This document shows positions 1-64,000 of a stretch of 64,000 bases of DNA, piece by piece. The stretch spans positions 18,724,001-18,788,000 of the forward strand of contig NC_082727.1 in NCBI RefSeq assembly GCF_030144855.1, in the 5' to 3' direction. This stretch comes from Hypanus sabinus (taxonomy: Eukaryota). Each line of letters opens with the position of its first letter. Positions within the stretch are counted from its first letter, which is position 1. A program made the position numbers and the translations under genes. The notes beneath the pieces are model-generated. The model was not told the DNA's origin and ran no database searches. It saw only the letters and a program-made list of their open reading frames with translations.

Positions 1-3000
1 TATATTATCCTTTTGTTTAAACGTTAGTTGCCTAATATTCTCACTATATCCAAGGTTAGATCATGAGTTGAAATAGGCTTGTATGATTGCTAAGTTTTTA
101 GTTAGCCAGAAGACTTTAATCATGGTTATTCTGATTTATTGACTATTGCCTGAAGTTGCAAACCAACATAAAAGGTGATTATAATGTAAAGTAATATTTT
201 TAAATCGCTATCTGTTTACTGCTTTGTCTGCTCTTATTAAATGTGGGATTGTTGGCTGCTTCGTATCCTTTCAGGTCTGCAAGGTTACTTTTGAGCTTTT
301 GATGTGTTATACAGATACTTCAGACAAAAAAAACACGATCGTTTGTAATTCTCTCAGTTTGGCTTGTAGCCTGATACTGTCAGTTATGATTTTTGGCCAC
401 TGGTGTGCTCGTTTTGTTATTCTGATCTTTGTCCAGTTCAGTCCCTTGCTCTGGAACTTTCATCCTAAATTATTTTTACTCCCTTGAACCATAGTGTTGT
501 CTGTTTTATTTGCTCCATAAATGCTGCCAGACTTGCTGAGTTTTTCCAACGTCTGCAGAATCTATCTTGTCTGTAACTAGAATTATTTTATTGTCTTCAA
601 TGGTGTACCTTTGTTGCCAAAGCCACCTACTACTGATCATGAATGTATTGAAGAATAGTCACCTGTGGCATAAAACTCCAGTGTCTCCATAAGGTGAAGT
701 TAGTCAAATTGGATTTGCTGGCTAATTTGGTGAAAATGTGATGAGTGACCTACAACATAGAGAATGATGGTAGGTATTAAATGAGTGAGTTTAATGTATC
801 GAGTTGGTGCTATCAGATTTGCAGTGTGTTAGGACCTGAGTTAATTGAAATGACCAGAGCTCGCTCCAAAGTTGTTAAAGCCAAATCCTTTATCGGGTCT
901 CCAAGTGGAACATTAGTTTATGAATGGTGATTGTTAATCATTATATACAGCACAGAAACAGGCTTATGGATCAGATGGCCTAATTGAACTAGTCCTATTT
1001 GTATTTAGTGAGTTGAAATATTAAACTGAAATGTTGAATACTTTGTTTCTGACTTTTGTGCTGCTGTGCTGTTTTAAATGAGAATGCACTCAAGATGTAA
1101 TCTCATTGACTGCTAACTGTACAATGTGTTCTTACTGTGAAAGGTCTGTTAAATTTCATTAAATTTTATTCTGTTGGGGAACAGTGGTAATTTGGATGTT
1201 AACAGGCTGTAACAGAATGATTCTCCATCTGGCCATTTTGCCTACTATGAGCTAATCCTCGTGCTAAAACACCCACTGCACCAAACTGCTTTCACCAGGT
1301 CTCTTAATGCATTCATTTGACTCTGTTATTTTAAAGCCTTTGTGTAAAATTGAGCATTGTTTATGTTGTGGTTTTGATTATTTGCAAAGTGATAGAAATA
1401 ATGCTGTGTTTCTCCTCCCGGATTTAGTGAATTGAACTTGCTGACACAGTATTACCAATGTCAATGGAATCTGCCTAAACTATTACAGTCTATCCTGCAA
1501 CAGCTGGCAGCCTGCTGTTGGTTCACTGCCACATTCCTTTTTCACTTTAAGAATAGAAACAAGATTTATCCTTTTGTCCTCCTTGCAGGCCTACTTGTGA
1601 ATTATATTCTCTGGTTGCACAAAAGGAAGTGGGGGTGGGAGAGTGAATGTATTATTTGCATACTTTAATTGTCAATTTAGTCCAGTCAATTTCATTCAGG
1701 TGTTACTCACTAAACCTGGTCTTTGATTTTCTGTTTGGTATTGCAGGATAAAAACAACTGTAGATGGTTCTTTGTGGTTGTCCCTGCAACTCATGCCTTT
1801 CAGTTTAGAAAGAAAAATGCACAGACTGCATTTGCAAGCTAATGTTTTGGCAGTGTTGCCTAATTGGTGGGTGTGTTGGACAGCAGTGATTCAGGTCATT
1901 ATTGGGTGAATGCACCATTTTAAAATTATTAGTGCTGTTCCCAGCTCCTAAACCTCTGCACAATTGCATGGAGGTGATCTGGGCTTTTTATTCGCTGCCT
2001 CATTGCTATTAAGTAAGAGAGAGTGCAGGATACTTGATGTATTCTTGTGCATGGGGGTACAATTGCTTTAGGGCACAATTTTGGAGGTGGAGTGGCCTGA
2101 TTATTCAGCATGATGTTCTCCTAGACAATCAGTTCCCTTTGAGATTATTGTGACAGCTGTTCTCTAATAAACTTAGGCACTCACATACACAACATTTTTG
2201 TCTCTGGTCTAACCCGTGTATATTCCAAATCAGCTGCTTGGATTATCTGCTAGACTGTTTTCTTCAGACTTAACCTTTCTGGAATGTGTTTTCCAATCTT
2301 CACTCATTCTCAGTTTTGCTTCATTGCGGATGGTTTGGGAAAACAATGTGAATAAATTGTCCACTCACTTTTTTTTTCTCATTTTTCCTTGCAATTGATA
2401 ACGGACCTTTCATGTGTGGGAAGATTTGAGTGATTCTTGAAAGTACTCGGGTGTTTCATGTTATGGCTAGTTGAAATACAGATGACTAGCATTGCTTTGT
2501 TTCCCATTCATTAGGGTAAGGTTTGTATTAAACCTTCAGAACCAAGATCGATATCAGAAAAGGCAAAAACAAATCTTTAAAAGTGGCACAATTGCAGTTA
2601 ATTAGGGAACCCTCTGAGTTTGGCAAATGTTGCACTTAATGAAATGAATCAGGATAGTCTTTGAACTTTCCTCATGTCACTGGTTTCAGGAACACAGTTT
2701 AGTTTTATTTAGACTGACCAGGAATGTGAGTTTGGATAGCAAACAACTGCCGTAGGCTGTCTAAGTGTAGGAAAGAGGTTCATTACAGAGCACATTGACC
2801 ATGGCTGATGTTTTTTGCATTTTGACCAACTACTGTGAAAACCTGGTGTTGTGTAGTACGAGGAATTAGGTTTGGTTTGATATGAGTAAATACACATTAG
2901 AAGAAGTAATTTGCTATGTATTTTGCTTGATTTGAAGTTCACTAGTAAGCCAACTGCTCAATGTATGGCTGTCAATGAAGCATAAAGTATCGAAATACAA

Positions 3001-3018
3001 ACAATATCTCCTTTAATA

Positions 3019-3996
3019 TAGGTTGAGTTCCCCTTATCCGCAATTTGAAATTACTTGAGTGCTGAGCTGACACCTCTAATGGAAAAATTCCATGAGATGC
3101 TGGTAAGGTTCCCAGGTGATGCACATGTCCCTGCACACTACAGACAATTCTGAGAAATGATCTGTTGCTGCTAGCTTATTTTCAGCAGTTGTCATATACA
3201 GACCTTGCAATACTAAGTGATTACTGTGTGGTTTGTGCTTACTGTCTCAAACACAAAAGTAAGTAAGTTATAAATCAGAGCATTGAGTATAGGAGTTGGG
3301 ATGTAATGTTAAAATTGTACAAGGCATTGGTGAGGCCGAATTTGGAGCATTGTATACAGTTCTGGTCACTGAATTACAGGAAAGATGTCAACAAAATAGA
3401 GAGAGTACAAGAGAAGATTTACTAGAATGTTACCTGGATTTCAGCACCTCAGTTACAGGGAAAGATTGACCAAGTTAGGTCTTTAGTCTTTGGAGCGTAG
3501 AAGATTGAGGGGGGCCTTGATAGAGGTATTTAAAATTGAGGGGGATAGATAGAGTTGATGTGGATAGGCTTTTTCCATTGAGAGTAGGGGAGATTCAAAC
3601 AAGAGGACATGAGCTGAGAGTTGGGGGCAGAAGTTTAACGGTAACACGAGGGGGGAATTTCTTTACTCAGTGGTAGCTGTGTGGAACGAGTTTGCAGCAG
3701 AAGTGGTAGAGGCAGGTTCGGTATTGTCATTTCAAGTAAAATTGGATAGTTATATGGACAGGAAAGGAATGAAGGGTTATGGGTTGAGTGTAGGCCAGTG
3801 TGACTAGGTGAGAGTAAGTGTTCGGCATGGACAAAAAGGGCCGAGATGTTCTGTTTCCATGGTTATATAAAAGTACCTTCAAGGTATATGTAATATAAAA
3901 GGATTTTGTGTTTATACTTGGGCCTCATCTCCAATTTATCTCATTATATAGATGCAAATATTCCAAAATATGAAATCTGAAAACACTTTTCTCCCC
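3019..3996. mobile_element. Tigger/pogo-like MITE split by a CR1 3' fragment
   Basis: Left end TA-(T)AGGTTGAGTTCCCCTTATCC. The right part (3870-3996) ends ...CCCCAAGCATTTCG like Tigger-type MITEs. Family assignment is from recall. Confidence 0.5.
3264..3868 (+). mobile_element. CR1 LINE 3' fragment
   Basis: Decayed LVRPxLEYCVQFWS / RGDLIEVFKI coding plus CR1 3' UTR. Confidence 0.85.
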
Positions 3997-4054
3997 AAGC
4001 ATTTCGAATCCTCCTTTCCTCCATGCCAAAGTAGAAGCTATTTATCTTGTAAAT

Positions 4055-4130
4055 CAGGGGTTCCCAATCTATTTTTTATGCCATAGACCTAGTGACAGAG
4101 GGATCAGTGGACACCTGGTTGGGAAACTTG
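4055..4130. mobile_element. Tiny hAT-type MITE
   Basis: CAGGGGTTCCCAA...GGTTGGGAAACTTG imperfect TIRs; degenerate 8-bp flanks ttgtaaat/ttttaagt. Confidence 0.5.
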
Positions 4131-4142
4131 TTTTAAGTGCAA

Positions 4143-4257
4143 CACGAGTGAATCTGCAGATGCTGGATATAACTAAAAACACAAAATGCTGGCAGAACTC
4201 AGCAGGCCCCTCAGCATCTATGGGAGGAGGTAGTGATGACGTTTCGGGCCGAAACCC
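4143..4257 (-). mobile_element. Penelope-like element terminal repeat with partial hammerhead motif
   Basis: Minus strand reads GGGTTTCGGCCC-GAAAC-GTC. The repeat family recurs near 8530, 12570, 31750, 35945 and 47695. Confidence 0.65.
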
Positions 4258-5487
4258 GAAATGGATGTCTTATGACTAAGATTTCTGAAATAGCTCCCTC
4301 TGTGGCAAAACAATAGCACTACTTCAAGGCTTCAATTTAATGTATTTTTAATTTCCTAGGGGCAATAACGGATAATAGTGTTTGCGTGGTATAATTTGCA
4401 GGAAACTTCGCAATTGATGCCTAAATTTAACCTATTCCTTTTTATGGTCAAGGTCAAAACATAAATTGGGGCTGATTATTGGTGTTGATGTGGCAGTGTT
4501 GCTGCAAAGTCATTGGTTCTTGGGTTGTCAGGGCAACAATTGTTCTGCATCAAGGAATCCACTGACAGCTGTTTGTGTAACTGGGTAGTGAGTGCGTTCT
4601 GAGTTTAAAGCAGTGTGAGACATGCACACAAAACATTCTTAGAAACTGCATTTTTGAGTGATGTGTTTTGGTAGCTGAATGCATGGGCACTCAAATGGAG
4701 CGATGTACATTTAGATATTAGATGAACACAATTGTAAGATTGAGATGTGGTGCAAGCAGATGCTCAGTACATCCTTGCATTTCACTGTTTTCGGTGTGCA
4801 TGTGGTCAGTGGAATGTTGATTAATGAATTGGACATAGTAAGAGATGAGAAGATTTGCTAAGATTAGATAAAGGAAGAATTAGGTATTTTTGCTGTCTTG
4901 CACTAATTTTTTGGAATTTATAGTGCATTTTACGTATTGTACTGCTGCTGCAAAGCAATGAATTTCATGACATATCCGTAATAATAAACTTGATTCTGAG
5001 GCTCAGTGGGGAGATCAGGGTTTCAGCTCTATATGAACCAGTGTAGGAGGTAGAGGTAATGGATGAAAATAGGTTTACTTGAAGATGAGATGGATATCAG
5101 CAGCATAGGTGTTTAAATTATTCTCTCCAGTTGAGCAGTGATTTGAACAGTCCCATTACTGCATGTAGTGAATTCATTTGTAGACTTCATTTCAGCATTT
5201 TCTTTCAATCCAGTCTTTCATTTCCTCATGTCTGGTCCAATGATTTTATAAAGAACTTTTGAATTAAGTTGAATATTTTCCATATGCAAAATCAGAACCA
5301 TCAGACTGTAATTAGGAGTCAGCAGATGCTGTGTCATATAGATGATATAAATCTCCATGTTTTTCTTTTGTGTCAGATGTTTGGTTGCAGCAGAAGCTCA
5401 GAACTGCATAGAAATGGTGCAAATTAGGTCCCCAAGACTGGGCTTGGTTTGCAACTGTCAGTATCCTGAGTACCTACACTGTTTTGT

Positions 5488-5740
5488 ATGGGGCAGCACA
5501 GTATTGTAGTGGTTAGCACAATGCTTTACAGTAACAGTTCATTTCCTGCCCGTCTATAAAGAGTTTGTGCGTTGTCTCCTTGACCGCGTGGGTTTTGTCT
5601 CACAGTCCAAAGGCGTACTGGTTGACAGATTAATTGGTCATTGGTCATTGTCCCGTGATAAGTCTAGGATTAAATTGGGTGTCACAGGCTGGTGCGACTG
5701 GAATGGTCTGTTCTATGCTGCATTGCAATGAATAAAAATA
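5488..5740 (+). mobile_element. tRNA-derived SINE (V-SINE/HE1-like); related copies near 39195, 41200 (+) and 36310, 63360 (-)
   Basis: A-box-like GTAGTGGTTAGCAC head and the shared core GACCGCGTGGGTTT..CAGTCCAAAG..TTAATTGGTCATTG. Confidence 0.65.
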
Positions 5741-6339
5741 TGAAGCAATTTTCTTCGAGTAACATCAAGTTAACTTTGTTCTGAAATATCAGTGTAGCAT
5801 TTGTGAATGTGCTAATAACCCAGTGACCTTGGGTGACAACACTGTGAATTTAAATCCCACTGTGGCAATTGGTAATCTGAAAATTAAAAAAAGGGTTGAG
5901 TAATAACAAATGAAAGGCCATTTGCTTGATATGCTACTTGTCCCCATATTGCCAGTGTAGCTGACTTTTGGATGTCCTTACAAAAAATAGTCAGAGCACT
6001 ACAGTGCGGAAACAGGCCATTTGGTCCCTCCAGCCAAACAACTGTCTGATCCCACAGACCTCTGTAAACCTCCCATCCATGTATTTAACAAGCTTCTCTA
6101 TACTGTTGCAAATGGGCTAGCAGTTCTCTTGTAATTCCATGGTGGTAAGCAGTAAATGTTGCCTTTGCCCAGGTCCATAGTCAGGAATGAGTAAAAATGA
6201 GTTTAGTATAGAGTTTAGTTCTGCTTTTATATCCTGTTTCATAAATTTTAAACTATTTAAATGACATCAATTTTTTCAGGCAGCTATTTGAAATCTGATT
6301 CATTTGAAGTATTTGAATTGGGTTTTCCTGATTTCCTAG

Positions 6340-6391
6340 GTTTTTATGGGCGCCCATGGAGCATGGAACAGAGAAAGGAGCTGTTCAGAAG
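6340..6391 (+). CDS. OGA: O-GlcNAcase exon 2 (GFYGRPWSMEQRKELFR); exon 1 is upstream of the window
   Basis: Preceded by ttcctag and followed by gtaagc. The 52-nt translation matches the GH84 N-terminal motif GFYGRPW of vertebrate OGA. Confidence 0.96.
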
Positions 6392-6826
6392 GTAAGCTTC
6401 ATTATTTTAAGTTCTTTGAAGTTGACATGACTTTTTAATTCTGCAGTCTCATGACTGTTCATAAACAAAACCTGAACTTTGACTAAGTCCCCCAACAAAG
6501 GAATTGCCGTAGTGTGAATTTCCACTTAGAAAAATAACATCCATTTAATGCATTAATCATATGGAAGTAAGCTACACCTGTCTTTAAATCAAGCTAATTC
6601 TGAAGCTTTTGTCTTTAACCTACCTAGATAATCATTGCAATGATAACTATCCTGAGAGAATTTTAATCTTAACCGATTTTTTTTTTGGCTTGCAGTGTTG
6701 CATGTTTAATGGTTAGTTGTATGTGGTCTGTTCTGAGCTGGTGTTCTGGTTTTAAGTTGGATCTTCAGCATCTCATACACAATTAGGAGACTTGATTTGC
6801 ATCTTTATTGTTACATTCTTCAACAG

Positions 6827-6924
6827 AATGCGCAAGTGGGGATTGAACACGTACCTATATGCGCCAAAGGATGACTATAAGCACAGAATGTTCTGGCGGG
6901 AGATGTACTCTGTTGAAGAAGCAG
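6827..6924 (+). CDS. OGA: OGA exon 3 ([32 protein letters not shown])
   Basis: caacag / gtgaga boundaries; [10 protein letters not shown]84 motif; in ORF 6792..7058. Confidence 0.97.
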
Positions 6925-8328
6925 GTGAGATTCAGTTCCATTTCCACTTTCAGTTTGTTGTGCAGTTTATCCTGCATATGAATTTCCTCTTATCAGTAGT
7001 TCATGGTCATAAGAAGCAGGAGTTAGCTGTGTTGTGGCTTGTGCATTTGCTGTCATAGTTATGTCTATCTTCTTGCTCCGCTATTCCCACTCACTTTCCA
7101 TATTTTTTGATTCCCTTCGTGTCCATAAACTTGTGTATCTCTGTCATCATTCTTGTCAGCATTTGCTGTTGATAATTTAGACGGGCAGTCTTGCAAATAG
7201 CTTTTAAAGTTCTCAAGTGCTCATTCAATCATATGGTATCCATTGGAAAAAATTCTACTTAGTCCTACCTCCTCCATCTATTCTCCCAGACACTGCACTG
7301 TAAACATTTAAACCTTGTTTACATCATAAATACGTGCTGGTATCCACACTTTATTCCATATTTGCACATCTAGCTTTATTTTAATTTTTAAGAATAATTT
7401 TTGAATGTTAGTTTTAGTTGCATTTGGCACCAACACACAACAGCAAATTCCTAATGCTTGAAAATGTATGAATGTTGATCCTTTAGTAACAGCTTGGGTG
7501 ATATATTTTTTCTAGTTACCGACCTTTAATCACAACTAGGAAACAATTTTCCCTCCCAAGTTTTGAAGGTCACTGTTTGCAAGGTTGATTTCCCTTTCCA
7601 CAAATGGTGCTTGACCTCACTGTTTCCAGCAATGTATTTTAGAGAAATGTTGCATTGCAGTGTGGATTTTGATCAGAGTTCATTACTCCTTTCTGTTCTG
7701 CTTGCTGCTGTAGGTTGTGACAAAGTAAACTTCTAGAAAGCGTGTGGATTGATGTTTAAAACTATTATTCATCTGTTTGGGCAGTAGAAGGTAAATTTAG
7801 CCATTAAAATCTGTTCTTTCATTATAGCGAGGATTAGTTGTGCACTAGCAAAGCGGTTCACTGGGTTGGGGATAAAACTCAGTTTGAGGTTGTCTGCTTT
7901 GGTTGTCAGTGTCTGAGTCTGTAGCCACCAATTGAAGCAGCATCGATGTCCTCAAGGTGAAAACTCAGTGACTCCAACAGACTGACTAGTTAGGTGTTCA
8001 TTGGCAGGTGCCTCGGTAATGCCCTCCTATTGGTTTTAGTAATATTGTTAAATACATGTAGTTGGAACTCCATCAAAACAATCTAACTGTAAATGTTACA
8101 GTTGTGGCTATTTCCTTTGGAGGGAGCTGCTATAATTGTATGAATTGTATGGTCTTCTATAGTGGGAAGAGGTAGCTGGCTCTAGTCATTTGTCTTGTCA
8201 GTGTTACATTGTACTACAGAAGGTGGGTTGGTTTCGAGAATTGGCTGTTCCTTGCTCCTTGGATGATGTGTGTTTTGCTGTATCTGTCCCAAGCCTTTTG
8301 TTTATTCAAACCTTTTTTTCTCTTCCAG

Positions 8329-8459
8329 AACAATTGATGCAGCTAATCACTTCAGCAAAAGAGCACAATATTGAGTTTGTTTATGCTATATCACCTGGAT
8401 TGGATATCACATTCTCAAATCAGAAGGAGGTTGCAACTCTCAAACGCAAATTGGATCAG
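8329..8459 (+). CDS. OGA: OGA exon 4 ([44 protein letters not shown])
   Basis: ttccag / gttggt boundaries; phase is consistent with its neighbours. Confidence 0.97.
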
Positions 8460-8529
8460 GTTGGTGTTGCTGAGATTCTTTCTAAGTTCTAAATTTCTTT
8501 ATGCAAGCCATCCTGAGTAAATCTATGCA

Positions 8530-8735
8530 ATGCACCCAAAATGCTGGAGGGACTCAGGTCAGGCAGCACCTGTGGGGAAGAGTAAACAGCCAACATTTTG
8601 GCTGACACCTTTCATCAGGATGGGACAAAAAGGATGAGATGCCGAGCAGGACATTGGGCTAGGAGCAGAAGTAGTACAAGGTAGGTGATGGGTGGAACTG
8701 GGTGAGGGGTGAAGTCAAGAGCTGGAAAGTTAGAT
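8530..8735 (-). mobile_element. Penelope-like terminal fragment with CpG-decayed hammerhead core
   Basis: Minus strand reads CTGATGA-AAGGTGTCAGCC-AAAATGTT (8592-8618), beside a purine-rich tract on +. Confidence 0.6.
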
Positions 8736-10850
8736 CGTAAGACATAGGAGCAGAATTAGACTATGCATCCCATTGAGTCTGCTAAACCATTCCATCACGG
8801 CTGATCCTGGATTCCACTCATCCCCATATCCTCATCCTCAATGTATTCTTTGATGCCCTGACCAATCAGAAAACTATGAACTACTTTAACGATAGCCATG
8901 GACTTGGCCTCCACAGCAATTTGTAGCAGACCATTCCACTATGTTCTGGCTTTTAAAAGGAACAAAAACCTCCTTAACTCTAGTTTAAAAGGTTTTGAGG
9001 CTATCTAGTCTGGATATACCCAGCAGAAGAAACATCCTCTCCACATGTGTCTCATCTATCTAGTCCTTTCAGCATTCAGTAGATTTCTGTGACCCCCCCC
9101 CCCCCGCATTCTTCTAAATTCCAGTGAGTACATGCCCAAATCTGCCAAATGCTCCTCATGTTAACCCTTGCATTCCCAGAATCATCCTTGTGAACCTCCT
9201 GGACACTCTCCAATGACAAGACTGTTGACAATACTCCACAGTGTGGCCTGACTAGTGTCTTATGAAGGTTCAGCATTATCTCCTTGCATTTATATTTTAT
9301 TCAAGTGCCAACATTGTATTTGTCTCCTTTACCACAAACTCAACCTGTAAATTGATCTTCTGGGAGTCTTGCACGAGGACTCCTAAGTCCCTCTGCACCT
9401 CTGATTTTTGAACCTTCTCCCCATTTAGATAAATAGTTTGCACTATTGTTCTTTTTAACAAAATGTATTATCATACATTTCCCAACACTGTATTTCACCT
9501 GCCACTTTTTTGCCCATTCGTCCACTTTGTCTCCTGCTGCAATCACATCACTTCCTCAGTTCTACCTACCTTTCCACCTATCTTTGTATCCTCCACAAAC
9601 TTTACCACAAAGCCATCAATTCCATTATCCAAATCATTGACAAACAATGTGAAAAGTAGCCCAATACTGACCCCTGAGGAGCACCACTAGTCACCAGCAG
9701 CCAACCAGAAAAGGCCTCTTTTATTCCCATTCACTGCCTCCTGCCTCTCAGGCATTCCGCTATCCATGACAATATCTTTCCTGTAACACCATTAGATTTT
9801 ATCTTGTTAAGCAGCTTCATGTGGCACCTTAATAATCGCCTTCTAAAAATCCAAGTAAATGACGTCCACTGCCTCTCCTTTGTCCACCCTGCTTGTTACT
9901 TCCTCAAAGAACTCTAACTGAATTGTTAGGTAAGATTTGCTTTTATAGAAAGCATGCTGACTTTGACTTATTTTATCATTAGTCTCCATGTATCCTGAAA
10001 CATCATCCTTGATAGACTCTGATACTCCAAAACAGTGGAATGATATTTACAATATTCCAGTCCTCTTGGGCCATGCCAAAATCAAACGATTGTTGTAAGA
10101 TCATGACCAGTGCATCTGTTATCTCTTCAGCAACCTCTCGGGACTCTGTGATTTAGTCCATCTGGTCCTGGTGACCTATCCAACTTAAGACTTTTGAATT
10201 TGCCTAGCACTATTTCCTTTGTAATAGCAATGGCATTCACTCCTGCTCCCTGATACTCTTGGTCCTCTGGCACACTGTTAGTGTCGTCTACGGTGAAGAC
10301 AGATGCAAAGTACCCTTAAGTTCATCTGCCATTTCTTTGTCTCCCGTTATTACCACATCAGCATCATTTTACAGTGGTCCAATATCAACTCTTTCCTTTT
10401 ACTGTCATATTTAAAAAAAATATCCTGCTTTATATTATTTTCTAGTTTGCCCTTGTATTTCATCTTTTTCCTTGTAGCTTTTTTTGTTACCGTTTGTTGT
10501 TCTAAAGCTTCCTCATAATCCAACTTCCCACTCACATTTGTTACATCCTATATCCTTCCCTTGACTCTTGTGCAGTCCTTAGCCTCCCTTGTCAACGGCA
10601 GTTGCCTACCCTTGGCATTTGTGAACAACTGCTTCTGTTGGAAGTATCTATCCTGCACCTTGTGAAGTATTCCCAGAAACTTCAACCATCTCTGCTGTCA
10701 CCCCCAGCAGTATCCTCCTCCAATCCACCTAGGCAACCACCTCTCCTATGCCTCTTTATTCAATAGTGATACTGATAAATGTGATGTGTGCTTCTTCCTC
10801 TTAAGTTGCAGTATGAATTCAATCATGTTCACTGCCTCCTAAGGATTCTT
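8736..10850 (-). mobile_element. CR1 LINE, about 2 kb decayed RT and 3' end
   Basis: ORF fragments LHKTLVRPHC.. and KVDEWAKKWQ..YSVGKC; CR1 tail at 8736. Confidence 0.85.
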
Positions 10851-10869
10851 TTGTGTACCCTGGGGAGTT

Positions 10870-12690
10870 ATTACATAACACCCAATCTAAGATAGCCTTT
10901 GAAAGAGATAAATGGCTGGAGAAGAGGGAATCTAATAGGAGAAGACAAGACCATGGAAAGAAGTAGGAACCCAGCAGGTGGTGATGGGCAAGTAAGGAGC
11001 TGGGAGGGGGAAATGAAAATAGTGAAGGGGAAGGGGCCATTCACTGGTAGTTCAAGCCATCAATATTCATGCCATCAGGTTGGAGGATATCCAAATGGAA
11101 TATATGGTACCTATAAAAAGTATTCTACTGCCTCCCTCTCTTCCCCCAACTCCCAGCATTTTTCATGTTTAATTTAACAATATTGAATCACAGTATTTTG
11201 ACACAGATCAACAGAAAGACTCTTTCATGTCAAAGTGGAAGTAGATCTCTACAAAATGATCTAAATTAACTACAAATATAACATAAAATAATTAATTGCA
11301 TAAGTATTTACTCCCATCAAGTCAGTATTTAGTAGATGCACCTTTGGCAGCAATTACAGCTTTAAGTCTGTGTGGATAGGTCATCAGCTTTGGACATTTG
11401 GGCACTGCAATTTTTCCCCATTCTTTACACAACCACTTCAAGCTCTATCAGATTGCAAGGTGATTGTGAGTGAACAGCCCTTTTCAAGTCCAGCCACGAA
11501 TTCTCAATTGCATTGAGGTCTGAACTCTGACTTGGCCAGTCCAGGATAATAACTTTGTAAGCCATTCCTTTGTAGCTTTGGTTTTATGCTGGGGTGGGGG
11601 GGATATTGTCTTGCTGGAAACCAAATCTTCTCAAGTCACAATCCTCCTGCAGATTGCATCAGGATTTCCCTATATTCAGCTGCATTTAATTTACCCTCTA
11701 CCTTCACAAGCCTTCCAGGGCCTGCTGCAGTGAAGCATCCTCACAGCATGATGCAGTCACTGCCATGCTTCACAGTAGGGATGGTGTAGTTTTTATGTGA
11801 GTGTTTGACGTACAGCAGGCATGGTGTTTGATCTGATGGCCAAAAAGCCCAATTTTGGTTTCATCAGATTATCAAACCTTCTTACAGCTGAATTCAGAGT
11901 CTTCCACATGCCTTCTGGCAAACCTTAACTGAGATCTATCTCCTGTATTGCTTTTCAATAACTTTTTTGCAGAGTTGCTTGAGGGGGTTCTTTTGACTTC
12001 ATGGTGTATTTTTTTGCCCAGATACTGACTCATCAGCAGCTGGACCTACCAGATACAGGTGTATTTACTACAATCAATTGTAATACTTTGAACGCTCAGT
12101 GCTCTCCATTTAACTAATTATGTGACTTCTTAAGCCAGTTGGCTGCATGAGTAATGATTTGTTGTGTCATATTAAGGGAGGGGGATGAATACTTGTGCAA
12201 TCAATCATTTTATTTTATATTTGTAATTTAGATGACTGGACAGATCTGTTTTCACTTTGACAGAAGTATTTTTTTTCTGTTGATCAGTGTCAAAATTGTC
12301 AAATTAAATTAACTGTGATTCAATGCTGTAAAACAATAAAACATGAAAGCATCCAAGGAGGGTGAATGATTTTTATAGGCACTGTAAGGTGTTGCCCCTC
12401 GAACCTTGCGTGTGGCCCCATCGTGACAGTAGAGGACGCCAGGAATGACATGGCAGAAAAGGACGCACGTAGATTGGGTAACCTGTTCACTGAGATAAAC
12501 ATCACCACTATAAAAGAACTGCAAAGTGGGATATCCTGGTGACCACCAATTTCAGTTCCACTTCCCATTCCTATCTCAGCCTGAAATGTCAACTGTTTAC
12601 TCTTCTTCACAGATGCTCACTGACCAGAGTTCCTCTAGCATTTTGTGTGTGTTGCTTGGATATCCAGGATCTGCAGATTTTCTTGTGTTA
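10870..12690 (-). mobile_element. Penelope-like element fragment (GIY-YIG C-terminus), split by a Tc1 and partly inverted
   Basis: Removing 11105-12384 restores GVLYCHDGATRK..QHLIFHLDILQPDGMNID on -. The segment 12455-12690 is in + orientation. Confidence 0.72.
11105..12384 (-). mobile_element. Tc1/mariner element, internally deleted, long (~230 bp) inverted termini, TA TSD
   Basis: TA at 11103-11104 and 12385-12386; termini TGGTACCTATAAAAAGTATTC and rc CAGTGCCTATAAAAATCATTC; transposase relic [30 protein letters not shown] on -. Confidence 0.9.
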
Positions 12691-12779
12691 AGTTATTCTC
12701 TTGCCTTTCTAGTTAAGGGAGGTGTCTAGGGTTGAAGGTAGTTGTGCTTGCAGTCCTGACTTGCCTTCCTGTTTTTCAG

Positions 12780-12951
12780 GTGTCACAGTTTGGGTGCAAG
12801 TCCTTTGCACTGTTATTTGATGACATTGACCACAATATGTGTCCAGCAGATAAAGAGGTCTTCAGTTCATTTGCACATGCACAACTTTCTGTTACTAATG
12901 AGATCTATCAATATTTGGGAGAGCCAGAGCATTTTCTGTTCTGTCCAACTG
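12780..12951 (+). CDS. OGA: OGA exon 5, containing the catalytic Asp-Asp pair ([10 protein letters not shown])
   Basis: tttcag / gtgagt boundaries; LFDDID equals human D174/D175. Confidence 0.97.
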
Positions 12952-14348
12952 GTGAGTATGCCTCCATAGTCGATATATTAGTGCAGCCTGGTTGTGGGTT
13001 CTGCTGCCAGTGAGCCTGTTATGCTAGTTTCCCTCTTGCACAACAGAGCACAGGGTGGATGTCCAAAACCAGAAATGTTAATGGTTCAGAATTGAGTCCT
13101 TGGGTTTGCCATGTTGCAGGGACTTCTTCCATTGAGGTATGTCTGCTATTTCCAAACTTTGAGCCACAAGTCCAGCTGTACAATTGCCAGTGTAAATCTT
13201 TGAACTTAATGCTTTACAATTTCCTCCGCTCTGTGGGTAGATTGCATTTGTTTCCTCTGGGTGCTCTGGTTTCCCTCCATATTCCAAATATGTACGAGTT
13301 AGGCTGAGAGAAATCCACATGTTATGTTGGTGCTGGAAGCATGGCAATATTTGTGGGCTGTCCCCAGCATGTTCACAGACTGTGTTGGTCATTGATGCTA
13401 ATGATGCAATTCACTGTTTCGGTACACATGATAAATGAAGCTGATCTTTAAGAATGACATGTTTGAAAAGTCTTTTTTGTATTACTGAACAGTGACTTCT
13501 CATAAGATTTGAGTTACGTATAAATGTCTTGTGAAGAAAATTTGCTTTCCTGTGTTTTGTTTCACAATCTAGTTTGAGCTCTATATATACAAGTCAGAAG
13601 TGCAGTGAAGTCGCTTCATAGACTTGTTGACAAAAAGGATTCTAGGGCTGATGTCTGAGTTGCTATATACTTCTACAGCTTGTGTAACTGAAGTTACAAG
13701 GAAACTTGTTGGAAAAAGGAAGTTCACTGCAGTATACTGTGACCTCAGATGAGACTTTAGCTTAAATGTTCCAAGGTACATCAGGATGACATCTGGCTTT
13801 CTGTTTATAGTCAATTACACAGAATGAAAATGGGCCTTTTGGCCTGACTTGTCCATGCCAACTGTTGCCTAATGTGCTACTTCCATCTGCCCAAAGCTCT
13901 TAAACCTCTCCCAGCAATGCACTTATCTAGATGGCTTTAAAATGTTGCTAATGTGCCCATTTCAGCCATTATTTCTGGTAGCTCATTCCAAGTACACACC
14001 ACCCTTTGTGTGAAGAAGCTTCCCTGGCCTCCCATCTTAAATTTCCCTTTTAATCCTTTGCCTGTTTCCTAGGTAAAGAACTACTTGCTTTCACTCTATG
14101 CTCCTGATGGTAAATTAGTTAAACTAGGTAATCCCTCAGTATCATATATTCAAGGGAGTAAAGTCATAGTTTAAGTAACCTTGGTACTCGGGGGTCCCAA
14201 GTCTAGACAACATCTTAGTAAATAATTTCTGCACTTTCTATTTTAATAACTAGAAACATGTTTAGTTTTGCTGCCTGTTAACCACTTAATCATGTGTACA
14301 GGGTGTTAGAAATGATACTGATTCCTAATTTTAAAAAATCTTGTTCAG

Positions 14349-14447
14349 AGTACTGTGGAACTTTTTGCTACCCCAACGTTGCTCAATCTCCATACCTCAG
14401 GACTGTTGGCGAAAAACTTCTTCCTGGCATTGATGTATTGTGGACAG
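14349..14447 (+). CDS. OGA: OGA exon 6 ([33 protein letters not shown])
   Basis: gttcag / gtgagc boundaries; 99 nt. Confidence 0.97.
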
Positions 14448-15052
14448 GTGAGCTGTGTACTTCAGTATTGTGCTTGTGTATTTTTGATTAATTTGTCTGA
14501 TAAGTGCTATATTTGCTTATGGTCTCTTCAGAAGTGTGTTCAAATAGCTCTATGCTGAGTTGTCCCTGTATGTATTGTATGCTTATTTAATAATGTAATG
14601 TTCCGAAGGGATACCAGTGAATTCAACCTTTTCATTTCCCCTAATATGGGGCAGCATTCTGTCAGTTTTGGGTAGCATCTGAGTTACCTGTATGCTACTT
14701 CTTTTATAAGGCCGATCACTATGTGTATCACTGTTCTGATCCTGTGACAGTTTTGGCTGGCCAGCATGTGTTCTGTAAGCATTCTTAAAAGCTGAAACAT
14801 GGACTTGATTTTTAGTTACTAAGCCAGGATACAGGGTGAAAACTTGGCTCCTGTTCTTCCTAAACAAGAATATAAATGAAGCCAGTTTTGGTTCCCCTCC
14901 TTTTAAGATTTCCAGTTAAGATTAAATTGAATTCTTAATGTTTTATTCACTACAAAATAATTTGAGGCATTGAAATAGTTAAGTGTTTCTTAAATACAAA
15001 TGATAAATAGAATTAAAGTGTGAGAAGCTGATTTTTTTTTAATGATCTCTAG

Positions 15053-15337
15053 GTCCAAAAGTAGTGTCAAAAGATATCTCTGTGGAATCCATCGAGGAAG
15101 TCACCAAAATCTTGAAAAGGTCTCCTCTCATCTGGGATAATCTACACGCCAATGATTACGATCAGAAGCGACTCTTCCTTGGTCCGTACAAGGGGAGATC
15201 GACTGAGCTCATTCCACGGCTGAAAGGAGTATTGACAAACCCTAACTGTGAATTTGAAGGGAACTTTGTTGCAATTCACACACTAGCTACATGGTACAAA
15301 TCCAACATGAATGGTGTGAGGAAGGACGTTGTAATGA
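15053..15337 (+). CDS. OGA: OGA exon 7 (GPKVVSK...[19 protein letters not shown]...KDVVM)
   Basis: ctctag / gtaagt boundaries; WDNxHANDYD GH84 motif. Confidence 0.97.
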
Positions 15338-15920
15338 GTAAGTAGACAGTGTGAAACTTTGGCTACATGTGAATTGTTGTAACTTGTGAATCCATTTCCA
15401 ACAGAAGTAGATCACTCCAACAGTGCAATGAAATCTGTTGAGTCAGTTGTGGTCCCAGAAAAGCTGCTCAGAAAGAACTTCATTTGTTTCCCACCACCAC
15501 TTGAGGTACAATGATTTGGACGAAAGACAGCTTCAAATCAGCTGTCGATTCCCTTGTCTGTTGCTGCCTATTCTCACCGGGCCACCATAGGTTTTGAAGA
15601 TGTGTTCCACCAGGTGAAACTCCTGTGTCTGTTTCCCTTGAGCTGTGTACAGCTAAAGAACAATTGCTCAGCCAAGTGCCACTGTTGCTCACCTTGCTGT
15701 GGTCTTCCTTTGTATCCATGTGTGAGGCTGGGATCATGCTTTACTGACAGACTAGTGTTGAAACTTTTCATTAAATAAGAAAAGTTGCCATAAGGCGGAA
15801 AAATAGCCATCCTGTCTTGTATCTGTGTTCCCTTATGTAACCTCTGCATTTATCTGGGATATTAGTTGGTAATATCGATACTGTTTTGGGTGATGCAGTA
15901 GTTAATTTTGTTTCCTTCAG

Positions 15921-16079
15921 CTGACACGGAAGAGAGCACTGTATCCATTCAGATCAAACTTGAAAATGAAGGCAGTGATGAGGAGATAGAGACCGATGTT
16001 CTGTATAGTCCTCAAGTGGCTTTGAAGATGGCCTTAACAGAATGGATGCAAGAATTTGGAGTGCCACATCAGTATAACT
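15921..16079 (+). CDS. OGA: OGA exon 8 ([31 protein letters not shown]...GVPHQYN)
   Basis: cttcag / gtaagt boundaries; 159 nt. Confidence 0.96.
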
Positions 16080-16509
16080 GTAAGTGTTTGAATTTTCCCC
16101 AGTAGTCTTTCTTACTGGCAGTCTGTTGATAATATTTCCGAAGTTCTGATATTGTCTGCTCTTGTCTTTTACATCGTACATCTATAATGCTTGCCAGGTG
16201 ATTATGGCACAATTTTTTTAGTTATGTGACATGGTTACTGCATACATGATTTGAAGGTTAATGAGCACTGAGAACAGATGTGGATATAGTCACAAGATAA
16301 GGCATCAGGTCAATCCTTGCTGGCCAAAGGTTAATCCCATTTTTCATCTCTTAGTCCATTTCCTTATATGCAACCCATAGCTTATCTGTGTGAGGGTTTC
16401 TGCTTGCACCATTCTTAAATGCTGTTGTAGATCATCATGAGGCAAGGGATCTGTGGAACCTTGCAGTGTACATTTGAAATTAGCTAGCCTGCAGCAGATA
16501 GCAGATGGT

Positions 16510-17135
16510 AGATGATGGAGCATATTCTACCTGGTGTTAGGTGACTGGTGGTGTTCTGCAGGAACCATTTTGGGGCCTTGCTCTTTGGCTGATTTGGATG
16601 AGAAAGTGGAAGAGTAGGTTAGTAAGACTGTAGATGACATGAAGGTTGGTGCAGTGGGTAGTGTAAAAGGTTGCAGGTTACAACAACATCAGATGCAGAG
16701 CTGGGCTGAGAGGTGGCAGATGGAGTTCAGTCTGAAGTGATTCACTTTGGAAGATTGAATTTGAAGACTGTACATGGGGTTATTGGCAGGATACTTAGCC
16801 ATGTGGAGTAACAGAGATCTTGAGGTCCAAGTTCATAGATCCATCAAAGTTCTGAGGTGGTCAAGAAGGCGTATGGTGCGTTGGTTTTCAGCAGACAGCT
16901 GATTGACTTCAAGAGTTACAAGGTAATGGTCACAGCTCTATAAAAACCTGATTGACCACACTTGGAATTTTGTGTTCAGTTCTGGTTGCATCATTATAGG
17001 AGGGATGTGGAATCTTTGGAGAGGGAGCAGAGATTTGCCAGGATGGTACCTGGATCATAAAATGTCTTGTATGGAAAGGCTGAGTGCGCAAGGGCATTTC
17101 TGTTTACTGCGAAGGAAGATGAGAGGTGACTTTGG
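16510..17135 (+). mobile_element. CR1 LINE RT/3' fragment
   Basis: Decayed VTGGVLQ..LGP, WAERWQMEF and LIDHTWN (LVRPHLE-like) segments. Confidence 0.8.
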
Positions 17136-17545
17136 AGCTCCTTTACTCGAGGGAAATACAAGCCTATCCAAAGTCTCCAATCTAAATGATGTCCGGTGCA
17201 TCTGTGCACTCTCTAACAATCTCATCTTTATTGTTGTTTTTGCTGGGCTCTCTCTGTTAAATGTGGCTCTGATATCTTGAGTGGTACTTTAACCATCTGA
17301 AGCCCATCCGTTACGTCATTGGTAAATTCTGCTTGACGACACCTTTAATTCCTTTAATATTTGTAGTAGATGTTTGGTGAGTAAAGCCCCAACTAGATTC
17401 CGTTGTCCTACTGCTGCGCTATGATACTGTAACTTCCATTAATTTGGTCTAACACTAAAAGATATAGATGCTAAGTCTTTTTCCTGTGAGCAGTTCATGA
17501 ATTTTGATTTGTTCTCTGGTTTAAAGAAGGTGTGTTTGTTTTCAG

Positions 17546-18162
17546 GCCGAACAGTCCCTCACAGTGGTGCAAAGACAAACACAATTGATGTGGGAGGGAT
17601 CGACAGACCTTGCCTTAACTCCTCTACAACTGTCACCACAGTCTACCAGCAGCCCATCATGAGTCAGGGGAGTCCACTGAGTGGTGAGCCAGCCTTACTG
17701 GCCAAGGAAGAGGAGGAGAAGAAGCAGCAGTCTGATGAAGAGCCAATGGAGATGGCAGTAGAGAAGCCAGATGAGCAAGAAACCAAAAATGTTAATCAGA
17801 TCCTCACGGACATTGTTAAGGCCAAAATGTCTGAGGATCTCAAACCTATGGAGATGGACAAAGACAGTATTGCTGAATCGAAGTCTCCTGAGATCTTTAT
17901 GCAGGAAGACTCAGGAAGTGATATAGCACCAATGCAGACTGATGAACAGACAAACAAAGAGCAGTATATCCCAGGTCCCAACGAAAAGCCACTCTACACT
18001 GCTGAAGCTGTGACTTTGGAAGATTTGAACCTCCTGGCTGAGATGTTCTATCTGCCTTACGAGCATGGACCCAAAGCTGTTCAAATGCTAAGGGAATTCC
18101 AGTGGCTTCGAGCGAACAGTAGTGTTGTCAGTGTGAACTGTAAAGGAAAAGATGCAGAGAAG
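17546..18162 (+). CDS. OGA: OGA exon 9 (disordered linker and start of the stalk)
   Basis: tttcag / gtaaaa boundaries; [16 protein letters not shown] and FYLPYEHGP motifs; core of ORF 17497..18246. Confidence 0.96.
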
Positions 18163-18456
18163 GTAAAATACAAGAGCCATTTTATCTATCCCTTCAATGC
18201 TCTGGACAGTTGTACAGGAGGGTTGACTAATGAGTATAGCTTTTGAATTGACTTATAAATCTTCTGGGGTGGGGGGGAGAAAAAAAATGTGCTCCAACTT
18301 AATGTGCAAGGAGATGGGGCATGTGCAGACAGAAGTCAACATGTCAATCATACTGCATAAAACAGGCCCTTTGGTTCAAAAAACCTGCAAGAAAATTAAC
18401 TTTCAGGTAGTATATGATGACAGTTTATATATTTTGATAAATTTACCTGACTGTTA

Positions 18457-18547
18457 AAAAATATCTACACTTAACAAAAGTTTTCAATGCTGATCCCTGT
18501 GTTCCAGGGATCAGCATTGAAAACTTTTGTTAAGTGTAGATATTTTT
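18457..18547. repeat. Perfect inverted repeat: 43-bp arms, 5-nt loop
   Basis: 18457-18499 is the exact reverse complement of 18505-18547; loop TGTTC. Confidence 0.95.
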
Positions 18548-18839
18548 CCCTCTTTCCCTATTCACGTATCTTTCCAAATGCATTTTAAACACTGATATTA
18601 ACAGCATCTCTTGTCTATGGCAGCTTCCATATACTCTGCAACAATTTTTAGGAAGGGAGACATGAAGAGGTAAAGGGCTAAAGAAGAAATCTGATAGGAG
18701 TGGACCATGGGAGAAAGGGAAGGAAGAGGGCACCAGAGAGAGGTCTTGGGCAGGTGAGAAGAGATGAGAGAGTGACCAGATGTGGAATGGAAAAGAGAAG
18801 GATGGATGGGGTGGGGGTGAAGAGGGGGTAGAAAGTGGC

Positions 18840-19570
18840 AGGTCACCTGGACCAGATGGACTATGTACCATAGTCCTGAAAGAGATTGCTGAATAGATCA
18901 TGTAGGCATTAATAATGACCTTTCGAGGATCACCAGATTCCAGTATGGTTCTTGAGGACTGGAAAATTGCAAATGTCACTCCATTCTTTAAGGGAGGCTT
19001 GCAGAAGAAAGAAAGTTATAGGCCAGTTAGCTTGACTTCAATACTTGGAAGAATGTATTATTAAGGATCAGGTTTTGGAGTACTTGGAGGCGCATGACAA
19101 AATGGCCAAAGTCGGCAGGATTTCTAAATGGTAAATCTTGTCTGACAAATCTATTGGGTGTTTATTTGGATTTTCAGAAGGCCTTTGACAAATGAAGGAG
19201 TGATCTCTGTACAATCTATTGTATATTGAAATGCCTGCATAAAGTAGATGTGGAGAAGAAGCTTCTCATAGTGGGTGAGTCTAGGACCAGGGGCCACAGC
19301 CTCAGAATTGAGGATCATTCATTTTGAACAGATGAGGAAAAATTCCGTTTGCCAGAGGATGGTGAATTTGGAATCCTTTGCCACACATGGTTGTGTAGGC
19401 AAAGCCATTAGTTATATTTAATGGAGAAGTCTGTAGGTTTTTTATTACGGTGTCAGACCTTGGGAGGAGAAGGCAATGAATGAGGTTTAGGGGGAAAGTA
19501 AATCAGCCATGATGGAAATGATGAGTGGACAGACTAAATTTCCTAATTCTGCTGGTAGGCTTTATGGTCC
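18840..19570 (+). mobile_element. CR1 LINE fragment, with a Penelope-like purine-rich tract at about 18640-18840
   Basis: SPGPGDL / EDWKIANVTPFF / YRPVSLTS-like coding and CR1 3' UTR. Confidence 0.78.
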
Positions 19571-20738
19571 AAGTTGGGCAAATCTATGTTTGTGCCATCA
19601 GGTGCTTCATTCTCCTTCTCTCCTAGTGGCCTAGAAGGAAGAACTTGTTCACTGCAGGGTCAATTCTGGCAGGGGTATTGGGATTTAAAGTCAAGGAAAA
19701 GCTTTTCGTAAGACATAGGTGCAGAGTTAGGCCATTCAGTTCACGGAGTCTGCTCCATTCCATTTAGTTATACCCCTGAATCCTGTTCTTCTGGCTTCCC
19801 TCTGCAACCTTTGACACTCTTACTAATCAATAGTCTATTAATCTCCACTTTAAATATACTGAGTGAGAGTTGTGGACTGCATTACCTGATTGTTGAATGG
19901 CAGAAGCCCTTCTCACATATTTACAAAGTATCTGAATGTCTTTGTTTCAGTGAATTAGTATCAAATCATGCAACAGTCTGGCAAGCTTTTTTTCCTTGTA
20001 GTGTTTTGGGGTCTTCACTGTAGAGCTGAAGAAGGGACGTTCACTACTCTGCAGTGATCTGCTCAGTTACTACAAAAGTATCAGATTTCTTCCTCTGGGG
20101 ATATGAGAATTTTGTTAATTCAAAGTCTTCCTTGCAACATTGATGGCCATGCCTTTGCTGTGTTATCACCTTGAACATTCATGAAGCTGAAGTATTCATT
20201 AGCTTAGGTTTTTGGTTCTGACTTTTGGCATGCATTTTCATTCCATGCATATGGATTGCCACACTATTCCTTGCTTGCACATGCATTCTGACTTGTGGTT
20301 AGTTGAAATGTTACCAGAAATCTCCCAGACAGGAGCAGTCAATTTTTTGACCACAACTTAATAGTAATGAGCCAGTTGCCAGCTTGCTCTGAGTTGAGTG
20401 CAGCTTCGATTTTGTTTTCCTTGGCTGCTTTGGCCTTATTTTACTACTATTAAGGATCTCTTAAGTGGCCTCTTCTCATAAACAATTTTTGGGTGCAGCT
20501 TGGTGGATCATTAGATGGGGCAAACTTGGTTGATTTGCAATTGTATGGTGCAGGCAGCAGCTAACAAGATCCTATTCCTGGCAATATTGTGGTTATTAAT
20601 ATCTGAAAGTATCAAATTCTGCAAAAGAATGAAGGTTGATTTTCCCTGATGAATATGCAGATGTAAAATTGATGTTACATTTTTCACCCACTAAAGCATG
20701 TATTCAGATATGAATAGTTCCAAATTTTCTATTTGCAG

Positions 20739-20913
20739 ATTGAGAAATGGCATATCAGAGCCACCAAGTTCGAAGAAATGTGCTGCAACGTAATGCAGAT
20801 GTTTACACGTCTTGCCAACTGTGAAAACAGATCCATTCTTTATGATCTGTACCCCTATGTCTGGGATATAAAGGGTGTTGTGTCTATGGTGAAATCCTTT
20901 GTCCAGTGGCTAG
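20739..20913 (+). CDS. OGA: OGA exon 10 ([15 protein letters not shown]...[18 protein letters not shown])
   Basis: ttgcag / gtaggt boundaries; 175 nt. Confidence 0.97.
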
Positions 20914-22738
20914 GTAGGTAACAGCACAGTTTGGTTTTCATCCCGTATGCTCATGGTTTGAGATCCTACAGTTGTGTCAGCCCTTGAAAACTTAAACAAA
21001 AGTTCATTACTATGGCGAATTATCTGGAGGTGGCAGTTCTTAAACTGTTCTTGCTTTTTAAATATGCCATTTGCTGCTTTTATCCAGTCAAGTTATGTTT
21101 TTAATTATCCCACTTTGATCTTGACTCTCTTCATTCACCTGTACAGTACAAGGCATTAGTAACTTGATGCCTTGTTTCTGAACTGGCATTTGAAACCAGG
21201 TTCAATTTGAATTTATATTTTCTAAACCACTTGTAAACAACTTTATTCTGGTGACTGTTTTTCAGAGGCTGATGTAATTGTTACATGTAACAATTTAAGT
21301 CTAGTGGTAGATTTCTTAAATGACAACCCATTGCATTTTATTTTTGTATTGTCTCTTTTCTGGGACTGACTGTGGACTACATTACATCACTAGAACTAGC
21401 TGAGTGTATCCAAAATTGGGGAATGCCACCCAAGAGAATAACAACACTCAAAGAACTACCCATGACAGAGCTGAAATATGCCGAGATCATGCACTGCTGT
21501 TGGGAGCTGCTTGCTGTGTGTTTTGTAACATTACTGTTTTCAACAGAACAGTGGCAGGCCAACAGATGCAGCAGTCCGAAAGCTTGGAGCGCAACTCCAG
21601 GCACGGCGCATGCGAGCTTTATAAAACGCGCAAGGCTATTCTGGTGTCTGCTGCTGCAGTCTGTACTTCAAAACTGCCACCAGTTCGAAAAATAAGAACA
21701 GGGTGGGGAGCTGCTTCAAAATGGGAGATTTGCAATCTCCTTTTTTCCTAAAGAATAATAATTCCAGTCATGGGACAAAGCAACTGTAATGGCTACTTTC
21801 ATTACAGGCATATTGAGATGAGGGAAGTGCAGACTGCCTCAGGCACCAGCATAGTCTGGGTTACAGCATGTAACCAGATTTTATTCACAGGTTCTACGCA
21901 GATGGCAGGGAATATGGCGTGGATGCAGTCTTTTAAAAACGATGCAGCAGGCAGCTCAACTGGCACCGTGATCACGGCTTGGATTCAGTTCATGGACTAG
22001 CTTTTGAAGCCCCCAGGGTTAAGAATCCTTTAGAAATGGGGTCCCCGGTTCAAGGGCAAAGCATTTGATGCGGTTTCTGAAAGATTGGCTGCCATTGTGT
22101 ACTGGGGAAGTGGGTGAGAAAGGTCCTATCTTAACGTAGTTAGCAATGCAATAACAAAGATCTGGATCAGGGGAGACAATTTAAAACATTTTAGGATATG
22201 AAATGGCAAATTTTTCTGGTAAATAGTACAAATGAATTTAACCATTTTGAAAAGAGTAGATAGGGTGCAAAAGAGTCCTTGTTGATCTTAGGTTTGTAGC
22301 AGTTAAGTTAAACAATTACAATGTGCAATAGAGAAACAGTACAAAAGGCCTTTTGGTCCAAATATCCATACTGTTCAAGGAGACCATCTGAGCTGACTCA
22401 AAGCCCTTCAAACTTTTTCTATTCATTCACCTGCCAAGATGTCTTTTAAGATGTTATCGTAACTGGCTCAACCTGTTCCTCTGGCATATAGTTTTGGCAA
22501 ATTAGTGATAGGTGAGACAAGCATAAGTGTTTTTGTCGAAGCATTCAGCATTAGACCATTGAATATTGGGAGCCCAAGTTGTGCAAGGCAGCCCATTGTT
22601 TAATTGTAGAATTCTGAGATGGTTCTAGTGTTTAGTGATGTAGTTTGCAGTCTGTCATAACCTGAGTGTGATGCTGTGATGTGAAGGGTTACTAACGACC
22701 TCTTCTATTGTCTTGTCTTCTTCCCTCACTGTGTACAG

Positions 22739-22792
22739 ATGGAAGAATCCTCAGCACAAGTTACTACAGCTGTGGGATCGACAACGCCAGAT
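22739..22792 (+). CDS. OGA: Putative alternative in-frame cassette exon of OGA (+18 aa: DGRILSTSYYSCGIDNARW)
   Basis: TACTAAC at 22690-22696, long pyrimidine tract, tacag acceptor and weak AT/gtacga donor. It is 54 nt, phase 1-1 and stop-free. It resembles DGRILSTS-type inserts recalled from vertebrate OGA isoforms (not verified here). Confidence 0.78.
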
Positions 22793-25700
22793 GTACGAAG
22801 CGTGGCGCGATCATTCGTTAGCTTAGTGATAGGCAATGAGGGTTTAAAAAAAATAATTTGAGGAAAGGTCTTGAAGTCACATTTGTGCAGCCAGTATTAT
22901 AAGACATGCTTTAACATTTTTTATAGAACAGTCTAGATTATCTTTAAAATCAAAGCTAGTTGTGCTACTGTCCCCAAGTACCCGTTACAAGCTCTTTGAA
23001 ATAAATTTGTTTTGCGGTCTGTAATAATGCATGATCAACGATTCCTGAAGCTGCAGTTAATTTTTAGAAATGGGTTCAGTTTTTAAGCTGGCTCACTTTG
23101 CATATGAAAGTCAGTTGCAGCGTAAAATTAATTGTACAAATTTTCCATTCCCCTTCCCTTTAAAAAAAAAAAAAAATTTTTTTAAAATTGAAGGTTAAGT
23201 AAAGTGTTTCCCTACCATATGGTATGTTTCAGTTTACTGAATATTGCATTATCCCTCCCGAATAGCATGTAACTTGGGTACTGCTCAGGACTGTATCTCA
23301 CTAGTGGATTGAGAGGAAGGCTTCCTTATTCCTAGCCAGGTTTTGAACTCGTTTTGAATTGATCCAATAAAACGAGTAAGACCCAGAAATTGAAGCTTTC
23401 CCTCTTGTGCTGCAGTGCTGAACCTGTCAGATGACTGTAATGGTATGGAGTGCATACTGGTGATCAGAAGTTCACACATTTGGAATGGTGAGATAGAGGA
23501 AAGCCAAAGTGAATTGAATTTTTCATATCGCTCACAGTTAAAAATCTTGCTGGGAAAATTGCCTTATTGAGGGCTTCAGTGTATTTGTCTCTTGCCTTGT
23601 TCCTGAAAATAATGTAGAGTTGGTTTCTCTGTGCAAGAATCAACGCAGGCTTCAATTTCTTCAGTTAGGAAAGCCGATAAGAGAAAACCGATATTCTATA
23701 GGTCTACACAGAACCTAAACATTTAACTGCTTTTATTTTTTACTGCTGACTCTATAGTTCTGATTTTCAGATGGCTCTATTTGGCACTTCGATCAGCCTA
23801 TTCAATCAGAATCATTTAGTCATCTGCTGAAAGAGTGCTCCATATAGACCTGTTCCTCCCAAGCTACCTGTCCTATCAGTAATGTCAGTAGCAATAAGAA
23901 ATGTTATTTGCCCAAGTAAGCTTGGAGTCTTTGTCATCAAAGCATGGGTTTGGTTAAAGACATTCCTTAAAGCTTATTTACGGAGGGGTGAAGTCTTTGA
24001 TGTTTGTCAGAAACCTGAGTTGCCTATAGTGTCTACAGTGGAGATGCAGCCTGCTGCCACTGATGAGAGTTGCCCAGTGTTGAAGGATATTGGAGGCAGA
24101 AATATATAAAATCTGGACGCAACAATTAGTTCTAGACACTGCTATTGGTAAACAAAGACTTCCCATTTTCTCTTAAAGTGTCTTCTTCCCTAACTTTCTA
24201 AATTGTTTTTGGTGAGCGTGTCTTTTCCTCACCTCTTATTAAATGTTAAATGCTCAGTGTCTGCCTAGAATTTAGAATGGAGAGAGTATTTACTAAGCCC
24301 ACCAGAATTTTCTAGGTTCTGCATTCTATCATGACGTCAGCTCAGACCGCATTGACCTGTGCCTGTTTATTGATGTGTGTGGAACAAAGCCACTTTGTCT
24401 GACTCAATTACTGACTTGGCTGATATGTCTGACATAGTTAACTATCCAGATTCCAAAGTGCTTTTTGTCTGGCTTCCTCTTTTGCTCTCTGATTGAAGCT
24501 TTGTATGTAGTCACCCAGCACTGCAGTGGTTATCAGCCATTCTGTGAAGGTGCTTGACCGGAAGCTAAAGAAATAATCTATTTGAACTGCAGTGGAAACT
24601 GAGCTGCAACCAATTCATATCAGATAATATTCTTCAGTGTTGCTTTAGTTCTGCTCCTTTGTTCACTTTCACTTTTTCCAATCCCATTGCTATCAGTGAG
24701 CATCACTGTGGTCAGACTTTAATGCAGGACTGTAGAGGATATTTATGCAGTTAGATTCAACTACTTAGTTGCAAGTAGTTCTGGATCTTTAGGTTCTTAA
24801 GGGATCTGTCACGTGTATATGCTGTGCTAGATTCTGCAGGCTATCCAGTTCGGTGTTCCCCTCCCTGTTCCCTTTTGTTGAGGAAGTACAGTGTTCACAG
24901 TGGTGAAACAGTCACAGTGACTGCACTTGTTCGCCTTGCACTGTAAAGTGGCCCATGATTGTAAAAGGCACTGTATGAATGTGAACCTTGTTCATGCTTC
25001 TGATCAAGGTGAGCAGGGTTGAAGCCTAGTCCTTCAACTGGTACACAGATTCTGACTGAATTTCTACTACAGATCCAGACCACAAAATGGAAAACGCTAA
25101 GAACTTTAGAGTGCCTATCTTGGATACCTGATGTTTATTTAAGCCATCAGCTATCTGCTTGGATGAACCTGGAACCGAAGAGACCTGCCCTGGTTGACAA
25201 CAGTCTGGAGCTTGCTTTGAATGATTACCTCCTTAGAAAACTTTTGGTCAAACATGCTGAAGAACATGGAAGGAACAAGTTAAGCAGGTGGGAGTGACCC
25301 AGACTTCATGTGCAGGACCTGATTTTTCCAATCCTTGGAAGAACAAGAGTGAGCTTGTGAAGCCATCTCAATTTGTCTACAGAATGCTGCCTTACTCTGA
25401 CAATTACGACTGTTTTTCCATGTGGAGGCTTTTATCGTTGGATTTTGTGCGAGAACTGAGAGATGCCATAGGTCATTATGGTTAAGCTTTCAATGATTCT
25501 GCTGATCAGTTGGTTCACAGTGATGCTCGGCCTATTGAAAGACACAATACTGCAGATGTTGGAATTCTGGAAGAACAATCTTGAAAATACTCAAGATTCC
25601 TGGCAGCCTTTCTGGGAATGAAGTGTTGCCTCTTTTTTCTCTCCACTGGAGTACTTCCAGCACTTACACATTTGAATTAAGGTTTACCCTATATTTGGTC

Positions 25701-26187
25701 TATAACCAGCATAGGTCGTTTTTTCTGTTTAAACAAACAAATTCTAGTACCAAATGTCATCTGACAAGAGGAGCACCAAAATGTGACTTCATTTAAGGTA
25801 TTGCTTAGGGCTGCAATGGGACTTGTGGAATACCAATATTTGAGTGTTATTCAAGCTTCCCAAAGACAATGGAAAAACTTGGGATTATTCCATGCACATT
25901 TTTAAATAAAGCATTTGTAAAGAGCCACAGTAGAAATTTCTCAAGTTGTGGGTGGCACTTGTTTGGTTAATAGATGGTTGTTTCATTTTACTACTTTACA
26001 AAAACAAGTGGGCAAAAAGAATGAATCATTACAGCCCTAAATCTTGTAAGAGGTAGTCTAGGTCAGACAGGGCATTTCTTGCTGCGCGCTTTTTCTTTCT
26101 GTTGAGAAGGTGGTGTATTGCTTTTGCGGAAAAGTAAGACCACAGGAAGCCCCCACGTAACATTCTCCGCTTGGATCTGATCAACAG

Positions 26188-26273
26188 GGTGTCGTAGTCA
26201 ATCTTCAGCACAGTTCTTGAGTGGCGACCAAGAACCCTGGGCCTTTAGAGGTGGTCTAGCAGGAGAGTTTCAG
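26188..26273 (+). CDS. OGA: OGA exon 11 ([29 protein letters not shown])
   Basis: tcaacag / gtattc boundaries; EPWAFRGGL motif; both splice sites are weak. Confidence 0.97.
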
Positions 26274-27220
26274 GTATTCAACGAATTCCCACTGACTGAT
26301 TTTGTTTTTTCTTCATTTTGAAAGAGAAACACTGTATAAAAAGCAAGGATTGGTCTGTTGATGGCTAGCTGGTTTTCTGAGTAGAATTTGGTACATTTGG
26401 TACTGGCACTAATTTGCTTTCTTTTCAGTTAGAAGGAGATGTTGGAATCCCACTGCGCATGCGTGCACTGCAAATTTTAGTTCACATGTGGTTGACAGAA
26501 ACGTTCCTTTGCAGGTTGCGCAACAGTTACTCAGCACTGGCGCAGCGTGCTCAGATCTTGAAGTTCCATGAACAAGGGTGACCAAGTAATGATGAACATT
26601 CAGCCTCTTAAAGTGTAGGTGGGGTGGAGGGTGGGAAATAAATGACCAGGCTTTGACTTCAATAGAAGTACAGTTTAACTCCCCTTGCCATTGGTGCTCA
26701 ATGGACTCGTAGGTGAGTTGATGGATAAAGATATTCCTGACTGTTGCTGAATCTTGGTTTTCCCTAAAGGTTCATGGAGCTTCACCGCGCTGTTTTTCTT
26801 TTCTCCCCTACAGGTGCTTTTACGCGCAGCCTGCGAAACCGCGCTTGCGAAGAAGCTCTGGATGCACGGCTTCGACAGCCAGTTAACCCTCTCCAGACCA
26901 AACCTCCCCCCCAAAAAATTCCTTGCTCCCACCCTTCAAAAGAAATATTTGACTTTTTTAAAAAAAGCTTGTAATCCACAAATTCCATCGTAAGTGCAGT
27001 GATTTCCACATCTTCACTTATTTGCTGCAGTAGATACTAGTTGGTATTTAGCATGTAAGACATACAGTTGATGTCATCTGGTTATTACACAGATGGTTGT
27101 CTTACAAGGTGTCTTCAGTAGCAAATGAGTTTGAGATTGGAAGGTATGTTATGTGGAGCAGATACTAATGTCCAAATTCTGATGTAGAACTATACTGACT
27201 AAGCTGTTTATTCTTCGCAG

Positions 27221-27325
27221 CGTTTATTGCCCATTGATGGGGCAAATGATCTCTTCTACCAGCCTCCACCCCCCATGCCAACCTCAAAAGTCTATGCAAT
27301 TAGACCGTACTTTCCAAAAGATGAG
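27221..27325 (+). CDS. OGA: OGA exon 12 ([35 protein letters not shown])
   Basis: tcgcag / gtgagt boundaries. Confidence 0.97.
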
Positions 27326-27574
27326 GTGAGTGGTGTTTCATAATAATTTAATTAAAATCAGTTTTAGAACTAGAGGCATGGTAAGTAAGTTGTTGATAAG
27401 ATCACTTGGAGTTTTGTGTACAGTTTTGGAAAGACATTATCAAGCAGGAGAGGATGCAGAAAAGATTTCAGAGGATGAAGTGTCTCGACCATTTCTCTCC
27501 ATACATTCTACCTGACTCTGTATATCTGTATTTTTCTGGATATCCATCATCTGCAGAATCTCCTGTGCTTCAGA

Positions 27575-28020
27575 TTTAAGAGGACACTACCTGTATTAGA
27601 GGCTTTGAATTATATGGAGAGCTTGATCATGCTGGATATTTATTCCCTGTATCATAGGGGGATGAGAAGTTGCCTCATAGAAGTTTATAACATCTTGTAA
27701 GGTACAGACAAGACTGGACGATCATAAACTCTTCCCAGGGTTTGAGAGCCCAACTCTACAGGGCACAAAAACAAGATGAGGAGAGGATTGAGACCTGAGA
27801 GAGAACTACTTTATCCAGAGGGAAGTGAGCACCAGGAATGATCTGCCAGAGGAAGTGGTCAATGTGGCTGCAATGGCAACAATTTAAGAGGCATTTAGAT
27901 AGGGACATGGTGGGGCGGGGCTTGGAGGGCTATGGGCTGAAAGCAGGCAACTGGGTCTAAAAGCAAGAAATCTCTAGTTGGGCCCAAGAGCCTGTTTCCC
28001 TGCTGTCTTTCTCTAACTCT
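27575..28020 (+). mobile_element. CR1 LINE 3' fragment
   Basis: Typical CR1 3' coding/UTR relic. Confidence 0.65.
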
Positions 28021-29541
28021 AAACCAAAAGGTGTTATCTGTACAGAATGTAACATGGGAATGAGATGGTGGATACTGAGTACAGTTATGATAGGCTTGCC
28101 CTTTTCACCAGTGAATCAAAGTTTATAATTCAATGTAGGTAACTCCTATTTATTATATCCATTGGATTATGTCCATTATAATGCTGAAATTACAGAATGA
28201 ATTGAGCATAATTAGATTAAATGTAAGCAAGCCAAACTGCTGGATGATCATGACTAACGTCAAAATCCTAGCTTTTGTTTTCATGTAAAGTAAGATGTAA
28301 CTGAACTTTAGTTGAGTTACTTTGCTCTGTGAAGCCAGCCATGCAGGAACTGCACAGTCGAGCCACGTTCCCCTGGCATGAGACTCTGGAGATTTGTTGC
28401 AGCATGTTATTGCTGTCTGTACACAGAAGCCCCTTATATAGAATCTTATCTATATTTCCATCAGTTATTCAGTTGCTCTTGAAGCAATTCTTCATTGTGG
28501 CTCGTCATCAGCTCTTCCACATTTCCCTTCATTATTAATGATTTTAATCCCTCTTCTTATGCTTTAATGTGAAGAAAGTATCTTAAATGTCTGCACCTTT
28601 TGGCAATTTTGACCAATAATAGTATTCACAATTTATAATCCCTTCATACGTTAGAAATGACATTATTAAAGGTCCTATTGACTATCTCTTCAGCAGACAT
28701 TGTTGTGTTTGGAGTTCTCAAAGCCTACTTGCACTAAATCAGGTCAGATTGGCCTGTTCTTAGCATTCCTACACTGCAAGGAGAATTGTAACCTGGGTTC
28801 TATTAAATCTTCAAAACAGAATGCAATGCAAGTTAATGGGGTAAGACTGGAAGTGGAATAATATTTGGATTTCTCCAAAAGTTTGCAGTATGTTAGCGTA
28901 ACAGTTGGTGTAATTATTATTATTACAGACCAGTGACCCAGGTTTAATTTTGCCATTGTTTGTAAGGATTTTGTATGTTCTCCTCAAGACCAGGTGCTCT
29001 GGTATCCTCCCACATGGTTAATGGGTTAATTGGTCACAAGGGTATTGTTGGGCCAGAAGGGCCTGTTATCCCTAAATAAAGTAGACTATATGGATTAATG
29101 GTTTTGCAATGTCTTTGTCGGAATCCAATCTGGCAAGATCTTGGTCCAAAAGCCGGGGCCATTATTGGGCAAGTTTCTGTGATTATTGCTTTAATTTAGT
29201 CAAGGCTGTTTGGGTTGGGCGTCTTTTATGTTCAAAATATCCAGCAACCTAATTAAACATTGCATCTACTCTCGTATTCTGCAATATCAGAAACAAGTGC
29301 ACCACTGTTGGTGTTCTTCACTCCCATTTTGGGAAGAAGCAAAGTTGAACATTTCATTTCATTGGGACTTTGGACTCCGTACTGTTGAACCCCACTGGAT
29401 CATCTGACTGCTTCCATATCTCCAGTGTTCCTAAAATAGTGATTGCAGGTAAAAGAATCTGGGGAAACTGGAATTCTCTATGGCCACTATGTCCTCTGAC
29501 AGTGAGTTTACTTGGTGAGTTTGATATTAGATTGTCTAGTC

Positions 29542-31127
29542 CAGGGGTCAGCAACCTTTACCACTGAAAGAGCCACTTGGACCCGTTTCCCACAGAAAAG
29601 AAAACACTGGGAGCCGCAAAACCCGTTTGACATTTAAAATGAAATAACACTGCATACAACGTTTTTTTTGCCTTTATGCTATGTATAAACAAACTATAAT
29701 GTGTTGCATTTATGAAATTGATGAACTCCTGCAGAGAAAACGAAATTACATTTCTGCATGCAACAAAAACATTTTGAACTCCGAAAAAAAGACGTTGGGT
29801 TGAAAGTTACTTTTAAGTAAAATATTCAATGTCTATTTGAGTCCTTCTTGTATTTATGAAAAACGCCGAACTTAAATTTTCCGCCAGCAGCAAACCAAAA
29901 ATAACGTCAGCCAGCTGTCATCCTGAAAAATGAAAGGACTATTTCACTGAACAATGAAAAAATATGAATATAAGTAAAATAATAGGCAATTAAAATATTT
30001 ATCATACTTGGTTAATGGGATTTCTGCTCCTGGACCTCAGCGCACAGCGTCTGCACATCAGGGCTGTATGATGTCACCTTCATCTTTACACAGGATCGCA
30101 AGCTGTCATCTGTGAGGTTTTCAATATCACTCCATTTGTGTTTCTGAGCAAGAACGGCCTTCTGACGGGCAACATCTTCAAGGTCTGCTGTCAAGCGTCT
30201 AAACTTGGACACCCATATGTCTTTGTCGGCTATGTCGGCCAGTTCCATCTCAAGATCAGGTTGACTCACACCTGCCAATGCAGTCGTATTCAGTAGGGAA
30301 GGATCGATGCTTAAGGGAGTGACCGGGAAGGATAATGTGTTTTTTTCCTCTCTGAACTCACAGAAGCGTTTCCCAAACGATGTTTGCATTGCGATGATTG
30401 CAGAATGTAAATACTCCGAAATTATCATGTCGTGACCTTGTTTGAACTCTCTCAAATTGGGGAAGTGAGACAATGTGCCTTTCTGTAAATCTCTGGCAAG
30501 CACTGTCAACTTGCGCTCGAATGCCAAAACATCCTCCAACATGTGCAGGGCTGTACGTCCTTTCCCCTGAAGAGCTGTGTTCAGCGTGTTCAGGTGCGCT
30601 GTCATGTCTACCATGAAGTGTAGCTTTTCCAGCCACTCTGGCTGTTCCAGCTCAGGAAAGGTGAGCCCTTTGCTGCCCAGGAAAGTTTTCACTTCTTCCA
30701 GACACGCGACAAAGCGTTTCAGCACCTTCCGTCTGGACAGCCAGCGATAAAAACACGTTGTAGCGGTGTCAGTAAACTGCAGTCAAAGATAGCTTTATTC
30801 GAACTAAACAGCCTTGCTTTTAAGCCTCCCTCAACCCAGCCCCCATGGACGCAGATGCTGCAAAAGACGCGTACTCACAAACCCCCGTAGGCTATCTCCC
30901 TTAGCCGGAATGCTGGCTAATTGTGAGCCGTTTCGGATGTGGCAGGAAATGTGTCGCTACACTTAGGTTGTACAAGATCACCATAATTACATTTCAAAAG
31001 CTAACAAACTAACATAAAATACATTTTAATTAAATACTGACCAATTATTACCCAAAGCCACAGGGAGCCGCAGCACAGAGGTGAAAGAGCCACAAATGGC
31101 TCGGGAGCCGCAGGTTGCCGACCCCCG
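29542..31127 (-). mobile_element. Non-autonomous hAT (Charlie/SPIN-like) transposon with a 237-aa transposase remnant
   Basis: TIRs CAGGGGTCAGCAACCT and rc CGGGGGTCGGCAACCT; perfect 8-bp TSD GTCTAGTC (29534-29541, 31128-31135); ORF 30012..30725 preceded in frame by the RWLS motif. Confidence 0.95.
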
Positions 31128-33399
31128 GTCTAGTCAGTCACCTCTTGAACTTAGTTGATGTAACTTTTGAGCCAAGGTGATGGTCTCTATTGTAGTGACC
31201 CTGATACCTATGAAGGTGTACACATCTAAACTCCATTGTAGTATTCAGGTAATAAATATTTGGATACTTGGAGGAAAAGAAATCAAGTTCATTTTCATTC
31301 AACCATACACGTGTATACCACCAAACAAAGCAACATTACTTCAGACCATGGTGTACGACAGAGCATATAACTCGAACCGATTACACAAAGTAATAAGTAC
31401 ACGTGATCAAATAATAAGGTGCATATATAAAGCAAGTTTAAAAAGTACAGTATAACATTACTGATGCTTCATATGTGATAAGATGTGGGTATATTTAGAG
31501 CCAGATAGGTTCTTGATTGGTAAGGGGGTTAAGGGTTATGGGGAGAAGGTGGGAGAATGGGATGGGGAAAAAAAAACCCAGAAGCAATGGCAGAGCAGAA
31601 TGTATGTGCTGAATAGCTTGACTCTTGCTCCTATATCATAAGTGCTTAATGGTCTTATGGATATCGAGATTATTCCAAATCTGGAGTGGGAAAGTAATAT
31701 CTGGAGAGCTTGAGCAGTGTCTGTGGTGGGAGAAAATGACAACATTTCTTGTCTGCCCTGATGCAGGTTTCAACCTGAAACAATTCCTTCCCCTTTATTT
31801 GCCAAACCAATGGACTTGAGATCCTATAGCTCTTTTGAGAGATTTCTGGACAGATCTGAGTTTCATCATTGCCATCTGAAACCTGTGTTACCTTGTAATC
31901 AGCTTTGTTAATGGATCTGGTTCCTGAATTGAGAGCAAAGAACTATTTGGAGGTTCTGAATTTAGTTAAAATTCTGCATGCAATTATTTAAAGCTCTGTT
32001 ACATCCAATCATGCTTTGAACAAAACCTTGTCTCTTGTATTTGGAATTACATGGGTGTTGCCTCAGACTTCATCAAAGCTATTGTTTATCACCAGCCTTC
32101 TCAGTCTTGTGAAGACACTGGGTCTGAGTGTGTATCAATTACACTCAAGTTTCAGAGTTTCTTTTTACTGTAAAGATCTTGATTTGTAATTTAGAGGAAG
32201 AATGATTTATTTCGTCAAAACTAAATGCTTTGTATCTACTCAGTCCAGATTCTTGTGCTGCAAGACAATGGTTAAGACTATACTAGTCTTGCCCACTTCT
32301 CAGCAATCTCTTCAGTTTGTTGTAAAGTTCTGATCTAGTCCTTTGGTCTGGCTCATTCATTGTTAAGCTCTTTGGTACCTTGGCAGATCTTGGCTGGTTT
32401 CTCGCTATGACTGATTTGGATGTTCAACAGTTTGACCATGTGCTCGACCGCCACAGTTCTCTCCAACAAATGGATTGAGAAGTCCCACTACCATTAGCCA
32501 TGGGAACTGAAAAGACCCTGTGGACCTTGTTGCTCTGTATTTGTCATTTCCTGGGAAGTGTGTAGTTGAAGAGTGGCAGACATCCGAAATGGGAACTACT
32601 ACCTGTGTATCACTGAAATAACTGTGCCATAAAAGTGTACATGGAACGGCGGCAGAGCCTTGATGATTGATTCCAAGTGGCACTGAAGATCTCTGCTTAT
32701 GCCTGCAAATGATAACCGTGCTCGCTGCTCCTCTTGGAGCTTTATTTCATTCCAAATTCGCCTCCTATAACTTGGCAGTTTGTGAACTTCATGTCTCGTT
32801 TTAATGATGTCTCCTGGATTCTCCTAATGGAACCACCATTCCTCAGTTGATTTCTGATTCACCAGGTGCTATTTAAGATGCCATAAAATGTTAATGAGCT
32901 TGTGCTGCCTTTAGAAGTTAAATAATTTTCCCCAAACTGAAGGCTGCCCTTTCTCCGTTGTTCTTGTGCTATCATAAACTATTAGTGATTTTCTGATCTG
33001 TAGGTCAGTTACGTCTGCACATCTTTAGTGAAGCAAAAATCTTGGTGCTTTACTGGAGTGCTATAAAATTTGACACAGCCACAGATGACAAAACTTTTGA
33101 CAGGTATGTTTTATGAAGTGTTTAAAGGATAGAGATATGAAATTGGTGGGGGGGGGGGGGGTGGTGTCACTTAAGAGTGTTGCTGGCAGCTGAAAACGTA
33201 ACTGCCTGTCCTAGAGCAGTTTGGTCTAAAGGAGTTCCAGGTTGAGCGCTGTAGCAAGATGGGAATTGAAGCATTCCACAGTAATTTAGGAAAGAGAATT
33301 TTAAATACACTGGGAGCCAGTGCATGTTGCTAAGCATGGGTGATAAAGTATGATTTAAGATTCCAGTTGCCTCATTGCGAGAGTGGAAAGCTAACCCCA

Positions 33400-33860
33400 A
33401 TTCCACAATCCCTTTGGGCTGCATTTGGAGCATTCTGTGCCGTTCTGGTCACCCCTAACAGAGGATGTGGAGGCTTTGGAGAGGGTGCAAAAAACGTTCA
33501 TTAGGCTTAGTGAATTAAAGGAAAGGTTGGTTAAACTGTTTCCTCTAGAGCATTGGAGTCTGAGGGGTAAAATTTATAAATTTTCCCACAATGGAAATGT
33601 CAAATACTAGATGAGATAGCTTTGAAGGGAAAGTTTAAATGAGATATGCAGGGTATTTTTTTTTTTGGACATAGATTGGTAGGTACTGGAATGGGTTTCC
33701 AAGGGTGGTGGTGGTAATGGTACTTGAGTGACATTTAGACAGGTACATGAACACAAGGAGTGGAGAGATCTGGATCACGTGCAGACAGTTTTGGCAATGT
33801 GGTTGGCACGGGCACCATAGAGCCGGTGCTGTTCTGTATACTGTGCTGGATTGTTTCCAT
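33400..33860 (+). mobile_element. CR1 LINE 3' fragment
   Basis: LEHSVPFWSP..DVEALERVQK relic (ORF 33425..33610). Confidence 0.75.
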
Positions 33861-33989
33861 GATGACTCTGGGTGTTGCTTGTCAATACATAGGAAAGGAT
33901 AAAATGTATGCATCCCACAGTATTTTATCAGAATGTTGTATCAGCCCACATTGAGGCACTATATTAACTGGATTTTCTTTTATCCACAG

Positions 33990-34078
33990 GCCTCTGTGTA
34001 TAAAATCTGTAAGGAGATGTATGATGATGAAATGGACAGTGACACAATGTGTGATCAGCCAGATATCATCGGTGACAG
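33990..34078 (+). CDS. OGA: OGA exon 13 (ASVYKICKEMYDDEMDSDTMCDQPDIIGD)
   Basis: ccacag / gtgagt boundaries; start of the pseudo-HAT domain. Confidence 0.95.
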
Positions 34079-34966
34079 GTGAGTATGTTTGGAGAGAGTT
34101 CAGTTGTCCCAAAATTGTCCCTTTTTTTAAAATTGAAGTTTATTTTTGAATTGAAACTAATGGCTTTTAATGGGGAATGGAGTAGCTGGATGCTACTAGT
34201 TAGCTAGTAACTTTGTTACCAGAATTCTGAATGATGACTAATCGTATAAGCAGCTAAGGACTATCTATCTGATGCAGCAGATCCATGTTGAGGACACTGC
34301 TCTGGGCAAATAATACTGAGTCTGAGCTTGTCTTCATGTCAGACTGCTGTCTTTGGGCAAACTACAAAGTTCAAAGTAGATTTACTATCGAAAGTACATA
34401 TGTCATATATACAACCTTGAGGTTCCTTCACAATAAACACAAACAAAAGTATAATAATTCTTGAACATGAAATGAAGAATCCTTGAAAGTGAGTCCAGCG
34501 ATTCTGGGAGCAGTTCACTGATGGGGTGAGTCAAGTTTGAGAGAGGCCTCTGATTTGAGAGACTGATAGTGGGGGGGGGGGGGGGGTGTAGATTGTTTGG
34601 GGTTCCTGTTTCTTGCTGCCAAGTGTTCTTGTTCCTTTTATTGCTGCTGCCAACAGTGCAGACCTCCAAAAAAACTTTAGTAACAGGAGCAGGAATAGGT
34701 TATTCACCCCTTCCTATTCAACGACACCATGGTCTATTGAAACATTTTCTAGCCAATTTGACCAGATCTGGATCAGTCAGTCAGTGGGAGATATCACCCT
34801 CTTTTCAAGCCATTCAGTGTTTAAACATCTTGGGCAAATTTACAGAGAAACATTGTCCATTGATTGTTCTGTAAACAACTCCCAGTATAAGGTGTTGTCT
34901 AATTAATGTTTAGTTATTATGGATGGTGGATGTGAGTATATCTCTGCTGTTCTTGCTGTGTTACAG

Positions 34967-35159
34967 TTTGGTGGGCGGACTTCTCTCACTGAGCCCAGAT
35001 TATTGCTTCGTGTTGGAAGATGAGGGCAGCATATGTGGCTATGCCCTTGGCACGGTGGATGTGAAACCATATGCTAGAAAGTGTAAAGTTTCCTGGATAC
35101 CTGCTATGCGGGAGAAATACGTTAAACCAGAAACTAATAAAGAACTCTCGGAACAACAG
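34967..35159 (+). CDS. OGA: OGA exon 14 ([28 protein letters not shown]...KELSEQQ)
   Basis: ttacag / gtaatt boundaries; 193 nt. Confidence 0.97.
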
Positions 35160-36689
35160 GTAATTTTTCATTAAGTTGACCTGCTGTCAATATATTGTTT
35201 TAAGAGAAGAAACTACAACAATTAAAGATATTGGATTCTTGTAAAGGCACGGCTTCCCGTTTACACTAATCCTATTTTGTCCCCACGTTTCCACATTCCC
35301 CAACCCAACTCCAAGATTTTGCTACTCACTGAGGGACAATACGCCACAAGAAATTCCACACCTTTTGAAAGCTCTCATGAATTGCCATGGTCCACTGCCT
35401 AGTTCTGGGGGCTGAATACAATTTAGCCAAATCAATGTTTCATTAACCTATCACCTTTAGAGATATGTGCATTTATACTGTAGACCTCTGCGACCTTGAA
35501 CCGCCTTTAGAAATGAATGATATATTTCACTTTTTTCTATAGCTTGCATTTATTTTAGCTTTTAGTATGTATCTCAATGTACAGCTGTTCCAAAACATTT
35601 TATGACGTATGCCAGAGATACTAAACCTGTTGCACATTCTTAATTTTCCAACCAAAATACATAATTTTATGCTGGTAAATTTTATCACTTACACTGGCAA
35701 CCCACCAGACTGTCTAGGCCCTATTTGCCTGACTTTCAGTTTTCTTTTCTGGTATTGTAGCCAGTGTGCCTAATTCAGGGTCATATACCCTTCTCCAAGC
35801 TGAAAAACAACCATTCACTGTGCTTTGTTAAACTATCAGGATGATTTCCCCAATGCCACCAACTGGCCCCTTTGTTTGGCTAGTAAGTTTGCTTGTCATT
35901 AGTTGCTTTCTGAAAGTCTTTATTTGCATGAAGCTTGTCCTCCAACACACAATGCTGGAGGGAACTCAGTCTGGTGGCATCTGTGGAAGGGAATAATCAT
36001 TGTTTAAGGTCAAGACCCTTCATCTTTTTATTCCTGTCCAGAGATGCTGCTGATCTGTTGAGTTCCTCCAGTATTATGTGTGTGTTGTTCAGGATTTCCA
36101 GCATCTGCAGAATCTCATGTTTTTGTCTAAATCCACATCTGGTGCCTTATCATATTTTGAAATTTTGCCTCTACACTTTATAAAGTTCAATCACCATTTT
36201 GCAGTGGTGTTGAGTAAACAGCCATGTTCATTGATCTTTCTGGCAGAAAGCTTGGCCAAACTCTGGTCTTTGGTTTATCTTCTTTGTGAACAATCCCTTT
36301 CAGTGCTACGAGCCCGCACAGCCTAATTGCACCATGTGACCAATTAACCTACTAACCTGTAGTATTTGCAATATGGAAGTAAACTAGACCACCTGGAAGA
36401 AACTCATGTGGTCACAGGGAGAATGCGCCAACTCCTTAGATGGCAGTGGAATTAAACCTGGGAGACTGGCGCTATAATGTTACATTAATTGCTACACTTA
36501 TGTGCCACCCAAAATTTTTGTTGCTATAACTTGGGGTACTTTTAAGAATGTTTCCAGGCTTTGATGCTTAAGAGGATGGAGTTTGATCATTCTTTATGCC
36601 TTTCAGTGTCTTCCAGCACTCAAGACATCTACATTTCACACTTGGTATTAGCAAATCCAGTGATGTCTGGGTGGGGGGTGGGGGGGGGG

Positions 36690-38700
36690 GGGTTGCAGTG
36701 ACTATAGTGAGTTAGGGAAGAGGCTGCAGAGCATGACTGCCAAGGTAGTAATTTCTGCATTATTCCCAGTACCACGTGCTAGTCCGGGCAGTAACAGGAT
36801 GGTAGTACAGATGAATGAATGGGTAAGGAACTGGTGCAGGGGGCTGGGTTTCTGATTTCTGGATCATTGGGATCTCTTGTACATATAGGGTGGGTTACAC
36901 CTGAATTCGATTGGGACCATTATACTTGTAGTTGATGGAAGTTGTATACACACCCCGAGCAGTAGCTGGATGCAGGATATAAATCTCAATGGAGAAGTAG
37001 AAAAAAGACGGGAATAATCATGTGGGAATTTCGATGTGCATGTAGTTTGGGCAAATCAGGTTGGTGCTGAATCTGGAGAGTAAATTTGTAGAATACCTGA
37101 GATGACTTTTTAGAGCGACTTGTGGTTAAGCCCACTAGGGAATCAGCTAATCTACAGTGGGTGTTGTGTAATAAAACAGATTCAACTAGGGAGCTAAAGG
37201 AAAGGAGATAGTATAAGATGAGAAGATAAATCAGATATATCTGTATTACAGTGGAGTAGATGGCTCCTTAAGGTTGTCATAGCTGGGCTGCGTAGTGGGG
37301 TAAACTCCCAGTGGCTTGTCTCAAATGGTCTCTGACAGCCAAGTTTGGTTTCTGACCTTCACATGTGATGTGGCTTAGCTACTAAGCCTAGCGGAACTGA
37401 CTGGAAAAGGGGCAAATGCAGGTTAATGGGGCATTAAAACCAGTTGCTTTGGGTAGATGGAGCTTGTCAGCTGCAGATGGAAAACGATCATAAAACCACT
37501 GTTGCCTTGCGGCTATACACACTCATGGGGAAGACCAGGAGTATACCCTGGGGAAAAATATGGAGCTGGATTCCCTAAGGCGGTTGTACATTGAGTTCAG
37601 TGCTGACTGGCAACACTTCGCATTGCTGCTGTGCCATACTGTATCGGTCCCTACCATTCCTTTGGATTCATAGGCTGCTTGGTGAGGGGGAGCCTGCTGC
37701 ATGGGCTACAACTTGCTCTCCATATCGTACTGCCCTGGCTTGCGTATCATGTGGACGGCTAGGACGCAACATCCATTGTTGACCCTGATCAATAGAGGGC
37801 CGATGTAGAGGAATGAAAGAGGAGTGGTTCAAGGTTGATTGGAAGGGGACACTAGTAGGGATGATGGTGGAATGACAATGGCTGGAGTTTCTGGGAGCAA
37901 TCCCCACCTGTAAGAGAAATACATCTCAGAGAAAAATACTCTAAAGGCAGCATGATAAGAGAAGTCAAAGGCAGCGTAAAAAGAAAAGGAAAAGCATATA
38001 ATATAGCAAAAATTGGTGGGGAGGATTAGTCAGCTTTTTTTAAAAAAAGACAGCATAAGACAACTGAAAATGTGAGAGAAGAGATGAAATATGAAAGTAA
38101 GGTAGCCAAGAATATCAGAGGATACCAGAAGTTTATTCAGATATATCACAAGTGAAAGAGGTGATAAGGTATTGGTCAGACTACACTTGGAATATTGAGC
38201 AGTTTTGGATCCTTATTTAAGAATGTATTGGAGAGGGTCCAGAGGAGATTCACGAGTATGATTCCAGGAATGAAAGGGTTAACACAGAAAATGTTTGGCT
38301 CTGGACCTGTTCTCATTGGAGTTCAGAAAAATGAGGGAGGTTCTCATTGAGACCTATTGAAAGGCCTACATAATGTGAATGTGGAGAGGATGTTTCCTGT
38401 AGTGAGTGAGTCTAGGACCAGGCTCAGAATAGAGGAACGTCCGTATAGAAGAGATGAGAAGGAATTTCTTTTACCAGAGGGTGGTGAATCTGACTTTGTT
38501 GCCATGCATGACTGTGGAGGCCAAGCTGTTGAATATATATAAAACAAAGGTTGATAGGTTCTTGGTTAGTTATGGTGTCAAAGGATATGGAGAGAAAAAA
38601 GGCAGGAGAAAGGGGTTGAGAAGTATAATAAATCAGCTATGACGTGATGGTGGAACAGACTTAGTAGTCTGAATGACCTAATTTTGCACCCTTGTTTTAT
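36690..38700 (+). mobile_element. Fragmented CR1 LINE (ORF1, endonuclease, RT and 3' relics) interrupted by another element at about 37250-37785
   Basis: Endonuclease-like GNFDV..WANQVG segment near 37020 and CR1 3' end near 38160-38690. Confidence 0.7.
37250..37785 (+). mobile_element. RTE-like non-autonomous retroelement (tentative)
   Basis: Hairpin GGCTTAG-CTA-CTAAGCC at 37372-37388 and flanking sequence resemble RTE-family 5' UTRs from recall. Confidence 0.4.
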
Positions 38701-38816
38701 GGACTGTGCTGAATTTCACAAGTTTTATAGAATCTTTGCCATTACTCATTCTCTATATCCTGTTGAACAGTTACATTGAGTGAGCCTTTAATTTCTTGTC
38801 TTTGCTTCCCTCACAG

Positions 38817-38976
38817 AAAATGATGCTGAGCTTCCATGAAGAACAGCAAGGATTGCCAGAGAACTTCCTCGCCACCTTTCCCTCACTGATTAAAGTGGAT
38901 GTTCATTCAAAAGTGACCGATCCGAGTGTTGCTAAAAGTATGATGGGTTGTTTGCTTTCTTCCTTAAAAGCCAATG
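38817..38976 (+). CDS. OGA: OGA exon 15 ([10 protein letters not shown]...[19 protein letters not shown])
   Basis: tcacag / gtaagg boundaries; 160 nt. Confidence 0.97.
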
Positions 38977-41532
38977 GTAAGGACCAGTGTCTCCTTTACT
39001 GCAACTGCTCTATATCTACATCCATAAGGTTCATGAATCTCATGGGTATTCATTGTTTCCTGGGGCAGGCTGTTGGTATAATTTAAAAATTTCAAATAGA
39101 ATTAAAGTAATTCTCTACTTCACAGTATTTCAATGTTACTGTGTAATACTGTTGTCTGACTTTAAATACCGGTTTTCTTAAGGAAGCTGGGAACCCCAAA
39201 AAGGTAGGAAGAGAGCGGTGAACTTGGGTGGCTTGTTTAGTGCGGGGGGCTATGGTATGTTGAAAATAGAAACCTGTGCAATATTTTTGTGTGGATTTCC
39301 CTTGGTTGCTCCAGCTTCCTCCAATAGTCCAAAGACCTACCATTTCGTAGATTAGTTGGTCATTGTAAATTGTCCCAGGATTGGGCTCAGATTAAATTGG
39401 GGGATTGCTGGGCGGCATGGCTCCAGGGGCCTGTTCTGTACTGCGTGTCAATAAATAGTTCATCATTATCTGTTCTTAGAGCTCTCAGACCAAAATTCAT
39501 TGAAAGTTTCAAAGTACATTTATTATCAAAGTATCTATGCAAAATATAATCCTGAGGTTCATCCTCCTGTAGGAAGCCACGAAGCCATTTAAACCCATTA
39601 AAACATCAAACACCCAACATGTGAGAAAAGAGCAAAACACATGCAAATATTCAGATTATTGAACATCAAACCACAGTCCACAAATGACAGCTAGCAAGTC
39701 AGTTCAGTTTAGTGACTTCAGGCCTCAGCTGTAGAGCCACTTCTGCACTGAATAGTCTTGATGAAATTGTGCAAATAACAAAAACCTAACCCAAAACACA
39801 TGGAGCATGAATCTCAGATTCCTCCAAAAATGAGTTCACAACTGCGGAGCATGTTCAGTGCCGAGGACATTACATATTAAACTGCAGAATCCCATAGCCA
39901 TGAGCTGCGCCAAGGCAATCGAATGGGCACCTTCCTCTGGCAGCAGTGAATGGCAGATTGCACTAAACCCCCACTCGTCTTCAGCTCTTGTTCTCATTAC
40001 AATCTTGCTTGGTGAGGAGTAATAGAGCCAACCATTTCATCTTGCACCATTGGGAAACGATGGCTGCACTCTCCACTCTCAATGTCATCAAAATGTAAAT
40101 TATTGGATGCAAGCAATCGCAGTTCAGGAGAAGCATATAAGTAGAAGTGATTTTTTGAGCTGTTGGTTGCGTCGGTCACTGGCACCATCTTGTATCTTCA
40201 CATGCATTTCTGACAAGTGATAGAAGTTATGGATTTTAGTTATGTTGGCTCCTCTTATCTATGTAACCTTTAATTCTTTGAATCCTGTAGAGCGTTTAGC
40301 TGAGGTGCTTAAATATGTACTTTGTTTTGTGTTTAGTAGCTCTTGCAGTGCCTGTGGCTTCCTGGTTTATAATCTAGTAGTTTATCTGGTCTATTGTAAA
40401 CAGCAAGTTTTCAGATAATGTTAATTTAAATCATTACCCAATCTTTAGTTGCATGGCTTTTATGTAAACATTAAATATCAGGACTGCAGCCATTGGCAGT
40501 TCCTTTGCAAGTAACAACATTGGGTTAAGCTGATAACTAAAACCACTGGCAGAGGAAAAATTGATTCTCTCCTGCAACAAATGGTAATGATGAGTGTGTG
40601 GCTCACAGCTGACATTTCAGAGTGTCAGCCTGTCAGTAAGAGAGTTCATTCTCTGCAATTCAACCCCCAACCTCCCGGGCATTCTCCACTGGGCAGAAGA
40701 TACATAAGCCTGTGAACACGTACCACCAGGCTTGAGGTCAAGTTCTGTGCTGCTGTTATCAGATTCCTGAACAGACATCTTGTACGATAAGACGGACTCT
40801 CAGCTTCACAATCTTTCTCGTTCTGATCTTGCACTTTATCAGTTAGCTGTACTACACTTTTTTGGTAGCTTTTACACTATTCTCCATTGTTATTTCACCT
40901 TTAATCTAGCTGAATGCATGTATAGTCTGATCTGTATGAACAGTATACAAGACAAGTATTTCACTATCAGTATATGTGACAATAATAAGCCCACACAAAA
41001 GTCAGGAATCCATAAATCAATGGGTCTTGTGTGTCCCTAAGACAGTGGGGGGGGGGGGGGGGGCCTTTGGTCCTGTCACAGTCGATACAAGGATGAACCT
41101 GCATGCACTTTAACATAAAATTTATTTAGCACACATTACATAGCGAACATCAAGACATTTCACAAGACATTACAGGGTTAACACAAGTACCGAGACCCGG
41201 TAGAGTAGTGGTTAGCACAACACCCAGGTTCTGTTCCTGTCGCTGCTTGTAAGGAGTTTGTGCATTCTCCCCGTGACCGTGTGGTTTCCCTCCGGGTGCT
41301 CTGGTTTCCACCCAGTCCAAAAGACATACTGGTTGGTGGGTTAATTAGTCATTCTAAATGGTCTCATGACTAGGCGAGGGTTTAATCGGGGGTTGCTGGG
41401 TGGCCTGTTCCACACTGGCTGTTAAACCCTCCTGAGGTCAGCAGGCATGAGTGCTTCGCCTCCTACATGTGAATGTTGGTGATGCCATTTTCCACTGCCA
41501 GCTGTAAACACTATTGTTTTCTTCCCATTCAG

Positions 41533-41669
41533 GATCTCGAGGAGCGTTCTGTGAAGTAAGACCCAATGACAGGCGTGGTTTGGAATTCTACAGCAAGCTG
41601 GGCTTCCTGGAGTTGGCCAGGATGGAGGGATTCCCAAAAGAGATGTTGGTGCTGGGAAGGAATTTGTAA
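41533..41669 (+). CDS. OGA: OGA last coding exon ([45 protein letters not shown])
   Basis: attcag acceptor; matches the vertebrate OGA C-terminus; TAA at 41667-41669. It is not in the + ORF track and was found by reading. Confidence 0.96.
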
Positions 41670-43107
41670 CGGGCAGCCTCTTCATTGTAGTGTAATTAAA
41701 GGATGTGTATAATTAAATGTATCTAAATTTAGCCTTAAACTGAATAATGTGTTCAGTAATATTTTATATTTTAACTTTTTAAAATGTGCAATACACAGTG
41801 AGCTCCAGAAGGACCTTTTGAAGGTGGTGACCCTCTACTGATGCAATAACAGCATTATCTTGTCTCCTTTTCCTTCTGATATTTCAATCCAGTCCTTCAT
41901 CCCCACCCCTGCCCTCTTCACATCTCCCACACAAATATTGGACAACTGACATGTTTCCGGCCTAGAATGGGGAACCTGGTGGCTCAGTCCACTGTATCCT
42001 TGCAGTGATGAAGAGAGCTATTCAGATTCTCCACTGCCTGACAGCAGTCCTTGATCACAGTATGGGCTTGCTCTTAAACAAGTACTTTGCTGTCACAACT
42101 TGGCTCTGTCTATGACCAATCCTGTGCTGGAGTAGTTGGGGTCCTTGATCCCTGGAGCTCAGTTCATTTACACTAACTGAGATTTTCGGGCTTCAGCTGG
42201 CAATTGCTCTCTGCAGCTCATGCACATCTGTGAAAACTAATGATCTTTCAGTACCTCTGAACGCATTTTGTATGTGGTGATTCTCAGTCTGAATGGTTAA
42301 TGGAATTGCTCTCTGCAGAGAGGAACAAGCTAAATGTTGAAAATGAGTGTCACACTGCTGGGATGCACACTGGGTCTTAGTTTCTGTAGAGAAGGATGGG
42401 CTAATAATTTGGGTGCATCAACTTAATTAAATGTACATGAAATGTTTGAGTGTGATGGGAGAGCTCCCTGTCTGTATACCATCTGAAGATACCCTGACTG
42501 GGTTTACTGGCACTTACTGAAAGCAAGCTAGCCTGAGTTCCTTTAACCCTATCATTGCTGTCTGCTGTTTGAGAGCTGATGCCTTTGTAAACACTAGTGG
42601 GGCTTATGTAGGTTTCAGTCTGAAATGTGAGTGGTCTCAGCAGCTGGCTCACGGTGAATGGGGTTTCGAGCATCTGTAGCCGCCCATGGATGATGTAAGG
42701 GGAGCCCCTTGCCAGGCCATTTGAAAAGCTGATCCCTAAACAACTTGCAGTGAATTAGAGAAATGAAGAGCATTAACCTTATTGCAATTGAGTAAAACAT
42801 CCATGGACTGGACAATGAAGCTGACATGTCAAATTCGTCTTTAGACACGTGGCCAATTCATCTAAAAGAATTACAGCTGCTGTCATGATGAGTGATGTTG
42901 GGGCTAGGTTCATAGCTTGAAGTGGTGAGAACCAGCACCAGGAATGCATTGCTCGGCGTCTTGTGGCAAAACAGCTCCTAACGCTTCAAACTGGAAAGGG
43001 TGCAGAAAGGATGCCCCTCCCCAACTTGAGGGACAGTTGTCAGAAGGGGCTGGCCAGGCTAAGACTTTATTTTGGAAGCAGTGTTTAAAATCATTAAGGA
43101 TATAGGT

Positions 43108-43414
43108 CATAGGTGTCAAACTCAAGGCCCATGGGCCATATCTGGCCCGCGAGATCATTTTAGATAGATCTATTATTTTAATTATTAATGGCCCGGCGAT
43201 ATGAAGCTTATGATTGTAAGTTAATACCAATCATAAAAATAATGCTTGCTCAGCAGTCTTCATAAGAAACGGAATTTGTGAAGTGAAACACTTTGTAGTT
43301 ATAGCAGAGACTGAGACACATGAGAACAGGCTGAAAAAACGGAGGCAATGAAAGCTGCGTTCGCCCGCGCCCGACTGATCCGGCCCGTGACCTAAAATGA
43401 GTTTGACACCCCTG
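43108..43414. mobile_element. hAT-type MITE, 307 bp
   Basis: TIRs CATAGGTGTCAAACTCA and rc CAGGGGTGTCAAACTCA; 8-bp TSD atataggt/gtataggt (7 of 8 match). Confidence 0.85.
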
Positions 43415-45429
43415 GTATAGGTAGTGAATATCTGCTGTCTTATTCCCCTGTGGGGAGTGCACAAGGCATAGGTTTAAGGTGAAAGGGGAAAGACCTAATA
43501 CTAACTTGAAGGTCAATTATTTTTACACAGGGTGGTAAGGAAATGGTTGAGGCAGTTCCTGTTGCTGACATTGAAGAGGCACTTTAATCACAAAAGTTGA
43601 GGGATATGAGTCACAGGTGAATGGGACTAGCTGGGATGGGTATTTTGGATAGACTAGATGAGTTGGGCTGAAGAGCATGTTTCTATGTTGAATGATTGTC
43701 ATCTTTCACTATGCTTGCCCTGCAGACCATACAGTTTAAGGTGTTAAAGGCATGAATAACTTGTCTTTAACACTTTGCTGCCCATTATGTAGAGAAAAAT
43801 GTCATTGAAAATCCAGAGATCTGGGCAGGTGATACGATTAGATGCCCTATATGTTACAAATGCAGATAATCTGTGCTGATCTGTGTAAAATGTGTGCTGT
43901 TTCCTCTGTTAAACATTGCCTATACAAAAGTAAACATCTTTGTGGCTGGGGAGTGCTTTAGGGTGACCTGGAATTGTGTATATGAACATCATTGTGCAAG
44001 TTTGAGTGAAGCTTCCTTTCCCACCTGCATAAACATTACATTCTCTCAGACCACCTTGTCAGTTCATGCACCTCCTTTAATTCTTACAATGAGAGGGCTC
44101 AGTTCACCAGAGGTGTCCGGTGGAGAAGCAGATTGAATGGAAGGCTTCAAATTGGCCAAGAACTGACTGCAGGGAATTGCAAGCTGAAGTACTGCTGTCT
44201 GAATCTGCTTCGCCCTGTCACAACATCTCTTGTTTTCATAATGCTTCTCTGAATCCACTTCCTGCCACCAGCCACATACACACATGCTAGGCTTGCCTAG
44301 ACACGGTGGCAAACACCAGTTAGGCTCGGCGCTTGGTACAGCTGCTCCTCACCCTGCGCTTTCTTCCATCTCCCCAGGTGTTTCCGGTTGAGGGAAGTTG
44401 GGATGTGGTTACAGTGGTACTGCTTTTCTGGTGTGAGGGTGGCATTTTACACTTATTTCCACAAACTGCACCAGATTTCCAACTGGGTTTTCCAATTCCA
44501 TGGGAGTTTTGTGTGCACTCCGGTAAAAATGAAACTGCCATATCCAGCATTGAAAAAGCTTTAACTTAAATAAATCTGAATTTTTTTTAAAGTCTGAGTT
44601 TACTGGCTCTGGTGTCTCAGGAGATGATGAAACTGGGGCAAAAACTTACCACTCACTGACTGCCCTGGCTCCTGGAAGCAGAGCCTCCAGCTCACAATAG
44701 AATTGCCTCAGTTCAGTGTGGTCATACTGAAGTTTTCAATATTATACCAACATGGGTACATAGTCACAATGTTACCAATGCATGTTTACAGATTTAAAAG
44801 GAGCAAATAAAATGAAAACATTTATGCTATTCCCCACCAGTAACTGCAGCCTCTGATTGTTCAACTATGATGGGAAAGGAGAATGGTTTAACATTGCTTT
44901 TTGTTAACCACTGATCTAAAAGTCAAAGTAAATTTCTTATCAAAGTATGTATTTGTTACCATATGCTACATTGAGATTAATTTTCTTTGAGGCATGCACA
45001 CAATAATAGAAGTTACAGGAAAAAAAAATGAGACAGATCTGTCTTCACCCTTCATTTTGGCCAACCGTGGTGCTGTCAGCAAACTTAAATATGGGGCTTT
45101 GAAGCTGTACTTGGGTCTCAATCAAAGTTCGAGCGAGCAGGTGGCTGAGCATACAGCCTAGTGGTACACCTGTGCTGGTAGAGATTGTGGAGGAGATATT
45201 GCTGATGTGAACTGATTGGGGTTTGCAAATAAAGGAGATTGAGGATAGTTGCTTATTGAATTCTTCTAATTTGAATAAATTTTTGCTGGTTCATCCAAAA
45301 AACTTGTTGGAATTATGTATAGTTATTCATAAATTCAATTCTATTTTTCTTTTGCTTAAATGCCTACAAGAAAATGACACTCATGGTCACTTGAGTTATG
45401 ACTGTATGACAAAGGACAGCTCCAATGCA

Positions 45430-47240
45430 ATATTCAAGTTTGCTGAGACATCACTGATGTAGACCGAATCAAAAGATGGTGATGAATCAGCATATAGGAG
45501 GGAGATTGAAAAGCTGGCTGAGTGGTGCCACAACAACTTAATGCCAGCAAGACCAAGGAACTGATTATAGACCTAAGGAGAAGGAAACGAGGGGTCCATG
45601 AGCCAGTCCTCGTTGGAGGATCAGCAACTTGATTTCGGAGGACTCGTCCTGTGCCCAGCATCTAAGTGCAATTAGAAAGAAAACCTCTACGTCAGGAGTT
45701 TGCAGAGATTTGGCATGACATCTGAAACTTTGACAAGCTTCTATAGATATGTAGCGGAGAATATATTGACTGGCTGCATCACAACCTGGTACAAATAACT
45801 GCCTGGTCCATTACAGGAAAAGAGCACATCTATATGAAACACTTGCAGGAAAGCAACATTCATCACCAGTGATCACCCCCCGGATATGCTCTCTTCTCAC
45901 GACACGCATGCGAAAGAAGGTACAGGAGCCTCTGGTCTCCTTCTTTCTTTTTAAAATCTTTTTATTAGTTTTAAACAAACATAAATGAAACATGAATACA
46001 AAATGTTTGAGAGTACATAATTAATAGTTTAAATAGACATTCAGATGTATAATAAAAATATATAACCTCTCAAACTCAGAACATTAATGAACAAAGAAGT
46101 AAAAAAAGAAAAAAAGAAAACCCCCAAAAAAAGAAAAAAAAACACTAACCAACATGGGCAATTGAATAATATTAAGTACATATACAGTAGTGCCAATAAC
46201 TCCAAACCTCCATCCAATTAATTAAGGATAATATAAGTAAGGTTTAGAAAAAGACAATTCAACTCATGTGAAAATGTTGAATAAAAGGTCTCCAAGTTTC
46301 TTCAAATTTAACTGAAGGATCAAAAACCACACTTCTAATTTTTTTCTAAACTCAAACAAGAAATAGTTTGAGAAAACCACTGAAATACAGTTGGAGGATT
46401 AATTTCTTTCCAATTCAATAAAATAGATCTTCTAGCCATTAATGTAACAAATGCAATCATTCATTGAGATGAAGCGGATAAACGATTATTATCCGTCATT
46501 GGTAAACCGAAAATTGCAGTAAGAGGATGCGGTTGAAAATTAATATTTAAAACTCTTGAAATAATACTGAAAATATCTTACCAATAATTTTGTAAACAAG
46601 GACAAGACCAGAACATATGAGTCAATGAAGCAACATCAGAATGACATCTATCGCAGGTTGAATTAAGATGAGAATAAAATCGAGCCAGTTTATCCTTAGA
46701 CATATGAGCTCTATGTACAACCATAAATTGTATTAGGGCATGTTTAGCACAAATAGAGGACAAATTTACCAATAATAAAATTTTAAGATGATCATGAATT
46801 TACAGTACAGAATTTAGATGTATCAGAAAAAAATAAAAAGGAATGGCAAGAAAAGCTGCATTGTCCTATATCTACTGAGCAATGGGAAAAAATTTTATTA
46901 TTGGTAAATTAGCCTCTGGTTTCTCATTACCAGGTTCAGGAATAGTCCCTACCCCTCAACCATCAGGCTGTTGAACTAAAGGGGATAACTTCACTTGTCC
47001 CATCATTGAAATGTTCCCACAACTAATGGACTCACTTTCAAGGACTCTTCATCTCATGCTCTCAATATTTACTGCTTATAAATATTTTTGTATTTGCAGT
47101 TTGTTGTCTTCTGCTCTCTGGTTGAACGCCCTAGGTGGACGGTCTTTCATTGATACAGTCATTGAGTATGCCATTAGAAAATGAATCTCAGGATTTTATA
47201 AGGTGACATATATGTACTATGATAAATTTATTTTGAACTT
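45430..47240 (+). mobile_element. Rex1/Babar- or L2-like LINE 3' fragment hosting an L1 insertion
   Basis: VAENILTGCITTWY-like coding; the sequence resumes after 46911 across a duplicated target site. Confidence 0.7.
45940..46910 (-). mobile_element. 5'-truncated L1-clade LINE with inverted 5' segment and 13-bp TSD
   Basis: ORF2 C-terminal Cys-rich motif CDRC..ASLTHMFWSCP (46578..46772 -); AATAAA on - at 45961-45966 with an A-rich tail; TSD AGCCTCTGGT(C/T)TC at 45927-45939 and 46911-46923. Confidence 0.88.
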
Positions 47241-48482
47241 TGAACTTTACATGGTAACTTATGCAGTACATAGTTCAATAATTTTGACTTTTTAAAAGTT
47301 TGTGTTTAAAATAAATTTTTGTTTATTGTCATCCCATGCCCAAAGTTACCTTAGATCTGTGTTCACTTACAAACTTTCTGGTGGTGGATCACTGCAGCAA
47401 CCAAGATCCTAGCAAGCCCTCAAATTAGGTGCCCAGCAAAAGCCATGTGGCGTGGAGGGTAGAGTTGCTGCCTCAACTAGGTTCCTAGGTTCAATCTCAA
47501 CCTCGGTTGTTGCCTTCATGGAGTTTTATGCTCATTGTTATAATATGCTCCACATTCCTCACACTTCCCAAAGACATGTAGGCCAGTGGGTTAGAAGCTG
47601 GGGGGGGGGGGGGGGGGGGTTGATGATGTGAAATTCAGAATTGATAAGTGCTTGATAGTACGAGATGGCCAGACACTTGCTCTTTCTGGGTTCAATGGGT
47701 CTCAGCCCAAAATGTTGACTGTTTATTCCTCTCCTTTGATGCTGAGTTCTTCCAGCAGTGTGTTTCCATGGGGAAGGTTTATTTCTGTCCACAAGGCAGA
47801 GACAAATCACTTGCTTAAAGTTAGACTGTAGCTCAGTCCATCTGGTCAGGGTACAAACAGCATAGTCCTGCCCCTCACGTGAAGGGGAATCTAATGCAGC
47901 CATCTCTTTAATTTTTTCTGAAATTAACCCACCTAAGTACTTAAATTTGTTTTTTTATGGACACCATATCAAGACTGAATAAATAAAAATAAATAATGGA
48001 GCTGAGATGGCCTCCTCCCGCTCAACTGCAGCAGTGTTGAATTGCTGAAATTCTCTGCCTGCGCGGACAGTGGAGGCTCAGTCAATGACGGAGGACGAGA
48101 TTCCTGGATATCGGAGTTGAGGGATATGGGGATAAGGCAGAGAAACAGGACTTGGGTAGGTCACTCACTGGTAGAATAGTGCAGGAGGGTTGAGGATCCA
48201 AATAGATCCCTCCTGCTCTCAATTCCATAAGACATGGGAGCATAATTAAGCTCCTATGGCTGATATATTATCCCCCTCAACCCTTTTCTTCTGCCTTGTC
48301 TCTATAACCTTTATTGCCTAATCATGAACCTATCAATCCCTGCTTTAAAGACTGGAGTGGAAGAGGACAGAAGCTGGGTGGGGGGGGGTGGGGACGGTGG
48401 CTGCAGTAGGGCTATAAGCTGGTAGGTGCCCATGTTTGGGATCAGATTGCCTGCCTTACCCCCCCGAGAGTGGTAACACCCT

Positions 48483-48844
48483 TCACCAGTCCCTCTCCTG
48501 TGGCTTCCTGTACACCAGCCCCAATTGTTGGAAGATGGCCTCCTCGGTGGGCGTGGGAACAGTGTGGCCGTAGCTGACTTTGGTCCTACCCTCCCTCAGC
48601 ACCTGGCTCTTTAGCGAGTGCTCGGACAGGCTCATGTTCTTGGTTTTGGCCAAGGCGCGCATGGAGCGGTTGAAGTATGCGGAGCCAGTGAAGTACATCA
48701 GGGCACAGGCAAACTCCGTGTACGGTACCACGATGATGTCAAGCCTGCGGTAACGGCGCCCGCACCCTGGCAGCCGGCAAACACCCAGATACTTCACCTG
48801 GTTCCTGTTCTGTTCTTGGCAGACCAGGTCATCTGTGATAAACC
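48483..48844 (-). CDS. POLL: DNA polymerase lambda last coding exon ([20 protein letters not shown]; ends ERDW*)
   Basis: ttgcaag acceptor on -; third catalytic Asp in RRLDI and the YFTG motif; ORF 48483..48851. Confidence 0.97.
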
Positions 48845-48944
48845 CTTGCAAAAGAAAAGGTAGCGGTCAATAAACCTTGCAACAGGCAGAGTTATCGGAA
48901 ATGTTAAATTTCTGTACAGTCTAAACACAAAGCACACTGTCCAG

Positions 48945-49755
48945 ACACTGTCCCATCACACACTCCTGGAGATCAGGTACAGAGTGAAGCTCCCTCTGCG
49001 CTGTCCCATCACACACTTCTGGCGTCAGACACAGAGTGAAGCTTCCTCCACACTGTCTCATCACATATTCCTCGAGATCAGGTACAGAGTGAAGCTCTTG
49101 ACACTGTCCCATCACACATTCCTGGAGATCAGGTACAGAGTGAAGCTCTTGACACTGTCTCATCACACACTCCTGGGGTCAGAGACAGATTGAAGCTCCC
49201 TCTGCGCTGTCCCATCACACACTTCTGGCGTCAGACACAGAGTGAAGCTTCCTCCACACTGTCCCATCACACATTCCTGGAGATCAGGTACAGAGTGAAG
49301 CTCTTGACACTGCCCCATCACACACTCCTGGGGTCAGAGACAGAGTGAAGCTCCCTCTGCGCTGTCCCATCACACACTTCTGGCGTCAGACACAGAGTGA
49401 AGCTTCCTCCACACTGTCTCATCACACATTCCTCGAGATCAGGTACAGAGTGAAGCTCTTGTCACTGTCCCATCACACACTCCTGGGGTCAGAGACAGCG
49501 TGAAGCTCCCTCTGCGCTGTCCCATCACACACTTCTGGGGTCAGACACAGAGTGAAGCTCCCTCCACACTGTCTCATCACACATCACTGACATCAGACAC
49601 AGAGTGAAACTCCTGCCACACCGTCCCATCACACCCGGGGTCAGATACAGAGTGAAGCTCCCTCCGTATTGTACCATCACACACTCCTGGGATTGGATAC
49701 AGAGTGAAGCTCCCTCCACACCGCCCCATTACACACCCCTGGGGTCAGGCACTGA
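48945..49755. repeat. Minisatellite of 51-53-bp units with a 155-bp trimeric higher-order repeat
   Basis: Unit consensus about ACACTGTCCCATCACACACTCCTGGGGTCAGACACAGAGTGAAGCTCCCTCT. A-type units start at 48998, 49204, 49359 and 49514. Confidence 0.95.
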
Positions 49756-50820
49756 ATGCAGTTCCTTCCTTATCATCCCATGTCACACTCTTGGGGTTAA
49801 ATACAGTTAAACTCCTTTTGAACAATTCCATCACAATCCCAGGCAGGGGCAGCACAGGTTAGACACAATAAAGTTCTTCCATAGCACTCCATCAAACACT
49901 CCAGGACATTTGCAACACAGGTTTGGAAGATAACTTCTCCAAGGACATTTTCCAGTCCCATGTGTACAGCTGGAACCACAGAAGCTGTCGAACTCAATAA
50001 GCTTCACAGCTGCTCTGTGACAAGTTACACCCATCCATGTGGGAAACGCTGATGCTGCAGAGGGTGGGGAACAGAAGAGAGCGCAGTTCTGCTGGAAATG
50101 TGGCTGCCCAATCTCTCAGACCAAACTCTTACAGCAATTGCCATCATGTCGTGTGAAGGAGAATTATCAGCCAGAAACTAGAGGCAGGACCCTCTCCTCC
50201 AAGACATTTTATATCTGCTCTCCCTCGTAACTCCCTGGATTATACAGGTCAGCGGGGGCTGGCTCACAGTCAGAATGACCTCTAGTGACCTCAATGCAGT
50301 AGGTCAGCTGTCACTTGCAACAGATTCCTCAACCTGTAACATTAACCCTGTTTTTTTCTCTCCACACAATACAGTTATTGGCAGGGTACTTGGCAGTGTG
50401 GAGCAAGAGAGGGATCTTGGGGTCCACATCACAGATCACTCAAAATTGCCACACAACTGTCCACAGGGTGGTTAAAAAGGCACGTGGTGCATCAGCCTTC
50501 TCTGGTCAGGGGACAGAGTTCATGAGCCTATTTAAAACTCTGGTTAGACCACACTAAGAATATTATGCTCACTTCTGGTTGCCTCATTACAGGAAGGACA
50601 TGGACACTACAGAGAGGGTGCAGAGGAGATTTACCAGGATGCTGCCTGGATTAGACACCATGCCTTATGAGGATAGGCTGAACAAGCTATGGGTTTTCTC
50701 TTTGGAGCAAAGGAGCATGATGGTGACTTGATAGAGGTGTACAAGATGATAACAAGCATAGATCGAGTGGATAGCCAGAAACTTTTTCTCAGGGAGAAAT
50801 GGCTAATACAAGGAGGTATA

Positions 50821-50885
50821 CAGTACTGTGCAAAAATCTTAGGCACATGTATATCTGTGGTGCCTAAGACTTTTGCACAGAACTG
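50821..50885. mobile_element. 65-bp Tc1-type MITE
   Basis: TA-CAGTACTGTGCAAAAATCTTAGGCAC...GTGCCTAAGACTTTTGCACAGAACTG-TA. Confidence 0.9.
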
Positions 50886-50921
50886 TATATTGGTTAAAAT
50901 AGGAAGGTGATTGGAAAACAG

Positions 50922-52468
50922 GGCTTGATGGTCTGCATCCCAGGGTAATTAACGAGGTGGCTCTAGAAATCGTGGACGCACTGGTAATCATTTTCCAATG
51001 TTCTATAGATTCAGTATCAGTCCCTGAGGATTGGAGGACAGCTAAGGTTATCCCACTTTTTAAAGAAAGGGGGGAGAGAAAACGGAATTATAGACCAGCT
51101 AGCCTGATATCAGTGGTGGGGAAGATGCTGGAGTCAATTATAAAAGATGAAATAACTGCACATTTGGATAGCAGTAACAGGATTGATCCGAGTCAGCATG
51201 GATTTACGAAAGGGAAATCATGCTTGATTAATCTTCTGGAATCTTTTGAGGATGTAACTATGAAAATGGACAAGGGACAGCCAGTGGATGTAGTGTACCT
51301 GGACGTTCAGAAAACCTTTGATAAGGTCCCACATAGGAGATTAGTGGGCAAAATTAGAGCACATGGTATTGGGGGTAGGGTACTGACATGGATAGAAAAT
51401 TGGTTGGCAGACAGGAAACAAAGAGTAGGGATTAACAGGTCCTTTTCAGAATGGCAGGCAGTGACTAGTGGGGTACCGCAAGGCTCGGTGCTGGGACTGC
51501 AGCTATTTACAATAAACATCAATGATTTAGATGAAGGGATTAAAAGTAACATTAGCAAATTTGCAGATGACACAAAGCTGGGTGGCAGTGTGAAATATGA
51601 GCAGGATGTTAGGAGAATGCAGGGTGACTTGGACAGGTTGGGTGAGTGGGCAGATGCAGTTTAATGTGGGTAAATGTGAGATTATCCACTTGGTGGCAAG
51701 AACAGGAAGGCAGATTACTACCAGAGTGGTGTCAAGTTAGGAAAAGGGGAAGTACAATGAGATCTAGGTGTTTTTGTTCATCAATCACTGAAAGTAAGCA
51801 TGCAGGTACAGCAGGCAGTGAAGAAAGCTAATGGCATGTTGGCCTTCGTAACAAGGGGACTTGAGTATAGGAGCAAAGAGGTCCTTCTGCAGTTGTACAA
51901 GGCCCTGGTGAGACCACACCTGGAGTATTGTATGCAGTTTTGGTCTCCAAATTTGAGGAAGGACATTCTTGCTAATGAGGGAGTGTAGCGTAGATTCACG
52001 AGGTTAATTCCCGGGATGGTGGGACTGTCATATGTTGAAAGACGGGAGTGCCTGGGCTTCTATACACTGGAATTTAGAAGGATGAGAGGGGATCTGATTG
52101 AAACATTAACATTATTAAGGGACCGGACACGCCAGAGGCAGGAAACATGTTTCCGATGTTGGGGGAGTCCAGAACCAGAGGCCACAGCTTAATAATAAAG
52201 GGTAGGCCATTTAGAACGGAGTTGAGGAAAAACTTTTTCACCAGAGAGTTGTGGATCTATGGAATGCTCTGCCTCAGAAGGCAGTGGGGGCCAATTCTCT
52301 GGATGCTTTCAAGAAAGAGTTGGATAGAGCTCTTAAAGATAGCGTAGTCAAGGGATATGGGAAGAAGGCAGGAACGGGGTACTGATTGTGGATGATCAGC
52401 CATGATGACAGTGAATGGCGGTGCTGGCTCGAAGGGCTGAATGGCCTACTCCTGCACCAATTGTCTAT
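50922..52468 (+). mobile_element. Younger 5'-truncated CR1 with RT ORF (235 aa, then frameshifted) and 7-bp TSD
   Basis: ORF 50957..51664 contains QHGFTKGKSC, GVPQGSVLG and KFADDTKL; TSD AAAACAG at 50915-50921 and 52469-52475. Confidence 0.93.
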
Positions 52469-52535
52469 AAAACAGAAATAAGACTTCTTAGCTTATTAGC
52501 TGAGTGTTATTTGGTAACTCAAAAGATATGTTATA

Positions 52536-52602
52536 CAGTACTGTGCAAAAGACTTAAGCACTCTAGGTTTATAAATATGCCTGAAACTTTTGCACGGCAC
52601 TG
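52536..52602. mobile_element. 67-bp Tc1-type MITE (second copy)
   Basis: TA-CAGTACTGTGCAAAAGACTTAAGCAC...GCCTGAAACTTTTGCACGGCACTG-TA. Confidence 0.85.
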
Positions 52603-53017
52603 TAACTTAAAGGTGATTCGAGGAAAATAAAGTGGGATATCAGAGGATGATCTTTAACATAGAGAGTGGCACACCCTGTCTGGTGTGGCAGTACAGGCAG
52701 ATACATTAGGAACATTTAAGAGACCCTTAGGCACATGGATGATAGAAAAGAGGACTACGGGAGAAGGAAAGGACGTGAGAAGATTGTGAGGAGTTTAAAA
52801 GGCTGGCACAACATTGGGGGCCAAAGAGCCAAAACTGTGCTGTAATGTTCTATGTCGCAGATGCTGCCTGACCTGTTGAGTACCTGAGTGGCTTCTGGTT
52901 CAGAGTTCTGCTGTAGTTTACTTTGCAATGTCCTGCACAAGGCTGTACATTAGATCCCTGGAGACCTTCATTCCAAACTGTGTCCCTGTACCAGTTACCA
53001 ATTCACATCCTTCTCAC

Positions 53018-53186
53018 CTTGGTCTCTCAGACCTTCTAGAAGTTTGCTGAAGACGCCTCTGTGTGACTTTCCATCGGGATGCGTGATGAGGACATCCACG
53101 TCGCCACAGGTGGGCTTTCCACGGCGGAAGGAGCCGCAGGCAAAGCCGATCAGGCCTGGATTAATGGAGCGAGCCGTGTTGCACAC
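53018..53186 (-). CDS. POLL: POLL exon with catalytic DVD ([24 protein letters not shown])
   Basis: ctccag / gtgaga boundaries on -; family-X signature GSxRRG...GDVD. Confidence 0.97.
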
Positions 53187-55098
53187 CTGGAGAACACACA
53201 ATGATCCCAATGGCTCCATCAATTCAATATTTTGTTTCCTTCCATGCTGCTCCAGCTGTACAAAATTCTCTCTTGCTCATTCCCTACTCTGACACTTCAA
53301 ATTGTCATTTACCTGTCCTATGCACCGCATGCATTTTCCATTATATTTTACTACCATATTTATGGTAGTATTTGGTTTCTGTGTGTGTGAGATATGTTTT
53401 GTGAGTTACGCTGTGTTTCATTTGGTTATATACTGTATATGTACAGTCAGATGATATTAACTTGAACTTGATTACCTTCAACATCTTCCCTGGTCTGAGG
53501 ATCACATTTACCTCAATGTATTGGTGCTACAGCTGGATGTGAGTGAGGAATCCTGATGACCTCTCTAATGATTCTGGAGAGATGGTGGTGTGCTCAGACG
53601 TAACAGATTCCACTGGCCAACCAAAGCTGTTATTGATCTTGCTATGATCGCAAGAACCTGCTGGACATGAAGAACTTAAAGTACTGCAAGTCTACCCCAT
53701 TGGTGAGTTGCTCGTTGGCGGAGAAACTGAAGGAGCTGGACTTGGTGTGGATCATGCTGCTGCCTGCATGACGGTAGTGTACAATCTAACGGCAAGTCAT
53801 GGTTGTTTTTCTTGTGATCATAAGACCCTGTTGGGCACTGGTAAGTGGAATGCTGCGTCCGCTTCACTGTTTTATTGGCGAATGGCGGGGGAACTGTGTG
53901 GCCTCGGTTGTAGCAAGGACTAGGTTTCAAACCACAGTGGCACCTGCTTGCAGCTGCCCAGGAGAGAGGTGTCGGAGTCCGTACGCTCCACCAAAGGCAG
54001 TGTGGCGTAGCGTCCATACTTGTTTCGGTGCTGCCCTTCAAAGTTCTCTTGGCAGAAGACAAGATGTGCTGAGTTTGACCGCAGACTGCTGCAACATTCA
54101 CAGATGCAGGGACTTGGACTATATGTTTTTATGTATAACTGTGTTTTCTCACTGTCTTATATGTGTTATATTTGCCTATACTGTGAATGACTGTTGATTC
54201 TGTGTGAATTGCACCAGGGCCCCAGAGTAATACCGTTCCCCTTGTCTGTATTCATGGGTATTCCATCTATGGTTGAACTACAGTTGAATATGAATTTGAA
54301 TTTAAACCGTGTAATGGTCAGACAGTGTAAGCTGCCTTTTCTCAGCTCCCCAAGACGTGGCTGGGGGAGCAGGTGCTGCTGCAGTATCCTTAGCTTTGTC
54401 ACATGTACATCAAACACACAGTGAAATGCATCATTGGCATCAGAAACCAATAAAGTCCAAGGATGTGCTGGGGACAGCCCACTAGTGTTGTCCTGCTTCT
54501 GATCCCAACATAGCATGCCCATAACTTACCAATCTTAACCCGTACGTCTTTGGAAGGTGGGGGGAAACTGGACTACCCAGAGTCACAGGAACAATGTTCA
54601 AGTTCCTTACAGATCGTGGTGGGAGTTAACTCTGTAAAGCAGTAGAGTAACTTCTACGCTACTGTGCCGCCCATGAAAGAAGCATCACTGAATGCATTCC
54701 ATCTGTGAATTTAGAGGTTGGCTTTTCTCAGACAGACCCTTGCTGGGCGTCTGTATTGATTTGCAAACCCCTGCCAGGGGAGTGGCTGCTGACCAATCCC
54801 CAACCTGGGGCTTGTGAGGCAGGAGGCACGTCCGCCCACACCCATGCTTGCTGGAGCAGTGTTTTCCTGCGTTCGCCACTTGGTGGTGGAAGGAGGCAGC
54901 TATGAGCTGGCTCCTGCACGCATCACGTGTGGTCAGACGTGCTCAGTTTTCCGCAGGGGAGAATGTACTGATGAACTCAACATATCGACTATCAAAGAGT
55001 CATGGAGAACTGCAGCACAGAAGCAGACTCTTAGGCCCCTCATTTGCTCCTCTTGCAGTTTACTCTGCTATGCTCTCTTGAATCACCCAGATACAGCC

Positions 55099-55265
55099 GG
55101 CCGATGGTGCAGTGGCACCTGCACCGGACTTCGAGGCGAGTGGTCCCGGGTTTGAATCTGGCCGGCTCCTCACAATCTTTCCATCTGTGTTGGGTTGAGC
55201 ATTGAGCCAGCAACTCGGCCTCATGCAAAGTAAACAAAATGCTAAAGGAACGGCAAGGTTACCAT
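55099..55265 (+). mobile_element. tRNA-derived SINE (distinct family)
   Basis: A-box TGGTGCAGTGG and B-box GGTTTGAATC (55149-55158), then a non-tRNA body; no acceptor stem or CCA. Confidence 0.7.
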
Positions 55266-55593
55266 CTGATTCCCCACACAGGAATAACAGCCTCCATACA
55301 GCATATGTAATTGTTCAGTGAATTCCCAGTAGTTACAGTGCAGTTGCTTCTGTGCTTTTTCTAGAAACTTCTTAGTTTTTAGTAGCAGGTGGCATGCCAC
55401 CTGATTCAGGCTACTTTATAGGTTAATAGATATCACTGGAATTTTTGTTTTCTCTAGCGAGTATGAGGTGACCTTTTTCCTTTGTCTTTGGGCTCCTCTT
55501 TTGTTCATTTTTGCTCTTATACAACTTTATAAAACCATCGTAGGCAACAGGTTTTTTGTGTCATTCTGAAGAACCTTTGGATCACAGACGTAT

Positions 55594-58115
55594 GGGGAAG
55601 ATGCTGGAGTCAATTATAAAAGAGGAAATTACGACACATTTGGACAGCAGTAGAAGGATCAGTCCCGGTCAGCATGGATTTAGACAATAGACAATAGGTG
55701 CAGAAGTAGACCTTTCGGCCCTTCAAGCCTGCACCGCCATTCTGAGATCATGGCTGATCAATTACTATCAATACCCTGTTCCTGCCTTGTCCCCATAATC
55801 CCTTGATTCCCCTATCCATAAGATACCTATCTAGCTTCTTCTTGAAAGCATCCAGAGAATTGGCCTCCACTGCCTTCCTAGGCAGTGCATTCCGGACCCC
55901 CACAACTCTCTGGGAGAAGAAGTTTTTCCTTAACTCTGTCCTAAATGACTTGCCCCTTATTCTCAAACCATGCCCTCTGGTACTGGACTCTCCCAGCATC
56001 TGGAACATATTTCCTGCCTCTATCTTGTCCAATCCCTTAATAATCTTATATCAGATCCCCTCTCAATCTCCTTAATTCCAGCATGTACAAGCCCAGTCCC
56101 TCTAACCTTTCTGCGTAGGACAGTCCAGACATCCCAGGAATTAACCTCGTGAATCTACGCTGCACTTCCTCTACAGCCAGGATGTCTTTCCTTAACCCTG
56201 GAGACCAAAACTGTACACAATACTCCAGGTGTGGTCTCACCAGGGCTCTGTATAAATGCAAGAGGATTTCCTTGCTCTTGTACTCAATTCCCTTTGTAAT
56301 AAAGACCAACATTCCATTAGCCTTCTTCACTGCCTGCTGCACTTGCTCATTCACCTTCAGTGACTGATGAACAAGGACTCCGAGATCTCTTTGTATTTCT
56401 CCCTTACCCAACTCTACACCGCTCAGATAATAATCTGCTTTCCTGTTCTTACACCCAAAATGGATAACCTCACACTTATTCACATTAAATGTCATCTGCC
56501 AAGTATCTGCCCACTCACCCAGCCTATCCAAGTCACCCTGAATTCTCCTAACATCCTCATCACATGCCACACTGCCACACAGCTTAGTATCATCAGCAAA
56601 TTTGCTGATGTTATTTTTTATGCCTTCATCCAAATCGTTAACGTAAATGGTAAACAGCTGTGGTCCCAATACCGAGCCCTGTGGCACCCCACTAGTCACC
56701 ACCTGCCATTCCGAGAAACACCCATTCACCGCTACCCTTTGCTTTCTATCTGCCAACCAGTTTTCTATCAATGTCAATGCCTCCCCCCCCCCCGATGCCC
56801 TGAGCTTTGATTTTACCCACCAATCTTCTATGTGGGACCTTATCAAATTTATGAAGGGAAAATCATGCTTGACTAATCTTCTGGAGTTTTTTGAGGATGT
56901 AACTATGAAAATGGACAAGAGAGAGCCAGTGGATGTAGTGTACCTGGACTTCCAGAAAGCTTTTGATAAAGTCCCACATAGGAGATTAGTGGGCAAAATT
57001 AGGGCACATGGTATTGGGGGCAGAGTACTGACATGGATTGAAAATTGGCTGGCTGACAGGAAACAAAGAGTAGTGATTAACGGGTCCCTTTCGGAATGGC
57101 AGGCTGTGACCAGTAGGGTACTGCAATGTTCGGTGCTGGGACCACAGCTGTTTACAATATACATTAATGAGTTAAATGAAGGGATTAAAGTAACATTAGC
57201 AAATTTGCTGATGACACAAAGCTGGGTGGCAGTGTGAAAAGTCAGAAGGATGTTATGAGAATGCAGGGTGACTTGGACAGGTTGGGTGAGTGGGCAAATG
57301 TATGGCAGATGCAGTTTAATGTGGATAAATATGAGATTATCCACTTGGTGGCAAGAACAGGAAGGCAGATCACTACCAGAGTGGTGTCAAGTTAGGAAAA
57401 GGGGAAGTACAATGAGATCTAAGTTCTTGTACATCAGTCAATGAAAGCAAGCATGCAGGTACAGCAGGCAGTGAAGAAAGCTAATGGCATGCTGGCCTTT
57501 ATAACAAGGGGAATTGAGTATTGGAGTAAAGAGGTCCTTCTGCAGCCATACAGGGCCCTGGTGAGACCCCACCTGGAGAATTGTGTGCAGTTTTGGTCTC
57601 CAAACTTGAGTAAGGACATTCCTGCTATTGAGGGAGTGCAACATAGGTTCACAAGGTTAATTCCCGGAATGGCGGGACTACGTTGAAAGATTGGAGCGAC
57701 GGGGCTTGTATACACTGGAATTTAGAAGGATGAGAGGGGATTGATTGAAACATAAGATTATTAAGGGACTGGACACGCTGGAGGCAGGAAGCATGTTCCC
57801 ACTGATGGGTGAGTCCAGAACTAGAAACCATAGTTTGAGAATAAGGGGTAGGCCATTTAGAACAGAGATGCGGAAAAACTTTTTCACCCAGAGAGTGGTG
57901 GATATGTGGAATGCTCTGCCCCAGAAGGCAGAGGAGGCCAAGTCTCTGGATGCATTCAAGAGAGAGTTGGATAGAGCTCTTATAGATAGCGGGGTCAAGG
58001 GATATGGGGAGAGGGCAGGAACAGGGTACTGATTGTGTATGACCAGCCATGATCACAGTGAATGGTGGTGCTGGCTAGAAGGGCTGAATGGCCTACTCCT
58101 GCACCTACTGTCTAT
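55594..58115 (+). mobile_element. CR1 RT/3' copy (55594-55682 plus 56847-58115) interrupted by an opposite-strand CR1
   Basis: GKMLESIIKEEI..QHGF continues as MKGKSCLTNLLEFF after the insert; CR1 tail near 58100. Confidence 0.9.
55683..56846 (-). mobile_element. CR1 RT/3' copy inserted antisense into the previous copy
   Basis: (CAATAGA)n tail at 55683; GVPQGSVLGP and KFADDTKL on -; ATTTA duplicated at 55678-55682 and 56847-56851. Confidence 0.9.
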
Positions 58116-58914
58116 TGTATCAGGATCCCAAGGAGCTGGTGCAATTTAAGATAAAGGTAGCAACAGTTCAGAGGAGCTCAGGGCAAGAGAATGTCAAAGT
58201 GGCCTTTGGAAAAAGTTGTGGCTGAGGTTTCATCCAATGATGAGCATAGCAATGGTGGAGATGACCATCAATCTTTCCAGTTTCAAGTGGGAGGAAATTT
58301 CTTTTCACCCGTCACTGGGTATCAAACATGCAGCCTACAGAGGAGGGATCAGGAGAGATACAGAGCGTCACAGAAAGCTCGACAAGATCATTGAGCGACA
58401 GAGGGATGAGAGGGCTGGGGACTCTGGAACCCTCAGTGGAGGGTAACAGGGATTGTGTGCCCCTCCAGTGGAGGGTGGAATGGTCCATCATCTCAGGAGG
58501 CTGAGGAGCATATGACATATGACCCTACAAGAACAGTTTCAGTACTGCTGCAGAAGCTGCAGCAGGGAAAGGGTTAAGTGAAGGGGGCAGCCAGCTGCAG
58601 CTGTACATAATAGGAGAATAAATTCCCACGTGAACAGCAATAAAGGACCAAGGACATGCACACACAGCAAGATACTGAAATGAAGGATTGCAGGCACACA
58701 CATCACTTTACCAACACCAAGGTATATACATGTAGTTTCCATTGGTTACTATCACCTGAAGAATGTATTGTGATTGATATTCGGATAATAAAAATAATAA
58801 TAAAGAATTGGAAAGTTGGGTCAATATTTATATAAAATTGATTATTCTGAGCTGAAGTCTCAGAACAGTTTGGAGACGGGGCTGAATTGTTCTCCTTGTT
58901 CACAAGTAAATAAA

Positions 58915-59400
58915 GTGAGACTGAATTGATGCTGCATAGAAAACTTTCTGCCCAGATGATTACAGCTTGGTCTGGTAACCGCTCTGCCTGTGACCACAAG
59001 AGACTGCAGAGAGTAGTGGACACATCATGGAAACCAGCCTCCCCTCCATGGAGTCTGTCTTTACTTCTCACTGTCTCGGTAAGGCAGCCAGCAGAAGCAA
59101 GGAGCCCACCCACCCTGGACATTCGCTCTCCCATCGGGCAGAAGGTCGAACAGCCTGAAAGCACATACCAGCAGGCTCAAGGACAGCTTCTGTCCAATGT
59201 CATCAGACTCTCGGACAGATCTCGTGTATGGCAACACGGACTCACAATCTACCTCCTAATGATCTTGCACTTCATTGTGTACCTGCACAGTGCTCTCTCA
59301 GTTTTACTTTATGCTAACTCAGTGGGTACATAACGATCTGATCTGTATATGCAAGGCAATCTGTGCACTGTATCTCGGTACATGAGGCAGTAATAGACCA
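58915..59400 (+). mobile_element. Rex1/Babar-like LINE 3' fragment
   Basis: MITAWSGNRSACDHKRLQRVV relic (ORF 58926..59333). Confidence 0.7.
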
Positions 59401-59739
59401 ACAGCAGTTCCAACTGGGAGATGAGGGCGAATTGTTAGAGTCCACCTATTCGGTGATAACACTGTGACAGGATCCAGGATGGGAGAAGGGCCAGTCCCAG
59501 AACAGTGGAGTGACTGTAGTACTGGTTGATGCCTTTCCCACGAGTTGATAGATGCCCCATCAGCCCTCCCAAAAGGGCGAGAGGGAGAGCTTATCAATGA
59601 TTCTACTTGTTGGGAGGGCATGTGTGGGTAGTCATTTCAGGGGTTAGCTCAGATGAGGGAATGCGCTGAGCTGAAAGACTTTGTTTGGCAGTCCCATCTC
59701 GCCCGAAACACTCACATGCTCATAAACAGAAGGACTTAC

Positions 59740-59868
59740 AGTGCTCTCGATCTCAGCAGCCTCTTCTCGGGGCATCCGATCCAGGAAATCATGGTAGTGT
59801 TTGAGGCCAATTGTCTGGTGACTGGTGAGAGTGGCTTTCGTCTTAATGTCCTCTAAAGTTCTGAAGCC
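59740..59868 (-). CDS. POLL: POLL exon ([43 protein letters not shown])
   Basis: cttccag / gtaagt boundaries on -; 129 nt, phase 0-0. It is not in the ORF track and was found by reverse-complement reading. Confidence 0.95.
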
Positions 59869-60914
59869 CTGGAAGACACACCGACATGAATTGTGCAGAG
59901 TATAAGTGAAAGGTTTTGCTTTTCACGAGAAACTTTGATTAAAAGCCCAGAGTGGGCTGTGGAAACCCGAATAGGTTAGAGTTTCAAAGTGAGGAGTCAC
60001 CATTCCGGTCTCATATCAGAAGAATCTCTTCACCCACAAGACCATAAAACAAAGGAAAAGAATTAGGCCACTCAGCCCATCGAGCCTGTCCTGTTCTGCC
60101 ATTCCATCATGGCTGGATTATTATCCCTCTCAACCCAAGTCTTATGCCCTTTTTCCTGTAACCTTTAATGTTCTGACTAATCAAGAAACAATCAATCTCC
60201 TCTTTTAAAAATATTTGGACTTGGCCTCCACAGCTGCCTGTGGCAAAGAATTCCACAGATTCCCCACCGTCTGACTAAAGAAATTCATCCTTCTATACTG
60301 ATGCTGTGCCCTGTGGTCCTAGACTCTCCTACTATGGAAATATCCTCTCCACTCTACACTTTATCTAGATCATTGGTTTCTAATCTGGGGTCCATGGACA
60401 CCTTGCTTAATGGTATCAGTCCATGGCATAAGAAAAGCTTGGGAACCCCCGATCCAGATGATGAACCGAAGGAGACTGGAGAGGGTTAGTCAATGAAACA
60501 TCCAAGGTAGAGTTCTATAGGTATCAAGAGAATCAGGAAGATAAATGGGAAAGGAAAGTGGTGCTGAGGCAAAGGAGCTGCCATGATTCTGTTCCAAGCC
60601 TAGCTGTAGGGTAATTGGTAATTACAGTACATGGTAATTGGCTTATTATTATCACATGTACTTATTGACTCATCATTTTCGCTTTCTATCCCTGCTCAAG
60701 CTCTTAGACTTTTTCTGCCGGTTTCATAAATTTAAACAATTTCCTCAAAAGATAATTATCAGGTTAGCTCTTTTGAACTACACTTCTAAATTGTGGATTC
60801 AAAACCTAAGATGCAGCCAGATGACAGTTTTAAATGCCAGCTCAAAACCCATTTATTTAACCTTGCTTTTAACTAACATCAATTTACCTACAATTCACCT
60901 ACTGACACAACTGA

Positions 60915-61745
60915 CCGACAGATGACGCAATAGCCACAGCTCTACACACCATACTTACACATCTGGAGAAGGATGCTTATGTGAGAATGCTGTTCTTGGA
61001 CTACAGTTCAGCATTCAACACCATAGTTCCATCCAGGCTGAACAAGAAGCTCAGAGACTTCGGCCTTCACCCTGCCTTGTGTAGCTGGACTTCCTGTCAG
61101 ATTACCAGCAGGTGGTAAAGGTGGGCTCCCTCAAAAGAGGAGCCCCTCAGGGCGGTGTCCTAAGCCCCCTCCTTTACTCTCTGTATACCCATGACTGTGT
61201 CGCTACCCACAGCTCCGATCTGCTGATTAAATTCGCTGATGACACTACACTGATTGGCCTAATCTCAAATAATAATGAGGCAGCCTACAGAGAAGAAGTC
61301 ATCACCCTGACGTAGAAAATGTCGCAAAAACAAAGGAGCTGGTTGTGGATTACAGGAGAAATAGAGACAGGCCAGCCCTTATTGACCATCAGTGGATCTG
61401 GGGTTGAGAGGGTGAACAGCTTTAAGTTCCTCGGCTTACACATCACCGAGGATCTCACGTGATCTCTACATGCCGACTGTGCGGTGAAAAAAGCACAACA
61501 GCACCTCTTTCACCTCAGACGGTTGAAGAAGTTTGGTATGGGCCCCCAAATCCTAAGAACTTTCTACAGGGGCACAATTGAGAGCATCCTGACTGGCTGC
61601 ATTACTGCCTGGTATGGGAACCCTCAATCGCAGAACTCTGCAGAGAGTGGTGCAGACAGCCCAGCGCATCTGTAGTTGTGAACGTCCCACAATTCAGGAC
61701 ATTTACAAAGACAGGCGTGTAAAAAGGGCCCAAAGGACTTTTACT
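60915..61745 (+). mobile_element. Rex1/Babar-like (CR1/L2 group) RT fragment
   Basis: [39 protein letters not shown] and LRRLKKFG motifs (ORFs 61112, 61484). Confidence 0.85.
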
Positions 61746-62799
61746 CCTCATGTATGTGAAGGATGTAAGTAGTAAAGTCAATTCAATACATTTTTTTGTC
61801 TTTTATTTTCATTTTTTTTAAATTTTTATTTATTTTTGTGTTTGCACTTTATTCCACTGTAAAGCACTTTGAACTACATCATCTGTATGAAAAGTGCCCT
61901 ATAAATACGTTATTATTATGAAGGACTGAGGCAGAGTGAAAAGCTTGACTTGCATTCTGTCCGTACAGATGAACGTTACACAGTGCATTGAGGTAGAACA
62001 AGGTAAAACTATACCAGACCCAGAATAAAGAGTTGCAGAGAAAGTGAAGTACAGTGCAGGTAGACACTAAGGTAGAAGAGGTAGATTGTGAGGTCGAGAG
62101 TCCATTTAGGGAACTATTCAGAACTTCCTAAGTCCTCTGAAAGGAATTATTCAGTCTGATGTCAATGTGGGATTCAGGATTATTTGGAGGGAATATCGTG
62201 GACAGGACATGCATATAATGACGCTGATGACTATGGATGAGTCACCATGATAGGCTAATGGCTCTCTGTTTCCTTGTTTTAACGCAGCACTTCAACAGCA
62301 CCTTCAGGAAGTCTGACAGAATCTTGTTCTCACTTACCAACAGCCTCCCCATTAAACAATCCTGCTTCCTCTTCCAAAGGTGCTGCCTGACTTGATGAGT
62401 GTTTTCAACATGTTTTGTAAATTTATCTAGATACAGCAGAGTAAAGGGTCCTTTCCGGCCCATTGAGTCCATACTTCCCAATTATGCTCATGTGACCAAT
62501 TAACCTACTAACCGGTACATCTTTGGATTGAGGGAGAAGTATGATTGAACAGCGGAACTGACTCCATGGGCTGTATGGCCTAATTCTGCTCCAATGTCAT
62601 ACGGTCTTAAAGAAACTGGAGCACTTGGATGAAATAGACTCCTTACGGAAAGCGGCAGGAATTAAACTCAGGGCACTAGCACTGTAATAGTGTTGCACTA
62701 ACTTATGCACTGTCATGCCTGCTCTAAAACTCCAGCTAGTGGTGATGAGAAATTTCTGCATTATCAGACCACAAAATTAGTGCCTCCAAGGCTGATTCC

Positions 62800-63270
62800 C
62801 ATGAGGTTTCTGAGCCTGAGGAGATGCCATGAAAGACTTGCAAGTTTCTATAGATATTCGGTGGAGAAGATTCTGACTGGCTGCATCACCATCTGCCTGG
62901 AAGCCTCACTGCACGGGATTGAAAGAGGCTCCAGAGGGTTGTAGACTCATCACGGGCACAACTGTCTCCACCATCCAGGACATCTTCAAAAGGCAGTGCC
63001 TCAAGAAGGCAGCATCGATCACAAACGACCCACGCTGTCTGGGACATCCTCTCATTACTACAATCAGGGAGGAGATACATGAGCCTGTAGACCCACACTC
63101 AATGTTTCTTCCCCTCCGCTATCATATTCTAAACGGTCAATGAACACAAGTTATTCCCTTTTTTCTGCACTATTTATTTATTTTTGAAACTTATAGTAAC
63201 TTGATGTCTTTACACTGTCCTATGACCACAAATCAACAAGTTTCAGGTTGAATAAACTGATTCTGATCCC
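62800..63270 (+). mobile_element. Rex1/Babar-like LINE 3' fragment
   Basis: VEKILTGCIT and TIQDIFKRQCLKKAASI relics. Confidence 0.7.
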
Positions 63271-63797
63271 GTGCAATCTACTGCACAGCACATCTTTTAC
63301 CTCAGAGTCACTTTCCTGCACTACTCCCGTGTTTCTTAAAACTTTTATTTCTATTTCTATTAGAGATTCAGCAGATTAACAGTCCCCTCTGGCCCAATGA
63401 GCATGCACCCCCTAATTACAGCCATGTAACCAATTCAACTACTAACCTATACATTTTGGGAATGGGGGTAGAACTCAGAATTCCCTGAGGAAACCCATGC
63501 GGCAACGGGGAGAACCTACGAACTCCTTACAGACAGTGGTGGAATTGAACCCGGGATGTTGGCGCTGTCATAGCGTCATGCTAGCCACTACACTACCATA
63601 CTTTCCTGCCCTGTTATGCCTTGATAACTGAGAAGCCGTGACTCTGTGCTGAGATTGTACATAATTCATGGGTTGCTTTCGGTATAATTCGATGTCTCTC
63701 CATTGAGAAGTCCTGGCCAGAACAGGCACTTGAGAGCCACGAGACAGTGACGATAAGCTCATTTGCTGAACATGGAACACTGAAATCCAGTACCCAC

Positions 63798-63971
63798 CTG
63801 CTGGTACCACACCTGGGCTGTCTTCACACCAGCCCCCCAGATGTTGGCAAAAACCTCCAGCACAGAGACGCTGTCATTGATGTAGTCCAGCTTGCGCAGG
63901 TGCCCAGTTTCTAGGATCTCCCAAATCTTCTCGGCCATCCGCTTGCCGATTCCTGGGATCTGACAGGCCTC
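63798..63971 (-). CDS. POLL: POLL exon, 8-kDa lyase/fingers HhH region ([29 protein letters not shown]...[14 protein letters not shown])
   Basis: ccgtag / gtgggt boundaries on -; 174 nt; [11 protein letters not shown] and IWGAG HhH motifs. Upstream exons lie outside the window. Confidence 0.96.
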
Positions 63972-64000
63972 CTACGGAAAGTAAGGGGAAGGCTGGCTCA

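Follow-up and report, generated by a model that had tools for sequence, protein, structure and literature searches.

Introns 10 and 11 of the stingray OGA gene are probably orthologous to the mammalian autoregulatory splicing module

The OGA locus of the Atlantic stingray raises the question of whether the splicing switch described in mammalian OGA is also present in a cartilaginous fish. In mammals, two detained introns, DI-1 and DI-2, flank OGA exon 11, whose skipping gives rise to a premature stop; the reciprocal control of OGT and OGA splicing, on which O-GlcNAc homeostasis depends, involves OGA intronic cis-elements and a sensor that are undefined, and both detention and responsiveness to O-GlcNAc were shown in human and mouse cells only (Tan 2020, NAR, PMC7261177). 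Mgea5 has been reported as a target of nonsense-mediated decay (NMD) in the 'PTC upon exclusion' class (PMC3446288), and human OGA DI2 was described with a 227-bp 'sub-DI2' and a 59-bp mutually exclusive poison exon (PMC12894984, Nat Commun 2026). An initial sequence-only reading of the stingray DNA had proposed that positions 20914-27220 hold an equivalent, or even more elaborate, module.

The window analysed here, a 64,000 nt stretch of Hypanus sabinus DNA, contains the OGA gene: once spliced, its exons 2-16 match XP_059803173 with 100% identity. Translation across the junctions of exons 10 to 12 reproduced the H. sabinus OGA exactly, and the coordinates given earlier for the region are correct (exon 10 ending at 20913, exon 11 at 26188-26273, exon 12 starting at 27221). 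All features described below lie on the forward strand. Exon 10 (20739-20913, 175 nt) ends with ...VQWL-G in phase 1, and is followed by intron 10 (20914-26187), the orthologue of mammalian DI-1, in which all alignment matches are collinear. Exon 11 is 86 nt long, while intron 11 (26274-27220, 947 nt) is the orthologue of DI-2, and exon 12 (27221-27325, 105 nt) carries the premature stop that appears when exon 11 is skipped. In the bat OGA, exon 11 likewise measures 86 nt and intron 11 measures 952 nt.

We compared the stingray with the electric ray Narcine and the sevengill shark Heptranchias as a set of cartilaginous fishes, and with these two plus a turtle, a bat and the bowfin (Amia) as a six-species set. 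The alignable fraction of intron 10 was 0.64 against Narcine and 0.43 against Heptranchias, and that of intron 11 reached 1.00 and 0.98, respectively, whereas the remaining 12 OGA introns gave only 0.00-0.18. When the stingray was compared with turtle, bat and bowfin, intronic matches within OGA were confined to introns 10 and 11, and the same two introns stood out again by their conservation between bat and turtle. Within intron 11, the six species share the same base at 205 of the 947 positions. Third-codon identity was 86-100% in exons 11 and 10a (a cassette exon described below), against 33-84% in the other exons, the exception being exon 11 compared with Amia (68%). Two further blocks of intron 10, at 23239-23438 (three-way identity about 0.80) and 25739-25838 (0.82), are conserved in cartilaginous fishes only. 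The intronic constraint that had been suspected is confirmed by this multi-species comparison, since introns 10 and 11 lie far above the background of their own gene and clearly not at the neutral level that would have spoken against it. As judged from the alignments, both introns and the synonymous sites of exon 11 have been under purifying selection across jawed vertebrates, unlike any other OGA intron.

The sequence-only reading had also contrasted introns 10 and 11, poor in transposable elements (TEs), with introns 4, 8, 12 and 14, considered largely TE-derived. Using the multi-copy (repeat-like) fraction of each intron as a proxy for TE content, we obtained 0.00 for introns 10 and 11, which agrees with the first part of this claim, but values of 0.39 in intron 4, 0.24 in intron 8, 0.20 in intron 14 and 0.04 in intron 12 (and 0.21 in intron 9) do not justify the term 'largely' for the second. 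The stretch labelled as a CR1 fragment (22335-22490) is the least conserved bin of 20914-27220. The proposed CpG-retaining patches do exist: the observed/expected ratio was 0.44-0.59 at 21501-22000, 22501-23000 and 26001-27000 and mostly 0.05-0.3 elsewhere, and 35 of the 82 intronic CpGs are retained in all three cartilaginous fishes.

The highest conservation surrounds exon 11 and the cassette exon 10a. Around exon 11, the stingray, the electric ray and the sevengill shark do not differ at any base over a run of 162 nt (26118-26279) that covers the acceptor region, the exon and its donor, and for 38 nt of this run (26163-26200) the same holds in all six species. Exon 11 itself has 75 of 86 positions identical in the six species, its synonymous sites being nearly invariant. 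Its splice sites, which had been described as weak, proved to be so in qualitative terms: the pyrimidine fraction of the acceptor is 0.56, among the lowest in OGA, and the donor CAG/GTATTC is devoid of +4A, +5G and +6T. Both sites are essentially invariant from stingray through bat. Joining exon 10 to exon 12 causes a frameshift and a stop five codons into exon 12 (after AFIAH), as in mammals, and in the resulting transcript four exon junctions lie downstream of the premature stop (exons 13-16).

Intron 10 also harbors the in-frame cassette exon that had been predicted, here called exon 10a (22739-22792), which is annotated in relatives. It is 54 nt long, replaces G with D-GRILSTSYYSCGIDNAR-W and has the donor GAT/GTACGA. 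In its upstream flank (22675-22738), TTACTAAC resembles a branch point and is accompanied by a pyrimidine tract and by the acceptor TGTACAG, which is invariant; a downstream element at 22872-22896 (TGAAGTCACATTTG.GCAGC) is shared by the three bony vertebrates and every cartilaginous fish compared. The 18 amino acids by which isoform X1 exceeds isoform X2 in sharks, rays and the coelacanth correspond to exon 10a, and annotations of gar, zebrafish and many teleosts include the exon as well. It is stop-free in the six species and nearly invariant at synonymous sites, with a third-codon identity of 88-100%. We propose that in fishes exon 10a genuinely serves as an alternative coding exon. Its sequence, frame, AG and GT are all preserved in turtle and bat, but the tetrapod donor has T at +3 (GTT) instead of A (GTA) and no exon 10a isoform is annotated in tetrapods, where the exon may persist as a decoy.

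Three other elements of intron 10 were found upstream of exon 10a. E1 (21506-21545) is deeply conserved, and its core GCTGCTTGCTGTGT is invariant in all six species. E2 (21606-21650) is CpG-rich, with GCGCATGCGAGC ... GGCTATTCTGGTG, and is present in turtle, bat and Amia; its positions 21606-21649 are identical in the three cartilaginous fishes. It carries the palindrome GCGCATGCG, which resembles an NRF1 site, and a TATAAA-like motif; in cartilaginous fishes the palindrome is followed by TTTATAAAA. E3 (21841-21960) has a three-way identity of 0.90, is conserved to Amia and turtle, and contains, besides the 3' arm of a candidate stem and a small hairpin, a pyrimidine tract and a cryptic YAG/GT at 21890/21891, followed by CAGCAGGCAGC.

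In intron 11, a cryptic acceptor unit extends over 26420-26515, with an acceptor at 26428/26429 followed by GAAGGAGATG, and ends at a conserved TTTGCAG/GT (26514/26515). In the alignments, this site is the orthologue of the one that opens the 59-nt cryptic exon of mammalian DI2, and the GAAGGAGATG start is conserved with it; in bat intron 11, the acceptor at +167 and the donor at +226 delimit 59 nt, matching the human 59-bp exon and the 227-bp sub-DI2. However, the mammalian donor TAG/GT reads TAG/TT in the stingray, where the next conserved donor-like site is 26514/26515. As the unit 26429-26514 measures 86 nt in the rays and 88 nt in the shark, its frame is not conserved. Further downstream, a putative exon-like unit B (26814-26989, 176 nt) has an acceptor TACAG/GT conserved in all six species and includes the invariant GCCAGTTAACCCTCTCCAGACCAAACCT (26878-26905), and a conserved element CAGTAGCAAATG (27106-27117) lies upstream of exon 12. 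The donor of unit B, GTAAGT at 26990, and another pseudo-splice site, GTAAGA at about 26135 in intron 10, are strong, yet conserved only within cartilaginous fishes. The exon-like units with premature stops that had been listed earlier are present as motifs that resemble splice sites. The three conserved YAG/GT sites, at 21890/21891, 26514/26515 and 26813/26814, are each followed by another AG within 8-16 nt.

Each of the two introns contains a candidate long-range RNA stem. In DI-1, the 3' half of E2 (about 21634-21650) would form the 5' arm and the beginning of E3 (about 21841-21860) the 3' arm, with a predicted duplex energy of -25 to -29 kcal/mol in the six species and a consensus z of -3.8 for the block. 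In DI-2, the candidate arms are 26559-26573 (core TCCATGA) and 26770-26784 (core GTTCATGGA), the latter separated by 29 nt from the cryptic acceptor downstream of it at 26813. Across the six sequences, 94% of the cells of this 15-bp stem are paired, against 28-60% when the partner is slid, and its duplex energy ranges from -14 to -25 kcal/mol, a result equalled by 0 of 500 shuffles. The RNAalifold consensus for DI-2 was -46.9 kcal/mol, a value that none of 100 column shuffles attained (-15.7 +/- 3.9, z = -8.1), and it was weaker on the antisense strand (-34.3 kcal/mol); G-U pairs occur within both stems, which makes these specific to the sense strand. Both stems were derived from six sequences representing about four lineages, and compensatory changes are few because the arms are almost invariant: in DI-2 they affect 2 of the 15 pairs, a count reached by 439 of 1000 shuffles. 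The single-sequence fold of 26425-26885 was unremarkable (z = -1.06), and there was no match to an Rfam family.

Could the conserved blocks act on DNA rather than on splicing, as an intragenic enhancer or an alternative promoter of OGA or of a neighbour? The CpG-retaining patches would fit such a role, as would the palindrome of E2 and the TTTATAAAA that follows it in cartilaginous fishes, and for E2 alone a DNA-level element could still apply. As a general explanation we find this quite unlikely, given that conservation peaks at exons 11 and 10a and at their splice sites, synonymous positions included, that the conserved motifs are splice-site-like and sense-oriented, that the predicted stems contain G-U pairs and folding is better in sense than in antisense, and that the mammalian orthologues are experimentally detained introns. 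It is also highly improbable that the conservation reflects nothing but coding alternative exons or alternative 3' ends, namely exon 10a and a read-through or terminal exon comparable to OGA-S, with no regulatory switch. This idea would agree with exon 10a, which is in frame, has no stop in any of the six species and carries a coding annotation in many fishes, and with the short mammalian OGA, which includes part of intron 10. Nevertheless, of the roughly 4 kb of intronic sequence that is conserved, exon 10a makes up only 54 nt, its third positions are more conserved than its first and second positions, unlike what selection at the protein level would produce, read-through from exon 10 into intron 10 meets a stop after two codons in the stingray, and the 86-nt unit of intron 11, with its 88 nt in the shark, does not keep its frame.

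Cartilaginous fishes evolve slowly, and some of the weak matches have E-values near 1, both of which would suit a view without any special constraint, where a slow clock, a local mutation cold spot or an alignment artefact accounts for the pattern. This is barely conceivable, and internal controls within the alignments already contradict it: for the same species pairs, every other intron of OGA, the neighbouring introns 9 and 12 included, is 0-18% alignable, introns 10 and 11 are just as prominent between bat and turtle, and the elements are collinear in three independent bony-vertebrate lineages.

We therefore consider it very probable that 20914-27220 is the stingray orthologue of the mammalian OGA autoregulatory splicing module, in which two detained introns, spliced slowly, enclose the 86-nt exon 11. 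That a fish equivalent exists, as had been suggested, is supported by the length of exon 11, the identical frameshift and stop upon skipping, the conservation of introns 10 and 11, and the acceptor of the DI2 cryptic exon kept in the stingray; the term 'more elaborate' would apply solely through the strong pseudo-splice sites specific to cartilaginous fishes, and is putative. The stingray module is real and strongly constrained, but belongs to the published system, whereas the two candidate long-range stems, predicted in six jawed vertebrates, are new leads. Since the module is common to stingray, shark, bowfin, turtle and bat element by element, it can be dated to the common ancestor of jawed vertebrates.

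By analogy with the mammalian work, the stingray introns would be detained and would respond to O-GlcNAc. At low O-GlcNAc, exon 11 would be skipped and the mRNA removed by NMD; at high O-GlcNAc, intron 11 would be spliced first from the detained transcripts, committing them to exon 11 inclusion and raising OGA. The cryptic AG/GT sites at 21890/21891, 26514/26515 and 26813/26814 may serve as decoys that stall productive splice-site pairing, and the two stems, located just upstream of the first and the last of these sites, could control access to the branch point and pyrimidine tract. It is possible, albeit doubtful, that the cis-code of the switch consists of two ancient structured units that gate decoy acceptors between detention and exon 11 skipping, tetrapod exon 10a being purely a decoy. 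There would be one such unit per detained intron, each with a stem of about 15 bp that closes a variable loop (about 110-200 nt; in the DI-1 of Amia, 442 nt), placed some 30-45 nt upstream of a cryptic AG/GT. The element-by-element sharing among these species narrows about 6 kb of intronic sequence to around twelve invariant short elements accessible to mutagenesis, and the shortlist of weak exon 11 sites, exon 10a, three cryptic AG/GT sites and two candidate stems makes the mechanism testable in human or zebrafish cells.

Compared with the mammalian OGA of Tan 2020, the stingray has the same gene, the same two introns, an 86-nt exon with a premature stop on skipping and unusual intronic conservation, the exon 11 splice-site regions and several DI-2 blocks matching bat and turtle base for base. 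It differs by the additional annotated coding exon 10a within DI-1, as in other fishes, and by strong pseudo-splice sites conserved among cartilaginous fishes only. The association of an NMD-coupled exon with extreme non-coding conservation, here the 162-nt run, recalls the ultraconserved elements linked to NMD-coupled alternative splicing in splicing-factor genes (Ni 2007; Lareau 2007), although OGA is an enzyme rather than an RNA-binding protein with its own pre-mRNA as target. A likeness of anatomy is found with OGT intron 4, which has an intronic splicing silencer and a decoy or poison exon (Park 2017, PMC5588854; Parra 2018, PMC6097662). There, too, a retained intron in a gene of O-GlcNAc cycling encloses a cassette or cryptic exon whose splice sites are conserved and partly in tandem, albeit in another gene with opposite polarity (inclusion being non-productive in OGT). 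Both may share a logic of non-productive engagement of decoy sites, which in OGA is hypothetical. The features of decoy-exon-mediated intron retention in Parra 2018, a cryptic exon or splice sites inside a retained intron, often with several that compete, have apparent counterparts here in the three YAG/GT sites and in the exon 10a kept by tetrapods.

The O-GlcNAcase gene OGA lies on the + strand of the window, as located by tblastn with vertebrate O-GlcNAcase proteins, and its exon limits were set by a junction-by-junction search. Exons 10 (20739-20913), 11 (26188-26273, 86 nt) and 12 (27221-27325) are all on the + strand, and therefore 20914-27220 runs from the first base of intron 10 to the last base of intron 11, with exon 11 between them, just where the sequence-only reading had put OGA introns 10-11. 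The window holds 0 N bases, and splicing its exons 2-16 together gives a product with 100% identity to Hypanus sabinus XP_059803173, which makes the DNA that of the Atlantic stingray or of a nearly identical relative. These coordinates are thus the orthologue of a module published for mammals, whose conservation in vertebrates was already stated there (PMC7261177). In that module, skipping of OGA exon 11 breaks the reading frame at the exon 10-12 junction and turns the transcript into an NMD substrate, and the detained and skipped OGA species shift in opposite directions under OGT and OGA inhibitors (PMC7261177). A 2012 list of 'PTC upon exclusion' NMD targets also includes Mgea5 (PMC3446288). 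When exon-11 skipping is translated in the stingray, the product reads ...VQWL-AFIAH-stop, with the stop in exon 12 and four junctions downstream.

Our comparison set comprised five OGA loci, those of Narcine (electric ray), Heptranchias (sevengill shark), Dermochelys (turtle), Pteropus (bat) and Amia (bowfin). For every intron of the stingray gene, we took the alignable share from collinear blastn chains against Narcine and Heptranchias; it is 0.64 and 0.43 for intron 10 and 1.00 and 0.98 for intron 11, versus 0.00-0.18 for the remaining twelve OGA introns, which upholds the claim that introns 10-11 are constrained. Across the entire gene, non-exonic matches of the stingray to turtle, bat and bowfin are confined to these two introns, which likewise stand out when bat is compared with turtle. 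Binned at 100 nt, the alignment has several intronic blocks with a three-way identity of 0.80-1.00, higher than that of coding exon 10 (0.79-0.86). A 162-nt run (26118-26279) shows no differences among the three cartilaginous fishes, and 38 nt across the exon-11 acceptor (26163-26200) are identical in all six species.

Multi-copy, repeat-like sequence makes up 0% of introns 10 and 11 and 20-39% of introns 4, 8, 9 and 14, these fractions being lower bounds from a small comparison set. By this proxy the part of the earlier transposable-element contrast that concerns introns 10-11 stands, while the description of other introns as largely TE-derived is not established by such values. The stretch that had been taken for a CR1 scrap (22335-22490) has no second copy in the window or the five comparison loci. 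The CpG-retaining patches were borne out: CpG observed/expected is elevated at 21501-22000, 22501-23000 and 26001-27000, and 35 of the 82 intronic CpGs are retained in all three cartilaginous fishes, where they cluster in conserved blocks.

Exon 11 had been described as having weak splice sites, and it does: the pyrimidine tract of the acceptor is poor (fraction 0.56) and the donor is CAG|GTATTC. From stingray to bat, hardly anything changes at either site or in the roughly 35 nt that precede the acceptor and donor sequence. Third-codon identity in this exon is 100% among cartilaginous fishes, 86-89% to bat and turtle and 68% to Amia, versus 33-58% in the other exons (60-84% among cartilaginous fishes), exons 3 (68%) and 12 (65%), both against Amia, being the exceptions. 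This is constraint at the RNA level.

The in-frame cassette exon proposed for intron 10, which we call exon 10a, is a real alternative exon. In every examined shark, ray and coelacanth, NCBI isoform X1 equals X2 plus exactly 18 residues placed between exons 10 and 11, and the insert falls at 22739-22792 (+) in the window, with TTACTAAC, a pyrimidine tract and TGTACAG before it and GAT|GTACGA after it. A region-restricted protein search, with coelacanth X1 (which also has the insert) as query, found it in annotated isoforms of gar, zebrafish, many teleosts, sharks and rays, and in no annotated tetrapod isoform. Turtle and bat nonetheless retain exon 10a at 81-88% identity with the frame and AG/GT intact, the donor there being GTT, not GTA. 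Third-position identity (88-100%) is no lower than that of the whole exon, which points to selection at the RNA level.

Other deep elements were listed if two or more bony vertebrates have them in collinear order. In intron 10 these are E1 (21506-21545), E2 (21606-21650), E3 (21841-21960) and an element near exon 10a (22872-22896). Intron 11 has elements at 26345-26373, 26878-26905 and 27106-27117, a block from a cryptic acceptor at 26428|29 through TTTGCAG|GT at 26514|15, TCCATGA at 26565, GTTCATGGA at 26770 and an acceptor-like TACAG|GT at 26813|14. Two strong pseudo-sites, GTAAGT at 26990 (the end of the exon-like unit B, 26814-26989) and GTAAGA at about 26135, are conserved in cartilaginous fishes only. 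Rfam gave no family match in 20700-27400 (E <= 1), so none of the conserved blocks belongs to a known snoRNA, miRNA or other RNA family. The cryptic sites of human DI2, the detained intron corresponding to intron 11, were described in 2026 as a 227-bp 'sub-DI2' and a 59-bp poison exon (PMC12894984). With these published sizes the bat agrees, as 59 nt of its intron 11 separate an acceptor at +167 from a donor at +226. The stingray keeps the acceptor of this exon but not its donor. We also considered whether the unit 26429-26514 (86 nt) might replace exon 11 without disturbing the frame, and rejected this; the unit has no stop in either ray, but its shark counterpart is 88 nt long.

Two long-range RNA stems are predicted. 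In intron 11 (DI-2), complementarity between 26559-26573 and 26770-26784 emerged from a scan for inverted repeats, both arms lying within invariant blocks, and RNAalifold on six species recovered this stem of 15-16 bp within a larger nested fold. The consensus energy is -46.9 kcal/mol versus -15.7 +/- 3.9 for 100 column shuffles (-34.3 for the antisense strand), and the energy of the arm-to-arm duplex lies between -14 and -25 kcal/mol across the six species, a stability that 0 of 500 shuffles matched. In six sequences with nearly invariant arms, 94% of stem cells are paired, versus 28-60% for slid partners, and two pairs have changes on both sides. In intron 10 (DI-1), a similar stem would form between the 3' half of E2 and the start of E3; its duplex energy lies between -25 and -29 kcal/mol in the six species, five of which have loops of 178-197 nt, and the block z-score is -3.8. 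For both stems, a pan-gnathostome YAG|GT, a cryptic splice-site-like motif, follows 30-45 nt after the start of the 3' arm. A single-sequence fold of 26425-26885 gave no structure signal (z = -1.06), nor did column shuffles of the sequence around exon 10a (z -1.2), the exon-11 upstream flank (-0.2) or exon 11 with its flanks (-1.05). With six sequences, nearly invariant arms, this single-sequence z-score and no Rfam match, the case for the two conserved stems is suggestive, not conclusive. Pairing between the intron-10 and intron-11 copies of GCGCATGCG was rejected, the intron-11 copy being conserved nowhere outside the stingray.

The best explanation for 20914-27220 is an ancestral gnathostome OGA switch, and at the sequence level its orthology, constraint and premature-stop logic support the fish equivalent of the mammalian module that had been proposed; the weak exon-11 sites are frozen as well. 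By analogy with mammals, stingray OGA would undergo intron detention and NMD in dependence on O-GlcNAc. Decoy AG|GT sites may be gated by the two candidate stems, and exon 10a would encode protein in fishes and may serve as a decoy in tetrapods. The idea that the gene merely has a slow molecular clock is excluded, as its own other introns contradict it, and a purely protein-coding reading of the conservation accounts for just 54 nt of the conserved sequence. For E2 only, a DNA-level regulatory element could be involved, since it carries the GCGCATGCG palindrome and a TATA-like motif. The mammalian system is already published, and what the OGA switch gains here is some testable anatomical detail.

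Elsewhere in OGA, the only strong non-coding conservation is at 1098-1623, upstream of exon 2 (Narcine 77% over 534 nt, Heptranchias 69%), a possible 5' intronic or promoter-proximal element. In intron 12, several collinear blocks at 28532-29502 are shared with Narcine only (63-82%). As a separate observation, Heptranchias isoform X4 (P0275, 802 aa) has a novel C-terminus directly after exon 12, which suggests that intron 12 of cartilaginous fishes holds an alternative terminal exon. The same intron has a CpG-rich patch (29501-31500, observed/expected 0.55-0.76) with an ORF of 237 aa (30012-30725, - strand) that has no Pfam match and looks like the C-terminal part of hAT-type transposase-derived proteins. 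The patch does not align to Narcine or shark and is probably a young insertion.

Tail-to-tail with OGA lies a DNA polymerase lambda/beta-type gene, whose last coding exon is at 48486-48851 on the - strand (Pfam DNA_pol_B_thumb and palm domains). Downstream of this POLL gene, 48944-49835 shows up to 12 overlapping self-matches by self-BLAST and is probably a tandem or minisatellite-like repeat; an ORF at 48921-49166 encodes a repeated peptide motif. RVT_1 reverse-transcriptase ORF fragments of LINE-type elements occur at 50957-51664 (+) and 56046-57344 (-), and the OGA introns of Narcine and Heptranchias contain related copies.
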